Of a DNA stretch of 39,260 nt, positions 1-39,260 are shown in pieces (position 1 is the stretch's first letter; every line of letters begins with the position of its first letter). The notes under the pieces were generated by a model. It made no database searches and had not been told where the DNA came from. It worked only from the letters and a program-made list of their open reading frames with translations. The stretch lies in contig CAZXCT010000002.1 in NCBI GenBank assembly GCA_964639395.1, positions 11,925 to 51,184 on the forward strand, read 5' to 3'. The translations under genes were made by a program, and so were the position numbers. The DNA is from an uncultured Bifidobacterium sp. (lineage in GTDB: Bacteria > Actinomycetota > Actinomycetes > S36-B12 > UBA5976).

Positions 1-1981
1 CCTCAACTAAAAGACCGATCTGGGTTCTTTTTTTAGTGCGAATTAAATGATGATGAACGGCAGAAGTTAGTAGCAGTGAAGGTATGGGCGCATAGTCGAG
101 ATCACTGTCTCTATCGGAGAGAATTAAAAGGGTTTTTCCAGCAGCAATATGTTTATCAACCTCTTCAAAGATCTCATTGAGCCGACTTTCGAGTGCTACC
201 CCGCCCCCATTCACGTAATAAAGTCCTGAAATTTTGGTCGCTGCAAAATTTGCATGCTTTTCGTCTTTATTTATATGCAGTAATTTTGCTAGCTCGTCAT
301 TGTCAATTATCGGAAACGGTAAAACCACTTGACTTGCATGTTTTTGGGTTGGGGCAAGCAAGTTTCCCTCCGGGCCAATCGTGCTTGCTAAAGAAGTAAT
401 GATTTCTTCTCGAATTGCATCTAGTGGAGGATTTGTAACTTGGGCAAAAAGTTGTGTGAAATAGTCAAATAACAATCTAGATTTTTCACTCAGCACCGCA
501 ATTGGGGTGTCTGATCCCATGGAGCCCAAAGACTCTGCCCCATTTTGTGCCATCGGGCTCAAAATTAAGCGAAGCTCTTCTTCGGTATATCCAAAAGTTT
601 GCTGTCTTCTAACCACCGAAGATCTTGTGTGCTCTATGTGCTCACGATCAGGCAATTGCTCTAGGTGGATTAGTTCTGCTTTCACCCAGTCTTGATAAGG
701 ATTAGCCTGTGCTAGTTCATTTTTTATCTCTTCATCTTCAATAATGATTCCGTTAACAGTGTCCACCAAAAACATTTTTCCGGGTTGCAATCTACCTTTG
801 CGAATAACTTGATTTTCTAATTCAGGCAAAACACCGCTCTCGCTGGCTAGCACAACTAATCCATCAGAGGTAACCCAAAATCTTCCTGGACGCAAACCAT
901 TTCGATCGAGTACTGCGCCCGCTAATTCACCATCGGTAAATGTTACGCAGGCAGGACCATCCCAAGGTTCCATAAAAGTACTATGAAATTCGTAGAAGGC
1001 TTTTCTTGCTAAATCCATCTCTGGGTTGTTTTCCCAGGCTTCGGGAATCATCATTAATACGGCGTGAGGCAGGCTGCGTCCTGCTAGATGCAGCAGTTCT
1101 AATACTTCGTCAAATGAGGCAGAATCACTCATACTTGAAGAGATAATTGGAAAACATCTTTTGATATCACCGTCAATATATTCAGTGGATAGTCCACTTT
1201 CACGTGCCTGCATCCAATTACGATTTCCTTTTACGGTATTTATCTCACCATTGTGAGCAATAAATCTGTACGGATGGGCCAATGGCCAAGATGGAAATGT
1301 ATTTGTGCTAAATCGCGCATGGACTAGCGCAACTTTTGATTTTACCCGCTCATCAGATAAATCTAAAAAGAACGTTTCTAGTTGAGCAGTTGTTAGCATG
1401 CCTTTGTAAACTAAGGTGCGAGCAGAGAGTGAAGCAAAATAAATATTCTCTTCGCGTTCAATAATTTTACGTAAAGGATATATCTTTCTATCAAGTGCTA
1501 ATCCACGTTCACTAGCTTGACCCTTAACAAAAAGCATTTTAAATTGTGGCATCAAGGCTAGGGCGGATTTTCCAATTCCAGCAGAGTTTATAGGCACATC
1601 GCGGTACCCAAGAATCTCTAGATTTTCTTTTTTTGCTACCTCTAAAATTAGTTTTTTAATCTGATTTATTTCAGATTCTTCATTCGGAAAAAACCCAATC
1701 CCTACCGCATACTCTCCAGCACTCGGAAGTTCGAAATCCACAATTGCTCTTAAGAATTCATCTGGAACCTCGATCAAAATCCCGGCGCCATCACCGGTCT
1801 CGACCTCCGCACCAGAAGCACCGCGGTGTTCAAGATTTTTGAGCGCCAACAATCCAGATTTCACTATGGAATGAGTAGCGGTTTTATTAAGTGTGGCAAC
1901 CATGGCTACGCCACAGGCATCTTTTTCAAACTCAGGACGGTAAAGCCCTTGAGAAGGTGGAAACTGATTTTTGATTGCCAA
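1..1981 (-). CDS. gltB: Glutamate synthase large subunit, N-terminal ~660 codons (3' end runs off the left edge)
   Basis: Absent from the ORF track because there is no stop in the window. Hand translation of the minus strand from TTG at 1981 (AGGAG 5 nt upstream) gives AIKNQFPPSQGLYRPEFEKDACGVAMVATLNK...LEHRGASGAEVETGDGAGILIEVPDEF, a class-II amidotransferase N-terminus. Spot checks in the same frame near 1080 (GRSLPHAVLMMIPEAWENNP) and at 1-61 (AVHHHLIRTKKRTQIGLLVE) also read as GltB. Confidence 0.9.
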   Translation of the reverse strand, partial: MAIKNQFPPSQGLYRPEFEKDACGVAMVATLNKTATHSIVKSGLLALKNLEHRGASGAEVETGDGAGILIEVPDEFLRAIVDFELPSAGEYAVGIGFFPNEESEINQIKKLILEVAKKENLEILGYRDVPINSAGIGKSALALMPQFKMLFVKGQASERGLALDRKIYPLRKIIEREENIYFASLSARTLVYKGMLTTAQLETFFLDLSDERVKSKVALVHARFSTNTFPSWPLAHPYRFIAHNGEINTVKGNRNWMQARESGLSTEYIDGDIKRCFPIISSSMSDSASFDEVLELLHLAGRSLPHAVLMMIPEAWENNPEMDLARKAFYEFHSTFMEPWDGPACVTFTDGELAGAVLDRNGLRPGRFWVTSDGLVVLASESGVLPELENQVIRKGRLQPGKMFLVDTVNGIIIEDEEIKNELAQANPYQDWVKAELIHLEQLPDREHIEHTRSSVVRRQQTFGYTEEELRLILSPMAQNGAESLGSMGSDTPIAVLSEKSRLLFDYFTQLFAQVTNPPLDAIREEIITSLASTIGPEGNLLAPTQKHASQVVLPFPIIDNDELAKLLHINKDEKHANFAATKISGLYYVNGGGVALESRLNEIFEEVDKHIAAGKTLLILSDRDSDLDYAPIPSLLLTSAVHHHLIRTKKRTQIGLLVE

Positions 1982-2035
1982 GATCGCTCCTGTACGAAAT
2001 TTCGCTAGGACAACGCTGGCCTGGGATATATATTA

Positions 2036-2752
2036 CTAGATTTGCAAGATTCCGCCGACGAGGTTCCCTAAGTACCAAGTAACCGCGGCCGCTCCTGCCC
2101 CAATGAACAATTGACGAAATGCCGAAAAGTACCAAGTTTTAATTGTTACCAAAGAAACCAGTGCACCCAAAATGAAAAGCCCCAACAATGAAATGACGAC
2201 CGTAGGCAAAATTCCTTCTACCCCAAATAGGTACGGTAATAGTGGGATTGCCGCACCAAGTCCGAATGAGAAAAATGAGGCTACGGCGGCGACGGTTCCG
2301 CTGGGTAAGTTATCAACTTCTACTCCAAGTTCTAACCGAACGTGAAGCGCCAAAGCGGTATCAGCATTTTTACTTACCTCTATCGCTGCAATGCGTGCTG
2401 TTTCAGCACTCATCCCCTGATTTTGAAACATTCGAGATAATTCATCTATTTCTTCTTGTGGGTTATTTTTAATTTCATCTTTCTCTTTTTTAATTTCAGC
2501 TTCAGCTAATTCAGACTGGCTAGCAACTGAGGTGTACTCTCCCGCTGCCATTGAAAAAGCGCCCGCAAGTAATCCGGCAATTCCCGCTAAAATAACTGAC
2601 TGATTAGTGGTTGCGCCGGCTGCCGCTGAACCGCCAGCAACTCCTACCATCAATGCCAGGTTAGAAACCAATCCATCCATCGCACCAAAAACTGCTGGAC
2701 GTAACCATCCACCACTAATGTCGCGATGATTTTCGTCTAAATTAATCCCCAT
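2036..2752 (-). CDS. VIT1/CCC1-family iron/manganese transporter
   Basis: 238 aa. N-terminal GGWLRPAVFGAMDGLVSNLALMVG, a central charged helix (AEAEIKKEKDEIKNNPQEEIDE) and C-terminal hydrophobic helices fit the VIT-family layout. The start overlaps the upstream stop by 1 nt (TAATG). Confidence 0.8.
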   Translation of the reverse strand: MGINLDENHRDISGGWLRPAVFGAMDGLVSNLALMVGVAGGSAAAGATTNQSVILAGIAGLLAGAFSMAAGEYTSVASQSELAEAEIKKEKDEIKNNPQEEIDELSRMFQNQGMSAETARIAAIEVSKNADTALALHVRLELGVEVDNLPSGTVAAVASFFSFGLGAAIPLLPYLFGVEGILPTVVISLLGLFILGALVSLVTIKTWYFSAFRQLFIGAGAAAVTWYLGNLVGGILQI

Positions 2753-3465
2753 TAATTGTTTGCTTCAGCAATTTTGGCCAACAAAGATGCAGTGTCATTC
2801 AAGATTTTAGAATCTAGTAATTGATCTTCGAGAAATGCTCCGGGTGTTCCTGGTACACCACGTAGGCTTGCTGCTAATTGAGAGTTTCTTGCCCAATCTT
2901 TATATTTTTCAGATGAGAGACAATTTTCAAAAGAATCGAGTTGTGTTGTCTCGATCCCAATCTCTTGCGCTAAATCAATAAGTTGTTGATTTGTCCAACC
3001 AGTGCCATCTGAAGGTTGAAGCGTAAAAACCCCTGAATGAAATTCTAAAGTTTTACCTTCGTCAACCGCACAACCGAAAGCCATTGTTGCTCGTAGCGAG
3101 GCATTTTTAGCGGCTGGATTTTTATCCAAGAAAATCATTGGGTGAAAATACAAATCAATATCACCCTTATTGGCGCTGTCTAATACTGTCGAAAATCCAC
3201 TGCCTTCAAAACTAGCGCAGGCTGGGCATTGAAAGTCTTCATAAAGTGAAAACTTAGGAGCATCTGGTTGCCTATTGAAAGGAACCCCGTAGTCGTTTGC
3301 GGCTGTTACACCCGCTGGCAATTGCGCATCTGTAATAAATTCAGTTATTTCATCAACCGGAGTGTTCGCAACCTCTGCTTCACCTTTTGCCCATACCGCC
3401 AATCCAATGATCCCAGCCACCACTGCGGTGATTAGTAGGCCACCAATAATTTGTATATTGCGCAT
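2752..3465 (-). CDS. Membrane-anchored DsbA-family thiol:disulfide oxidoreductase
   Basis: 237 aa. N-terminal TM segment (IIGGLLITAVVAGIIGLAVWA) and a thioredoxin-fold CxxC motif (FQCPACASFE). AAGGAG lies 5 nt before the ATG. Confidence 0.8.
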   Translation of the reverse strand: MRNIQIIGGLLITAVVAGIIGLAVWAKGEAEVANTPVDEITEFITDAQLPAGVTAANDYGVPFNRQPDAPKFSLYEDFQCPACASFEGSGFSTVLDSANKGDIDLYFHPMIFLDKNPAAKNASLRATMAFGCAVDEGKTLEFHSGVFTLQPSDGTGWTNQQLIDLAQEIGIETTQLDSFENCLSSEKYKDWARNSQLAASLRGVPGTPGAFLEDQLLDSKILNDTASLLAKIAEANN

Positions 3466-3503
3466 TTCACTCCTTGATATCTAGTCGATATTCTAACTGT
3501 GGT

Positions 3504-4304
3504 TTAACTCTTGCGCTTTAAGCCTGCACATAACTGCCGAGTAAGGTTGGCAATTTCTTCTTTAGCTAAGTCAAAATCTTGATTATCCAGTATCAACTTA
3601 ACAAAAGCGCTTCCGACAATCACCCCATCGGCAAATCTACTAATAGTTTCTGCCTGCGCCGCAGTGCTAACGCCCAGTCCTACCGCGATCGGCAAATTTG
3701 TTTGACTTCTTAGTCGCATAACTAACTGCTCTGCTTGAGAAGAAACTTGATCTCTCGTACCGGTTACTCCCATTAGGCTTGCCGCATATACAAAACCATC
3801 TATCTCATTTACTACTTTTGCAATTCGTTTATCAGTGCTTGAAGGTGCAACCACGAAGACTCGTGCCACGTCGTGATTTGACGTGCTCGATATCCACTCC
3901 GCTGCTTCTTCGATAGTTAAATCTGGTGTGATGACTCCAGCCCCTTTGGCATTTGAAAAATTTGAAACAAACTTCTCAACTCCATACTTTTCTATTGGGC
4001 TGTAATAACTCATGATCAATACCGGCTTGTTTTCACTTGCTAAATTTTTTACTAGATCAAAACAATCCTCAATAGATGTGCCATTTGCTAGCGAAATGTC
4101 CACTGCTTGTTGAATTATTGGCCCATCCATCAGTGGGTCGCTATATGGAAGACCAACCTCAACGAGATCCGCACCATTTTGAAGAATTATTCTGAGTATT
4201 TCTTCTGACTTTTCTTTTGTTGGAAACCCAGCCGGTAGGTACGCGATTAACGCTGCCCGACCCTCTGCTTTTGCCTTATTAAAAATTTCTTGAATTTGGT
4301 TCAT
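3504..4304 (-). CDS. trpA: Tryptophan synthase alpha chain
   Basis: 266 aa. LIAYLPAGFPT, VEVGLPYSDPLMDGPIIQ and GVIVGSAFV motifs. Lies 3 nt downstream of trpB. Confidence 0.96.
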   Translation of the reverse strand: MNQIQEIFNKAKAEGRAALIAYLPAGFPTKEKSEEILRIILQNGADLVEVGLPYSDPLMDGPIIQQAVDISLANGTSIEDCFDLVKNLASENKPVLIMSYYSPIEKYGVEKFVSNFSNAKGAGVITPDLTIEEAAEWISSTSNHDVARVFVVAPSSTDKRIAKVVNEIDGFVYAASLMGVTGTRDQVSSQAEQLVMRLRSQTNLPIAVGLGVSTAAQAETISRFADGVIVGSAFVKLILDNQDFDLAKEEIANLTRQLCAGLKRKS

Positions 4305-4307
4305 TTA

Positions 4308-5516
4308 TTAAACTTTTAATCCAAACCAGTTAGCAGCCGTTTCAACATCTTTGTCTCCACGTCCAGAGCAATTGATCACAAAGATGTCTTCGGGTGAATA
4401 GTTTTTACCAATTTTTAAAACTCCAGCGATGGCATGTGCGGTTTCAATAGCCGGGATTATTCCTTCAAGTTTACTTAGCAATGAAAATCCTTCCATCGCT
4501 TCAGTGTCTGTAATGGGTTGGTAGTTCGCCCGTTTTAAATCTTTTAACCAAGCGTGCTCTGGCCCTACTCCGGGATAATCCAAACCAGCACTAATTGAAT
4601 GGCTAGCCATTGTTTGCCCATCTTCATTTTGTAGAACATAACTTCGCGTTCCATGCAATATTCCTGGCGCGCCACCACTGAGCGTTGCGGCATGTCGACC
4701 TGTGGCTATTCCATCACCGGCAGCTTCAAATCCATAGAGCTCAACTGATTCATCATCGATAAACGGGTGAAAAATCCCAATTGCATTTGATCCGCCGCCA
4801 ATACAAGCCGCGACGACATTTGGTAAACGACCGGTTTGTTGCAAGATTTGTTCACGAGTTTCAATTCCAATAACTCGATGAAAATCTCGCACCATAATTG
4901 GAAACGGATGTGGACCAGCGACTGTACCTAATAAATAGTGAGTTGTTTCAACATTAGTTACCCAGTCTCTCATCGCTTCATTTATTGCATCTTTAAGAGT
5001 TTTGGTTCCAGCGGTTACGGGTACAACTTGCGCACCGAGTAATTTCATTCTGGCTACATTTAGTGCTTGTCGTTTCGTATCCTCTTCACCCATATAAACA
5101 ACGCATTCCAACCCAAAGAGGGCAGCGGCGGTTGCGGTGGCAACTCCATGCTGACCGGCACCAGTCTCTGCAATGACGCGCTTTTTACCCATTTTTACTG
5201 TGAGAAGTGCTTGTCCCAAAACATTATTGATTTTGTGTGAACCAGTGTGGTTTAAATCTTCGCGCTTTAAAAAAACTCTGACCTTAGCCAATTCGCTGAA
5301 ACGTTTTGCTTCTGTTAACGGGCTTGGCCTACCCACGTAATCCCGATTTAGCGCGGCTAACTCGTTTACAAACTCAGGATCATTTTTTGCATTTTGATAC
5401 TGGATATCTAGTTCGTCTAGCGCATTAATTAACGCCTCAGGCACAAAGCGCCCACCATAGGGTCCGAAGTGACCCGTGGCCAAATCGAGCTTTAATCTCT
5501 CTTCACTAATAGTCAT
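4308..5516 (-). CDS. trpB: Tryptophan synthase beta chain
   Basis: 402 aa. [29 protein letters not shown] (PLP lysine) and GGGSNAIG motifs. Confidence 0.97.
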
Positions 5517-5518
5517 GG

Positions 5519-6328
5519 TTAGATTCTGCCCTGTTTTGTAGAAGGATGCGCGCCGGCAGTAACCAATTCGTGTACTGCTAATTGGGGATCGGGCGCTTTC
5601 ACCAAACTTTCACCAACTAAAACTGCATCTGCACCCGCTAAAGCGTATGCCTTTAAATCTTTAGGCCCAGAAATCCCCGATTCAGCAATTTTAACTGCGC
5701 CATTGGTTATCAGTGGAGCAATTCTGCTGAAGGTTTTTGGATCGACTTCTAGCGTTTTTAGGTTTCTACTATTAACCCCGATTATGTTGGCGCCTGCCGC
5801 CATCGCGCGCTCAACTTCCGACTCATCGTGAACCTCAACTAGCGGCGTCAAGCCAATACTCCTTGATCGCTCGATCAAACTAACTAATGCTTCTTGCTCT
5901 AAGGCAGCAACAATGAGCAAAACTAAATCTGCTCCGTAGGCGCGCGCTTCCCATAATTGATATGAAGAAACTATGAAATCTTTTCTTAAAATCGGAAGAT
6001 CAACTGATTTTCTAACCTTTTTTAAATCGTCAAGACTTCCAGAAAATCTTCTTTTTTCAGTAAGAACGCTGATGCAATGCGCGCCACCTGCTTCATAAGC
6101 TTTAGCTAATTGATCGGGTTCTTTTATTTCAGCCAAAGCACCTTTGCTTGGACTAGATCTTTTTACCTCAGCAATAACAGCTACACCTTCTTGGCGAAGT
6201 ATTGGTAGCGGATCAATAGTATTTTCTCGTTTGCTGGCAAGCTCTTTTAATTGATCTAGTGAGACATCTTTTTGACTTTGCGCTAAATCCTCGCAAACAC
6301 CCGCTACTATTTCATCTAGCACGGACAT
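5519..6328 (-). CDS. trpC: Indole-3-glycerol phosphate synthase
   Basis: 269 aa. [24 protein letters not shown] and VGESLV motifs. Confidence 0.95.
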
Positions 6329-6337
6329 AGTAAATTC

Positions 6338-6526
6338 CTAGTTCTTAACTTTGCTATATTTTTCCCAGACTACCCAAATCAATATCGCGATTGCAGAAAG
6401 AGCAATCCCACCCCAAAAAAAGTTCCAATTTCCGACGACTAATCCGAGTGTCGAAATTATCGACGCCAAAATAATAAGCACGGTGCCGGTCCAAGCGGCA
6501 GGAGTATGGCCATGACTATTGCTCAT
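6338..6526 (-). CDS. Small two-TM membrane protein with an HGxxPAAW N-terminal motif, trp-operon associated
   Basis: 62 aa. MSNSHGHTPAAWTG followed by two hydrophobic helices. Wedged between trpE (26-nt gap) and trpC (9-nt gap) on the same strand. Confidence 0.7.
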   Translation of the reverse strand: MSNSHGHTPAAWTGTVLIILASIISTLGLVVGNWNFFWGGIALSAIAILIWVVWEKYSKVKN

Positions 6527-6552
6527 TAGGTTCCTCTCTGAATATCTCGACT

Positions 6553-8076
6553 TTACTTAAAGCCCTCCGCGGTATTAACTGCTGCCATCACAACAGCCGC
6601 TTTATTAGCACATTCCACGTCCTCATTTAACGGTTTGCTGTCCGCAACGATTCCCGCCCCAGCCTGCACATAGGCAATTTGGTTTTTTACTACCGCGGTG
6701 CGGATTGCTATCGCAAAATCCATATCTCCGGCAAAATCAAAATAGCCCACCGCACCACCGTATATACCGCGTTTAACTTCTTCAAGTTCATCGATAATTT
6801 CCATTGCTCTCACTTTTGGAGCACCAGAAAGTGTCCCAGCCGGAAATGTGGCTTTCAATGCATCAATACTTGAAAATTGCGGCTTTAACTTGCCAATTAC
6901 GGTAGAGACTAAATGCATCACATGACTATATTTTTCAACTTGCATAAACTGCGCAACTTTTACCGATCCTGCCTGACAAATACGACCTAAGTCATTTCGA
7001 CCTAGATCAACCAGCATTAGATGCTCGGCTCTTTCTTTGACGTCATTAAGTAAATCTTGCGCAATCTTTTCATCTTCAATCGGATCATCTGATCTATGTC
7101 GAGTTCCAGCGATGGGATGCATTTTTGCTAGCCCTTTATTAACTGTTACTAAGGCCTCAGGACTCGAGCCAACTATGTCAAACTCAGTTTTTGAAAAATC
7201 TGCGTTAGGGATTCTGAGGTAAAACATATATGGGCTGGGATTAGAGACACGCAAAGAACGGTAAATATCAAAACTATCTGCAGTGGTTGGTTTAACAAAT
7301 CTTTGTGAAAGTACTATTTGAAAAGCATCTCCTGCTTTTATGTACTCGATGGCTTTTTTAACTTTGACTTCAAATTCTTCACTAGTGGTAAGTCGATCAA
7401 ATGATTTCTCACTTGCTGCATTATTACTTGTATTCATCTCAAACCCTTGAGATAAGCGACTTTCCATTTCTGCTATACGTGATATTGCATCGTTCCAGGC
7501 AGCCGCTACGCCTTGGTCGGTTGCGTTGTAATTTATCGCGTTCGCTATCAGCCAGACGCTTCCGTTCGAATGATCTAGAACTGCAAAATCAGTAGCTAAC
7601 AACATAGTTAGGTCAGGTACCTCTAATTGATCAGGATTTGAATTTGGCAACTTCTCAAAATTTCGCACCATGTCATACGACACATAACCAACTAATCCAC
7701 CAGTTAATGGCGGTAAGTCTGGTAAAGATTCGCCTTTCAAAAACTCTATGGTTTGCTTAAGTACCTCCCAGCTATTTCCGTTTTGAGAGACACCAATTGG
7801 AACTCGACCAAACCATTTCGCTTGCATATTTTCATCCTGCAGCATGGCTGAAGAGTTAACGCCTACAAATGAATATCGTGACCAACTTTGCGTTCCATCG
7901 GCAGACTCTAATAAAAATGTACCTGGTCGATTTTGAGCCAGCGTCATATAAAGCGCTACCGGAGTGAGCGTGTCAGCCAAGACTCTTTTAACAACTGGAA
8001 TAACTTTCAAATCTTTTGCAAGATCTTCAAACTCTGATAACTGTGGGTAGACCGCCCCAAGTTGATACTGTTTCAA
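6553..8076 (-). CDS. trpE: Anthranilate synthase component I
   Basis: 507 aa. FLLESADG, chorismate-binding C-terminal block (GTLSGAPKVRAMEIIDELE, RGIYGGAVGYF, IRTAV). TTG start overlaps the hisI stop (TTGA). Confidence 0.95.
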   Translation of the reverse strand: MKQYQLGAVYPQLSEFEDLAKDLKVIPVVKRVLADTLTPVALYMTLAQNRPGTFLLESADGTQSWSRYSFVGVNSSAMLQDENMQAKWFGRVPIGVSQNGNSWEVLKQTIEFLKGESLPDLPPLTGGLVGYVSYDMVRNFEKLPNSNPDQLEVPDLTMLLATDFAVLDHSNGSVWLIANAINYNATDQGVAAAWNDAISRIAEMESRLSQGFEMNTSNNAASEKSFDRLTTSEEFEVKVKKAIEYIKAGDAFQIVLSQRFVKPTTADSFDIYRSLRVSNPSPYMFYLRIPNADFSKTEFDIVGSSPEALVTVNKGLAKMHPIAGTRHRSDDPIEDEKIAQDLLNDVKERAEHLMLVDLGRNDLGRICQAGSVKVAQFMQVEKYSHVMHLVSTVIGKLKPQFSSIDALKATFPAGTLSGAPKVRAMEIIDELEEVKRGIYGGAVGYFDFAGDMDFAIAIRTAVVKNQIAYVQAGAGIVADSKPLNEDVECANKAAVVMAAVNTAEGFK

Positions 8077-8423
8077 GATTGGCGCTCCAGACCAATTCCT
8101 GAATCAAAACAACTTACTTCGCCACTATGACAAGCTGCTCCTTTTTGGTTAACTACTATTAAAAGACTATCGCCGTCGCAGTCTGAACTTAATGACACCA
8201 AATCTTGTGTATTTCCACTAGTTTCACCCTTTACCCAAATCGCACTTCGTGATCTTGAAAAGTATGTAACCTTTCCAGTTTGAAGAGTTTTAATAATCGA
8301 TTCACGACTCATCCATGCTTGCATTAGTACGCGCTTAGTCGACTGTTCTTGAGCTATCGCCACAATTAAACCATCGCTATTAAACTTTAAAGAAGCGAGA
8401 AGTTCCTCTAGTGATTGATTCAT
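8073..8423 (-). CDS. hisI: Phosphoribosyl-AMP cyclohydrolase (monofunctional)
   Basis: 116 aa. LMQAWMSRESI, YFSRSRSAIWVKGETSGN and CDGDSLL...ACH motifs. Confidence 0.93.
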   Translation of the reverse strand: MNQSLEELLASLKFNSDGLIVAIAQEQSTKRVLMQAWMSRESIIKTLQTGKVTYFSRSRSAIWVKGETSGNTQDLVSLSSDCDGDSLLIVVNQKGAACHSGEVSCFDSGIGLERQS

Positions 8424-8454
8424 GTCACTATTTTGGTCTATCAGTAAATTCGTG

Positions 8455-9228
8455 CTACTGCTGCGGGTAACTTCTGGTCGGTATCTGATTCTTTATCAAG
8501 TCTGCTTTAACTTGCTCGATTGAAAATGTACCCATATGAAACACGCTGGCGGCTAACGCGGCATCTGCTCCGGCTGTAATTGCAGCCGAAAAATCCGCCG
8601 GACAACCCGCCCCGCCAGATGCGACTACCGGAACTGTTGAAATCTCTCTTGCTAATTTAATCATTTCTATATCAAATCCACCTTGAGTTCCATCTGCATC
8701 TATTGAGTTCAATAATATTTCACCAACGCCAAGTTCAATTGCCTGTTTAATCCAGTCCACCGCATCTACTTCTAGAGTTTTCTTACCCCCATGAGTAGTG
8801 ATAACAAATCCACTGTTTGAGTTTCCACGCTTGGCATCTACCGAGAGAGTAATTACTTGTGAGCCAAATTTCTCGGCGATTTCAGTTATCAAAAGTGGTC
8901 TAGTAACTGCCGCAGTATTGATTGATACCTTGTCACAGCCGGCTTTTAGTAAAGTAAGAACGTCCTGCACACTTGCGACTCCACCGCCGACACAAAGTGG
9001 GACAAAAACTTTCTCAGCAGTTTTTTCAACTACTGAAACGATTGCTTTTCGATTTTCGATACTGGCAGAGACATCTAGAAAAACTAATTCATCAACTCCA
9101 GCTTTTGCATATTTTTCTGCTAACTCAACCGGCTCACCCAATTCAATTAAATTTTCAAAGTTGACACCTTTAACAACTTTTCCATCTTTTACATCTAGGC
9201 AGGCTATAACGCGTTTAGCTAGGGTCAT
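8455..9228 (-). CDS. hisF: Imidazole glycerol phosphate synthase, cyclase subunit
   Basis: 257 aa. [27 protein letters not shown] and [12 protein letters not shown] motifs. Confidence 0.96.
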
Positions 9229-9961
9229 TTGATTTCCGATTCGCTATTTCAAGTGCCTGTGGCAAAGTGAACCTATTGGCATATAGCGCCTTCCCTAATA
9301 TGGCACCCTCTATGCCTAACGGTATTAAACCAACTAATTTTTCGATATCTTCCAAACTTCCTATGCCACCTGAGGCGATCAATGGCTTATTTGTAACTTG
9401 AGAAATCTTTATCAAGAGGTCGGTATTAACGCCCTGCAAAGTTCCATCTTTATTCACGTCGGTTACCACATATCGTGCTGCGCCATCTTTTTCTAATCGT
9501 TCTAAGGTTTCAAATAAATCCCCACCTTCTTTAGTCCAGCCACGTGCGCTTAACTTGTTACCTCTTACATCTAAACCAATTGCAATCTTTTCTTGATATT
9601 CGCCTATTACCTTTTGGGTCCACTCGGGATTTTCAAGTGCAGCAGTCCCAAGGTTTACCCTGGTTGCCCCAGTTGCGAGAGCAGCTCTCAATGATTCGTC
9701 ATCACGGATTCCACCAGAAATTTCTACTTTGATATCTAAATGACCAACCACCTTCGCTAATTGATCAAAGTTACTTCCGGTGCCAAATGCTCTATCTAAA
9801 TCAACTAAATGAATCCATTGCGCACCTAGCTTTTGCCAATTAAGCGCTACTTCAAGTGGATCCCCGAAGTCTTGTTCGGTTCCGCGTTCGCCTTGAACTA
9901 GACGCACCGCTTTGCCATTTTGTACGTCAACTGCTGGTAGTAGTTCGAGTTGTTTAGTCAT
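9215..9961 (-). CDS. hisA: ProFAR isomerase HisA; probably the dual-substrate PriA type (HisA/TrpF) as in other Actinobacteria
   Basis: 248 aa. [24 protein letters not shown] and [11 protein letters not shown] motifs. No trpF in the adjacent trp genes. The PriA assignment is inferred from taxonomy and context. Confidence 0.9.
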
Positions 9962-10595
9962 TGAGTTGTTTCAACCAATTTTCTATAAGTTTTAATCCTG
10001 CAGGGCCTGATTTTTCAGGGTGAAATTGTGTTGCCCAGAGCGGACCATCTTCAATCGCCGCTATAAAGTCTTCATAGTAATTCGACTTGTGCACTAACGG
10101 TTTTATAAAGGGCTCAGTTCGCTCAAAATCTAGTTCTTTCGCCGCGAAACTATGTAAAAAATAAAATTGTTCTGTTTCAATATCAGAAAACATTTTTGAA
10201 CCAGCACTTACCTTAACTGAGTTGAATCCCATGTGAGGCAATATTTTGGCTGTTAGTTGTGTTACCGCACCGCGCCATTGAGCCAGCCCCAGAGTAGTAA
10301 TTGAATGTTCTTCACCTTCACTAAACATTACCTGCATTCCGACACAAATCCCAAGGATTGATTTATTACTAACCAATCTCTTATCTACAATTTCAGCTGC
10401 TCGCACTTTATTCAAGCCCTCCATGCACGAGGCGTACGCACCTACTCCGGGGACAATTAATCCATCTGCTTGAAGACAGGTTTTGAAATCGTTTGAAAGC
10501 TCAACGGTATAACCACTTCGTTCAACAGCTCGCATCACTGAGCGAACGTTTCCGAATCCGTAATCTAAAACAATTACTTTATTTGCGGATGTTAT
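9954..10595 (-). CDS. hisH: Imidazole glycerol phosphate synthase, glutamine amidotransferase subunit; start codon non-canonical (ATA?)
   Basis: Catalytic LGICVGMQ and QFHPEKSG motifs. The ORF-track start (GTG at 10538) cuts off the conserved first strand. Upstream the frame reads (ATA)[18 protein letters not shown] with no ATG/GTG/TTG back to the in-frame TGA. I extended the call to the ATA at 10595-10593, which overlaps the hisB stop. Confidence 0.85.
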
Positions 10596-11179
10596 AAGGA
10601 GCCCTTGGTTGAGGGGACGCCGGAAACTCGTGGATCAATTTCACAAGCAATACGTAAAGCACGAGCGACCGCTTTAAACTGCGCTTCTACAATGTGGTGA
10701 GCGTTTTTTCCGTCTAACACTTCTACATGCAGAGTTATTTTAGATTGGTTCACAAAAGATTCCCAAATGTGTTTATTTAAAGTCGTATCGTAAGTCCCGA
10801 TCATGGGGGCCATTTCCGGTTCTTTATGTACTAAATACGGTCTACCTGATAAATCCACCGCCGCACGAACTAAAACATCATCTAGCGGAACAGTCGCATC
10901 TCCATAACGACGAATTGATGTTTTATCCCCTAAGGCAATTAAAAAAGCCTCACCCAAAGCCAAAGCGGTATCTTCGATTGTGTGATGCTCATCAACTTCG
11001 ATATCGCCAACTGTTTTTACAGTTAAATCAAAAAGACCGTGCTTGGAAAGCTGCGCCAACATGTGATCGTAAAAAGGTATTTGTGTGTCTATTGAATTTT
11101 CACCTGTGCCATCTAGGTTTAGTTCAATTTGTACTTTGCTCTCTTTAGTGTCTCGTGACACCTTGGCTGTACGACTCAT
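10592..11179 (-). CDS. hisB: Imidazoleglycerol-phosphate dehydratase
   Basis: 195 aa. DEHHTIEDTALALG, NAHHIVEAQFKA and C-terminal GVPSTKGSL motifs. Confidence 0.96.
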   Translation of the reverse strand: MSRTAKVSRDTKESKVQIELNLDGTGENSIDTQIPFYDHMLAQLSKHGLFDLTVKTVGDIEVDEHHTIEDTALALGEAFLIALGDKTSIRRYGDATVPLDDVLVRAAVDLSGRPYLVHKEPEMAPMIGTYDTTLNKHIWESFVNQSKITLHVEVLDGKNAHHIVEAQFKAVARALRIACEIDPRVSGVPSTKGSL

Positions 11180-11191
11180 ATTCCCGTTTCT

Positions 11192-12316
11192 TTAAGCAAA
11201 TTTTATAAGGTTATTATTCAGCAAGACCTGCAAGGTTTGTACAAAGGTCTTAGATTCTGCTTGTGTGCCAACGCTAACGCGCAAAAATCCTTTTATCCCA
11301 ACATCTCTTACCAAAATCGACTCATCCACCAGTGCCTGCCAGAGCGCCTTTTCGTCAAGCAGGTTTCCGACTAGTAAAAAATTAGCATCACTTTCAACAA
11401 TATAAAAACCCATTGTTGTTAATTCTGTTGACATCCAATTTCGAATTTGAATAATCTCATGCACCTGCTGTTGCAGAAGTTTGTGATTTTCTAAGGCAAC
11501 TCGCGCCATAATCTGACTCTGCAGCGACAAGTGGTAAGGCAACCTAGTCAGCGTCAATGCGGCAATAGTTTGTGCTTGTGCTGTGACATATCCAATTCGT
11601 GCCCCCGCAAAAGCAAAAGCCTTACTCATAGTTCGCGTCACAAATAAATTCGAATATTTTCTAATCAAAGATATTGCACTTTGATTCTGAGAGAACTCCC
11701 CATACGCTTCATCTACAACAAAAATAGCGTTGGGTGCCGCTTTGATTAGGATTTCTAAATCACTCAAATTAGTACTTGTACCCGTTGGGTTATTGGGCGT
11801 TGTGATAAATACGATTCGCGGCTCATTGCTTGTAAGGTAATCAACGGCCGCTTTTTGGTCAATTAAAAAATTCTTGTCGCGCGGTAAAGAGATGTATTGA
11901 TACCCATTTACTTCACTAAGGATTTTATGCATTGAGTAACTTGGCTCAAATCCAACAGCTAATGCACCTGGGTCAGAAAAGGCTTGCAGAATTTGTTGCA
12001 ATATTTCATTTGAGCCATTAGCTGCCCATACTTCATTCTTACTTAGCTTTTCTTGAGTAATTTCATGCAAGTATTCAGCTATCGCCTCGCGCAACAGATT
12101 ATGTGAACGATCGGGATATCGATTGCTGTTTTCTAGGCTCTTATCTAACTCAGCCAGAATTAGTATCTTTACTTTTTGAGGTAGGTTAAATGGATTTTCA
12201 TTTGTATTAAGTTTTATTCTGCAATCTAAAACTGGAGCGCCATAAGCCTTCGCTGATAAGACTTTTTTACCTAACGGTAATTTCTTATTTATCTCAATAT
12301 TTTCAATATCTGACAT
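11192..12316 (-). CDS. hisC: Histidinol-phosphate aminotransferase
   Basis: 374 aa. KLNTNENPF, YPD, TPNNPTG and TMSKAFAFAGARIGY (PLP lysine) motifs. Confidence 0.94.
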   Translation of the reverse strand: MSDIENIEINKKLPLGKKVLSAKAYGAPVLDCRIKLNTNENPFNLPQKVKILILAELDKSLENSNRYPDRSHNLLREAIAEYLHEITQEKLSKNEVWAANGSNEILQQILQAFSDPGALAVGFEPSYSMHKILSEVNGYQYISLPRDKNFLIDQKAAVDYLTSNEPRIVFITTPNNPTGTSTNLSDLEILIKAAPNAIFVVDEAYGEFSQNQSAISLIRKYSNLFVTRTMSKAFAFAGARIGYVTAQAQTIAALTLTRLPYHLSLQSQIMARVALENHKLLQQQVHEIIQIRNWMSTELTTMGFYIVESDANFLLVGNLLDEKALWQALVDESILVRDVGIKGFLRVSVGTQAESKTFVQTLQVLLNNNLIKFA

Positions 12317-12319
12317 AAC

Positions 12320-13606
12320 TTAGTTTTCAAAACGTATATCGACAGCTGCTCCATGCGCCGGAAGATCTTCCGCCGCTGAGAGGACTCTTAAGTGTCCTCT
12401 TACTTCTGAAAGCGCTGCTTCGTCATACTCAATATATTGAACTCCCCTTAAAAAAGTTTGCACACTTAATCCAGATGAGTGACAGGCGCAGCCACCAGTG
12501 GGCAGCACATGATTACTACCCGCTAAATAATCACCTAACGAAACTGGTGCAAACGCACCAATAAATACTGCACCAGCATTTTTTATTCTTTTTGCATCTG
12601 CCTTAGCATCTTTGGTCTGTATTTCTAAGTGCTCAGCTGCATAACTATTTACTACTGCCAACCCTTGGGTGATGTCTTTGACCAACACTATTGCGCTCTG
12701 AATTCCTGAAAGCGCAGTTGTTATCCGACTTGAATGTTTTGTATTCGCGACTTGAACTTTGAGCTCTGCTAAGACAGCTTCCGCAAGTTCTTCGCTGTCT
12801 GTAACTAATATGCTTGCCGCTGCTACGTCGTGCTCTGCTTGACTAATTAAATCAGCGGCAACCCAATCCGCTCTTGCACTCGAATCTGCCAAAATTGCGA
12901 TTTCGGTTGGACCTGCTTCTGAGTCAATGGCAACTAATCCACGAACTAATCTTTTTGCTGCAGTTACATAGATATTGCCAGGCCCCGTTATTAAATTTAC
13001 TCTTTGGCAACTTTTAGTTCCATAGGCCAACATGGCAATCGCTTGCGCACCGCCAGCTGCGTAAACTTCTTCGATGTTTAATAAGGCGCATGCCGCTAAA
13101 ACTGCTTGGTGTGGCCAACCCTGATTGTCTATTTGTCCTGGTGAGACCACCGCGATGGATTCTACTTTTGCAACTTGGGCTGGGACAACATTCATAATCA
13201 CACTTGAAGGATAGATTGCGCCGCCCGCAGGAACATATAAACCAACACGAGCAACCGGCAACCAATCTATTTTCACAAATCCACCCGGAGCAATCTCAAC
13301 TTCGGTGGCTTGTCGAGTTTGGGCTTGGTGAAACTTTTTAACTCTTTTTATAGCTTCTTTTAGTGATTCGACTAATTGTGGATCACACGCTACGAGCGCT
13401 TGTTGAATAATTTCTTTCGGTACTCGCAATTGAGATTGCTCAACGTTTGAAAATTTTCTATTCCAGCCAATTACTGCACTATCGCCAAATTCTTTAACCT
13501 CGCTTAAAACCGCTTTAACATCAGCCGTTACTGACTCGATATTCAAGATAGCGCGCGGCAGCTCGACAAGTTCGGCGTTTTCTCGCAGGTCGATTATCTG
13601 AATCAT
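12320..13606 (-). CDS. hisD: Histidinol dehydrogenase
   Basis: 428 aa. GLYVPAGGAIYPSSVIM, GPTEIAILAD, SQAEHD and AEHLEI motifs. Confidence 0.96.
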   Translation of the reverse strand: MIQIIDLRENAELVELPRAILNIESVTADVKAVLSEVKEFGDSAVIGWNRKFSNVEQSQLRVPKEIIQQALVACDPQLVESLKEAIKRVKKFHQAQTRQATEVEIAPGGFVKIDWLPVARVGLYVPAGGAIYPSSVIMNVVPAQVAKVESIAVVSPGQIDNQGWPHQAVLAACALLNIEEVYAAGGAQAIAMLAYGTKSCQRVNLITGPGNIYVTAAKRLVRGLVAIDSEAGPTEIAILADSSARADWVAADLISQAEHDVAAASILVTDSEELAEAVLAELKVQVANTKHSSRITTALSGIQSAIVLVKDITQGLAVVNSYAAEHLEIQTKDAKADAKRIKNAGAVFIGAFAPVSLGDYLAGSNHVLPTGGCACHSSGLSVQTFLRGVQYIEYDEAALSEVRGHLRVLSAAEDLPAHGAAVDIRFEN

Positions 13607-13612
13607 TTGAGC

Positions 13613-13618
13613 ATTCTA
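13613..13618 (-). promoter_or_regulatory. Candidate -10 box TAGAAT for a leaderless hisD transcript
   Basis: The minus strand reads TAGAAT-GCTCAA-ATG. A TANNNT hexamer lies 6 nt before the start codon with no SD in between. Confidence 0.4.
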
Positions 13619-13647
13619 CTTGATGAGCCGAAAGTGGAGTAATCACT

Positions 13648-13653
13648 TATTCT
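13648..13653 (+). promoter_or_regulatory. Candidate -10 box TATTCT for a leaderless Lon-N-domain gene transcript
   Basis: The plus strand reads TATTCT-TTTGCT-ATG, the same 6-nt geometry as hisD on the opposite strand. Confidence 0.35.
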
Positions 13654-13659
13654 TTTGCT

Positions 13660-14328
13660 ATGGATTTAGAAGAAGTCATTCCCATCTTTCCGCTATCGAC
13701 GGTATTGGTGCCGGGAATGAACTTTCCCTTACATATTTTTGAAGCAAGGTATCGCCAATTAGTGACAGACCTGTTAGCGCTTGCTGAAACAGATAGAAAG
13801 TTTGGAGTAATTTCAATAAAGGCTGGGTGGGAGGTAGGGGAAGACCAAATTCCTACGCTTTACAAAGTTGGCACCATTGCCACTGTTCGTAAAGTTAAAC
13901 AGCTCGCTGACGGAAAGTTTGATTTACAAACCACAGGTTCCGATAGATTTGAAATTAAAGATGTGTTTAAAAATCGCGCACCTTACTTAACGGCTCGCGT
14001 GGTAATTATCCCTCCGGTAGTGAGTGACCAGACGGATTACCAAGTAAGCACTACGCAAAGTGCCTATTTAAACTATTTGAGAACAATGGGTGAAGTGACA
14101 GAAGCGACCTATGCTCAACTTCCGACTCAAGGTAGTGCACTTGCTAATTTACTGATTAGCACTATTTCGTTCAATGTACCTGAACAACAATCTTTGTTAG
14201 AGATGAATAATGTTTCTGATAAATTGAATAAACTTACCCAAATATTTAAAAGAGAATCAAAGCTTTTACAAACTATCCCTAGTATTCCCGCCCCCTATTT
14301 AACGGGTAGTGAAATCAGCCTAAACTAA
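13660..14328 (+). CDS. Lon N-terminal (LON substrate-binding) domain protein, no ATPase or protease domain
   Basis: 222 aa. IPIFPLSTVLVPGMNFPLHIFEARYRQL is the characteristic start of the Lon N domain. Confidence 0.8.
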   Translation: MDLEEVIPIFPLSTVLVPGMNFPLHIFEARYRQLVTDLLALAETDRKFGVISIKAGWEVGEDQIPTLYKVGTIATVRKVKQLADGKFDLQTTGSDRFEIKDVFKNRAPYLTARVVIIPPVVSDQTDYQVSTTQSAYLNYLRTMGEVTEATYAQLPTQGSALANLLISTISFNVPEQQSLLEMNNVSDKLNKLTQIFKRESKLLQTIPSIPAPYLTGSEISLN

Positions 14329-17300
14329 GCAACTGCTGCGGGTCCGAGTAGAGCTTTCAAGTCCGCAAATAAAGATAAACTTGGATTCACTTTTAGTTTT
14401 TCGTCGATTTTTAAAACAGTTACCTTTCCAGCATTTCTTACATGAAGCAGCACTTCACTAGTTCCGGGATGCGTTTGAAGCACTTGCTTAATTGAATCAA
14501 CCACCTCAGCGGTACACCTTGCCGCTGGCAACTTAACAACAATTGGCCCAGTGCGCTGTTTATTTACATCGGGTACAAATGCCTCAAGCGCAACAACTCT
14601 TGGGTTGTCTTCTTCTCTTAAATCCATTCTTATTCTGAAACCTAAAATTGCATCTTCATGAAGTAGGTTCGCAATCTGCTGATAAACCTGCGGAAATACC
14701 ATAATTTCGCCCACCCCAGCTAAATCCTCTAAAGTCACGATCGCCCAGGCTGCCCCTTGTTTAGTAATTTTTCTATTGAGAGCTGTGACTAACCCCGCAA
14801 CATTCAAAACTTGACCATCCGCACGTTCATCGCTGGCTAATTCTGATATTGCTACATCGCTATGTTGCTCCAAGATGTGTTCAACGCCAAATAGCGGATG
14901 ATCACTGACATAAAGCCCCAACATTTCCCTTTCAAAAGTTAGCAAAGTGGACTTATCCCACTCCCCATCTGGAATCTTTTGAACAAATCCACTCTTTAGC
15001 TCTGAATCAAACATGTCATTAAATAAATCAAATTGACCAATTGCTTGCGCGCGCTTTCTCTCTACCGCTTGCTCTACCGCTTCTAGATGAATGCTTAAAA
15101 GACCTTTTCGACTTGGTGATATTGAATCAAAAGCCCCGGCTTTTATCAGTGATTCTATAATTCTTTTTGAGCAAACTTGCGATTCTATTTTTTCTAAGAA
15201 GTCGGCAAAAGTTTCAAATTTACCCTTTTCTGCCCGAGTCTTAAGAACGGATTCAACTACCCCGATACCAATATTTTTAATGGCAGATAATCCAAAGCGA
15301 ATATTGCCTTCGCTGGGGGCAAATTCTGCACTCGAAAAATTAACATCTGGGGGCAGTACCAAGATCCCCATCCGGCGACATTCATTTAAATAAATTGCTA
15401 ATTTGTCTCTGTCGTCTTTAACGCTAGTAAGAAGTGCGCTCATGTATTCCGCCGGAAAATTTGCTTTCAAGTAGGCAGTCCAGTAAGAAACCAACCCATA
15501 GCCAGCGGTATGCGCTTTATTAAAAGCATAATCAGAAAAAGGAATTAGTAATTCCCACAGCGTCTTTATTGCATCTGCCGAATATCCATTGTTGATCATG
15601 CCATCTCTAAATGGAATAAACTCCTTGTCAAGAATTTCTTTCTTCTTTTTGCCCATGGCTCTACGTAGTAAATCTGCGGCGCCTAATGAATAGTTAGCAA
15701 CTTTTTGAGCAATTTCCATTACTTGCTCTTGATAAACAATCAGCCCATAGGTGTCTTTTAGTATCTCACCGAGTACCCCCGCTAACTCTTCATGAATAGC
15801 GACAACTTCTTTACGACTGTTTTTTCTATCGGCATAATCTATATGGGCGCCTGCACCCATTGGCCCCGGTCGATACAACGCCAACACCGCGCTGATGTGC
15901 TCAAATTCTTCTGGTTGCATCGCCCGCAAAAGTGACCGCATTGGTCCGCCGTCTAACTGAAATACTCCTAAGGTCTCACCACGCGCCAGCAGTTGGTAAG
16001 TCTTCTCGTCAGTCAACGCTAAATCTTCCAAAACAACTTTTTTACCTTGATGAATCTCAATGAGCGCTAGTGCGTCGTCTAAAACTGTCAAATTTCGCAG
16101 CCCTAGAAAATCCATTTTCAATAGGCCCATTGATTCGCATGCACCCATGTCAAACTGCGTGATAATTGAATCATCTTGTTCTCGTCTCCACATAGGGACT
16201 ACATCCATCAGTGGCACTCGACATAAAATCACCCCAGCCGCATGCACGCCTGGCTGTCGCTTTAGACCCTCAAAGCCTTTTGCTGTGTCAACGATTTTTT
16301 TAACATCTTTGTCATTGTTATAAAGTTCTCGCAATCCAGCGGCTTCTGCGTAACGCGAATCTTTTTTGTCAAAAACACCAGCGAGTGTTATATCTTTACC
16401 CATTATTGCTGGCGGTAGTGCTTTGGTGACTTTGTCGCTAACCGCAAACGCAAACCCTAATACTCTCGCCGCGTCTTTTATTGCTGCTTTGGCTTTTATT
16501 GTTCCGTAAGTAACAATTTGCGCAACGTGATCAGAACCGTACTTCTCAGTCGCATACTTAATCATTTCAGTACGTCGCCGCTCGTCAAAATCTATGTCAA
16601 TATCTGGCATAGAGATGCGGTCTGGATTCAAAAATCTTTCAAATAATAATCCATGAACTATTGGATCCAATTCTGTAATACCTAAGGCGTAAGCAATAAC
16701 TGCGCCGCCAACGGAGCCTCTACCGGGTCCGACTCGTATTCCATTTTCTTTTGCATGCCGAATTAAATCTGCTACTACTAGAAAGTAACTAGGAAAACCC
16801 ATTTGCTCAACTACCTGTAGTTCATACTTAGCTTGATTTAGATGGCTCTCTGGCACTTCACCGCGAAATCTTTTCTTTAATCCTAAATAAACTTCTTTCT
16901 CTAACCAGCTGGCTTCTGTTTCACCTTCCGGTACTTCGAACGAAGGCATCAAGTTTGATCCTTCATTAATTTCGATGTTACATTTTTCTGCAATCAAAAG
17001 TGTGTTGTCACAAGCTTGTGGAAACTCCTTCCAGATTTCACGCATTTGCTGTGCAGATTTCAAGTAGAAGTCTTGCGCGTCAAATTTAAATCGATTTGGA
17101 TCGTCTAGCGTAGTTCGAGTTCCGATGCAAAGCAGTGCCTCATGAATTGGAGCATGTTCGGCTTTTACATAATGTAAATCGTTCGTGGCGACCAAAGGTA
17201 AATTTAATTTTTTAGCAATTTCAAGCAATGCGGGCATAGTTTTTGTCTCGATAGCCAAGCCGTGATTCATTAATTCGGCGTAATAATTTTCTTTTCCTAA

Positions 17301-17852
17301 TATTTCTTGCATTCTGGCTGCCGCTTGCAATGCCTTTTCGTTTTCACCCGCTTGCAGCCACCTGTTTACCTCTCCAGATGGACAACCGGTGGTTCCAATT
17401 AATCCAGCTCCGTATTGCACTAAAAGATCTTCATCAATTCGGGGTTTGTGATAATAACCATCAAAACTAGCTTGAGATGAAACTCTAAATAAATTACTTA
17501 AGCCTTGATTGTCTTTTGCCCACAAGGACATATGGGTGTAAGCCGCCTTGCCTTTACCAGCGAACTCTTCATCCTCTCCATCACTTACGCCTTGTCCAAA
17601 TTCAATTGGAGCGCGTACTTTTCTGCCTTGCGGGGCAAAGTAAGCTTCCACGCCGATGATGGGTTTAACGCCCTTACTTTTTGCAGTTTTATAAAAGTCA
17701 TAAACCCCATATAGGTAACCATGATCAGTAATGGCTATTGCTGGCATATTCTGGATTTTTACTTCATCAATCAACTCGTTGATTCGCGCGGCGCCATCAA
17801 GCATTGAGTATTCGGTGTGCACATGTAAATGCACAAAATCCGAACTTGACAC
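14325..17852 (-). CDS. dnaE: DNA polymerase III alpha subunit (DnaE1 type, PHP domain residues present)
   Basis: 1175 aa. FVHLHVHTEYSMLDGA (PHP), PDIDIDF and GLLKMDFLGLRNLT motifs. GTG start with AGGAG 6 nt upstream. Confidence 0.97.
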   Translation of the reverse strand: MSSSDFVHLHVHTEYSMLDGAARINELIDEVKIQNMPAIAITDHGYLYGVYDFYKTAKSKGVKPIIGVEAYFAPQGRKVRAPIEFGQGVSDGEDEEFAGKGKAAYTHMSLWAKDNQGLSNLFRVSSQASFDGYYHKPRIDEDLLVQYGAGLIGTTGCPSGEVNRWLQAGENEKALQAAARMQEILGKENYYAELMNHGLAIETKTMPALLEIAKKLNLPLVATNDLHYVKAEHAPIHEALLCIGTRTTLDDPNRFKFDAQDFYLKSAQQMREIWKEFPQACDNTLLIAEKCNIEINEGSNLMPSFEVPEGETEASWLEKEVYLGLKKRFRGEVPESHLNQAKYELQVVEQMGFPSYFLVVADLIRHAKENGIRVGPGRGSVGGAVIAYALGITELDPIVHGLLFERFLNPDRISMPDIDIDFDERRRTEMIKYATEKYGSDHVAQIVTYGTIKAKAAIKDAARVLGFAFAVSDKVTKALPPAIMGKDITLAGVFDKKDSRYAEAAGLRELYNNDKDVKKIVDTAKGFEGLKRQPGVHAAGVILCRVPLMDVVPMWRREQDDSIITQFDMGACESMGLLKMDFLGLRNLTVLDDALALIEIHQGKKVVLEDLALTDEKTYQLLARGETLGVFQLDGGPMRSLLRAMQPEEFEHISAVLALYRPGPMGAGAHIDYADRKNSRKEVVAIHEELAGVLGEILKDTYGLIVYQEQVMEIAQKVANYSLGAADLLRRAMGKKKKEILDKEFIPFRDGMINNGYSADAIKTLWELLIPFSDYAFNKAHTAGYGLVSYWTAYLKANFPAEYMSALLTSVKDDRDKLAIYLNECRRMGILVLPPDVNFSSAEFAPSEGNIRFGLSAIKNIGIGVVESVLKTRAEKGKFETFADFLEKIESQVCSKRIIESLIKAGAFDSISPSRKGLLSIHLEAVEQAVERKRAQAIGQFDLFNDMFDSELKSGFVQKIPDGEWDKSTLLTFEREMLGLYVSDHPLFGVEHILEQHSDVAISELASDERADGQVLNVAGLVTALNRKITKQGAAWAIVTLEDLAGVGEIMVFPQVYQQIANLLHEDAILGFRIRMDLREEDNPRVVALEAFVPDVNKQRTGPIVVKLPAARCTAEVVDSIKQVLQTHPGTSEVLLHVRNAGKVTVLKIDEKLKVNPSLSLFADLKALLGPAAVA

Positions 17853-17967
17853 CCAATACTCCTAAAACTTAAAGATTATCAAAATTAGCGGAAAACTCCG
17901 TATGACTCAACACTAGTCAACCGCTGCAAGTTTTTCGCTGAGCTTAAATTTAGCGTGTGTCTAGCCG

Positions 17968-18900
17968 CTAATACGAAGCTTTTAATTGCTCTAAAGCGTG
18001 TGCGAGATCGGATGGATACTCTGACTTAAAGGTCATTTGTTCCGAAGTGAGCGGATGGATAAACGATAACTCCACAGCGTGGAGCCACTGGCGGTCTAAC
18101 CCCAATTTTTTTGAAAGAGTTGGGTCAGCACCGTATAAGGAATCCCCGACACACGGATGCTTTATCGCCTGCATGTGGACTCTAATTTGATGAGTCCGAC
18201 CTGTCTCAAGCGAAACTTCTAAAAGTGAAGCATGCGCCCAAGATTCAAGAGTTCGATAATGCGTAACGCTTGGCTTTCCACCAACCCGTACGGCAAATTT
18301 ATGAGTCTGCCCCACCATTCGTTCTAATGGTGCATCGATGGTTCCTTCACTTGGGTCAGGGTGGCCTTGCACTAACGCATGGTAAGTCTTTTTAATCTCA
18401 CGTGAACGAAATTGATCTTTTAACTTTGAATACGCTAATTCTGAAAGCGCCACAACCATTACGCCGGTTGTCCCAACATCCAATCTTTGAACTATTCCTT
18501 GCCGCTCGCTTGCCCCACTGGTAGCCGGCATAATCCCTTGAGCTTTCAATCCAGCAACTACTGTGGCGCCACTCCAGCCAACACTGGCATGAACTGCAAT
18601 ATCTTTAGGCTTCTCAATCACAACTAGATCAAGATCCTGATAGATGATATTTAGTGGAGCTTTCGGCGCAATATCTAAAAGTTCTGAGCGCGGCAGATCA
18701 AGATTTGCGTCTACTAGATCCCCCAGCTGAACTCGATAGGATTTATCACGAGTTTTTTGGTTTACCTGTACTTGACCTAATTCTATAATTTCTACAGCTT
18801 TACTTCTTGAGACTTCAGAAACCAATGCCAAAAACTGATCTAATCTAGTGTCGACTAATTCTTCTATAACTCTATATTCCATTTTTATTCTTAGTCTCAT
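17968..18900 (-). CDS. rluD: RluA/RluD-family 23S rRNA pseudouridine synthase with N-terminal S4-like domain
   Basis: 310 aa. RLDQFL (S4-like), VQRLDVGTTGVMVVA (catalytic Asp) and GRTHQIRVH motifs. The start is ambiguous: ATG at 18900 or ATG at 18882. Both overlap the end of lspA. Confidence 0.85.
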   Translation of the reverse strand: MRLRIKMEYRVIEELVDTRLDQFLALVSEVSRSKAVEIIELGQVQVNQKTRDKSYRVQLGDLVDANLDLPRSELLDIAPKAPLNIIYQDLDLVVIEKPKDIAVHASVGWSGATVVAGLKAQGIMPATSGASERQGIVQRLDVGTTGVMVVALSELAYSKLKDQFRSREIKKTYHALVQGHPDPSEGTIDAPLERMVGQTHKFAVRVGGKPSVTHYRTLESWAHASLLEVSLETGRTHQIRVHMQAIKHPCVGDSLYGADPTLSKKLGLDRQWLHAVELSFIHPLTSEQMTFKSEYPSDLAHALEQLKASY

Positions 18901-19390
18901 CCACTCTAAATACAGTTAAAAACACTATGGCGATTGCTGCAATTGTGATTGCTGCATCTGCAAAATTGAATATCGCAAATTTTTCTACTGCAACGAAGTC
19001 AACCACTCCACCGACAAAGAGTCCGGGGTCACGAAATATTCGGTCAATTAGGTTGCCCAACGCGCCGCCCATCATCAAACCCAGCGTAAGTAACCACCAC
19101 TTATTTGAAATTTTTAGGCTAAATCGAAAAATTACACCAATTACCACTACCGCAATTAGTGAGAACACCCAAGTCGCATTAGTTCCAAAACTAAACGCTG
19201 CTCCGGTATTTCTAGTCACAGTTAGTGTTACCCATGGCGCACCTGAAAAAAAATAATCCTCGATTAAAACTAGGCGAGGGCGATTTTCTAGATTTAACAC
19301 CGCAAAAAACTTTGAAATCTGATCGACCAAGGCCACTATGCCCGCCGTTAGCAAAACGGTTTTTCGAGAAGTAAAGGTAGATGAGGTCAT
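18872..19390 (-). CDS. lspA: Lipoprotein signal peptidase (signal peptidase II)
   Basis: NTGAAFSFG, GGALGNLIDR and FNFADAAI motifs. The ORF-track N-terminus (to 19492) runs across the ileS start. I chose the internal ATG at 19390 (MTSSTFTSRKTVLL...), which gives a typical 172-aa LspA. Confidence 0.88.
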   Translation of the reverse strand: MTSSTFTSRKTVLLTAGIVALVDQISKFFAVLNLENRPRLVLIEDYFFSGAPWVTLTVTRNTGAAFSFGTNATWVFSLIAVVVIGVIFRFSLKISNKWWLLTLGLMMGGALGNLIDRIFRDPGLFVGGVVDFVAVEKFAIFNFADAAITIAAIAIVFLTVFRVDETKNKNGI

Positions 19391-19434
19391 AACGGACACA
19401 CTACGCGTAGGCTGACGGAGGCTAGATTTTTGAC

Positions 19435-19440
19435 AGGAGG
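19435..19440 (+). promoter_or_regulatory. Shine-Dalgarno sequence of ileS (AGGAGG)
   Basis: AGGAGG lies 4 nt upstream of the ATG at 19445. Confidence 0.7.
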
Positions 19441-19444
19441 TGAG

Positions 19445-22400
19445 ATGTACCGCGAGATTAGTACTCGAGTAGACCTCACCAATTTGGAACATCAGGTGCT
19501 TGATTTTTGGAAGTCGAATTCCATTTTTGAGAAATCAGTCGCGATGCGCGCAGACGCTCCCACTTGGATTTTCTATGAGGGCCCTCCCACCGCAAATGGT
19601 TTACCAGGGGCACATCACGTAGAGGCGCGCGTTTTTAAAGATGTGTTTCCGCGCTACCGCACGATGCGTGGATACCAAGTCCCGCGGCGTGCTGGCTGGG
19701 ACTGTCATGGGCTTCCGGTAGAGCTCGCGGTTGAAAAAGAGTTGGGCTTTACTGGCAAAAACGATATTGAAAAGTTCGGAGTTGCAAAATTCAACCAAGT
19801 TTGTAGAGAATCCGTTCTGCGGCATGTTGATGCCTTCACGCTAATGACCGATCGAATGGGTTATTGGGTCGATTTTGAAAAAGCCTATTGGACGATGAGT
19901 CCGCAATACATCGAATCTGTTTGGTGGTCCTTGTCGCAGATTCACAAGAAAGGATTACTAGTACAAGATTTCAGAGTTTCACCATATTGCCCAAGATGTG
20001 GCACTGGATTAAGTGACCATGAAGTCGCCCAGGGCTATCAAGATGTGGTGGATCGTTCCATTTACGTAAAATTCAAGTTGACGCAAAGCGAATTACTAAA
20101 AGAGTTTTCAGAACTTTCTCTTATAGTTTGGACTACTACGCCTTGGACTTTAATTGCAAATACCGCAGTTGCCGTAGGTAGAGAAATTGAATATCAGATC
20201 GTGCAAGTGCAAGACGAAAATTTTGTTATTGCGAAAGATCTTGCCGCCGGTTTGCTTGAAGATTACATCGTTTTAAAGGATTTAAAGGGTACAGATCTTT
20301 TAGGCTCTCGCTATCAACCACCCTTTGCCTTGGACCAATTTAAAGAATTCACTTCAGAAAAATTGCACTCAATTCTTGAGGCAGATTTTGTAAATACCAG
20401 CGATGGCTCAGGAATTGTGCACCTCGCCCCTGCCTTCGGGGCTGATGACATGAAAACTTGTCGCTTAAACTCCCTTCCAGTAATTAATCCAGTATTAGCA
20501 AATGGCGAATTCGATGATTCATTTGAACTCATTAAAGGTCAGTTTTTTAAAGACGCCGACAAAACAATTATTAGAGATCTAATCGCTAGAAATCTTATGT
20601 ACAAAGAAGTTGCCTACCAGCACTCTTATCCGCATTGCTGGAGATGTAAAACCCCACTTATGTATTACGCGCAACCAGCCTGGTACATAAAAACTACTAG
20701 CATTAAAGAAAAGCTGTTAAGCGAAAATGAAAAAACTAACTGGTATCCCGAAACAATAAAACATGGTCGCTTCGGTGATTGGCTAAATAACAATGTTGAC
20801 TGGGCGCTTTCAAGAAACCGCTATTGGGGAACACCGCTACCAATCTGGATTTGCGAAGCAGGACATCAAACCGTTGTTTCTTCCCTTGCAGAATTAAGTC
20901 AGTTAGCGAGTCGCGATGTTACCGGGATTGATCCACATCGCCCCTACGTGGATGAAATAACAATCTCTTGCCCCTCGTGTAACGAGCTCGCTAGTCGTGT
21001 TCCGGAGGTTATTGATTGTTGGTACGACTCAGGCGCAATGCCCTTTGCCCAAATGTCATACCCCCAAAAGAATTCGGAACAGTTTAAAGCCAATTACCCA
21101 GCGGACTTTATTTGTGAAGCAATAGATCAAACGCGTGGCTGGTTTTACACATTGATGGCGATAGGTACATTAGTTTTTGACGAGAGTTCTTTTAAAAACG
21201 TTGTTGCGCTAGGCCATATTCTCGACGAAAAGGGTCGCAAGATGTCCAAGCACTTAGGCAACGTGCTCGAACCGATCGCACTAATGGATGAGCATGGTGC
21301 TGATTCAGTTCGCTGGTTTATGTTGGCAGCAGGTTCGCCCTGGCAATCTCGACGCTTAGGGCACAACGCAATCAGTGAAGTTACTAGAAAAGTTTTATTG
21401 ACTCTTTTCAACAGTGCCTCGTTTTTATCACTTTATGGACGCTTGAGTGATGGTGATTTTTTAACCAAAGCTAATCCGGTTAGTGAAAGACCGAGTTTAG
21501 ACAGATGGATCCTCTCTCTTATAAAAATGGTTGCGAATCAGACTGCACAAAGCTTGGATGAATTCGACACCCAAAAGGCTGGAAAGTTGCTGGCAGGTGC
21601 GGTCGATGATCTTTCCAATTGGTATGTGCGGCGCAGTCGAAGAAGATTCTGGGCTGGCGATGCCGATGCCTTAGCAACTTTGCACGAGAGCTTGCGAACA
21701 CTCACTTTAATTTTGGCACCCTACATACCTTTCATCACTGAAAGGATTTGGCAAGATTTATTTCGCACAACCACAGACGAGGCAACCCACTCAGTTCACC
21801 TGGCTAATTGGCCAGTGTTTGATGATTCAGAAATCGATCACGCGCTGTTAACGCAAATGCAGCTGGTTCGAGATTTAGTTGAACTGGGCAGAAGTGCCAG
21901 AGCAGAAAGTAAGGTTAAAAATCGTCAACCACTCGCCCGTGCCTTGATTTCTGCGTCGGGCTGGGATCAAGTACCCGCCGAGGTTAAGCAGCACCTACCT
22001 GAAGAATTGAATATTTTGCAAATGCAATCTATCTCGCAAGCAACTGATTTAGTGGATGTAAGTGTTAAAGCAAATTTTAGAAACCTTGGAACTCGCTATG
22101 GGGCTCAAACAAGTACCATTGCTCAGTTTATTAAAGAAAACTTATCGCTACCTCAAATTCAGCAAATTAGAGATTCGGGTGAAATTACTCTGTCAATCAC
22201 GGGCGCTAGCATTAAAATTGAATTAGCTGATTTGATCATCACTGAAACCCCTCGTACTGGTTGGGCAGTAGCGAGCGCAAACGCGGCAACTGTGGCTTTA
22301 GATTTGGCACTTACTAGCGAATTAAAGGGCATGGGATTAGCCAGAGAAGCAATTCGATTTATCCAAGAGAATCGCAAACTGGCGGGGTTTGAGGTATCAG

Positions 22401-22582
22401 ACCGCATCAAAATTAATTTGTGGTCTGAGAATCAAGAATTAATGAATGCGCTCGCGGTACACAAAGAAGAAATCTGTGAAGAAGTTTTGGCGGTTGAGTT
22501 CTTACCCACTAAGTTAAATCAAGCGCCAACCGCTAACGATGAAGAGCTGCAGCTTTCAATCTGGCTTGTTAAATCGAACTAA
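19445..22582 (+). CDS. ileS: Isoleucine--tRNA ligase (long actinobacterial / type 2 form)
   Basis: FYEGPPTANGLPGAHHVEARVFKD (HIGH region) and KMSKHLGN (KMSKS). I chose the ATG at 19445 because AGGAGG lies at 19435-19440. The track's TTG at 19430 precedes that SD. Confidence 0.96.
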   Translation: MYREISTRVDLTNLEHQVLDFWKSNSIFEKSVAMRADAPTWIFYEGPPTANGLPGAHHVEARVFKDVFPRYRTMRGYQVPRRAGWDCHGLPVELAVEKELGFTGKNDIEKFGVAKFNQVCRESVLRHVDAFTLMTDRMGYWVDFEKAYWTMSPQYIESVWWSLSQIHKKGLLVQDFRVSPYCPRCGTGLSDHEVAQGYQDVVDRSIYVKFKLTQSELLKEFSELSLIVWTTTPWTLIANTAVAVGREIEYQIVQVQDENFVIAKDLAAGLLEDYIVLKDLKGTDLLGSRYQPPFALDQFKEFTSEKLHSILEADFVNTSDGSGIVHLAPAFGADDMKTCRLNSLPVINPVLANGEFDDSFELIKGQFFKDADKTIIRDLIARNLMYKEVAYQHSYPHCWRCKTPLMYYAQPAWYIKTTSIKEKLLSENEKTNWYPETIKHGRFGDWLNNNVDWALSRNRYWGTPLPIWICEAGHQTVVSSLAELSQLASRDVTGIDPHRPYVDEITISCPSCNELASRVPEVIDCWYDSGAMPFAQMSYPQKNSEQFKANYPADFICEAIDQTRGWFYTLMAIGTLVFDESSFKNVVALGHILDEKGRKMSKHLGNVLEPIALMDEHGADSVRWFMLAAGSPWQSRRLGHNAISEVTRKVLLTLFNSASFLSLYGRLSDGDFLTKANPVSERPSLDRWILSLIKMVANQTAQSLDEFDTQKAGKLLAGAVDDLSNWYVRRSRRRFWAGDADALATLHESLRTLTLILAPYIPFITERIWQDLFRTTTDEATHSVHLANWPVFDDSEIDHALLTQMQLVRDLVELGRSARAESKVKNRQPLARALISASGWDQVPAEVKQHLPEELNILQMQSISQATDLVDVSVKANFRNLGTRYGAQTSTIAQFIKENLSLPQIQQIRDSGEITLSITGASIKIELADLIITETPRTGWAVASANAATVALDLALTSELKGMGLAREAIRFIQENRKLAGFEVSDRIKINLWSENQELMNALAVHKEEICEEVLAVEFLPTKLNQAPTANDEELQLSIWLVKSN

Positions 22583-23040
22583 TCTTCAAGTGATTTAGTG
22601 GTGCTGGAAGAGATTTGATCAGGATGTTGTAAATCATCTAACATTCCGCTCAGCCAGTCTTTTAATCTTCTTCGATACTCGCTTTCAATCGCCTCTAATT
22701 TTTTAACCTCTGCTTCGATAGCTTTTCTTTCAGATTCAACAGTCGAGGTGATACTTGCCGCTCTCGCCCGAGCATCTCTTACTACCCGCTCGGCTTCTGA
22801 GTTGGCGGCCTTTAGTGCTTGCTGCGCTAATCCAAGAATTTCTGCTGGGTCTTTGTCAGAGATTTCGCTTAATGAACTTACGCTTGCGCTGCTTTGTGAG
22901 GTGACAACCTGCGATTGAAGGGACGCAACTTCTGCCTGTAGGTAATCTAAAAAAGCATCTACCTGTTCAACGTCATATCCAGATTTAAATCGCCGTAAAT
23001 CAAATTTTGCATTTTCTATATCTGAAGGACGCAAAGCCAT
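22579..23040 (-). CDS. divIVA: DivIVA-domain cell-pole/division protein (short Wag31-like)
   Basis: 153 aa. MALRPSDIENAKFDLRRFKSGYDVEQVDAFLD is the DivIVA N-terminal domain, followed by a coiled-coil. It occupies the conserved position after yggT. Confidence 0.9.
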   Translation of the reverse strand: MALRPSDIENAKFDLRRFKSGYDVEQVDAFLDYLQAEVASLQSQVVTSQSSASVSSLSEISDKDPAEILGLAQQALKAANSEAERVVRDARARAASITSTVESERKAIEAEVKKLEAIESEYRRRLKDWLSGMLDDLQHPDQISSSTTKSLED

Positions 23041-23055
23041 CTCTTCTCCTGAACC

Positions 23056-23331
23056 TTAAAGCCCTCTAGCTATACCCATTGCAATTTGCAACAGGATGAT
23101 TACCACTATAAAACTTAAATCAAGCGAAACTGCACCTAATCGCAACGGAGGTATAAACCTTCTAAAAAATTTGAGAGGAGGATCAGTCAAACTGTAGATT
23201 CCTTCAACTATAACTAGAACGCCACCACTGGGGCTCCAAGAACGAGAGAAAATTTGAACATAATCAATTACTAATCGACCAATCATGATCCAAAAGTAAA
23301 GGTACAGAACGGTATAAAGTATTGATCCCAT
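23056..23331 (-). CDS. yggT: YggT-family membrane protein
   Basis: 91 aa with two hydrophobic helices. Conserved position between sepF and divIVA. Confidence 0.8.
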   Translation of the reverse strand: MGSILYTVLYLYFWIMIGRLVIDYVQIFSRSWSPSGGVLVIVEGIYSLTDPPLKFFRRFIPPLRLGAVSLDLSFIVVIILLQIAMGIARGL

Positions 23332-23371
23332 TGCTCTTAGGTTACCTTATGACTAGGGGGCGCAATAGCGC

Positions 23372-23872
23372 TCAGGACTGGTTAAAAAACCCGTCGCCTT
23401 GTAGCTGTGCTCGCGCGGCAGCTCCCAAATCCACATTCGCTGGTGAAAGCAGAAACACTTTTGTGGTGACCTTTTCAATAGATCCCATTAATCCAAAAAC
23501 TAATCCCGCCGCAAAATCGACAATTCTTTTAGCGTCGACGTCGTCTAAATCAGTTAAATTCATAATGACCGGCACACCCATTCGATACTCTTCACCAATT
23601 CGACGCGCCTCGTTGTAAGAGCGAGGATGCAAGGTGGTGATTCTTGATATCGAAGGTTCAAAACTGTTTTGTGGTTGTGGTGTAACTTCACGTTTTTCTG
23701 CTAAGGCAGTTGCCCCATAAGAGATAGGTTGACGCGAAAACCTACTCGAAGCACTAACCACTTCATTAACACGTGGAATCTCAGTTGAAAAATCGTCTTG
23801 ATAATCATCGAAATCGCGGTTATCTTCAACCAGACCTAAATAAACGGCCATTTTGCGCATTCCGCTAGGCAT
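23372..23872 (-). CDS. sepF: Cell division protein SepF
   Basis: 166 aa. MRKMAVYLGLVED N-terminus and a C-terminal FtsZ-binding core (SYNEARRIGEEYRMGVPVIMNL...RIVDFAAGL). GGGGGG SD lies 5 nt before the ATG. Confidence 0.93.
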   Translation of the reverse strand: MPSGMRKMAVYLGLVEDNRDFDDYQDDFSTEIPRVNEVVSASSRFSRQPISYGATALAEKREVTPQPQNSFEPSISRITTLHPRSYNEARRIGEEYRMGVPVIMNLTDLDDVDAKRIVDFAAGLVFGLMGSIEKVTTKVFLLSPANVDLGAAARAQLQGDGFFNQS

Positions 23873-23887
23873 TTAGCCCCCCTTGGC

Positions 23888-23911
23888 TACTTCTGTTACA
23901 GATGTGACAGA
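23888..23911 (-). other. Stem-loop in the yggS-sepF intergenic spacer
   Basis: CTTCTGT (23888-23894) pairs with ACAGAAG (23905-23911). On the minus-strand RNA this gives a 7-bp stem, a C/A mismatch, 2 more bp and a 4-nt loop. No U-tract follows; the sepF SD does. Confidence 0.35.
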
Positions 23912-23918
23912 AGAGACA

Positions 23919-24611
23919 TTACAACAAACTAGGCCTTACTCCTAGTAACAAAGAGCCAATTCGAAGGTGTGTCGCACCAAAACTGATTGCTTCTTCAAAG
24001 TCCTCGCTCATCCCCGCGCTCAACTGGCTGGCTTGGGGGTAGTTCTTTACAAACTCGCCCCGAATCTGACTGAGCCTTTCGAAGGCTGCGGTTGGCGCTT
24101 GACCCAGCGGCGCAACCGCCATTAACCCAACCAGGTTCAGATTAGCTAAAGCGGTTACTGCCGCCGCAAGCTCAAATAGTTGCTCGCCTACCACGCCACC
24201 ACGATTGGGGTCATCTCCACCAAGATCTACCTGAATAAATATTTTCATTTTTTTGGACACTTTTGCTGACCACTTATCTATTTCAGTTGCAAGACGAATT
24301 CTGTCTACCGAATGAATATAGTCTGCGTAATTAACAACAGATTTAACTTTATTAGTTTGCAACTGGCCTACGAAGTGCCAATTTAATTGACTCTTAACAG
24401 CGAGGTGTTTTTCACGTGCTTCTTGATCCTTGTTTTCGCCAACATTTTTGACACCTAAACTCGCTAATAGGTCAACATCTAGCGGTGGATAAGTCTTTGT
24501 AACGGCAATTAGCGTAACTTCAGAATCGCTGCGACCAGAGTTTTGGCAGGCTTGTGCAATCCGCTCATTTATTTGTTTTAAATTATCGGCTAATTCTTCA
24601 GTTCTATTCAT
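23919..24611 (-). CDS. yggS: YggS-family pyridoxal-phosphate homeostasis protein
   Basis: 230 aa. VTLIAVTKT (PLP lysine), WHFVGQLQTNKVK and LSAGMSEDFEEAI motifs. Confidence 0.92.
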   Translation of the reverse strand: MNRTEELADNLKQINERIAQACQNSGRSDSEVTLIAVTKTYPPLDVDLLASLGVKNVGENKDQEAREKHLAVKSQLNWHFVGQLQTNKVKSVVNYADYIHSVDRIRLATEIDKWSAKVSKKMKIFIQVDLGGDDPNRGGVVGEQLFELAAAVTALANLNLVGLMAVAPLGQAPTAAFERLSQIRGEFVKNYPQASQLSAGMSEDFEEAISFGATHLRIGSLLLGVRPSLL

Positions 24612-24614
24612 CTA

Positions 24615-25334
24615 CTAATTAAACCAAATTGCACTGGCGAATCGCCCGGTAATGCCATCGCGCCGGTAGCTGTAAACATCTGGATTTTCAAAAGTGCAGA
24701 TATTCACCAATTCTGGAGTAATTTCGTATTGTAAAAATTGTGAAATTAGTCCTGCCTGTATATCAATACAGTACTTTCCCTCGCTCGTGATTTTAGCTGC
24801 GCTTGGCACCATCGACTGGACTTCTAGGTATCGCTCACGTGAGACGCGATAGCAACTAGCACATATTGAGGGTCCAATTACTGCTTTGAAACTCTTTGCA
24901 CCTTTGTTTATTAAGTGCGATAAGACTTTTGGCAAAATAGCGTTATTCATTCCGCGCCAGCCGGCATGAATCGCTGCTATTTGTTGAATTTCTTCTGCGT
25001 AGATTAAAATTGAGGCACAATCAGCACTCAAAATTGCGAGTGCAATATTTTTTTCGCTAGTGATTAGCGCGTCTACCTCAGATATATCCTCAAGAGATTT
25101 ATCTACTACCTGGGCAAACTCCGTCCCGTGACAAGCAACGGGATAAACGACATTTTTCGATATTTGAGAAGCGAGTGATTCACGATTCTGTAGCACCGCG
25201 TTTGAGTCATCACCAACATGGATAGCTAAGTTTGCTTCGTAATAATTCCCAACTGACACACCATTCCAGCGTGAAGTAATTAGCCAGCTGGCATCACCAA
25301 ATGTTCCATTTGAAAGTGGCTTGATCTCGCCCAC
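24615..25334 (-). CDS. pgeF: YfiH/PgeF-family (laccase-domain) protein
   Basis: 239 aa. SADCASILI, HAGWRG and CTF...YSYRRDG motifs. GTG start 2 nt after the ftsZ stop. Confidence 0.88.
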   Translation of the reverse strand: MGEIKPLSNGTFGDASWLITSRWNGVSVGNYYEANLAIHVGDDSNAVLQNRESLASQISKNVVYPVACHGTEFAQVVDKSLEDISEVDALITSEKNIALAILSADCASILIYAEEIQQIAAIHAGWRGMNNAILPKVLSHLINKGAKSFKAVIGPSICASCYRVSRERYLEVQSMVPSAAKITSEGKYCIDIQAGLISQFLQYEITPELVNICTFENPDVYSYRRDGITGRFASAIWFN

Positions 25335-25336
25335 AA

Positions 25337-26500
25337 CTATCTAAGAAAGTCTGGAATATCTAATTCGTCATCAGCCGTATCGTCAAAAACCACTCGTCGC
25401 GGTGTAACCGCTTCGGTGGCATCAAAATCATTTTTTATCACCGGTTGCGGTCCTGTCGTTTCGTTGGCATTAACAAAATCTGGAATCTCTGAATCCTCAG
25501 ACTTATCGTTTGCTGCTCCAGTGGGAGTCCAAGGCCGATTGGATGGTTCGTAAGAATCAAAACCAGCCGCGATTACCGTCACCCGCACTTCATCACCCAA
25601 GGTGTCGTCAATAACTGTTCCAAAAATTATATTTGCTTCTGGATGTGCCACATCGGCTACCAGGCGGGCAGCTTCATTAATTTCAAATAAACCTAAATCC
25701 GAACCACCCGCGATAGACAGCAATACACCTTTTGCTCCATCGATACTGGCTTCAAGTAGCGGACTGGCAATCGCATTACGTGCTGCCTCGGCTGCTCTGT
25801 TCTCGCCACGTGCCATACCAATACCCATTAAGGCGCTTCCCGCACCTTTCATCACACTTCGAACATCTGCGAAGTCGAGATTAATTAATCCTGGGGTGGT
25901 AATTAAATCTGTGATGCCACTTACGCCCTGTAATAGCACGTGATCGGCTTGCTTAAATGCGTCTAGCATTGAAATGTTTTTATCTGAAAGACTCAATAGC
26001 CGATCATTTGGAATGACAATTAAAGTGTCAACTTCTTTTCGAAGCGCTTCTACTCCAATTTCTGCTTGACCAATTCTGCGCTGACCTTCAAAATTAAATG
26101 GTTTGGTAACAACACCAATCGTCAAAGCCCCTTGTTCGCGGGCAATTCTTGCGACAACCGGTGCACCACCTGTGCCGGTGCCGCCACCTTCCCCGGCCGT
26201 GACAAATACCATGTCAGCCCCACGGAGTACGTCACTTAATTCTTCGCTGTGATCTTCTGCTGCTTGTCGACCCACTGTTGGGTCAGCACCAGCACCAAGC
26301 CCACGTGTCAATTCCCTACCAATATCTAGCTTTACGTCTGCGTCGCTCATTAATAGCGCTTGCGCATCAGTATTTATCGCGACAAATTCGACACCTTTTA
26401 CGCCTACTTCAATCATTCGATTAATAGCGTTGACACCGCCACCACCAATACCCACAACTTTGATAACCGCTAAATAATTTTGCGGTGCGACCACGCCCAT
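25337..26500 (-). CDS. ftsZ: Cell division GTPase FtsZ
   Basis: 387 aa. [24 protein letters not shown], and the C-terminal peptide [11 protein letters not shown]. Confidence 0.98.
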
Positions 26501-26738
26501 GCCCCTTTGTTAAATCTAAACCTTTACTTGAGCCTTAAACTTTTTCACACATTTTGGCGGACAGAACCTATGTAATGGCCGAATCATTTGCAAGCAAGCC
26601 TGTCGGCGTGTCTCGATAATTATTTCTATATATATAGTGATGCGAAATACCATTGTCCCACCATCCACAAGCGAATGCGTTTAATAATCTTGCGGTTAAG
26701 GTAGGGGCAAGCAACGTTCAAGGGGCAGTAAACTTTTT
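26501..26738. promoter_or_regulatory. Divergent ftsZ / pntAA control region (largest non-coding stretch in the window)
   Basis: 238 nt between two divergent start codons. AT-rich core TATTTCTATATATATAGT (26621-26638). AAAGGGG precedes the ftsZ ATG. Promoters are assigned by position only. Confidence 0.5.
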
Positions 26739-27875
26739 ATGAAACTCGTAGTGGTTAAAGAAACCAAGCCAGGTGAAAAACGCGTTGCGGTAGTTCCAGA
26801 AGTAATTTCCAAGCTCATCAAATTAGGGTTTGAAGTAGAAGTAGAGTCCGGTGCTGGAGTTTCCAGTTTAAGTGAAGATCAGGCCTATTTAGCGGTCGGT
26901 GCAAAAATTATTTCTGACCTGAATCAATCACTGGCGGCCGCGGATGTGGTGGTAAGTGTAAATCCTTTAGAAGTCAGTTTAATAAAAAGTCTCAAACCCG
27001 CTACGGTGCTAATTTCTTTTGCGCAGGCTAAAAGAGATTTAGAAAGTCTAAAAGCAATTATCAATCAAAAAGCAACTATCTTGTCATTCGATTTTCTACC
27101 CCGAATCTCAAGAGCGCAGGCGGCAGACGCACTAACTTCACAAGCAACCGTTGCCGGCTATCACACAATGTTGAAGGCCTCAAGTCTGAGTCAAAGAATG
27201 TTCCCGCTAGTGATGACAGCTTCTGGAACGATCAGACCCGCAAAAGTTTTAGTACTTGGTGCAGGTGTAGCAGGATTGCAGGTTATGAGTGTGGCTAAAA
27301 AGTTGGGAGCAGTCGTCTTCGGATATGACGTGCGAGTTGCCTCTAAAGACGAAGTAAAATCAGTAGGAGCAACTTTTATTGAATTAGATTTACCACCATT
27401 AGAGGGCTCAGGCGGTTACGCCAGAGAGTTAAATGAAGAACGATCCAAGTTGCAACAAGAATTGTTAACACCTTATATAACCGCTAGCGATGTTTTAGTT
27501 ACAACTGCGATGGTGCCAGGCAGGCCCGCGCCACGACTGGTTAGCGCAGAAATGTTAAAGACGATGCGCGCCGGAAGTGTAGTTGCCGATATGGCCGCAG
27601 AAAGTGGTGGAAATGTCGAAGGAACTAAAACCGGCGAAACTATTTCTTATTTTGGGGTCACCATTTGGGGCGGCGCAAACATTGCAAGTCAAATGAGTCC
27701 TGATGCCTCATTTTTGTATTCTGGAAATATCGTCGCGATGTTGGGATTCTGCGTAAAAGAAAATGCGCTCAATCTTGATATGAATGACGAAGTGATCAAG
27801 GGTGCTGCCCTAGTGGCGCAGGGCGAAGTAGTAAATGATTTTCTTCGGCAAGAATTAACAGCGGAGTCAAAATAA
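26739..27875 (+). CDS. pntAA: NAD(P) transhydrogenase subunit alpha part 1 (dI, NAD(H)-binding)
   Basis: 378 aa. KETKPGEKRVA and VLGAGVAGLQ (Rossmann) motifs; alanine-dehydrogenase-like fold. Confidence 0.93.
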   Translation: MKLVVVKETKPGEKRVAVVPEVISKLIKLGFEVEVESGAGVSSLSEDQAYLAVGAKIISDLNQSLAAADVVVSVNPLEVSLIKSLKPATVLISFAQAKRDLESLKAIINQKATILSFDFLPRISRAQAADALTSQATVAGYHTMLKASSLSQRMFPLVMTASGTIRPAKVLVLGAGVAGLQVMSVAKKLGAVVFGYDVRVASKDEVKSVGATFIELDLPPLEGSGGYARELNEERSKLQQELLTPYITASDVLVTTAMVPGRPAPRLVSAEMLKTMRAGSVVADMAAESGGNVEGTKTGETISYFGVTIWGGANIASQMSPDASFLYSGNIVAMLGFCVKENALNLDMNDEVIKGAALVAQGEVVNDFLRQELTAESK

Positions 27876-28172
27876 ATGGATCAATTAGCCCTTTTAACTA
27901 TTTTTATCTTGAGTATTTTTGTTGGATATGAAGTGGTTTCGAAAGTCTCGACAGTTTTGCACACACCATTGATGAGTGGAGCCAACGCGATTCATGGAAT
28001 CATCTTGGTTGGAGCGATAATCGTCACCTCTCATGCATCAGGTGCGGTTGAATTAACTATCGGCGCCATTGCAATTGTGCTTTCTGCAATAAATATGGTG
28101 GGTGGATTTGTTGTAACAGATCGAATGTTGGATTTATTTAAGCCAAAAAAGAAGGCAGAAGATAAATCATGA
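27876..28172 (+). CDS. pntAB: NAD(P) transhydrogenase subunit alpha part 2 (membrane)
   Basis: 98 aa, three hydrophobic helices. VHTPLMSGANAIHGI motif. Starts the nucleotide after the pntAA stop. Confidence 0.9.
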   Translation: MDQLALLTIFILSIFVGYEVVSKVSTVLHTPLMSGANAIHGIILVGAIIVTSHASGAVELTIGAIAIVLSAINMVGGFVVTDRMLDLFKPKKKAEDKS

Positions 28173-29548
28173 ATTCTCCCGTCTGGACAGAAATAGTAAA
28201 TTTAGTTGCCGCGGTTGCTTTTATCTTGGCGTTAAAAGCGCTAGCAGGGCCTAAAACTGCTCGACTCGGTAACCGAATTGGTGCTATTGGCGCTGTCGTT
28301 GCCACCGTAGTTGTCTTTTTTGCTATCAATGAAGTTGCCAACGCAGAAATTATTTTGGTCTCTATCGCCGTGGGATCAATTTTAGGATATATCGCCGCGA
28401 AAAAAGTTCAAATGACGCAAATGCCGCAAATGGTTGCACTATTTAATGGTGCTGGTGGCGGAGCCGCCATGGCGGTTGCCTTAATTGAATTTTTAACTGG
28501 ATCAATATTTTCATCACCCATCTCGCTAATCGCGACGGTGCTAACGATAATTATCGGTGGGGTGGCTTTTACTGGCTCAATTGTTACATTTTTAAAACTT
28601 CAAGAATTGATGACTTCACGTCCAGTAATTATCCCCTTAGGAAGATTTATTACGATCGGTGTTGCCCTAGCAAACGTATTTTTTGCGATGTATTTGATTT
28701 ACTCGCCACAAGTTTGGATGATGTGGACGCTGGCGATTTTGTCACTAGTACTAGGTGTGCTGTTTGTCTTGCCCGTCGGCGGCGCAGATGTGCCGATTGT
28801 AATTAGTTTGCTAAACGCCTTCACGGGTTTGTCTGTAGCTGGTATGGGTTACGTGCTTGGAAACGTTTTGCTGCTCATCGGCGGAACGCTAGTAGGCGCA
28901 TCAGGAACCTTATTGACACAACTGATGGCACAAGCAATGGGCAGGCCACTTACCAACACATTGTTTGGAGCTTTTACCGCAACCGCACAAAGCGTTGTAA
29001 GTAGCTCAGAAGACCGCGCCGTCAAATCTGCTCAGCCTAATGACATTGCAATTATGTTGGCCTACGCTTCGCGCGTAATAATTGTTCCAGGATACGGGCT
29101 AGCTGTAGCGCAAGCACAACAATCACTTCGTGAATTAGTTGAATTGCTAATAGCAAAAGGAATAGAAGTGCAATATGCAATTCACCCTGTTGCTGGACGA
29201 ATGCCCGGCCACATGAATGTCTTACTAGCAGAGGCAGATGTGCCTTATGAGCAATTAAAAGAAATGGACGAGATAAATTCTGATTTTGCTTCTACTGATG
29301 TAGCTTTGGTAGTTGGCGCTAACGATGTAGTTAATCCGGCGGCAAGAAGTGATGCCACTTCCCCGATCTACGGCATGCCTATATTAAATGTAGATCAAGC
29401 AACGCAGGTTGTCTTTATGAAGCGATCAATGAGACCTGGATTTGCTGGAATCGAAAACGAATTGTTATTCAACGATAAAACTACGCTGCTATTTGGCGAT
29501 GCCAAAGAATCTATTACAAAAACTATTGCTGCGGTCAAGGCTTTATAA
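28169..29548 (+). CDS. pntB: NAD(P) transhydrogenase subunit beta
   Basis: 459 aa. Polytopic N-terminal part and a C-terminal dIII domain (VPGYGLAVAQAQ, IHPVAGRMPGHMNVLLAEA, GANDVVNPAA). 4-nt overlap with pntAB. Confidence 0.95.
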   Translation: MNSPVWTEIVNLVAAVAFILALKALAGPKTARLGNRIGAIGAVVATVVVFFAINEVANAEIILVSIAVGSILGYIAAKKVQMTQMPQMVALFNGAGGGAAMAVALIEFLTGSIFSSPISLIATVLTIIIGGVAFTGSIVTFLKLQELMTSRPVIIPLGRFITIGVALANVFFAMYLIYSPQVWMMWTLAILSLVLGVLFVLPVGGADVPIVISLLNAFTGLSVAGMGYVLGNVLLLIGGTLVGASGTLLTQLMAQAMGRPLTNTLFGAFTATAQSVVSSSEDRAVKSAQPNDIAIMLAYASRVIIVPGYGLAVAQAQQSLRELVELLIAKGIEVQYAIHPVAGRMPGHMNVLLAEADVPYEQLKEMDEINSDFASTDVALVVGANDVVNPAARSDATSPIYGMPILNVDQATQVVFMKRSMRPGFAGIENELLFNDKTTLLFGDAKESITKTIAAVKAL

Positions 29549-29564
29549 GAACTTCCGCTGTAGG

Positions 29565-29574
29565 TTACTAGTAA
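29565..29574. repeat. Perfect 10-bp palindrome TTACTAGTAA in the pntB-nuclease gap
   Basis: Read directly from the sequence; it is its own reverse complement. Function unknown (possible operator). Confidence 0.6.
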
Positions 29575-29578
29575 TCGC

Positions 29579-29596
29579 AGTATCTGAAAGGATACT
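29579..29596 (+). promoter_or_regulatory. Hairpin AGTATC-TGAAAG-GATACT overlapping the putative RBS of the first nuclease gene
   Basis: A 6-bp perfect stem with a 6-nt loop, followed by ATTTTC and then the ATG at 29603. The only SD-like element (AAAGGA, 29587-29592) lies in the loop and 3' arm. Confidence 0.3.
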
Positions 29597-29602
29597 ATTT
29601 TC

Positions 29603-30496
29603 ATGGTTGAATTGGCAGTTGCCGTCGAAGATGTTGGGTCTGCCTTGCCAGCACATCTCTCGCCTAGCCAATTAAGCACATTTGAAAAGTGTCAATTAAG
29701 TTATTGGTTCTCATCTGTTGCCGGATGGCGCGAACCACCCCAACTGGCGCAAATTGCCGGAAGTCTAGTTCATGATGTTTTAGAGAATTTATTAAAACTT
29801 CCTGCTCCAGAAAGAAATCGAGATATTGCCTGGGATTTGTTGCGAGAAGTTGGCGCCACCTCAATCTCGGTTAATCAATCTTGGCTAACTGCTAGCGCCA
29901 TTTCTGAATTAAAATTTAAAAGTGCTGATTCTTTAACAAACTACTTCAAGCTAGAAGATCCAGCAAAAATAGAAGTTACTCATGAAGATCTCGAGAGACC
30001 CGTAAGTGCGATAGTTAAAGACGTCAAACTTTATGGAAGACTTGACAGAATCACTCGCAAACCCGTTGTGCGAATCAGTGACTATAAAACATCGAAAAAA
30101 CCTGATGCAAAATATTTACCTGAGACGCTGCGACAGGTGATGCTTTATGCCGCTGGCCTACAGCTACAAGGTGAGAAAGTAGATGAAGTTGAGTTAATTT
30201 ATCTGGGCTCAGCTGAAAGAGTTATCCGCCCCACCTATCCGCAAGCACTCGATCGGGCATTGGTTGATTTAGTGAACGCGCGATCAGAAATGGAATCTGC
30301 CCTAGTTCGCAAAGAGTGGATTGCTAAAACCGGACCGCTTTGCAGATACTGCGCTTTTGCTCCGGTATGTCCCGCAAAAAATGAAGCCGCGGCTACCCCC
30401 GGATCAGATCAGTCAAATCAAGCACTCACCTCACTTAAATTAGAAAAACGTTTAAGGACGAACTCTCAAACTGAGACGGGTCTTCCTTTTGAATAG
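29603..30496 (+). CDS. Stand-alone PD-(D/E)XK nuclease of the RecB/AddB/Cas4 type with a four-cysteine (4Fe-4S) signature
   Basis: 297 aa. LSPSQLSTFEKC(30), GRLD(148), ISD(160)YK(162), Q(178)VMLY(182) and C(247)RYC(250)AFAPVC(256)P. Confidence 0.85.
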   Translation: MVELAVAVEDVGSALPAHLSPSQLSTFEKCQLSYWFSSVAGWREPPQLAQIAGSLVHDVLENLLKLPAPERNRDIAWDLLREVGATSISVNQSWLTASAISELKFKSADSLTNYFKLEDPAKIEVTHEDLERPVSAIVKDVKLYGRLDRITRKPVVRISDYKTSKKPDAKYLPETLRQVMLYAAGLQLQGEKVDEVELIYLGSAERVIRPTYPQALDRALVDLVNARSEMESALVRKEWIAKTGPLCRYCAFAPVCPAKNEAAATPGSDQSNQALTSLKLEKRLRTNSQTETGLPFE

Positions 30497-32336
30497 TAAT
30501 CAAATTTCTGTTCCCCCTTGGCATCCCAGCTTTGTTCACAAGCCAGGTGACTTCATTAGATTGAGCGCAACTCAAATTGGTGTGTCCAGCGAGCGAGTAT
30601 GTTTAGATAATTTTGCATTAAAATCAAGACCAAATACTAAAGTAACAAATAGCTACGCTCCAGCAAGTAAAGAGCAATTTCATAGCTTTCCACTCGCCCT
30701 AGTGAAAGATATTTATGTAGCCAGCTTAAACGCAAAAGGATTAAATTTTAATAGCGACGAAGCAGCAGATTTCGTTGCTACAGATTATAAAAATATAATT
30801 AAACAAACTAAATCACAGATACATCCCGCCACAATCAAATGGATAGATGATGCCATCGCTGGTTTTGCTAAAGCCTGGCAGGACGCAAACGCAGAGTCAA
30901 CCGATAGCGAGTTGAAGCAGCTAATTGATCCGATGTATTTTGCTGATGCGGCTACGCCAGTCGAGTTATTTGCCTGGGGTATATTTCTTGCGTCTGAAGA
31001 TTACTCATTGCGCGAATTTAGAATTCTCAAAATACATTCAGCGGGCAAGTCGGAGCTAGATCCAAATCGACTCAAGAGCATTTTAAAGATTTTGGTTCAT
31101 GGTCAAGCTAACAGTGGAATTGATTACGCCACCCCTACTGAAAAAATTAACAATATTTGGCCGACCCCCACTCGAGTTCGAATACGGGAGCTGGCAGTGC
31201 TAGATGGCTCGCAAAAGTTGATCTACGATTCACTAGTCTCAGATGTTATTTTTGATGAAGATGATTTATTCCAAGAGATCGAAAAGCGTTTAGCCGGCGG
31301 GCAACAAAAAGTATCTACTGATTGCCTTAAGTGCAAAGCGCAAACTGTTTGCCCATCGCTTCCTACTAAAGCTGGTGTGCTTGGCGTAATTAATCGGGCG
31401 GATCGCCCAAAAAGTTTTTCTCCTTCAAAATTAAATTCCTATCTAAGGTGTAATCATGCCTATTTTTTACAACATGAATTGGCATTGCATGCTGTACCAA
31501 AACTGAGTACCGCTGCTCAAGAGCGCGGAATGCTGATACATGAATGGCTTGAACAGGCTCATTCCAGAAATATAAAGTGTAGTAAGTCTGATATTTCACC
31601 AGATGTTAACAATGAATCAATTTCTCAAATTTTAAATTGGACGCAGTTGCAAGTTGAGGCAACCAATGAATATTTGAAGCAGCACCTAAAGGCATGTCCC
31701 ATTAAAAATGATTCTGAATCTGTCCATGAAGTTGATATGTGGGTAATGGATTCTGACGCCTGGGTACTGGTAGGCACAAGGCCGGACTTGCTTTACACCG
31801 ATAAAAACACCTTGGTATGGCGTGAGGTCAAAACTACCGATAAAAAACTAGAGCTATCTTTGGATGCCTATCTAGATATGTATTCGCAGATTTCATTGGC
31901 AATTGTTTTAATGTCACGAGTTAAAAACTTGCCAAACTTAAAACCTGCTTGGAACGAACTTGCGAAAAGAAGAGTTGAATTAGAAATAGTTACAAAAGAA
32001 GATGTGCAAGTTATTAAGTTCGATATTTCCGACAGTGAAATCACAACTTCGGCTTGGAAGAAACTTGCCCAGCAAGCGGATCGTTGGATTGAAGACAAAG
32101 CGTTCATTCCAAGTCAAAATCCTCCCTGTCAGTGGTGCGCCTACTCGCAATGGTGCGAATTTGCTGACACGCAGTTGAGAATGGTTGAGATTGATGGGGT
32201 CAAAGTGGACGTGGCGACTGGCGAAATTTTGGGTCAAGCGAACGCTACCGCTGAGTCCGGTCAGATCGCTCGGGCTTTGGGATTGATTGCCACAATGGGT
32301 GAAGCTGCCGATTCACCTGATGACGTTCCGTTTTAA
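30489..32336 (+). CDS. Two-domain protein: degenerate Cys-cluster nuclease-like N-half plus apparently intact Cas4/AddB-type PD-(D/E)XK nuclease C-half; ends in DDVPF
   Basis: 615 aa. N-half: LSATQIGVSSERVC(38) and C(279)LKC(282)KAQTVC(288)P. C-half: SPSKLNSYLRC(321), IHEWLE, RPD(433), WRE(446)VK(448) and C(547)QWC(550)AYSQWC(556). TTG start overlaps the upstream gene by 8 nt. An in-frame stop at 30453-30455 excludes an earlier start. Confidence 0.75.
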   Translation: MNSNQISVPPWHPSFVHKPGDFIRLSATQIGVSSERVCLDNFALKSRPNTKVTNSYAPASKEQFHSFPLALVKDIYVASLNAKGLNFNSDEAADFVATDYKNIIKQTKSQIHPATIKWIDDAIAGFAKAWQDANAESTDSELKQLIDPMYFADAATPVELFAWGIFLASEDYSLREFRILKIHSAGKSELDPNRLKSILKILVHGQANSGIDYATPTEKINNIWPTPTRVRIRELAVLDGSQKLIYDSLVSDVIFDEDDLFQEIEKRLAGGQQKVSTDCLKCKAQTVCPSLPTKAGVLGVINRADRPKSFSPSKLNSYLRCNHAYFLQHELALHAVPKLSTAAQERGMLIHEWLEQAHSRNIKCSKSDISPDVNNESISQILNWTQLQVEATNEYLKQHLKACPIKNDSESVHEVDMWVMDSDAWVLVGTRPDLLYTDKNTLVWREVKTTDKKLELSLDAYLDMYSQISLAIVLMSRVKNLPNLKPAWNELAKRRVELEIVTKEDVQVIKFDISDSEITTSAWKKLAQQADRWIEDKAFIPSQNPPCQWCAYSQWCEFADTQLRMVEIDGVKVDVATGEILGQANATAESGQIARALGLIATMGEAADSPDDVPF

Positions 32337-32360
32337 ATTGGCTATGAATAGTATTTACTT

Positions 32361-33857
32361 ATGAGTACCACACTTCCCCATTCAGTTGCCAATCCAAATA
32401 ACACTAGAACGCAAGAACTACTCTCGCGTATCCCTACCGGTCTTTTAATCGGAAACCAATTTATTGCCGGAAGTGATCCTAAATTTTGCGTTTATGATCC
32501 AGCAAATGGTGAGGTGTTAACTGAAGTCGCCAATGCCAACGAGTCTGATTTAGCTGCTGCGCTAACGCTTGCTGCCGAGGCGCAACCACTTTGGGCAAAG
32601 ACGCCCCCAAGAGAGCGGGCTGAAGTTCTCAGAAGAGCATTTGAACTCATGGTGAAACAAGCCGATGATATTGCCTTAACGATGTCACTAGAAAATGGAA
32701 AAACCTTAGCGGACGCAAAAGCTGAGACTTTATATGCCGCTGAATTTTTTAGATGGTTTAGTGAAGAAGCAGTACGCATCGACGGTTCGTTTCGCACAGC
32801 ACCAAGTGGACTAAACAAAATTATCACATTGCGCCAGCCGGTAGGGGTAGCTTTTTTAATTACCCCATGGAACTTTCCTGCCGCAATGTTCACTCGAAAA
32901 GTAGGCCCAGCGATTGCTGCTGGTGCCGCCGCGATTTTAAAGCCGGCACAAGAAACGCCCTTAACTGCACTTTTAATCGGTGAAATATTGATTAAAGCCG
33001 GACTGCCAAGTGGGGTTTGTTCAATTTTGCCAACCACTAATTCTTCAAAACTCACAAAGGCCGCGCTAAGCGATGCCCGAATTAGAAAGTTATCGTTCAC
33101 TGGCTCTACTCAAGTTGGAAAGTTGTTACTTCAGCAAGCCGCAGCGCGCGTACTTAATACCTCAATGGAACTCGGTGGTAACGCTCCTTTCATTATTTTA
33201 GATGATGCCGATATTGATTTGGCGGTTGATGGAGCGATGTTGGCAAAAATGCGAAATGGTGGTCAGGCCTGTACCGCAGCAAATAGATTCTTTGTGCAAG
33301 ATGCAGTACACGATAAATTTGTACAACAACTTTCAATGCGAATGCAGTCACTTAAACCTGGCCACGGGATAGACGAACAAACCACTTTGGCCCCGCTGGT
33401 TAATCGTAAAGCGGTTGAGTCAATTGATCTATTGGTTAAGTCGGCGATTACAAGTGGAGCAAAACAGCATACGGGTGGCTCAATAAATGAAGGCCCCGGC
33501 AGTTTCTTTCCGGCAACCGTATTAGGTGATGTTCCATCACATGCGCAAATAGTGCAAGATGAAATATTCGGGCCAGTTGCTGCAGTTGTGCGAGTAAAAG
33601 ATGAATTTGAAGCAATCGCGTTAGCAAATTTGAGTGAGTTTGGATTGGCTGGTTATGTTTACACTAAAGATGTCGCTCGAGGTTTACGGGTTTCTCAAAG
33701 TTTAGAAGTCGGCATGGTCGGATTAAATCGTGGATTAGTTTCTGATCCGGCTGCCCCCTTCGGTGGAGTTAAGCAATCTGGAATCGGCCGCGAAGGTGGC
33801 TATGAGGGAATTGATGAATATCTAGAAGTAAAATATATTGCTACTAACGATTTTTAG
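32361..33857 (+). CDS. gabD: Aldehyde dehydrogenase family, most like succinate-semialdehyde dehydrogenase
   Basis: 498 aa. FLITPWNFP, SFTGSTQVG, ELGGNAPFII and GGQACTAANRFFV (catalytic Cys) motifs. Substrate specificity is inferred by resemblance only. Confidence 0.7.
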   Translation: MSTTLPHSVANPNNTRTQELLSRIPTGLLIGNQFIAGSDPKFCVYDPANGEVLTEVANANESDLAAALTLAAEAQPLWAKTPPRERAEVLRRAFELMVKQADDIALTMSLENGKTLADAKAETLYAAEFFRWFSEEAVRIDGSFRTAPSGLNKIITLRQPVGVAFLITPWNFPAAMFTRKVGPAIAAGAAAILKPAQETPLTALLIGEILIKAGLPSGVCSILPTTNSSKLTKAALSDARIRKLSFTGSTQVGKLLLQQAAARVLNTSMELGGNAPFIILDDADIDLAVDGAMLAKMRNGGQACTAANRFFVQDAVHDKFVQQLSMRMQSLKPGHGIDEQTTLAPLVNRKAVESIDLLVKSAITSGAKQHTGGSINEGPGSFFPATVLGDVPSHAQIVQDEIFGPVAAVVRVKDEFEAIALANLSEFGLAGYVYTKDVARGLRVSQSLEVGMVGLNRGLVSDPAAPFGGVKQSGIGREGGYEGIDEYLEVKYIATNDF

Positions 33858-34525
33858 TTCTCAATCGGGACATTTATTACCGGCACTTCTGGCGTACTAA
33901 CATCAATATCACCTGTGGCGGTGCGAAGTAAAACTCTCAAAACTGCCGCCTTATCGACAGGTTTTAGTTCATCCCCCCAATTGATTCGTCTTCCTGAATT
34001 TAGGATCACCGTGGCACTAACGCCATTTACGCTCTCTACTAGTGCTACCTCACCTATCAACCACTCCGGCAAGATTCGAGCTACGCGCGCTGCTAATCCT
34101 CGCGCTGAATTATTTGGTGCGGTAACAAATCGATATACGTCATTTGGCCCAGCTCTCGTGAAAGCTATTCCGTCCTCATCTACCAAATATCTTCCATCTG
34201 CTAAATCAGTGAGCGCGATTGGAACGCGTTCGCTTACTACTATCGCAACGGTATTCGGCCAGCCCCTTCTCACCTCAACAGTATTTATTGTTTTTAAGGA
34301 TGATATTTGAGAAGCGACAGCTACGCTATCTAGATTAATTAAGGGTGTATTTAACTCTATTTCTGCTAGCTGTAATAATTCTGCTTCATTTATCCGACCG
34401 AGGCCAGCTACTGTAACTTTATTGATTAAAAAAAGGTTTGAAAAAAAAAGACTATAAACCACTGCCCCGCTGGCTAGTAGTAAAACAATCAAGATAAAAA
34501 TTAATCGTTTGCCTCTGGCGGTCAT
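33854..34525 (-). CDS. ftsQ: Cell division protein FtsQ (POTRA domain)
   Basis: 223 aa. N-terminal TM helix, then INKVTVAGLGRINEAEL...VEVRRGWPNTVAIVVSERVPIA (POTRA). Lies downstream of murC as in dcw clusters. Confidence 0.88.
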   Translation of the reverse strand: MTARGKRLIFILIVLLLASGAVVYSLFFSNLFLINKVTVAGLGRINEAELLQLAEIELNTPLINLDSVAVASQISSLKTINTVEVRRGWPNTVAIVVSERVPIALTDLADGRYLVDEDGIAFTRAGPNDVYRFVTAPNNSARGLAARVARILPEWLIGEVALVESVNGVSATVILNSGRRINWGDELKPVDKAAVLRVLLRTATGDIDVSTPEVPVINVPIEN

Positions 34526-34543
34526 GAATTCCTTAATATTTTG

Positions 34544-35953
34544 TTAACTGGAGAATTTTTGTTCTAATAATTGCAATATTTCAGGGGTAAGCATTCCGAT
34601 ATCACCAGCACCTAAAGTCATAATTATGTCATTAGGTAGCGCAGGTGTTACCAATCGTTGCGCTACTTTTGACCAAGATGGTTCAAAAATTACATTCTCT
34701 TTTGCTAACGGAACAAACGAAGCCATGGTTTGACCGCTTGCTCCTGGAATAGGGTCTTCCCCTGGGGCAAATACTTCAAGCACAACAGCAATATCTGCTA
34801 GACCTAATGCTTCACCGAACTCCTTATTGAATAAGGCGGTTCGATAATAATGATGCGCTTGAAAGGCAACAATTATTCGTCCATTGCCAACCACCTCTCT
34901 CGCGGCTTTTAATGTTGCCGTGATTTCGGTTGGGTGATGAGCGTAGTCATCAAAAACTCTTACTTTATTTACACTTCCGCGATACTCAAACCTTCTTCTA
35001 GTACCAGTAAAATTTTTTAAAGCTTGCTTTATTTTCTCTAAATCAAAGCCAAGTCCAATACCAGCGGCCACCGCAGCACTTGCATTAAGTACGTTGTGCA
35101 TTCCCGGCACCGATAACTCAAACAACCCTAAATCATTATTTTTAAATTTTAAATTGAACTCATACCCTGGCAGTTTTGGTTGAACATTTGTTATTAACAA
35201 ATCAGCATCTAGGGTACCGTAAGTAATTAGGTCAATTGATTTAGTTGCTAAAGCTGCTAATTTCTTTGCGCCCAAATCATCCACGCAAATCACACCAAAC
35301 CCACTATTTTCTTTAACCTTGGTTACAAACTCTAAAAAGGCTGCTTCTAGTCTGTGAAAGTCTTTCCAATAATCTAAATGATCTGGTTCAACGTTTGTCA
35401 CGATTGCTACTTTGGGGTTTAACCATAAGAAGGATCCATCTGATTCGTCTGATTCCACAACGAACAAGTCCCCAGTGCCAAGATGCGCATTTGCCCCGGT
35501 CTCTGCTAGCTCACTTCCGATAACAAATGACGGATCTAGCCCACACTGCTGCAATGCCACAGTCACCATCGAGGTAGTTGTAGTTTTTCCGTGAGTTCCC
35601 GCCACGGCAATTGTGCGGTAATCGCTGGTTATTGCACTCAAGGCTTGTGCTCTTGAATAAATCGGCAAGTTAAGTTCTTTAGCTCTTTGAATTTCGACGT
35701 TAGTTTCTTTGATGGCGGTAGAGGCAACAATTGACTTATTTTTAGTTACATTCTCATCACTGTGGCCGATAAATACTTTTACTCCAAGATTTTTCAATGC
35801 GCTAAGTCTTCTCGAATCCTTTAAATCAGATCCAGAAACTGATTTTCCTTGCGCTATTAGTATTCGGGCAATTCCACTCATTCCCGCACCCCCTAATCCA
35901 AGAATGTGCACGTCATCGAGTGAAATCTTTTTATTCAAGCCACCCCGCCTCAA
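34544..35953 (-). CDS. murC: UDP-N-acetylmuramate--L-alanine ligase
   Basis: 469 aa. HILGLGGAGMSGIA, VAGTHGKTTTTSM and DDYAHHPTEI motifs. TTG start in a TTGA overlap with murG (exact start uncertain). Confidence 0.95.
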   Translation of the reverse strand: MRRGGLNKKISLDDVHILGLGGAGMSGIARILIAQGKSVSGSDLKDSRRLSALKNLGVKVFIGHSDENVTKNKSIVASTAIKETNVEIQRAKELNLPIYSRAQALSAITSDYRTIAVAGTHGKTTTTSMVTVALQQCGLDPSFVIGSELAETGANAHLGTGDLFVVESDESDGSFLWLNPKVAIVTNVEPDHLDYWKDFHRLEAAFLEFVTKVKENSGFGVICVDDLGAKKLAALATKSIDLITYGTLDADLLITNVQPKLPGYEFNLKFKNNDLGLFELSVPGMHNVLNASAAVAAGIGLGFDLEKIKQALKNFTGTRRRFEYRGSVNKVRVFDDYAHHPTEITATLKAAREVVGNGRIIVAFQAHHYYRTALFNKEFGEALGLADIAVVLEVFAPGEDPIPGASGQTMASFVPLAKENVIFEPSWSKVAQRLVTPALPNDIIMTLGAGDIGMLTPEILQLLEQKFSS

Positions 35954-37032
35954 TTAGATTTTCTACTAGCTAAGGCTAACGCGGATTTAGCCAAAATTTG
36001 GGCTGCCTCACGTCGTCCATAAGATTTACTTACTGTCTGCATCTGATTAAATCTTTGCGGTGAGGCAAATATTTCTTTTATTAGTGCGAAAAGTTTCTCA
36101 CCTGATAACTCATGATCATTAACTAGAAAAGCACCACCATTTTCAACAATCTCTTTAATATTTACTGACTGTTCGCCGTTTCCGCTCGCAAACGGAATAT
36201 ATATTGCAACCTTTTCAAGAGCAGTAACTTCAGCAACGGTCATGGCGCCAGATCGACTAATTACTAAATCAGCCACCGCATATGCCAGCTCCATCTGATC
36301 AATGTATGAGAATGGATGATAATTAGGATCAATATCGAATGATTTTTCAAATGGTTTATTTGGACCAACTGAATGCAATACTTGAAATCCAGCTGCCGTC
36401 ACTAAACCAATAATTTCATATAAAGCACTATTTATTTTCACTGCTCCTTGTGAGCCACCAAAAACTAAAATTGTTTTCTTATTTGGATCTAATTTAAACT
36501 TTGCTAAGGCCTCAGCTCTACTAGCGACGGGGTCAAAATTAACTATCGCCTCACGCAGTGGCATGCCAATTGTGATTGCCGACGGCAGTGAATTATCAAA
36601 GCATTGATAAACCAAATTAGCTTTTTTGGCAAAAAATCTATTTGCGATCCCTGCTTTTGCATTACCCTCATGAATTATTACTGGTATACGTAATTTTCTA
36701 GCAGCCACATAAACAGAAAACGAAACATATGCGCCAAAACCAACTACTAAATCCACTTTATTGTTTTTAAGGATTTTATATGCTTGATAACTTGACCTAA
36801 TTAAACTAATTATAAAAGTTACAGCACTTAAATTTATTCTTCTAGGAAACGCCTTTGCCGAGATCGTCGCTAAGCCAAATTCTGTATTAGGTACCAAGGT
36901 GGCCTCTAGCCCGGTTGGCGTTCCGATTAAAAATATATTCACTTGTTCATCAATAGCTTTAATTGCTCGTGCGGTTGCCAAGGCAGGTTCGATGTGGCCA
37001 GCTGTTCCCCCAGCCGCCAGCGCAATATTCAC
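35950..37032 (-). CDS. murG: Undecaprenyldiphospho-muramoylpentapeptide beta-N-acetylglucosaminyltransferase
   Basis: 360 aa. AAGGTAGHIEPALA, FGGSQGA and SRSGAMTVAE motifs. GTG start. Confidence 0.94.
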   Translation of the reverse strand: MNIALAAGGTAGHIEPALATARAIKAIDEQVNIFLIGTPTGLEATLVPNTEFGLATISAKAFPRRINLSAVTFIISLIRSSYQAYKILKNNKVDLVVGFGAYVSFSVYVAARKLRIPVIIHEGNAKAGIANRFFAKKANLVYQCFDNSLPSAITIGMPLREAIVNFDPVASRAEALAKFKLDPNKKTILVFGGSQGAVKINSALYEIIGLVTAAGFQVLHSVGPNKPFEKSFDIDPNYHPFSYIDQMELAYAVADLVISRSGAMTVAEVTALEKVAIYIPFASGNGEQSVNIKEIVENGGAFLVNDHELSGEKLFALIKEIFASPQRFNQMQTVSKSYGRREAAQILAKSALALASRKSN

Positions 37033-38189
37033 TATGCCTTCACTTTTTTAGATTTAAAGTGCTGCTTGAGTTCAGGTTCACTTCTTAAACAGCTCAAGAT
37101 TACTCCTATTGCAACTAACACAAAAATCAAAGAAGAACCGCCATAAGAAACAAGTGGCAGTGGTACCCCAGTAATTGGCAAAATACCAAGAACTCCACCT
37201 AGGTTAATAAGAGATTGAAATAAGAACCAACCCGCAACGCCAGCTGCAACTAATCTTGTGAAATTATTACTTGTTTTTCGAGCTAAATGCAGTAAAGCAA
37301 TTGTTAAGGTAGCAATTAAAAATAAAATTAGAAAAGTTCCGATCAATCCGAGCTCTTCCCCTACTACTGCAAAAATAAAATCAGTATGAGCAGCTGGTAA
37401 CCATCCCCACTTTTGTTTAGAGGCGCCAAGTCCTAACCCAAACAATCCACCCTCTGCTAGCGCATATTTACCTTGAATAATTTGCCAGCCAGCACCTTCC
37501 GGATCTGCTTCCGGATCTAACCAAGCGATCCAGCGTGCCATTCGATACGGCGCCTGAATTGAAAGTACCGCAATCGCAACTACTCCTAGTAAAAAATTCA
37601 CCAAATTTAAAACTAACGGAGCGCCCAGCGCAAAATAAACTGCCAAAACTATCGGCACAATAATGATGGCTGTACCAATATCTCCTTGCGCAAGCACAAG
37701 TACCGCAATCGCCATTCCGACCCAATAGACCGGATACAGTAATTGCCCCCAAGTTAAAACTGCCGTTTTACTTTTTTTACCTAATATTGCAGCAGCCCAA
37801 ATAATAAATGCTAATTTGGCAAATTCACTCGGCTGAAGTCTGAAGGGTCCAAATAGGTCGATCCAATTTCGCTGACCGGCTACCGCTACCCCGATGCCAG
37901 GTATCAAAACCAATAGCAACAAAACAAAGGCAGAAAAAATCAGCAGGTTTGACCATCTAATAAAAAACGTCACCGGAAGTTTTGAGGTTATATACATCAA
38001 CGACAAGCCAATAGCCGCAAAAAGTAACTGCTTTAGCGCTATTTCATATTGATTACCTGTTTGGTTAAACGATATTGAAGTAGAGGCAGACAGCACCATA
38101 ATTAAACCTATGGCTAAAAGTGACATAGAAGAGATTAGTGTTGCATAGTAGATATTGAGAAAAGTTATTTTTTGCTTTGTTTTACTCAT
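37032..38189 (-). CDS. ftsW: SEDS-family peptidoglycan polymerase / cell division protein FtsW
   Basis: 385 aa, polytopic. RLQPSEFAKLAFIIW, HTDFIFAVVGEELG and PLPLVSYGGSS motifs. Confidence 0.93.
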   Translation of the reverse strand: MSKTKQKITFLNIYYATLISSMSLLAIGLIMVLSASTSISFNQTGNQYEIALKQLLFAAIGLSLMYITSKLPVTFFIRWSNLLIFSAFVLLLLVLIPGIGVAVAGQRNWIDLFGPFRLQPSEFAKLAFIIWAAAILGKKSKTAVLTWGQLLYPVYWVGMAIAVLVLAQGDIGTAIIIVPIVLAVYFALGAPLVLNLVNFLLGVVAIAVLSIQAPYRMARWIAWLDPEADPEGAGWQIIQGKYALAEGGLFGLGLGASKQKWGWLPAAHTDFIFAVVGEELGLIGTFLILFLIATLTIALLHLARKTSNNFTRLVAAGVAGWFLFQSLINLGGVLGILPITGVPLPLVSYGGSSLIFVLVAIGVILSCLRSEPELKQHFKSKKVKA

Positions 38190-39260
38190 GTCAGCTTTCG
38201 CACCGCATCAGCAAAGGCAGTTCCGCGGTGTTTATAGTCTTTAAACATATCCCACGATGCGCAACCCGGAGCCAGCAAAACTACATCGTTTGGCCTTGCT
38301 GCCGCAAATGCCTTTTCAACAACTAAAGCCATAGCGGCTTGGTCATTTTCTTCTACTTCAAAAATAGGTGTATCACTAGAGTACTTAACTATACTTTCGC
38401 GAATTAAATCTCTATCTTGACCAAGTAACACAACGGCTCTGAATCTACCGCTATGTTTTTTAATTAACTCGGTAAAGTCTTGACCTTTAGCTAGCCCGCC
38501 TGCTATCCATACAACACTTTGATAGGCACTCAATGAAGCGTCAGCTGCATGGGTGTTAGTCGCCTTTGAGTCATCAATAAAACGTATTTCATTTATTTCT
38601 CTAACGAAAGATATTCGGTGAGGCGCTGCCTGAAAGCTTCGTAACCCGTCCCGCACCATTTGTGGCTCAACTCCAATAGATCTCGCCAATGCCGCTGCCG
38701 CTAAGGCGTTTGCAACATTGTGTGGTGCAAATGGTTGTATGTCTGAAAAACTTGCTAATTCTTGTCCGTAATCTTTGCGGTTCTCGATGAAGGCACGATC
38801 TACCAACACATCATCAATTACGCCTAGCATCGAAACGCTAGGGGCTCCCAAGGTAAAACCAATCGCTCTCGCCCCCGGCTGCACCTCGGCCGCTTCTACC
38901 ATTTTTTCAGTAACTGGGTCATCGACGTTATAAACACAAGCAAGCTGAGTGTTGTGATAGATCTTTGCTTTCGCATCCCGATAGTTTTCGTAACCATCAA
39001 AAAAATCCAAGTGATCTTGCGCCAAATTCAAAACCGCCGCCGCGGTAGGTGCCATCGAATATACAAAAGGTAATTGTGGCGCACCAACTTCAACCGCTAA
39101 AACTTGTGCTGGATCTGGGTCCATCATTGCGCTGACGATTGACTCACCAATGTTTCCGACTGCGGCAACTTTAAGGCCACTGGTTTGCAAAATACTAGCT
39201 AACATGAAAGTAGCGGTGGTTTTTCCGTTTGTTCCAGTAATACATAACCAGGGCGCAGGA
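38186..39260 (-). CDS. murD: UDP-N-acetylmuramoylalanine--D-glutamate ligase, C-terminal ~357 codons (5' end off the right edge)
   Basis: The frame stays open to 39260. Hand translation of the last bases gives ...ITGTNGKTTATFMLASILQ (Mur ligase P-loop). ATGA overlap with ftsW. Confidence 0.93.
   Translation of the reverse strand, partial: PAPWLCITGTNGKTTATFMLASILQTSGLKVAAVGNIGESIVSAMMDPDPAQVLAVEVGAPQLPFVYSMAPTAAAVLNLAQDHLDFFDGYENYRDAKAKIYHNTQLACVYNVDDPVTEKMVEAAEVQPGARAIGFTLGAPSVSMLGVIDDVLVDRAFIENRKDYGQELASFSDIQPFAPHNVANALAAAALARSIGVEPQMVRDGLRSFQAAPHRISFVREINEIRFIDDSKATNTHAADASLSAYQSVVWIAGGLAKGQDFTELIKKHSGRFRAVVLLGQDRDLIRESIVKYSSDTPIFEVEENDQAAMALVVEKAFAAARPNDVVLLAPGCASWDMFKDYKHRGTAFADAVRKLT

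Follow-up and report, generated by a model that had tools for sequence, protein, structure and literature searches.

To our knowledge, Cas4-family nucleases outside CRISPR systems are common in small-genome environmental microbes, and almost none of them has a known role. Solo-Cas4 and MGE-Cas4 proteins are found away from CRISPR-cas loci, are enriched in small-genome environmental microbes and are inherited vertically, and a role in defence or repair has been proposed for them (PMC5704561). ACE1 (APACE1; PDB 9iab/9iac) is a motor-less Fe-S Cas4-family endonuclease that acts on ssDNA in co-operation with an Argonaute; it is a single domain of about 270 aa, and its gene adjoins that of a long-A pAgo in cyanobacteria (PMC12094033). 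The pPIWI-RE system was described as a three-gene operon only, in an account that does not mention PprPDDEXK (Burroughs et al. 2013; PMC3702460). This "three-gene" system often comes with a fourth, unstudied nuclease gene, PprPDDEXK (a PD-(D/E)XK gene), which precedes the triad of REase, DinG helicase and pPIWI-RE genes.

Here we analyse two overlapping genes, ORF1 and ORF2, of a freshwater actinobacterium, in a 39-kb window (the whole stretch of DNA examined; Table 1). Like Solo-Cas4 and MGE-Cas4, their products are Cas4-family nucleases encoded outside CRISPR-cas and inherited vertically. Unlike those single-domain, single-gene proteins, the two genes are coupled, one of them carries the domain as a tandem duplication, and ORF2 ends in an SSB-like tail. 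The pair resembles AdnAB and AddAB in that there are two adjacent genes and both products have a nuclease domain of the RecB type, iron-stapled through a 1+3 cysteine set, but it lacks UvrD-like motors and Walker A motifs, and the N-terminal half of ORF2 appears to be a third nuclease-fold domain rather than an inactivated helicase. It differs from ACE1, to which identity is 10-15%, in having no Argonaute, a tandem-domain subunit, a second distinct subunit and the SSB-like tail. ORF1-ORF2 is a variant within a known kind of nuclease, not a wholly new system. It offers a concrete, testable case: a coupled two-gene module with two active-type sites and one degenerate Cas4-type domain. The initial annotation of this DNA had assumed that such nucleases always work with a fused or partnered helicase or with Cas1/Cas2, a premise not borne out by the motor-less Solo-Cas4, MGE-Cas4, ACE1, Exo5 and MGME1 (PMC5704561, PMC12094033).

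Table 1. Features of the gene pair and its neighbours (window positions)
Feature	Position	Strand	Description
pntAA-pntAB-pntB (NAD(P) transhydrogenase)	26739-29548	+	Upstream neighbours, 54-nt gap to ORF1; context only
ORF1	29603-30496	+	ATG start, 297 aa
ORF1/ORF2 junction	30489-30496	+	8-nt overlap: TAG stop 30494-30496 with TTG start at 30489
ORF2	30489-32336	+	TTG start, 615 aa
ORF2 N-domain	30489-31388 (residues 1-300)	+	Modelled Cas4-family fold, own 1+3 cysteine set
ORF2 C-domain	31401-32168 (residues ~305-560)	+	Active-type Cas4-family nuclease by PDDEXK_1, hhalign and Foldseek
ORF2 C-terminal extension	32169-32309 (residues 561-607)	+	Small beta-hairpin plus helix, VDxxTGEI...ARALGL conserved; low-confidence model
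ORF2 acidic tip DSPDDVPF plus stop codon	32310-32336	+	Resembles SSB C-terminal tip (SSB-Ct)
SSADH-like aldehyde dehydrogenase (aldH)	32361-33857	+	Downstream neighbour, 24-nt gap; context only

Three Cas4-type domains in two proteins

The PDDEXK_1 model (PF12705; gathering threshold 22 bits) covers residues 18-257 of ORF1 (E 4.7e-28, 99.2 bits) and residues 309-557 of ORF2 (E 1.3e-20, 74.8 bits). Both matches are far beyond chance and place the two proteins in the PD-(D/E)XK superfamily, as the initial annotation had proposed from motifs. ORF1 has C30, G145/D148, D160-Y161-K162, Q178, Y182, C247, C250 and C256, all kept in homologues; across 16 homologues neither the catalytic residues nor the cysteines vary, and the four motif cysteines are exactly the cysteines that the protein contains. 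Its best and sole PDB sequence match is the AdnA nuclease domain (6ppu_A, E 2.4e-5). These data indicate that ORF1 is a single-domain Cas4-family PD-(D/E)XK nuclease with the full catalytic motif set.

The C-domain of ORF2 carries C321, D421, D433, E446-V-K448 and C547xxC550x5C556. Across 78 family members, C321, D433, E446, K448, C547, C550 and C556 are invariant or at least 90% conserved, and a further set of His and Cys residues (H351, H358, C364, H399 and C403) is near-invariant. Profile comparison with hhalign found this domain homologous to the ORF1 family (E 1.5e-15). In Foldseek, the AF2 model of full-length ORF2 had ACE1 among its top matches, and it also matched AdnA, RecE, AddB, Exo5, Cas4 and MGME1.

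The initial annotation, right in the motifs that it listed, missed the N-domain along with the SSB-like tail and the family to which ORF2 belongs. The AF2 model of the N-domain is confident (pLDDT 90.5, pTM 0.90). ACE1 is its best structural match (9iac/9iab, E 2.7e-5), followed by the AdnA nuclease domain (7.7e-5), and Cas4 SSO0001, Exo5 and AddB were also matched. The Foldseek matches of full-length ORF2 and of the N-domain alone have a probability of 1.0 and E values down to 9e-6; on these models, both have a restriction-endonuclease-like alpha/beta fold. By hhalign, the N-domain aligns collinearly with the C-domain and with the ORF1 family (E 2e-4 each). Its cysteines, C38 and C279xxC282x5C288, do not vary among 31-78 sequences. 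In place of a D..(D/E)xK motif, the domain has E176-x-R178, and it lacks the motif-II Asp. We predict that the N-domain is catalytically inactive, and it probably acts as a scaffold or DNA-binding domain.

The 1+3 cysteine pattern therefore appears three times, at C30/247/250/256 of ORF1, C38/279/282/288 of ORF2 and C321/547/550/556 of ORF2. All three sets are conserved, as are, family-wide, the two catalytic sets of ORF1 and the ORF2 C-domain. A [4Fe-4S] cluster is predicted to staple each of the three Cas4-fold domains. Beyond the C-domain, the C-terminal extension (AF2 pLDDT about 50-57) occurs only in a long subgroup (590-670 aa) of the ORF2 family.

Neither sequence contains a Walker A motif or matches a helicase or AAA Pfam domain. 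Pfam annotation of all window ORFs of at least 150 aa, which included the search for cas genes, found no helicase, cas gene or mobile-element gene, and the 39-kb window holds no CRISPR array; it consists of core genes throughout. Sequence checks and homologue conservation bear out the overlap, the motifs and the missing Walker A of the initial annotation, the profile matches and ORF2 models agree with its view of both proteins as Fe-S-type nucleases of the RecB/AddB/Cas4 kind, and its pntB and aldehyde dehydrogenase flanks and its lack of a motor domain or cas partner in cis also stand.

We asked whether the pair could be what is left of an AdnAB or AddAB enzyme whose motor domains were lost during genome streamlining. 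Two adjacent genes with a RecB-type Fe-S nuclease domain in each would fit, as would AdnA and AddB being the best PDB matches and the weak NCBIfam matches to the C-termini of AddA and AddB. However, the AddB/AddA models score 21-34 bits on ORF1/ORF2 against cut-offs of 486-904, so that AddB and AdnAB scores fall far short (34 versus 486 bits). The N-terminal half of ORF2 is modelled as a well-folded Cas4-type domain with conserved cysteines, not a decayed helicase, and the same motor-less, two-domain ORF2 architecture is kept in about 300 representatives from large-genome, high-GC Actinomycetota. This origin is highly improbable, and fold, breadth of architecture and low model scores effectively refute it. 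An even smaller chance attaches to CRISPR-associated Cas4 adaptation nucleases. The Cas4 model TIGR00372 gives 46 bits for ORF1 and 24.3 bits for ORF2, and PADLOC Cas4 gives E 1e-12. These matches are weak, both TIGR00372 scores stay below the equivalog cut-off of 65 bits, and the window contains no cas1, cas2, CRISPR array or tandem repeat. Sub-cut-off scores and the missing cas1, cas2 and array refute that role for this locus.

PprPDDEXK relatives and the SSB-like tail

The initial annotation implied that the pair had no catalogued relative. This did not hold: the PADLOC model PprPDDEXK (PDLC02423), the accessory nuclease of pPIWI-RE islands, matches residues 48-557 of ORF2 over profile positions 14-442 of 449 (E 1e-45, 154.8 bits). 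A bona fide member, P0022, scores 408.8 bits (E 9e-123). These matches indicate that ORF2 is a distant member of this catalogued, defence-associated family. With bona fide members (P0022, P0076, L118), ORF2 has in common the tandem arrangement of Cas4-like domains, both sets of cysteines and the residues of the catalytic site. It differs from them in belonging to another clade and in having the C-terminal extension, the SSB-like tail and a single-domain Cas4-like partner, ORF1.

Outside Nanopelagicales the family is both rare and patchily distributed, with 313 representatives at 50% identity among 1.84 billion. In high-GC Actinomycetota its genes are found on plasmids and in defence islands, where they adjoin pPIWI-RE/DinG triads, a UvrD-like helicase gene or ImmA/IrrE genes; other neighbours are Bil-like, SIR2-like, RM, AbiE and TIR genes. 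Three loci (L002, L033, L118) have the four-gene order PD-(D/E)XK-RE-DinG-pPIWI-RE, whereas the window has no PprRE, PprDinG, pPIWI-RE or other Argonaute/PIWI gene. The co-operation of ACE1 with a PIWI-family protein parallels these relatives. There is a clear evolutionary link between the pair and the defence-island nucleases that accompany pPIWI-RE/DinG systems. The initial annotation had also raised the case that homologues always come with UvrD-like helicases. They do not, yet in one locus (L031) the ORF2 relative is followed by a UvrD-like helicase gene, and the pPIWI-RE relatives have DinG in cis.

At the extreme C-terminus of ORF2, acidic residues lead into [IVP]-P-F; the stretch before them is modelled with low confidence and is probably flexible. 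The SSB-Ct reads WMDFDDDIPF in E. coli and GADDEPPF in M. smegmatis (PMC3575820). All Nanopelagicales ORF2 homologues end in [DE]-rich-x-[VI]PF. Of the 119 full-length representatives of the family, 47 have a PF end, and many of these read DDEPPF, DDDIPF or DEDIPF; the DDEPPF of high-GC members is identical to the mycobacterial SSB tip. The 1.16 Mb of fetched DNA held 1691 ORFs with a length of 100 aa or more; 27 of them carried the tail, and every one of these belonged to the ORF2 family. ORF2 consists of nuclease folds and matches no SSB or OB-fold Pfam domain. It is thus not itself an SSB, and its tail is a mimic. Unlike in SSB, binding of partners by this tail is putative. Sequence likeness suggests that it would dock to the SSB-tip-binding pockets of host proteins.

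The tail is missing in the clade to which the three pPIWI-RE/DinG-linked members all belong, and almost every other member has it; it marks the non-pPIWI-RE clades of the family. In phylogenetic terms, this split amounts in essence to one event or a few, rather than to many independent correlations. Because L031 has both the tail and a UvrD-like helicase gene in cis, it is not a clean rule that the tail replaces a cis helicase.

Pairing and gene order

The 8-nt overlap between the end of ORF1 and the start of ORF2 (TTGAATAG) has counterparts in all 25 pairs from other loci, which overlap by 1 (TAATG), 4 (ATGA/GTGA/TTGA) or 8 nt. These junctions are consistent with the translational coupling claimed in the initial annotation, and we read the ORF1-ORF2 junction as an arrangement for it. 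The pair was also found well outside this genome. It recurs in about 30 loci and four unrelated genomic contexts: the Nanopelagicales dcw locus, L006/7, L034, and L035, where a Bil-like ubiquitin-like system lies on one side of it and a SIR2-like gene on the other. Pairing persists down to about 40% (ORF1) and 27% (ORF2) identity.

These data bear on whether two independent solo Cas4-like nucleases simply lie side by side, forming no complex and with a PF tail that has no docking role. Solo-Cas4 proteins act alone (PMC5704561), ACE1 is a homo-oligomer (PMC12094033), tail-bearing ORF2 relatives occur without an ORF1 partner (L031, L032, L116), and distant ORF1 homologues (29-30% identity) are unpaired solo genes. 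Such independence is nonetheless unlikely, given a start/stop overlap in 25/25 pairs, pairing kept across four unrelated contexts to the identities above, and a tail confined to the ORF2 family and retained in very divergent members.

Could the nucleases instead be tied to the PntAB transhydrogenase and the SSADH-like aldehyde dehydrogenase, for example in processing aldehyde- or redox-induced DNA damage? All these genes lie on the same strand, the gaps are short (54 and 24 nt), and terminator signals do not rise above background. The order pnt-pair-aldH is seen in Nanopelagicales as well as in L003 and L012, relatives with a GC of 0.55. However, in L003 and L012 two unrelated membrane/lipoprotein genes separate ORF2 from aldH, and three loci (L015, L021, L025) retain the pair without aldH. 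At L006, L034 and L035 the pair occurs without pnt and without aldH, and most other pnt loci lack the pair. A functional tie to these neighbours is accordingly very unlikely.

Proposed function and descent in Nanopelagicales

We tentatively favour the reading that ORF1 and ORF2 are two subunits of a motor-less Fe-S nuclease of the Cas4/AddB/AdnAB kind, of defence-island origin, which docks through its tail and has a guard and repair role at DNA ends. The two proteins, with two active-type domains (ORF1 and the ORF2 C-domain) and one degenerate domain (the ORF2 N-domain), would form a heteromeric complex; gene overlap alone is no proof of stoichiometry. If they act like those of Cas4, ACE1 and the nuclease domains of AdnAB/AddAB, the active sites would cut ssDNA that is threaded through a narrow channel. 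Substrates of the complex would then have to offer ssDNA tails, flaps or gaps, or ends that another enzyme has opened.

The ORF2 tail may insert into the pockets with which host genome-maintenance proteins bind the SSB tip, a helicase being the most useful of such partners, or alternatively compete with SSB; either mode would bring the nuclease to SSB-coated DNA intermediates. The tail would then supply in trans the motor that relatives in pPIWI-RE islands encode in cis as DinG. If it works in this way, it would explain how a motor-less nuclease gains access to DNA and would be a new route by which defence or repair enzymes join the SSB interaction hub. The domains, motifs, fold, tail sequence, gene coupling, co-occurrence, family contexts and vertical descent come from the data; Fe-S occupancy, complex formation, ssDNA specificity, tail function and the biological role of the pair are what we infer. 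A bolder version is doubtful. It holds that ORF2 is the first natural non-SSB cellular protein with a working copy of the SSB tip, that ORF1-ORF2 borrow a helicase of the host SSB interactome, and that they found a new class of motor-less three-domain Fe-S end/gap nucleases, which in Nanopelagicales replaces AdnAB/RecBCD-type machines and adds an innate barrier to foreign DNA.

Nanopelagicales are a dominant freshwater lineage and rank with the most abundant bacteria of fresh water. The pair is fixed between ftsZ and ftsQ in the dcw cluster, with pnt upstream, at each Nanopelagicales-type locus seen, and it is also found in the dcw cluster of a GC-0.56 relative. A search blind to the pair found it at 5/5 Nanopelagicales-type pnt loci (four full, one cut by a contig end). 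Across 24 loci, ORF1 and ORF2 identity tracks pntB identity (r 0.97-0.98). The Nanopelagicales pair is inherited vertically and is a fixed part of the core genome. What the module does is therefore relevant to the way in which streamlined genomes deal with DNA breaks and with phage DNA.

The same data make it possible, with somewhat less probability than the tail-docked nuclease, that the pair serves housekeeping repair only: a resident end- or gap-processing nuclease that replaces the AdnAB/RecBCD nucleases or RecJ and feeds RecA/RecFOR, with no defence role. The fixed dcw position, including that in the GC-0.56 relative, divergence that follows that of the neighbours and a window made up of core genes all agree with this. 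So do the SSB-type tail, which implies integration into host DNA metabolism, and the place of the AdnA and AddB nuclease domains among the closest sequence and fold relatives. However, the family is rare and patchy outside the Nanopelagicales clade, and its members sit on plasmids and in defence islands beside genes of the pPIWI-RE, Bil-like, SIR2-like, RM, AbiE and TIR kinds. The initial annotation had proposed either a minimal end-processing heterodimer or a two-component defence module, and each of the two may still hold. The genomic surroundings of relatives speak for a defence origin, and the fixed place of the Nanopelagicales pair among core genes speaks for housekeeping or a dual role. 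On the tail-docked nuclease reading, the module would descend from a family of defence islands and plasmids of Actinomycetota, and the Nanopelagicales pair would most likely degrade unprotected or foreign DNA ends and replication intermediates, in a dual guard and repair role like that of RecBCD.

Searches returned no phage homologues of ORF2 and no plasmid homologues of pair-type ORF1, which we count against the tail-docked nuclease reading. It is unusual for defence genes to keep a stable place in the core genome across order-level divergence, and we count this in the same way.

Domain composition of the ORF1-ORF2 pair

The initial annotation described two overlapping genes, ORF1 and ORF2, as a coupled pair of iron-sulfur nucleases of the RecB/AddB/Cas4 type. 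Pfam PDDEXK_1 matches both proteins well over threshold (ORF1 residues 18-257, E = 4.7e-28; ORF2 residues 309-557, E = 1.3e-20), which confirms the domain assignment. The motifs listed for ORF1 (C30, G145/D148, D160-Y-K162, Q178, Y182 and C247xxC250x5C256) and for ORF2 (C321, D433, E446-x-K448 and C547xxC550x5C556) are correct and are invariant or nearly so among homologues. ORF1 contains exactly four cysteines, each part of the cluster pattern, and both proteins lack a Walker A motif, as had been noted. The coupled gene arrangement is also conserved, since the ORF1 stop and ORF2 start overlap by 8 nt in the window and by 1, 4 or 8 nt in 25 of 25 extracted pairs. The pair co-occurs beyond its source genome, in unrelated neighbourhoods and at identities down to ~40% for ORF1 and ~27% for ORF2. 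ORF1 homologues at 29-30% identity are solo genes with no ORF2 partner. Coordinates are collected in the table.

Features of the window and of the loci of relatives
Feature	Location	Strand	Description
ORF1	window 29603-30496	+	ATG start, 297 aa
ORF2	window 30489-32336	+	TTG start, 615 aa
Interrupted division/cell-wall cluster	window 25337-34525		split between ftsZ and ftsQ by the ~7-kb opposite-strand block pntAA-pntAB-pntB-ORF1-ORF2-aldH
ORF1 C-terminus	window 30470-30496		conserved LPF plus acidic residues
His/Cys set of ORF2 C-domain	window 31539-31697		residues 351-403
Antisense ORF	window 29395-29679	-	opposite pntB/ORF1
Antisense ORF	window 31980-32237	-	opposite ORF2
Antisense ORF	window 32492-33100	-	opposite aldH
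Extra genes, L003	5781-7096		between ORF2 and aldH
Extra genes, L012	2924-4218		between ORF2 and aldH
ImmA/IrrE trio, L032	2398-5973
ImmA/IrrE trio, L116	7097-10668
ImmA/IrrE trio, L117	6992-10694
P0084 and helicase locus, L031	2252-9797		includes 689-aa UvrD-like helicase
Helicase and RNase_H_2-fold protein, L006	10911-14692		opposite strand to the adjacent pair

The earlier picture of ORF2 was correct for the motifs of its C-terminal half and overlooked a third Cas4-fold domain in its N-terminal half. Four invariant cysteines of this half form a set of their own (C38 and C279xxC282x5C288). In profile-profile comparisons it is collinear with both the ORF2 C-domain and the ORF1 family (E = 2e-4 each); C38 aligns with ORF1 C30, E176-x-R178 aligns with E446-x-K448, and the CxxCx5C triads coincide. 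When the two halves were compared by hhalign with a shallow alignment of 15 sequences, the E-value was only 0.023; the comparison was informative with 78 sequences. We modelled the ORF2 N-domain and full-length ORF2. With 31 sequences, AlphaFold2 gave a confident model of residues 1-300 (pLDDT 90.5, pTM 0.90), whose top matches in the PDB are without exception Cas4-type Fe-S nucleases: ACE1 (E = 2.7e-5, TM ~0.45-0.53), the AdnA nuclease domain, Cas4 SSO0001, Exo5 and AddB. The full-length model (pLDDT 69.9) resembles AdnA, ACE1, RecE, AddB, Exo5, Cas4 and MGME1. Because the N-domain lacks the motif-II Asp and has Arg at the position of the catalytic Lys, it is predicted to be inactive. The C-domain is homologous to ORF1 (hhalign E = 1.5e-15). 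The pair thus comprises three domains of the Cas4 fold, in which three [4Fe-4S] sites are predicted and two active sites are complete, and it belongs to the Cas4/AddB-type iron-staple group of the PD-(D/E)XK superfamily.

Two known nuclease systems were considered and rejected. For CRISPR Cas4, the score lies under the cut-off and cas genes are missing. For AdnAB/AddAB, or an AdnAB remnant, the motor domains are missing, and instead of a decayed helicase the N-half of ORF2 has a nuclease fold.

The ORF2 C-domain also carries a near-invariant set of His and Cys residues (H351, H358, C364, H399 and C403) outside the Cas4 iron staple, which may form a further metal site. The TTG start codon of ORF2 is replaced by ATG in nearly all relatives, with GTG or TTG in a few. 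The closest genomes have this ATG one codon downstream of the start position used in the window, where the window has AAT.

The ORF2 family and its genomic contexts

It had been implied that no related system exists, and this does not stand. ORF2 matches PADLOC model PDLC02423, 'PprPDDEXK', the accessory nuclease of pPIWI-RE islands, over nearly its whole length (E = 1e-45), indicating that it is a distant member of this family, which the initial annotation had missed. A distant ORF2 homologue, P0022, matches the same model with E = 9e-123, and the genes directly downstream of it match PprRE and PprDinG/pPIWI_RE_Z. The four-gene order PD-(D/E)XK, Y/REase, DinG-like helicase and pPIWI-RE is found at the P0076 locus (L033) and on a Streptomyces rimosus plasmid (L118). 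The pPIWI-RE system has been published as a three-gene operon (PMC3702460), and we found no paper that discusses the fourth, PD-(D/E)XK gene of these loci. Literature searches for 'PprPDDEXK' returned nothing relevant, and one apparent 'PIWI-RE' paper (PMC7641849) was a false match to 'Piwi-related'. For the window itself, a pPIWI-RE system was rejected because RE, DinG and PIWI genes are missing, and APACE1 (ACE1 with a long-A Argonaute) because the Argonaute is missing.

The ORF2 family is small. An exhaustive profile search of 1.84 billion proteins yielded only 313 representatives at 50% identity, most of them 520-670 aa long with the two-domain layout of ORF2. Across 78 representatives, the catalytic residues of the C-domain are conserved, as are the two cysteine sets. 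By tblastn, no ORF2 homologue was found in 50,697 phage records, and pair-type ORF1 had no match among plasmids.

We surveyed contexts family-wide through 12 contig look-ups and four plasmid records, covering 12 distinct members outside Nanopelagicales, which sort into four groups. The first consists of pPIWI-RE/DinG four-gene systems (L002, L033 and L118) in defence islands with kinase, N6-methyltransferase, AbiE or TIR genes. In the second (L031), a UvrD-like helicase gene lies 3' of the ORF2 relative, with kinase and methyltransferase genes opposite. The third is a conserved trio of the ORF2 relative, an ImmA/IrrE peptidase and a hypothetical protein of 245-268 aa (L032 and plasmids L116 and L117, from Rhodococcus and Streptomyces); one such trio adjoins an EcoRI-family methyltransferase and a DUF262 gene. 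The fourth is the ORF1-ORF2 pair (L003-L005 with L012; L006/L007; L034; L035), which in L035 is flanked by a Bil-like ubiquitin-like system and a SIR2-like gene.

Several of these loci have further features. In the three actinobacterial pPIWI-RE loci, the fourth gene lies upstream of the operon and encodes a tandem Cas4-like PD-(D/E)XK protein; in two of the three it adjoins a divergent gene for a Ser/Thr kinase. The trios combine a short-form, mostly tail-bearing ORF2 subgroup with a divergent ImmA/IrrE metallopeptidase, and look like a candidate module for defence or addiction that has not been described. In L031, the helicase follows the tail-bearing ORF2 relative P0084 (...DDDPPPF), which faces Ser/Thr kinase and N6-methyltransferase genes; the pPIWI-RE locus L002 has the same two kinds of gene at its side. 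The GC-0.63 pair of L006 is flanked on one side by a DEAD/Helicase_C/MZB helicase and an RNase_H_2-fold protein that resemble the MrfA/MrfB (SftH-type) repair pair, which could be coincidence or a repair link.

The SSB-like tail of ORF2 and a proposed mechanism

SSB recruits its many partner proteins through its C-terminal tip. ORF2 ends in DSPDDVPF, and all Nanopelagicales homologues end in an acidic run followed by a terminal [VI]PF. Across the family, 47 of 119 full-length representatives have a PF end, typically DDEPPF, DDDIPF, DEDIPF or DEEFPF. These are SSB-tip sequences: that of E. coli is WMDFDDDIPF and that of M. smegmatis is GADDEPPF (PMC3575820). The fetched DNA, 1.16 Mb in all, contains 1691 ORFs of 100 aa or more; 27 of them have such a tail, and every one of these belongs to the ORF2 family. 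The region ahead of the tail is modelled with low confidence (pLDDT ~50-57, dropping to 27-37 at the end), in which it is much like the flexible linker of SSB. Neighbour-joining places all three pPIWI-RE/DinG-linked members within one large tail-less clade. Almost all remaining clades bear the tail, including the subgroup of long proteins that contains every ORF1-paired member.

In Nanopelagicales, ORF1 also has a conserved LPF with acidic residues shortly before its stop (GLPFE, GLPFDD, MLPFGEEN). The stretch is a second SSB-tip-like motif, at a non-terminal position; the start region of ORF2 overlaps it, so coding constraints may contribute.

We propose that ORF1 and ORF2 would form a complex with a [4Fe-4S] iron staple in each Cas4-type domain. 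Its active sites would be restricted to single-stranded DNA, by analogy with Cas4, with ACE1 and with the nuclease domains of AdnAB and AddAB (PMC12094033). The substrates of such a complex would thus be tails, flaps and gaps, or ends that another enzyme has opened. The tail could dock on host genome-maintenance proteins, in the pockets that bind the SSB tip, with a helicase as the most useful partner; or it could compete with SSB. Either way, the nuclease would be brought to SSB-coated intermediates. This proposal would also explain the lack of a tail in the clade with DinG in cis. Two observations weaken the idea: L031 combines a tail with a UvrD-like gene, and the split between tail and no tail represents few evolutionary events.

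Literature searches for SSB-Ct mimics on nucleases returned nothing relevant, and we found no description of the coupled ORF1/tandem-ORF2 arrangement, the SSB-like tail or fixation within the division/cell-wall (dcw) cluster. The tandem architecture and the tail together suggest a specific, testable mechanism for an uncharacterised nuclease class.

Position in Nanopelagicales genomes and possible role

Nanopelagicales are a very abundant bacterial lineage. The rest of its genes in the window serve core metabolism or cell division, namely the trp and his operons, dnaE, ileS, divIVA, sepF, ftsZ, the transhydrogenase genes pntAA, pntAB and pntB, an SSADH-like aldehyde dehydrogenase (aldH), ftsQ, murC, murG, ftsW and murD. 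No helicase, cas gene or CRISPR array was found across the 39 kb, nor was any Rfam match or mobile-element gene. A promoter and terminator scan gave counts no higher than the shuffled expectation.

All 18 Nanopelagicales-type genome loci, together with L001, keep the order ftsZ, pntAA-pntAB-pntB-ORF1-ORF2-(aldH), ftsQ-murC. Three loci of this type (L015, L021 and L025) lack aldH and have ORF1-ORF2 directly beside ftsQ; the nuclease pair is therefore the steadier part of the block. In a pair-blind metagenome search seeded with pntB, all five Nanopelagicales-type loci with downstream DNA contained the pair, and the pnt loci of other taxa were without it. ORF1 and ORF2 identities track pntB identity across 24 loci (r = 0.97-0.98), as expected under vertical co-descent. 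Within the block, ORF2 evolves fastest, with 36% identity where pntB has 74%.

The contexts of relatives point to an origin in defence or mobile-element conflict, and the fixed core position with vertical inheritance points to a housekeeping or dual role in Nanopelagicales, as with RecBCD. Solo-cas4 genes of small genomes are typically inherited vertically (PMC5704561). Together, these data tentatively suggest a defence-derived pair that now serves a housekeeping or dual role. A pure repair role would accord with the core position and leave the defence-type contexts of relatives aside, and we consider it less likely; the remaining readings carry little weight. Searches for literature on Nanopelagicales DNA repair or defence returned nothing relevant.

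The interruption of the dcw cluster by this block is also seen in L001, L004, L013-L028 and L036-L040, comprising Nanopelagicales of GC 0.35-0.43 and the GC-0.56 relative L004. Antisense ORFs of 85-202 aa are probably not real, being opposite well-supported genes. Two GC-0.55 relatives, L003 and L012, have two extra genes with no Pfam match. One encodes a glycine-rich, membrane-like protein of 253 aa, the other a lipobox-bearing lipoprotein of 175-182 aa. We rejected these as system components because they are absent from the window and from other pairs and have no nucleic-acid-related features; they are probably unrelated to the nucleases.

Follow-up and report, generated by a model that had tools for sequence, protein, structure and literature searches.

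A putative cluster-retaining pseudo-nuclease domain in a distant two-domain relative of PprPDDEXK proteins

The window, i.e. the whole stretch of 39,260 nucleotides analysed here, encodes a 615-amino-acid protein whose N-terminal half (residues 1-305) is a real domain and, judged by its sequence, a putative pseudo-nuclease of the Cas4/AddB fold that has retained its predicted cluster-binding cysteines. Its most likely task is to hold DNA or to support the active domain fused to it rather than to cut. Discussion of iron-sulfur clusters in Cas4, AddB, AdnA, Dna2 and EXO5-type nucleases usually goes hand in hand with that of catalysis. Here catalysis appears to have been removed and the cluster kept in a domain that is otherwise about 20-30% conserved, which offers a clean natural test of an architectural or DNA-handling role of the cluster in this fold. 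In addition, a domain invisible to Pfam and NCBIfam gains a structural annotation.

Two overlapping nuclease genes

The gene for the two-domain protein follows a partner gene whose stop overlaps its start by 8 nt. Features of the pair are as follows (positions are those of the window):

29603..30496, plus strand: partner gene, 297-aa Cas4-like Fe-S PD-(D/E)XK nuclease with full catalytic set (PF12705, E 4.7e-28; Cas4 models also match)
30489..32336, plus strand: two-domain protein, 615 aa, TTG start (open reading frame; PDLC02423, E 1e-45, residues 48-557)
30489..31403, plus strand: N-terminal domain, residues 1-305, degenerate Cas4/AddB-like PD-(D/E)XK fold (AlphaFold2, Foldseek, hhalign)
30600..30602, plus strand: codon of Cys38, first predicted cluster ligand, just ahead of helix 39-45 (invariant; aligns with C321 of the C-terminal domain and C30 of the partner)
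30963..31031, plus strand: degenerate catalytic hairpin, residues 159-181 (column counts, model secondary structure, HH pairing)
31323..31352, plus strand: cysteine triad C279-x2-C282-x5-C288 with Cas4/AddB spacing (aligns with C547/C550/C556)
31371..31385, plus strand: conserved linker P295-G296-x-L298-G299 between the domains (G296, L298 and G299 each in 83/90 sequences)
31404..32168, plus strand: C-terminal domain, predicted active nuclease, residues 306-560, carrying a separate set of cysteines, C321, C547, C550 and C556 (PF12705)
32169..32333, plus strand: C-terminal extension with acidic tip ...SPDDVPF, specific to the branch paired with the small nuclease

The two-domain family comprises 182 representative clusters among 1.84 billion proteins, nearly all of them 530-640 aa long. 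Its members in the window's clade are always accompanied by a small Cas4-like nuclease, and the partner gene lies directly upstream at 20/20 plus 5/5 loci having upstream DNA. In the partner family (26 homologues), H57, E131, D148, D160, K162, Q178, Y182 and the four cysteines are at least 95% conserved. The C-terminal domain matches PF12705 over residues 309-557 (E about 1e-20 to 3e-19) and aligns with the partner family in hhalign (E 1.6e-11); among 90 sequences of the two-domain family it conserves H351 in 82, D433 in 88, E446 and K448 in 89 each, Q467 in 84 and every cysteine in 89. Of the 90, 49 have the acidic-PF tip, which the clade linked to pPIWI-RE lacks. The N-terminal domain evolves faster than the C-terminal domain and the partner; at one locus, for example, identities are 34% for this domain, 40% for the C-terminal domain and 58% for the partner.

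Genes for a pntAB transhydrogenase and an aldehyde dehydrogenase are co-directional with the pair in the window; this redox-gene neighbourhood is not kept at other loci. A search for a conserved third gene (helicase/ATPase) beside the pair found none in five genomes of the order. Neighbours there vary (desaturase, MFS transporter, a DEAD helicase in one genome, UDG in one), and therefore no motor partner is conserved.

Fold and homology of the N-terminal domain

Direct sequence searches do not recognize the domain. Residues 1-311 gave zero matches to Pfam and NCBIfam even at E<=1, PF12705, PF01930 and TIGR00372 included, and of 48 homologous N-terminal domains none matched Pfam significantly, the best being a single member with PF12705 at E 0.19. 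Profile HMMs built from 13 and from 48 sequences yielded chance matches only (E > 0.5) among PDB sequences; ribosomal protein S3, ParE and SRP68 were discarded as relatives on this ground.

An AlphaFold2 model of residues 1-305 based on 48 homologues reached pLDDT 92 and pTM 0.90. It replaced a model from 13 sequences (pLDDT 65, below 50 in the cysteine regions), which had been taken as a lead only; the list of Foldseek matches is the same for both. At E<=1e-3 the structures retrieved from PDB are exclusively Cas4-family nucleases: ACE1 (9iab/9iac), AdnA (6ppu/6ppr/7sjr/9np6) and Cas4 SSO0001 (4ic1), followed by weaker matches to EXO5, AddB, MGME1 and RecC. The best matches have probability 1.00 and E of ~3e-5, with moderate TM-scores of 0.44-0.54. 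The predicted structure has the alpha/beta core of PD-(D/E)XK enzymes and, added to it, decorations of the Cas4 kind. The nuclease fold originally predicted for residues 1-300 is thus upheld, as both models retrieve PD-(D/E)XK structures of Cas4/AddB/AdnA/EXO5/MGME1/RecC type and nothing else.

The proposal that the N-terminal half mirrors the other two nuclease domains also holds at the level of profiles. A profile of 90 N-terminal domains aligns colinearly with that of the C-terminal domains over ~255 columns, with E in the 1e-4 to 1e-5 range (1.3e-4 local, 1.4e-5 global), and with the partner-family profile at E 3.3e-4; these profiles supersede shallow alignments (13 vs 10 sequences) in which the cysteine-triad end alone was aligned, with probability 3.9%. 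Moreover, the N-terminal HMM directly matches the stretch of C-terminal domains from strand to cysteine triad.

Conserved cysteines and the degenerate catalytic hairpin

In the Cas4/AddB fold, the N-terminal and C-terminal helices are linked by the cysteines of a [4Fe-4S] "iron staple". The N-terminal domain has the same arrangement, an N-terminal cysteine and a C-terminal CX2CX5C, aligned to the cysteines of both the C-terminal domain and the partner. Across 48 diverse N-terminal domains whose mean column identity is 33%, no column other than C38, C279, C282 and C288 is invariant; in 90 sequences these four are found in 88 (the other two having N-terminal gaps), 90, 89 and 90 cases, respectively. 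Such a pattern is far beyond chance. Cysteine pairings originally made by eye are reproduced by hhalign, which places C38 on C321 and C279/C282/C288 on C547/C550/C556. The four cysteines would be expected to bind an Fe-S cluster.

The degenerate catalytic hairpin consists of E159, a kink at W163-G164, a strand of residues 165-168, a turn at D171-G and a second strand, L174-R-E176-F-R178-I-L-K181. All residues that the original prediction quoted, in this region and elsewhere, occur at the positions it gave (LSATQIGVSSERVC38, G164IFLA, E170/D171, F177-R178-I179-L180-K181 and C279-LK-C282-KAQTV-C288-P). It was right that the motif II Asp is missing from G164IFLA: across 90 sequences no conserved acid occupies columns 164-168, with Gly in 78 and Ala in 11 at position 164 and Tyr (50), Leu (25), His (6) or Phe (5) at position 167. 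The placement of I179-L-K181 on (D/E)xK, on the other hand, is not what the profiles give. They pair E176-x-R178 with E446-x-K448, in a low-confidence stretch where the I179-x-K181 register is also possible; column 179 is hydrophobic or Arg. The claim that the motif III acid had been replaced stands therefore in part only. E176 aligns with the Glu and is kept in 88/90 sequences (98%), so the domain has not been stripped of every active-site residue, but the position of the catalytic Lys holds Arg, His or Trp (column 178: Arg 66, His 11, Trp 11). The D...(D/E)xK triad is incomplete in both, and no other register of the hairpin restores it. Correspondingly, the alignment of homologues agreed with the original prediction in its invariant cysteines and absent motif II acid and departed from it in the conserved E176.

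The same picture emerges from C-terminal columns that are at least 85% conserved. Their N-terminal counterparts are Asp or variable for H351, variable for H358, H399 and Q467, hydrophobic for E414, Gly/Ala for D433, Arg/His/Trp for K448, and Gly for both E499 and D536. Only R445/E446 (as R175/E176), E497 (as E234), G347 (as G70) and the four cysteines are kept. Of the catalytic His...D...(D/E)xK...QxxxY set, Glu alone persists. The strongly conserved charged residues of the domain are, besides E176, R175 (84/90, 93%) and E159 (74/90, 82%), with acidic residues in 76/90 (84%) at E234 and in 58/90 at D74.

Two further acids were rejected as catalytic: D171 and D239 each belong to a conserved Asp-Gly pair (D239-G240 in the latter case) in an inter-strand loop of the model. 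D171 opens a turn between two strands and so has a structural role. Conservation is lacking at E170, and K181 is basic in only 76% (Arg 43, Lys 25), so E170/D171 and K181 make no functional set, in keeping with the original prediction. The degenerate state is identical in both clades of the family and is, by this distribution, apparently ancestral and maintained. With the C-terminal set present in 82-89 of 90 sequences, the partner set conserved to at least 95% and the N-terminal set lost, the pair would carry three nuclease-like modules, two of them active, as originally put forward.

Possible function and comparison with known systems

Taken as a whole, the evidence makes it probable that the N-terminal domain is a diverged, dead duplicate of a nuclease domain that kept its cluster and handles DNA. 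Residues 1-305 would be an ancient, strongly diverged copy of the Cas4/AddB/AdnA-type domain forming the C-terminal half. The copy would have kept the fold and four cysteines; its losses comprise the metal-binding His, motif II Asp, motif III Lys, the QxxxY Gln and a second conserved Glu. Cleavage of DNA by the canonical mechanism is therefore most likely out of its reach. The need of the fold for the cluster, rather than any catalytic role of the domain, would explain why the cysteines do not vary. A set of basic residues that are conserved (R24, K45, R47, R175, R178, K/R181, R231) may, together with E176, hold ssDNA or a DNA end and position it for the neighbouring active domain and the co-translated 297-aa nuclease. 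A structural, DNA-end-sensing or regulatory role, as suggested originally, may be envisaged. In RecBCD, the dead nuclease fold of RecC guides a strand. In ACE1 and AdnA, ssDNA runs through a channel that is narrow and positively charged, and the clusters of both have been described as wedge or structural (PMC12094033); this route is a precedent for DNA threading in the fold of the N-terminal domain. An extended form of the proposal, possible but rather unlikely, makes the domain a dedicated threading module for ssDNA or DNA ends and the two motor-less, Cas4-like nucleases a machine sufficient by itself for end processing or for defence against invaders. In the other clade the module would feed or trim guides for pPIWI-RE, a task that ACE1 performs for long-A Argonautes. 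Both subunits of the window's clade have gained tails resembling the SSB tip (DDVPF, DDEPPF), which might plug the pair into the SSB-partner network and borrow a helicase in trans.

Alternatively, the domain could serve mainly as a protein-protein scaffold, with a purely structural cluster and no DNA contact of its own, docking the 297-aa partner here and pPIWI-RE, REase or DinG-like partners in the other clade. The overlap of the two genes, their co-occurrence at every locus examined and the faster evolution of the N-terminal domain are consistent with docking, as is the account in PMC12094033 that ACE1, the top structural match of the domain, and its Argonaute function together as a heterodimer. 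However, W163, R175, E176, P48 and F67 are near-invariant in both clades despite wholly different partners, which points to a partner-independent role, and basic residues are frequent among those conserved; we consider scaffolding unlikely.

Less probable still is a nuclease or other phosphodiesterase with a rearranged site, in which case all three modules would be active. PD-(D/E)XK enzymes do move or replace catalytic residues, e.g. BamHI and BglII, and the conservation of E176, R175, E159, E234 and D74 given above would allow a non-canonical metal site (E176, E159 or E234, D74 and R178/K181). E176 pairs with the motif III Glu, and the counterpart of E234 is a Glu that the active domains conserve. 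Against it stand the Trp (11/90) and His (11/90) at the catalytic-Lys position, the lack of a conserved acid in 164-168 and the loss of six or more other residues whose conservation in the active domains reaches at least 85%. Finally, the cluster might sense redox, iron/oxygen status or DNA charge transport and turn the neighbouring nuclease on or off, as a domain no longer needing the cysteine ligands for catalysis conserves them absolutely and the window's operon is co-directional with redox genes. We regard this as very improbable: that neighbourhood is not conserved, the known role of the AddB/AdnA cluster is structural or wedge, and fold stability alone accounts for the invariant cysteines.

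Among known systems, the closest is PprPDDEXK, a PD-(D/E)XK accessory protein of pPIWI-RE (PIWI-RE Argonaute-like) operons. The PADLOC model PDLC02423 matches both halves of the 615-aa protein (profile positions 14-442 of 449), which is by this measure apparently a distant member of the family; two-domain architecture, eight cysteines and the degenerate N-terminal domain are all shared. Streptomyces-like homologues match at E 2e-221 and lie in operons of the order two-domain protein, REase, DinG-like helicase, pPIWI-RE. In contrast, the window has pntAB, the small nuclease and aldehyde dehydrogenase instead of such neighbours, and a profile search for pPIWI_RE_Z, whose positive controls matched, was negative in the window's genome and 30 relatives, so a pPIWI-RE system elsewhere in this genome was dismissed. 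The two clades are separate in the tree. The family thus splits into a pPIWI-RE-linked branch and a stand-alone branch with the small nuclease. The latter occurs in streamlined freshwater Actinomycetota (Nanopelagicales) and presents a tractable two-protein system in which to ask what the PIWI-RE accessory nuclease does. Our literature search found no paper describing the N-terminal domain of this family, and the two-domain gene goes unmentioned in the founding paper on pPIWI-RE.

The "iron staple" domains of AddB, AdnA and AdnB have the same fold by Foldseek (AdnA E 2.8e-5, AddB E 1e-2) and the same one plus three cysteines, but they are active and fused to helicase motors, whereas the 615-aa protein has no motor and its N-terminal domain lacks Asp, Lys and other catalytic residues. 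ACE1, the best structural match (E 2.6e-5, TM 0.44-0.54), likewise has four cluster cysteines and is an Argonaute-type accessory, like the other clade of the PprPDDEXK family; it is a single active D-DxK domain of ~266 aa, while the N-terminal domain is both degenerate and larger and is joined to an active second domain, and neither N-terminal HMMs against PDB sequences nor Pfam gave a sequence-level match between the two. The C-terminal domain of RecC is likewise a dead PD-(D/E)XK-type fold kept inside a nuclease machine and matches weakly in Foldseek (7mr1_C E 0.23; range 0.2-0.6). The N-terminal domain resembles it as a nuclease fold devoid of catalytic residues in a putative nuclease complex, with neither RecC homology nor association with a helicase subunit. 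RecC, which sits in a helicase complex, retains neither cysteines nor cluster, whereas the N-terminal domain keeps all four cysteines and is a variant of the known Cas4/AddB fold that Pfam and NCBIfam models do not recognize.

The gene pair and its distribution

The window, with a low GC content of about 42-45%, reads as a segment of an actinobacterial chromosome, and MAGs of Candidatus Nanopelagicales and of other freshwater Actinomycetota contain loci related to it. It carries a pair of overlapping genes:

29603-30496, + strand: ORF of 297 aa (small nuclease, the partner), after pntAB; overlaps the 615-aa ORF by 8 nt
30479-30493: ...GLPFE end of the 297-aa protein
30489-32336, + strand: ORF of 615 aa (two-domain protein), TTG start; 8-nt overlap with the 297-aa ORF
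32319-32333: DDVPF tip of the 615-aa protein

Pfam and NCBIfam place PF12705 PD-(D/E)XK domains, with secondary Cas4/AddB-like matches, in the 297-aa protein and in residues 309-557 of the 615-aa protein (C-domain, residues 306-560). Residues 1-311 have no match in either database at E<=1. The original prediction described this N-terminal half (N-domain, residues 1-305) as an inactivated nuclease domain that kept four Fe-S cysteines, and all residues it quoted are found where it placed them.

The N-half profile matched 182 representative clusters (E<=1e-3) in 1.84 billion representative proteins. Nearly all matched proteins are 530-640 aa long with the N-domain at the N-terminus, and a second HMM finds the C-terminal nuclease domain in them as well, so the N-domain is practically always fused to an active domain. 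Of 121 genomes from the window's order, 15 have a family member; in a wider sample of 400 other genomes from across the phylum, only 2 do (3 of 401 with the window's own).

The cell-division (dcw) cluster is split in the window (25337-34525), with ftsZ (25337-26500, - strand) lying apart from ftsQ (33854-34525, - strand). The plus-strand block between them comprises pntA, pntB, both nuclease genes and an aldehyde dehydrogenase gene; elsewhere in the order, the nuclease pair has different neighbours.

A Cas4-like fold with a dismantled catalytic site

When compared by hhalign, the 90-sequence N-domain profile is colinear with the C-domain profile over about 255 columns (E 1.3e-4 local, 1.4e-5 global) and also matches the partner's family (E 3.3e-4); for comparison, the C-domain and the partner family match each other with E 1.6e-11. 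C38 is aligned with C321 and C30, and the Cys triads with each other. The confident core (N 193-293 vs C 466-561) runs from the helix that follows motif III through two strands to the triad, and the helix-to-triad stretch of C-domains is matched directly by the N-domain HMM.

Among 48 N-domains, 17-59% identical to that of the window and with an average column identity of 33%, the sole invariant columns are C38, C279, C282 and C288. In all 90 sequences these are retained in 88 (plus two N-terminal gaps), 90, 89 and 90 cases, respectively. Cas4, AddB and AdnA have this same C...CX2CX5C spacing. ACE1 shares it (PMC12094033). AF2 models of the N-domain reached pLDDT 65 with a 13-sequence alignment, and pLDDT 92 and pTM 0.90 with 48 sequences; both retrieved only Cas4-family nucleases from PDB: ACE1 (9iab/9iac; E 2.6e-5, TM 0.44-0.54), AdnA (6ppu/6ppr/7sjr/9np6), Cas4 SSO0001 (4ic1), EXO5, AddB (3u44), MGME1 and, more weakly, RecC. 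The modelled order of elements (Cys1 and helix, three long helices, five short strands, helix, two strands, helix, short Cys-triad helix) is as expected for a Cas4-like domain.

Every C-domain column conserved to at least 85% was compared with its aligned N-domain column. Kept are the four Cys, G347 (as G70), E497 (as E234), R445 (as R175, 93%) and E446 (as E176, 98%). Replacements are found for H351 (D74; Asp in 50 of 90, the rest variable), motif II D433 (G164; G78/A11), K448 (R178; R66/H11/W11), E499 (G236) and D536 (G270). E414 becomes hydrophobic, D421 falls on a gap or variable residues, and H358, C364, H399, C403 and Q467 are variable. The alignment register is uncertain in the hairpin (confidence 2-6 there), whose turn is the conserved D171-G172; a two-residue hairpin would put E176 opposite position 167 (Tyr/Leu/His/Phe) and I179 opposite G164. 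Two registers are possible: motif II without acid followed by E176-x-R178, or, as originally proposed, Gly at motif II followed by Ile179-x-Lys/Arg181. No conserved acid was found in columns 164-168 of the N-domain alignment, and, judged from sequence, the triad lacks two or more of its three residues under both registers. D171 and D239, considered as catalytic acids, were rejected: each precedes a conserved Gly in an inter-strand loop, and they were read as turn residues.

The C-domain keeps H351, D433, E446, K448 and Q467 in 82-89 of 90 sequences, and the partner family keeps H57, D148, D160, K162, Q178 and Y182 in at least 95%. With catalytic residues conserved in both, the sequences agree with the earlier proposal of three nuclease-like modules, two of them active.

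Four further C-domain residues, H358, C364, H399 and C403 (window 31560-31697, residues 358-403; patterns AHxRNxKC and QHLxxCP), are conserved in 88-89 of 90 sequences and missing from the N-domain and the partner. They resemble a possible additional Cys2His2 metal-binding site, or else a disulfide accompanied by two His, located in an insertion within the nuclease domain.

Two branches of the family

The PADLOC full-length model PprPDDEXK matches the window's protein over both halves (E 1e-45). Five independent high-GC loci (L023, L032, L033, L039, L040) carry a homologue that opens an operon in the order two-domain protein, pPIWI_RE_Y/REase, pPIWI_RE_Z DinG-like helicase and pPIWI-RE (X, MID, RNaseH domains). 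Four of these loci have a divergent or co-oriented Ser/Thr kinase gene (PADLOC PD-T4-6 / mad6-like) ahead of the operon, and two have an N6-adenine methyltransferase gene (mad2 / type I-like) there; these regions are composite defence islands. At L039 the operon adjoins DUF1156/DUF499/SNF2 (DISARM-like) genes. The pPIWI-RE-linked homologues form a clade of 35 rows (SH-aLRT 100), and their proteins stop directly after the second Cys triad.

In the window's branch, every locus with upstream DNA (20/20 and 5/5) has a small Cas4-like gene whose end overlaps the beginning of the two-domain gene. These loci include genomes of the same order with 62-70% GC, and the pairing recurs in two metagenomic contigs. 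No conserved third gene was found beside the pair in five genomes of the order, and pPIWI_RE_Z is absent from the window's genome and 30 relatives, while positive controls matched. The two-domain protein carries here an extension of roughly 55 residues ending in an acidic-PF tip, present in 49/90 family members and in 0/35 of the pPIWI-RE-linked clade. The tips of relatives (DDSVPF, DDEIPF, DDDIPF or DDEPPF) are identical to the C-termini of the SSB proteins of E. coli and mycobacteria. Close homologues of the partner end in ...[ML]LPF(G)EE, and hhalign aligned the tails of the two subunits to each other; the two may share one docking pocket or bind to SSB-partner proteins.

The locus L010 (2463-2951) has a second, partial small-nuclease copy (residues 4-166, 57% identity) immediately upstream of the full one, which may be a local duplication or pseudogene fragment. 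On the two metagenomic contigs, the pair has defence-type genes nearby, encoding a TIR_2 protein and a HIRAN(weak)/DUF2510 protein on one (L041, 7887-12580) and a GmrSD_C protein on the other (L042, 4313-4999). This weakly suggests that the paired form may be defence-related too in some hosts.

Possible role of the N-domain

The N-domain thus combines a Cas4-like fold, invariant cluster ligands and a dismantled catalytic site with long-term conservation. It is equally degenerate in both branches, so inactivation is older than their split and has been maintained since. The cluster would be retained because it staples the fold; that of AddB is described as structural and that of AdnA as a wedge (PMC12094033).

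We propose that the N-domain, without cutting itself, would handle DNA for the adjacent C-domain and the partner nuclease, or brace them. The functional precedent is the dead nuclease domain of RecC. Threading of ssDNA or a DNA end would be the N-domain's most likely role, as suggested by its conserved basic residues and by analogy with the channel for ssDNA in ACE1 and AdnA (PMC12094033). A pure protein scaffold seems unlikely to us, and a nuclease with rearranged active site decidedly so; that the cluster acts as redox sensor is very improbable.

In the literature we found no description of the family's N-terminal half as a cluster-retaining pseudo-nuclease, nor of a Nanopelagicales branch that stands alone and is paired with a small nuclease. 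Neither the fold nor the iron-staple motif is new, dead nuclease domains are known too, and the protein family is already listed in a defence-system database (PADLOC).
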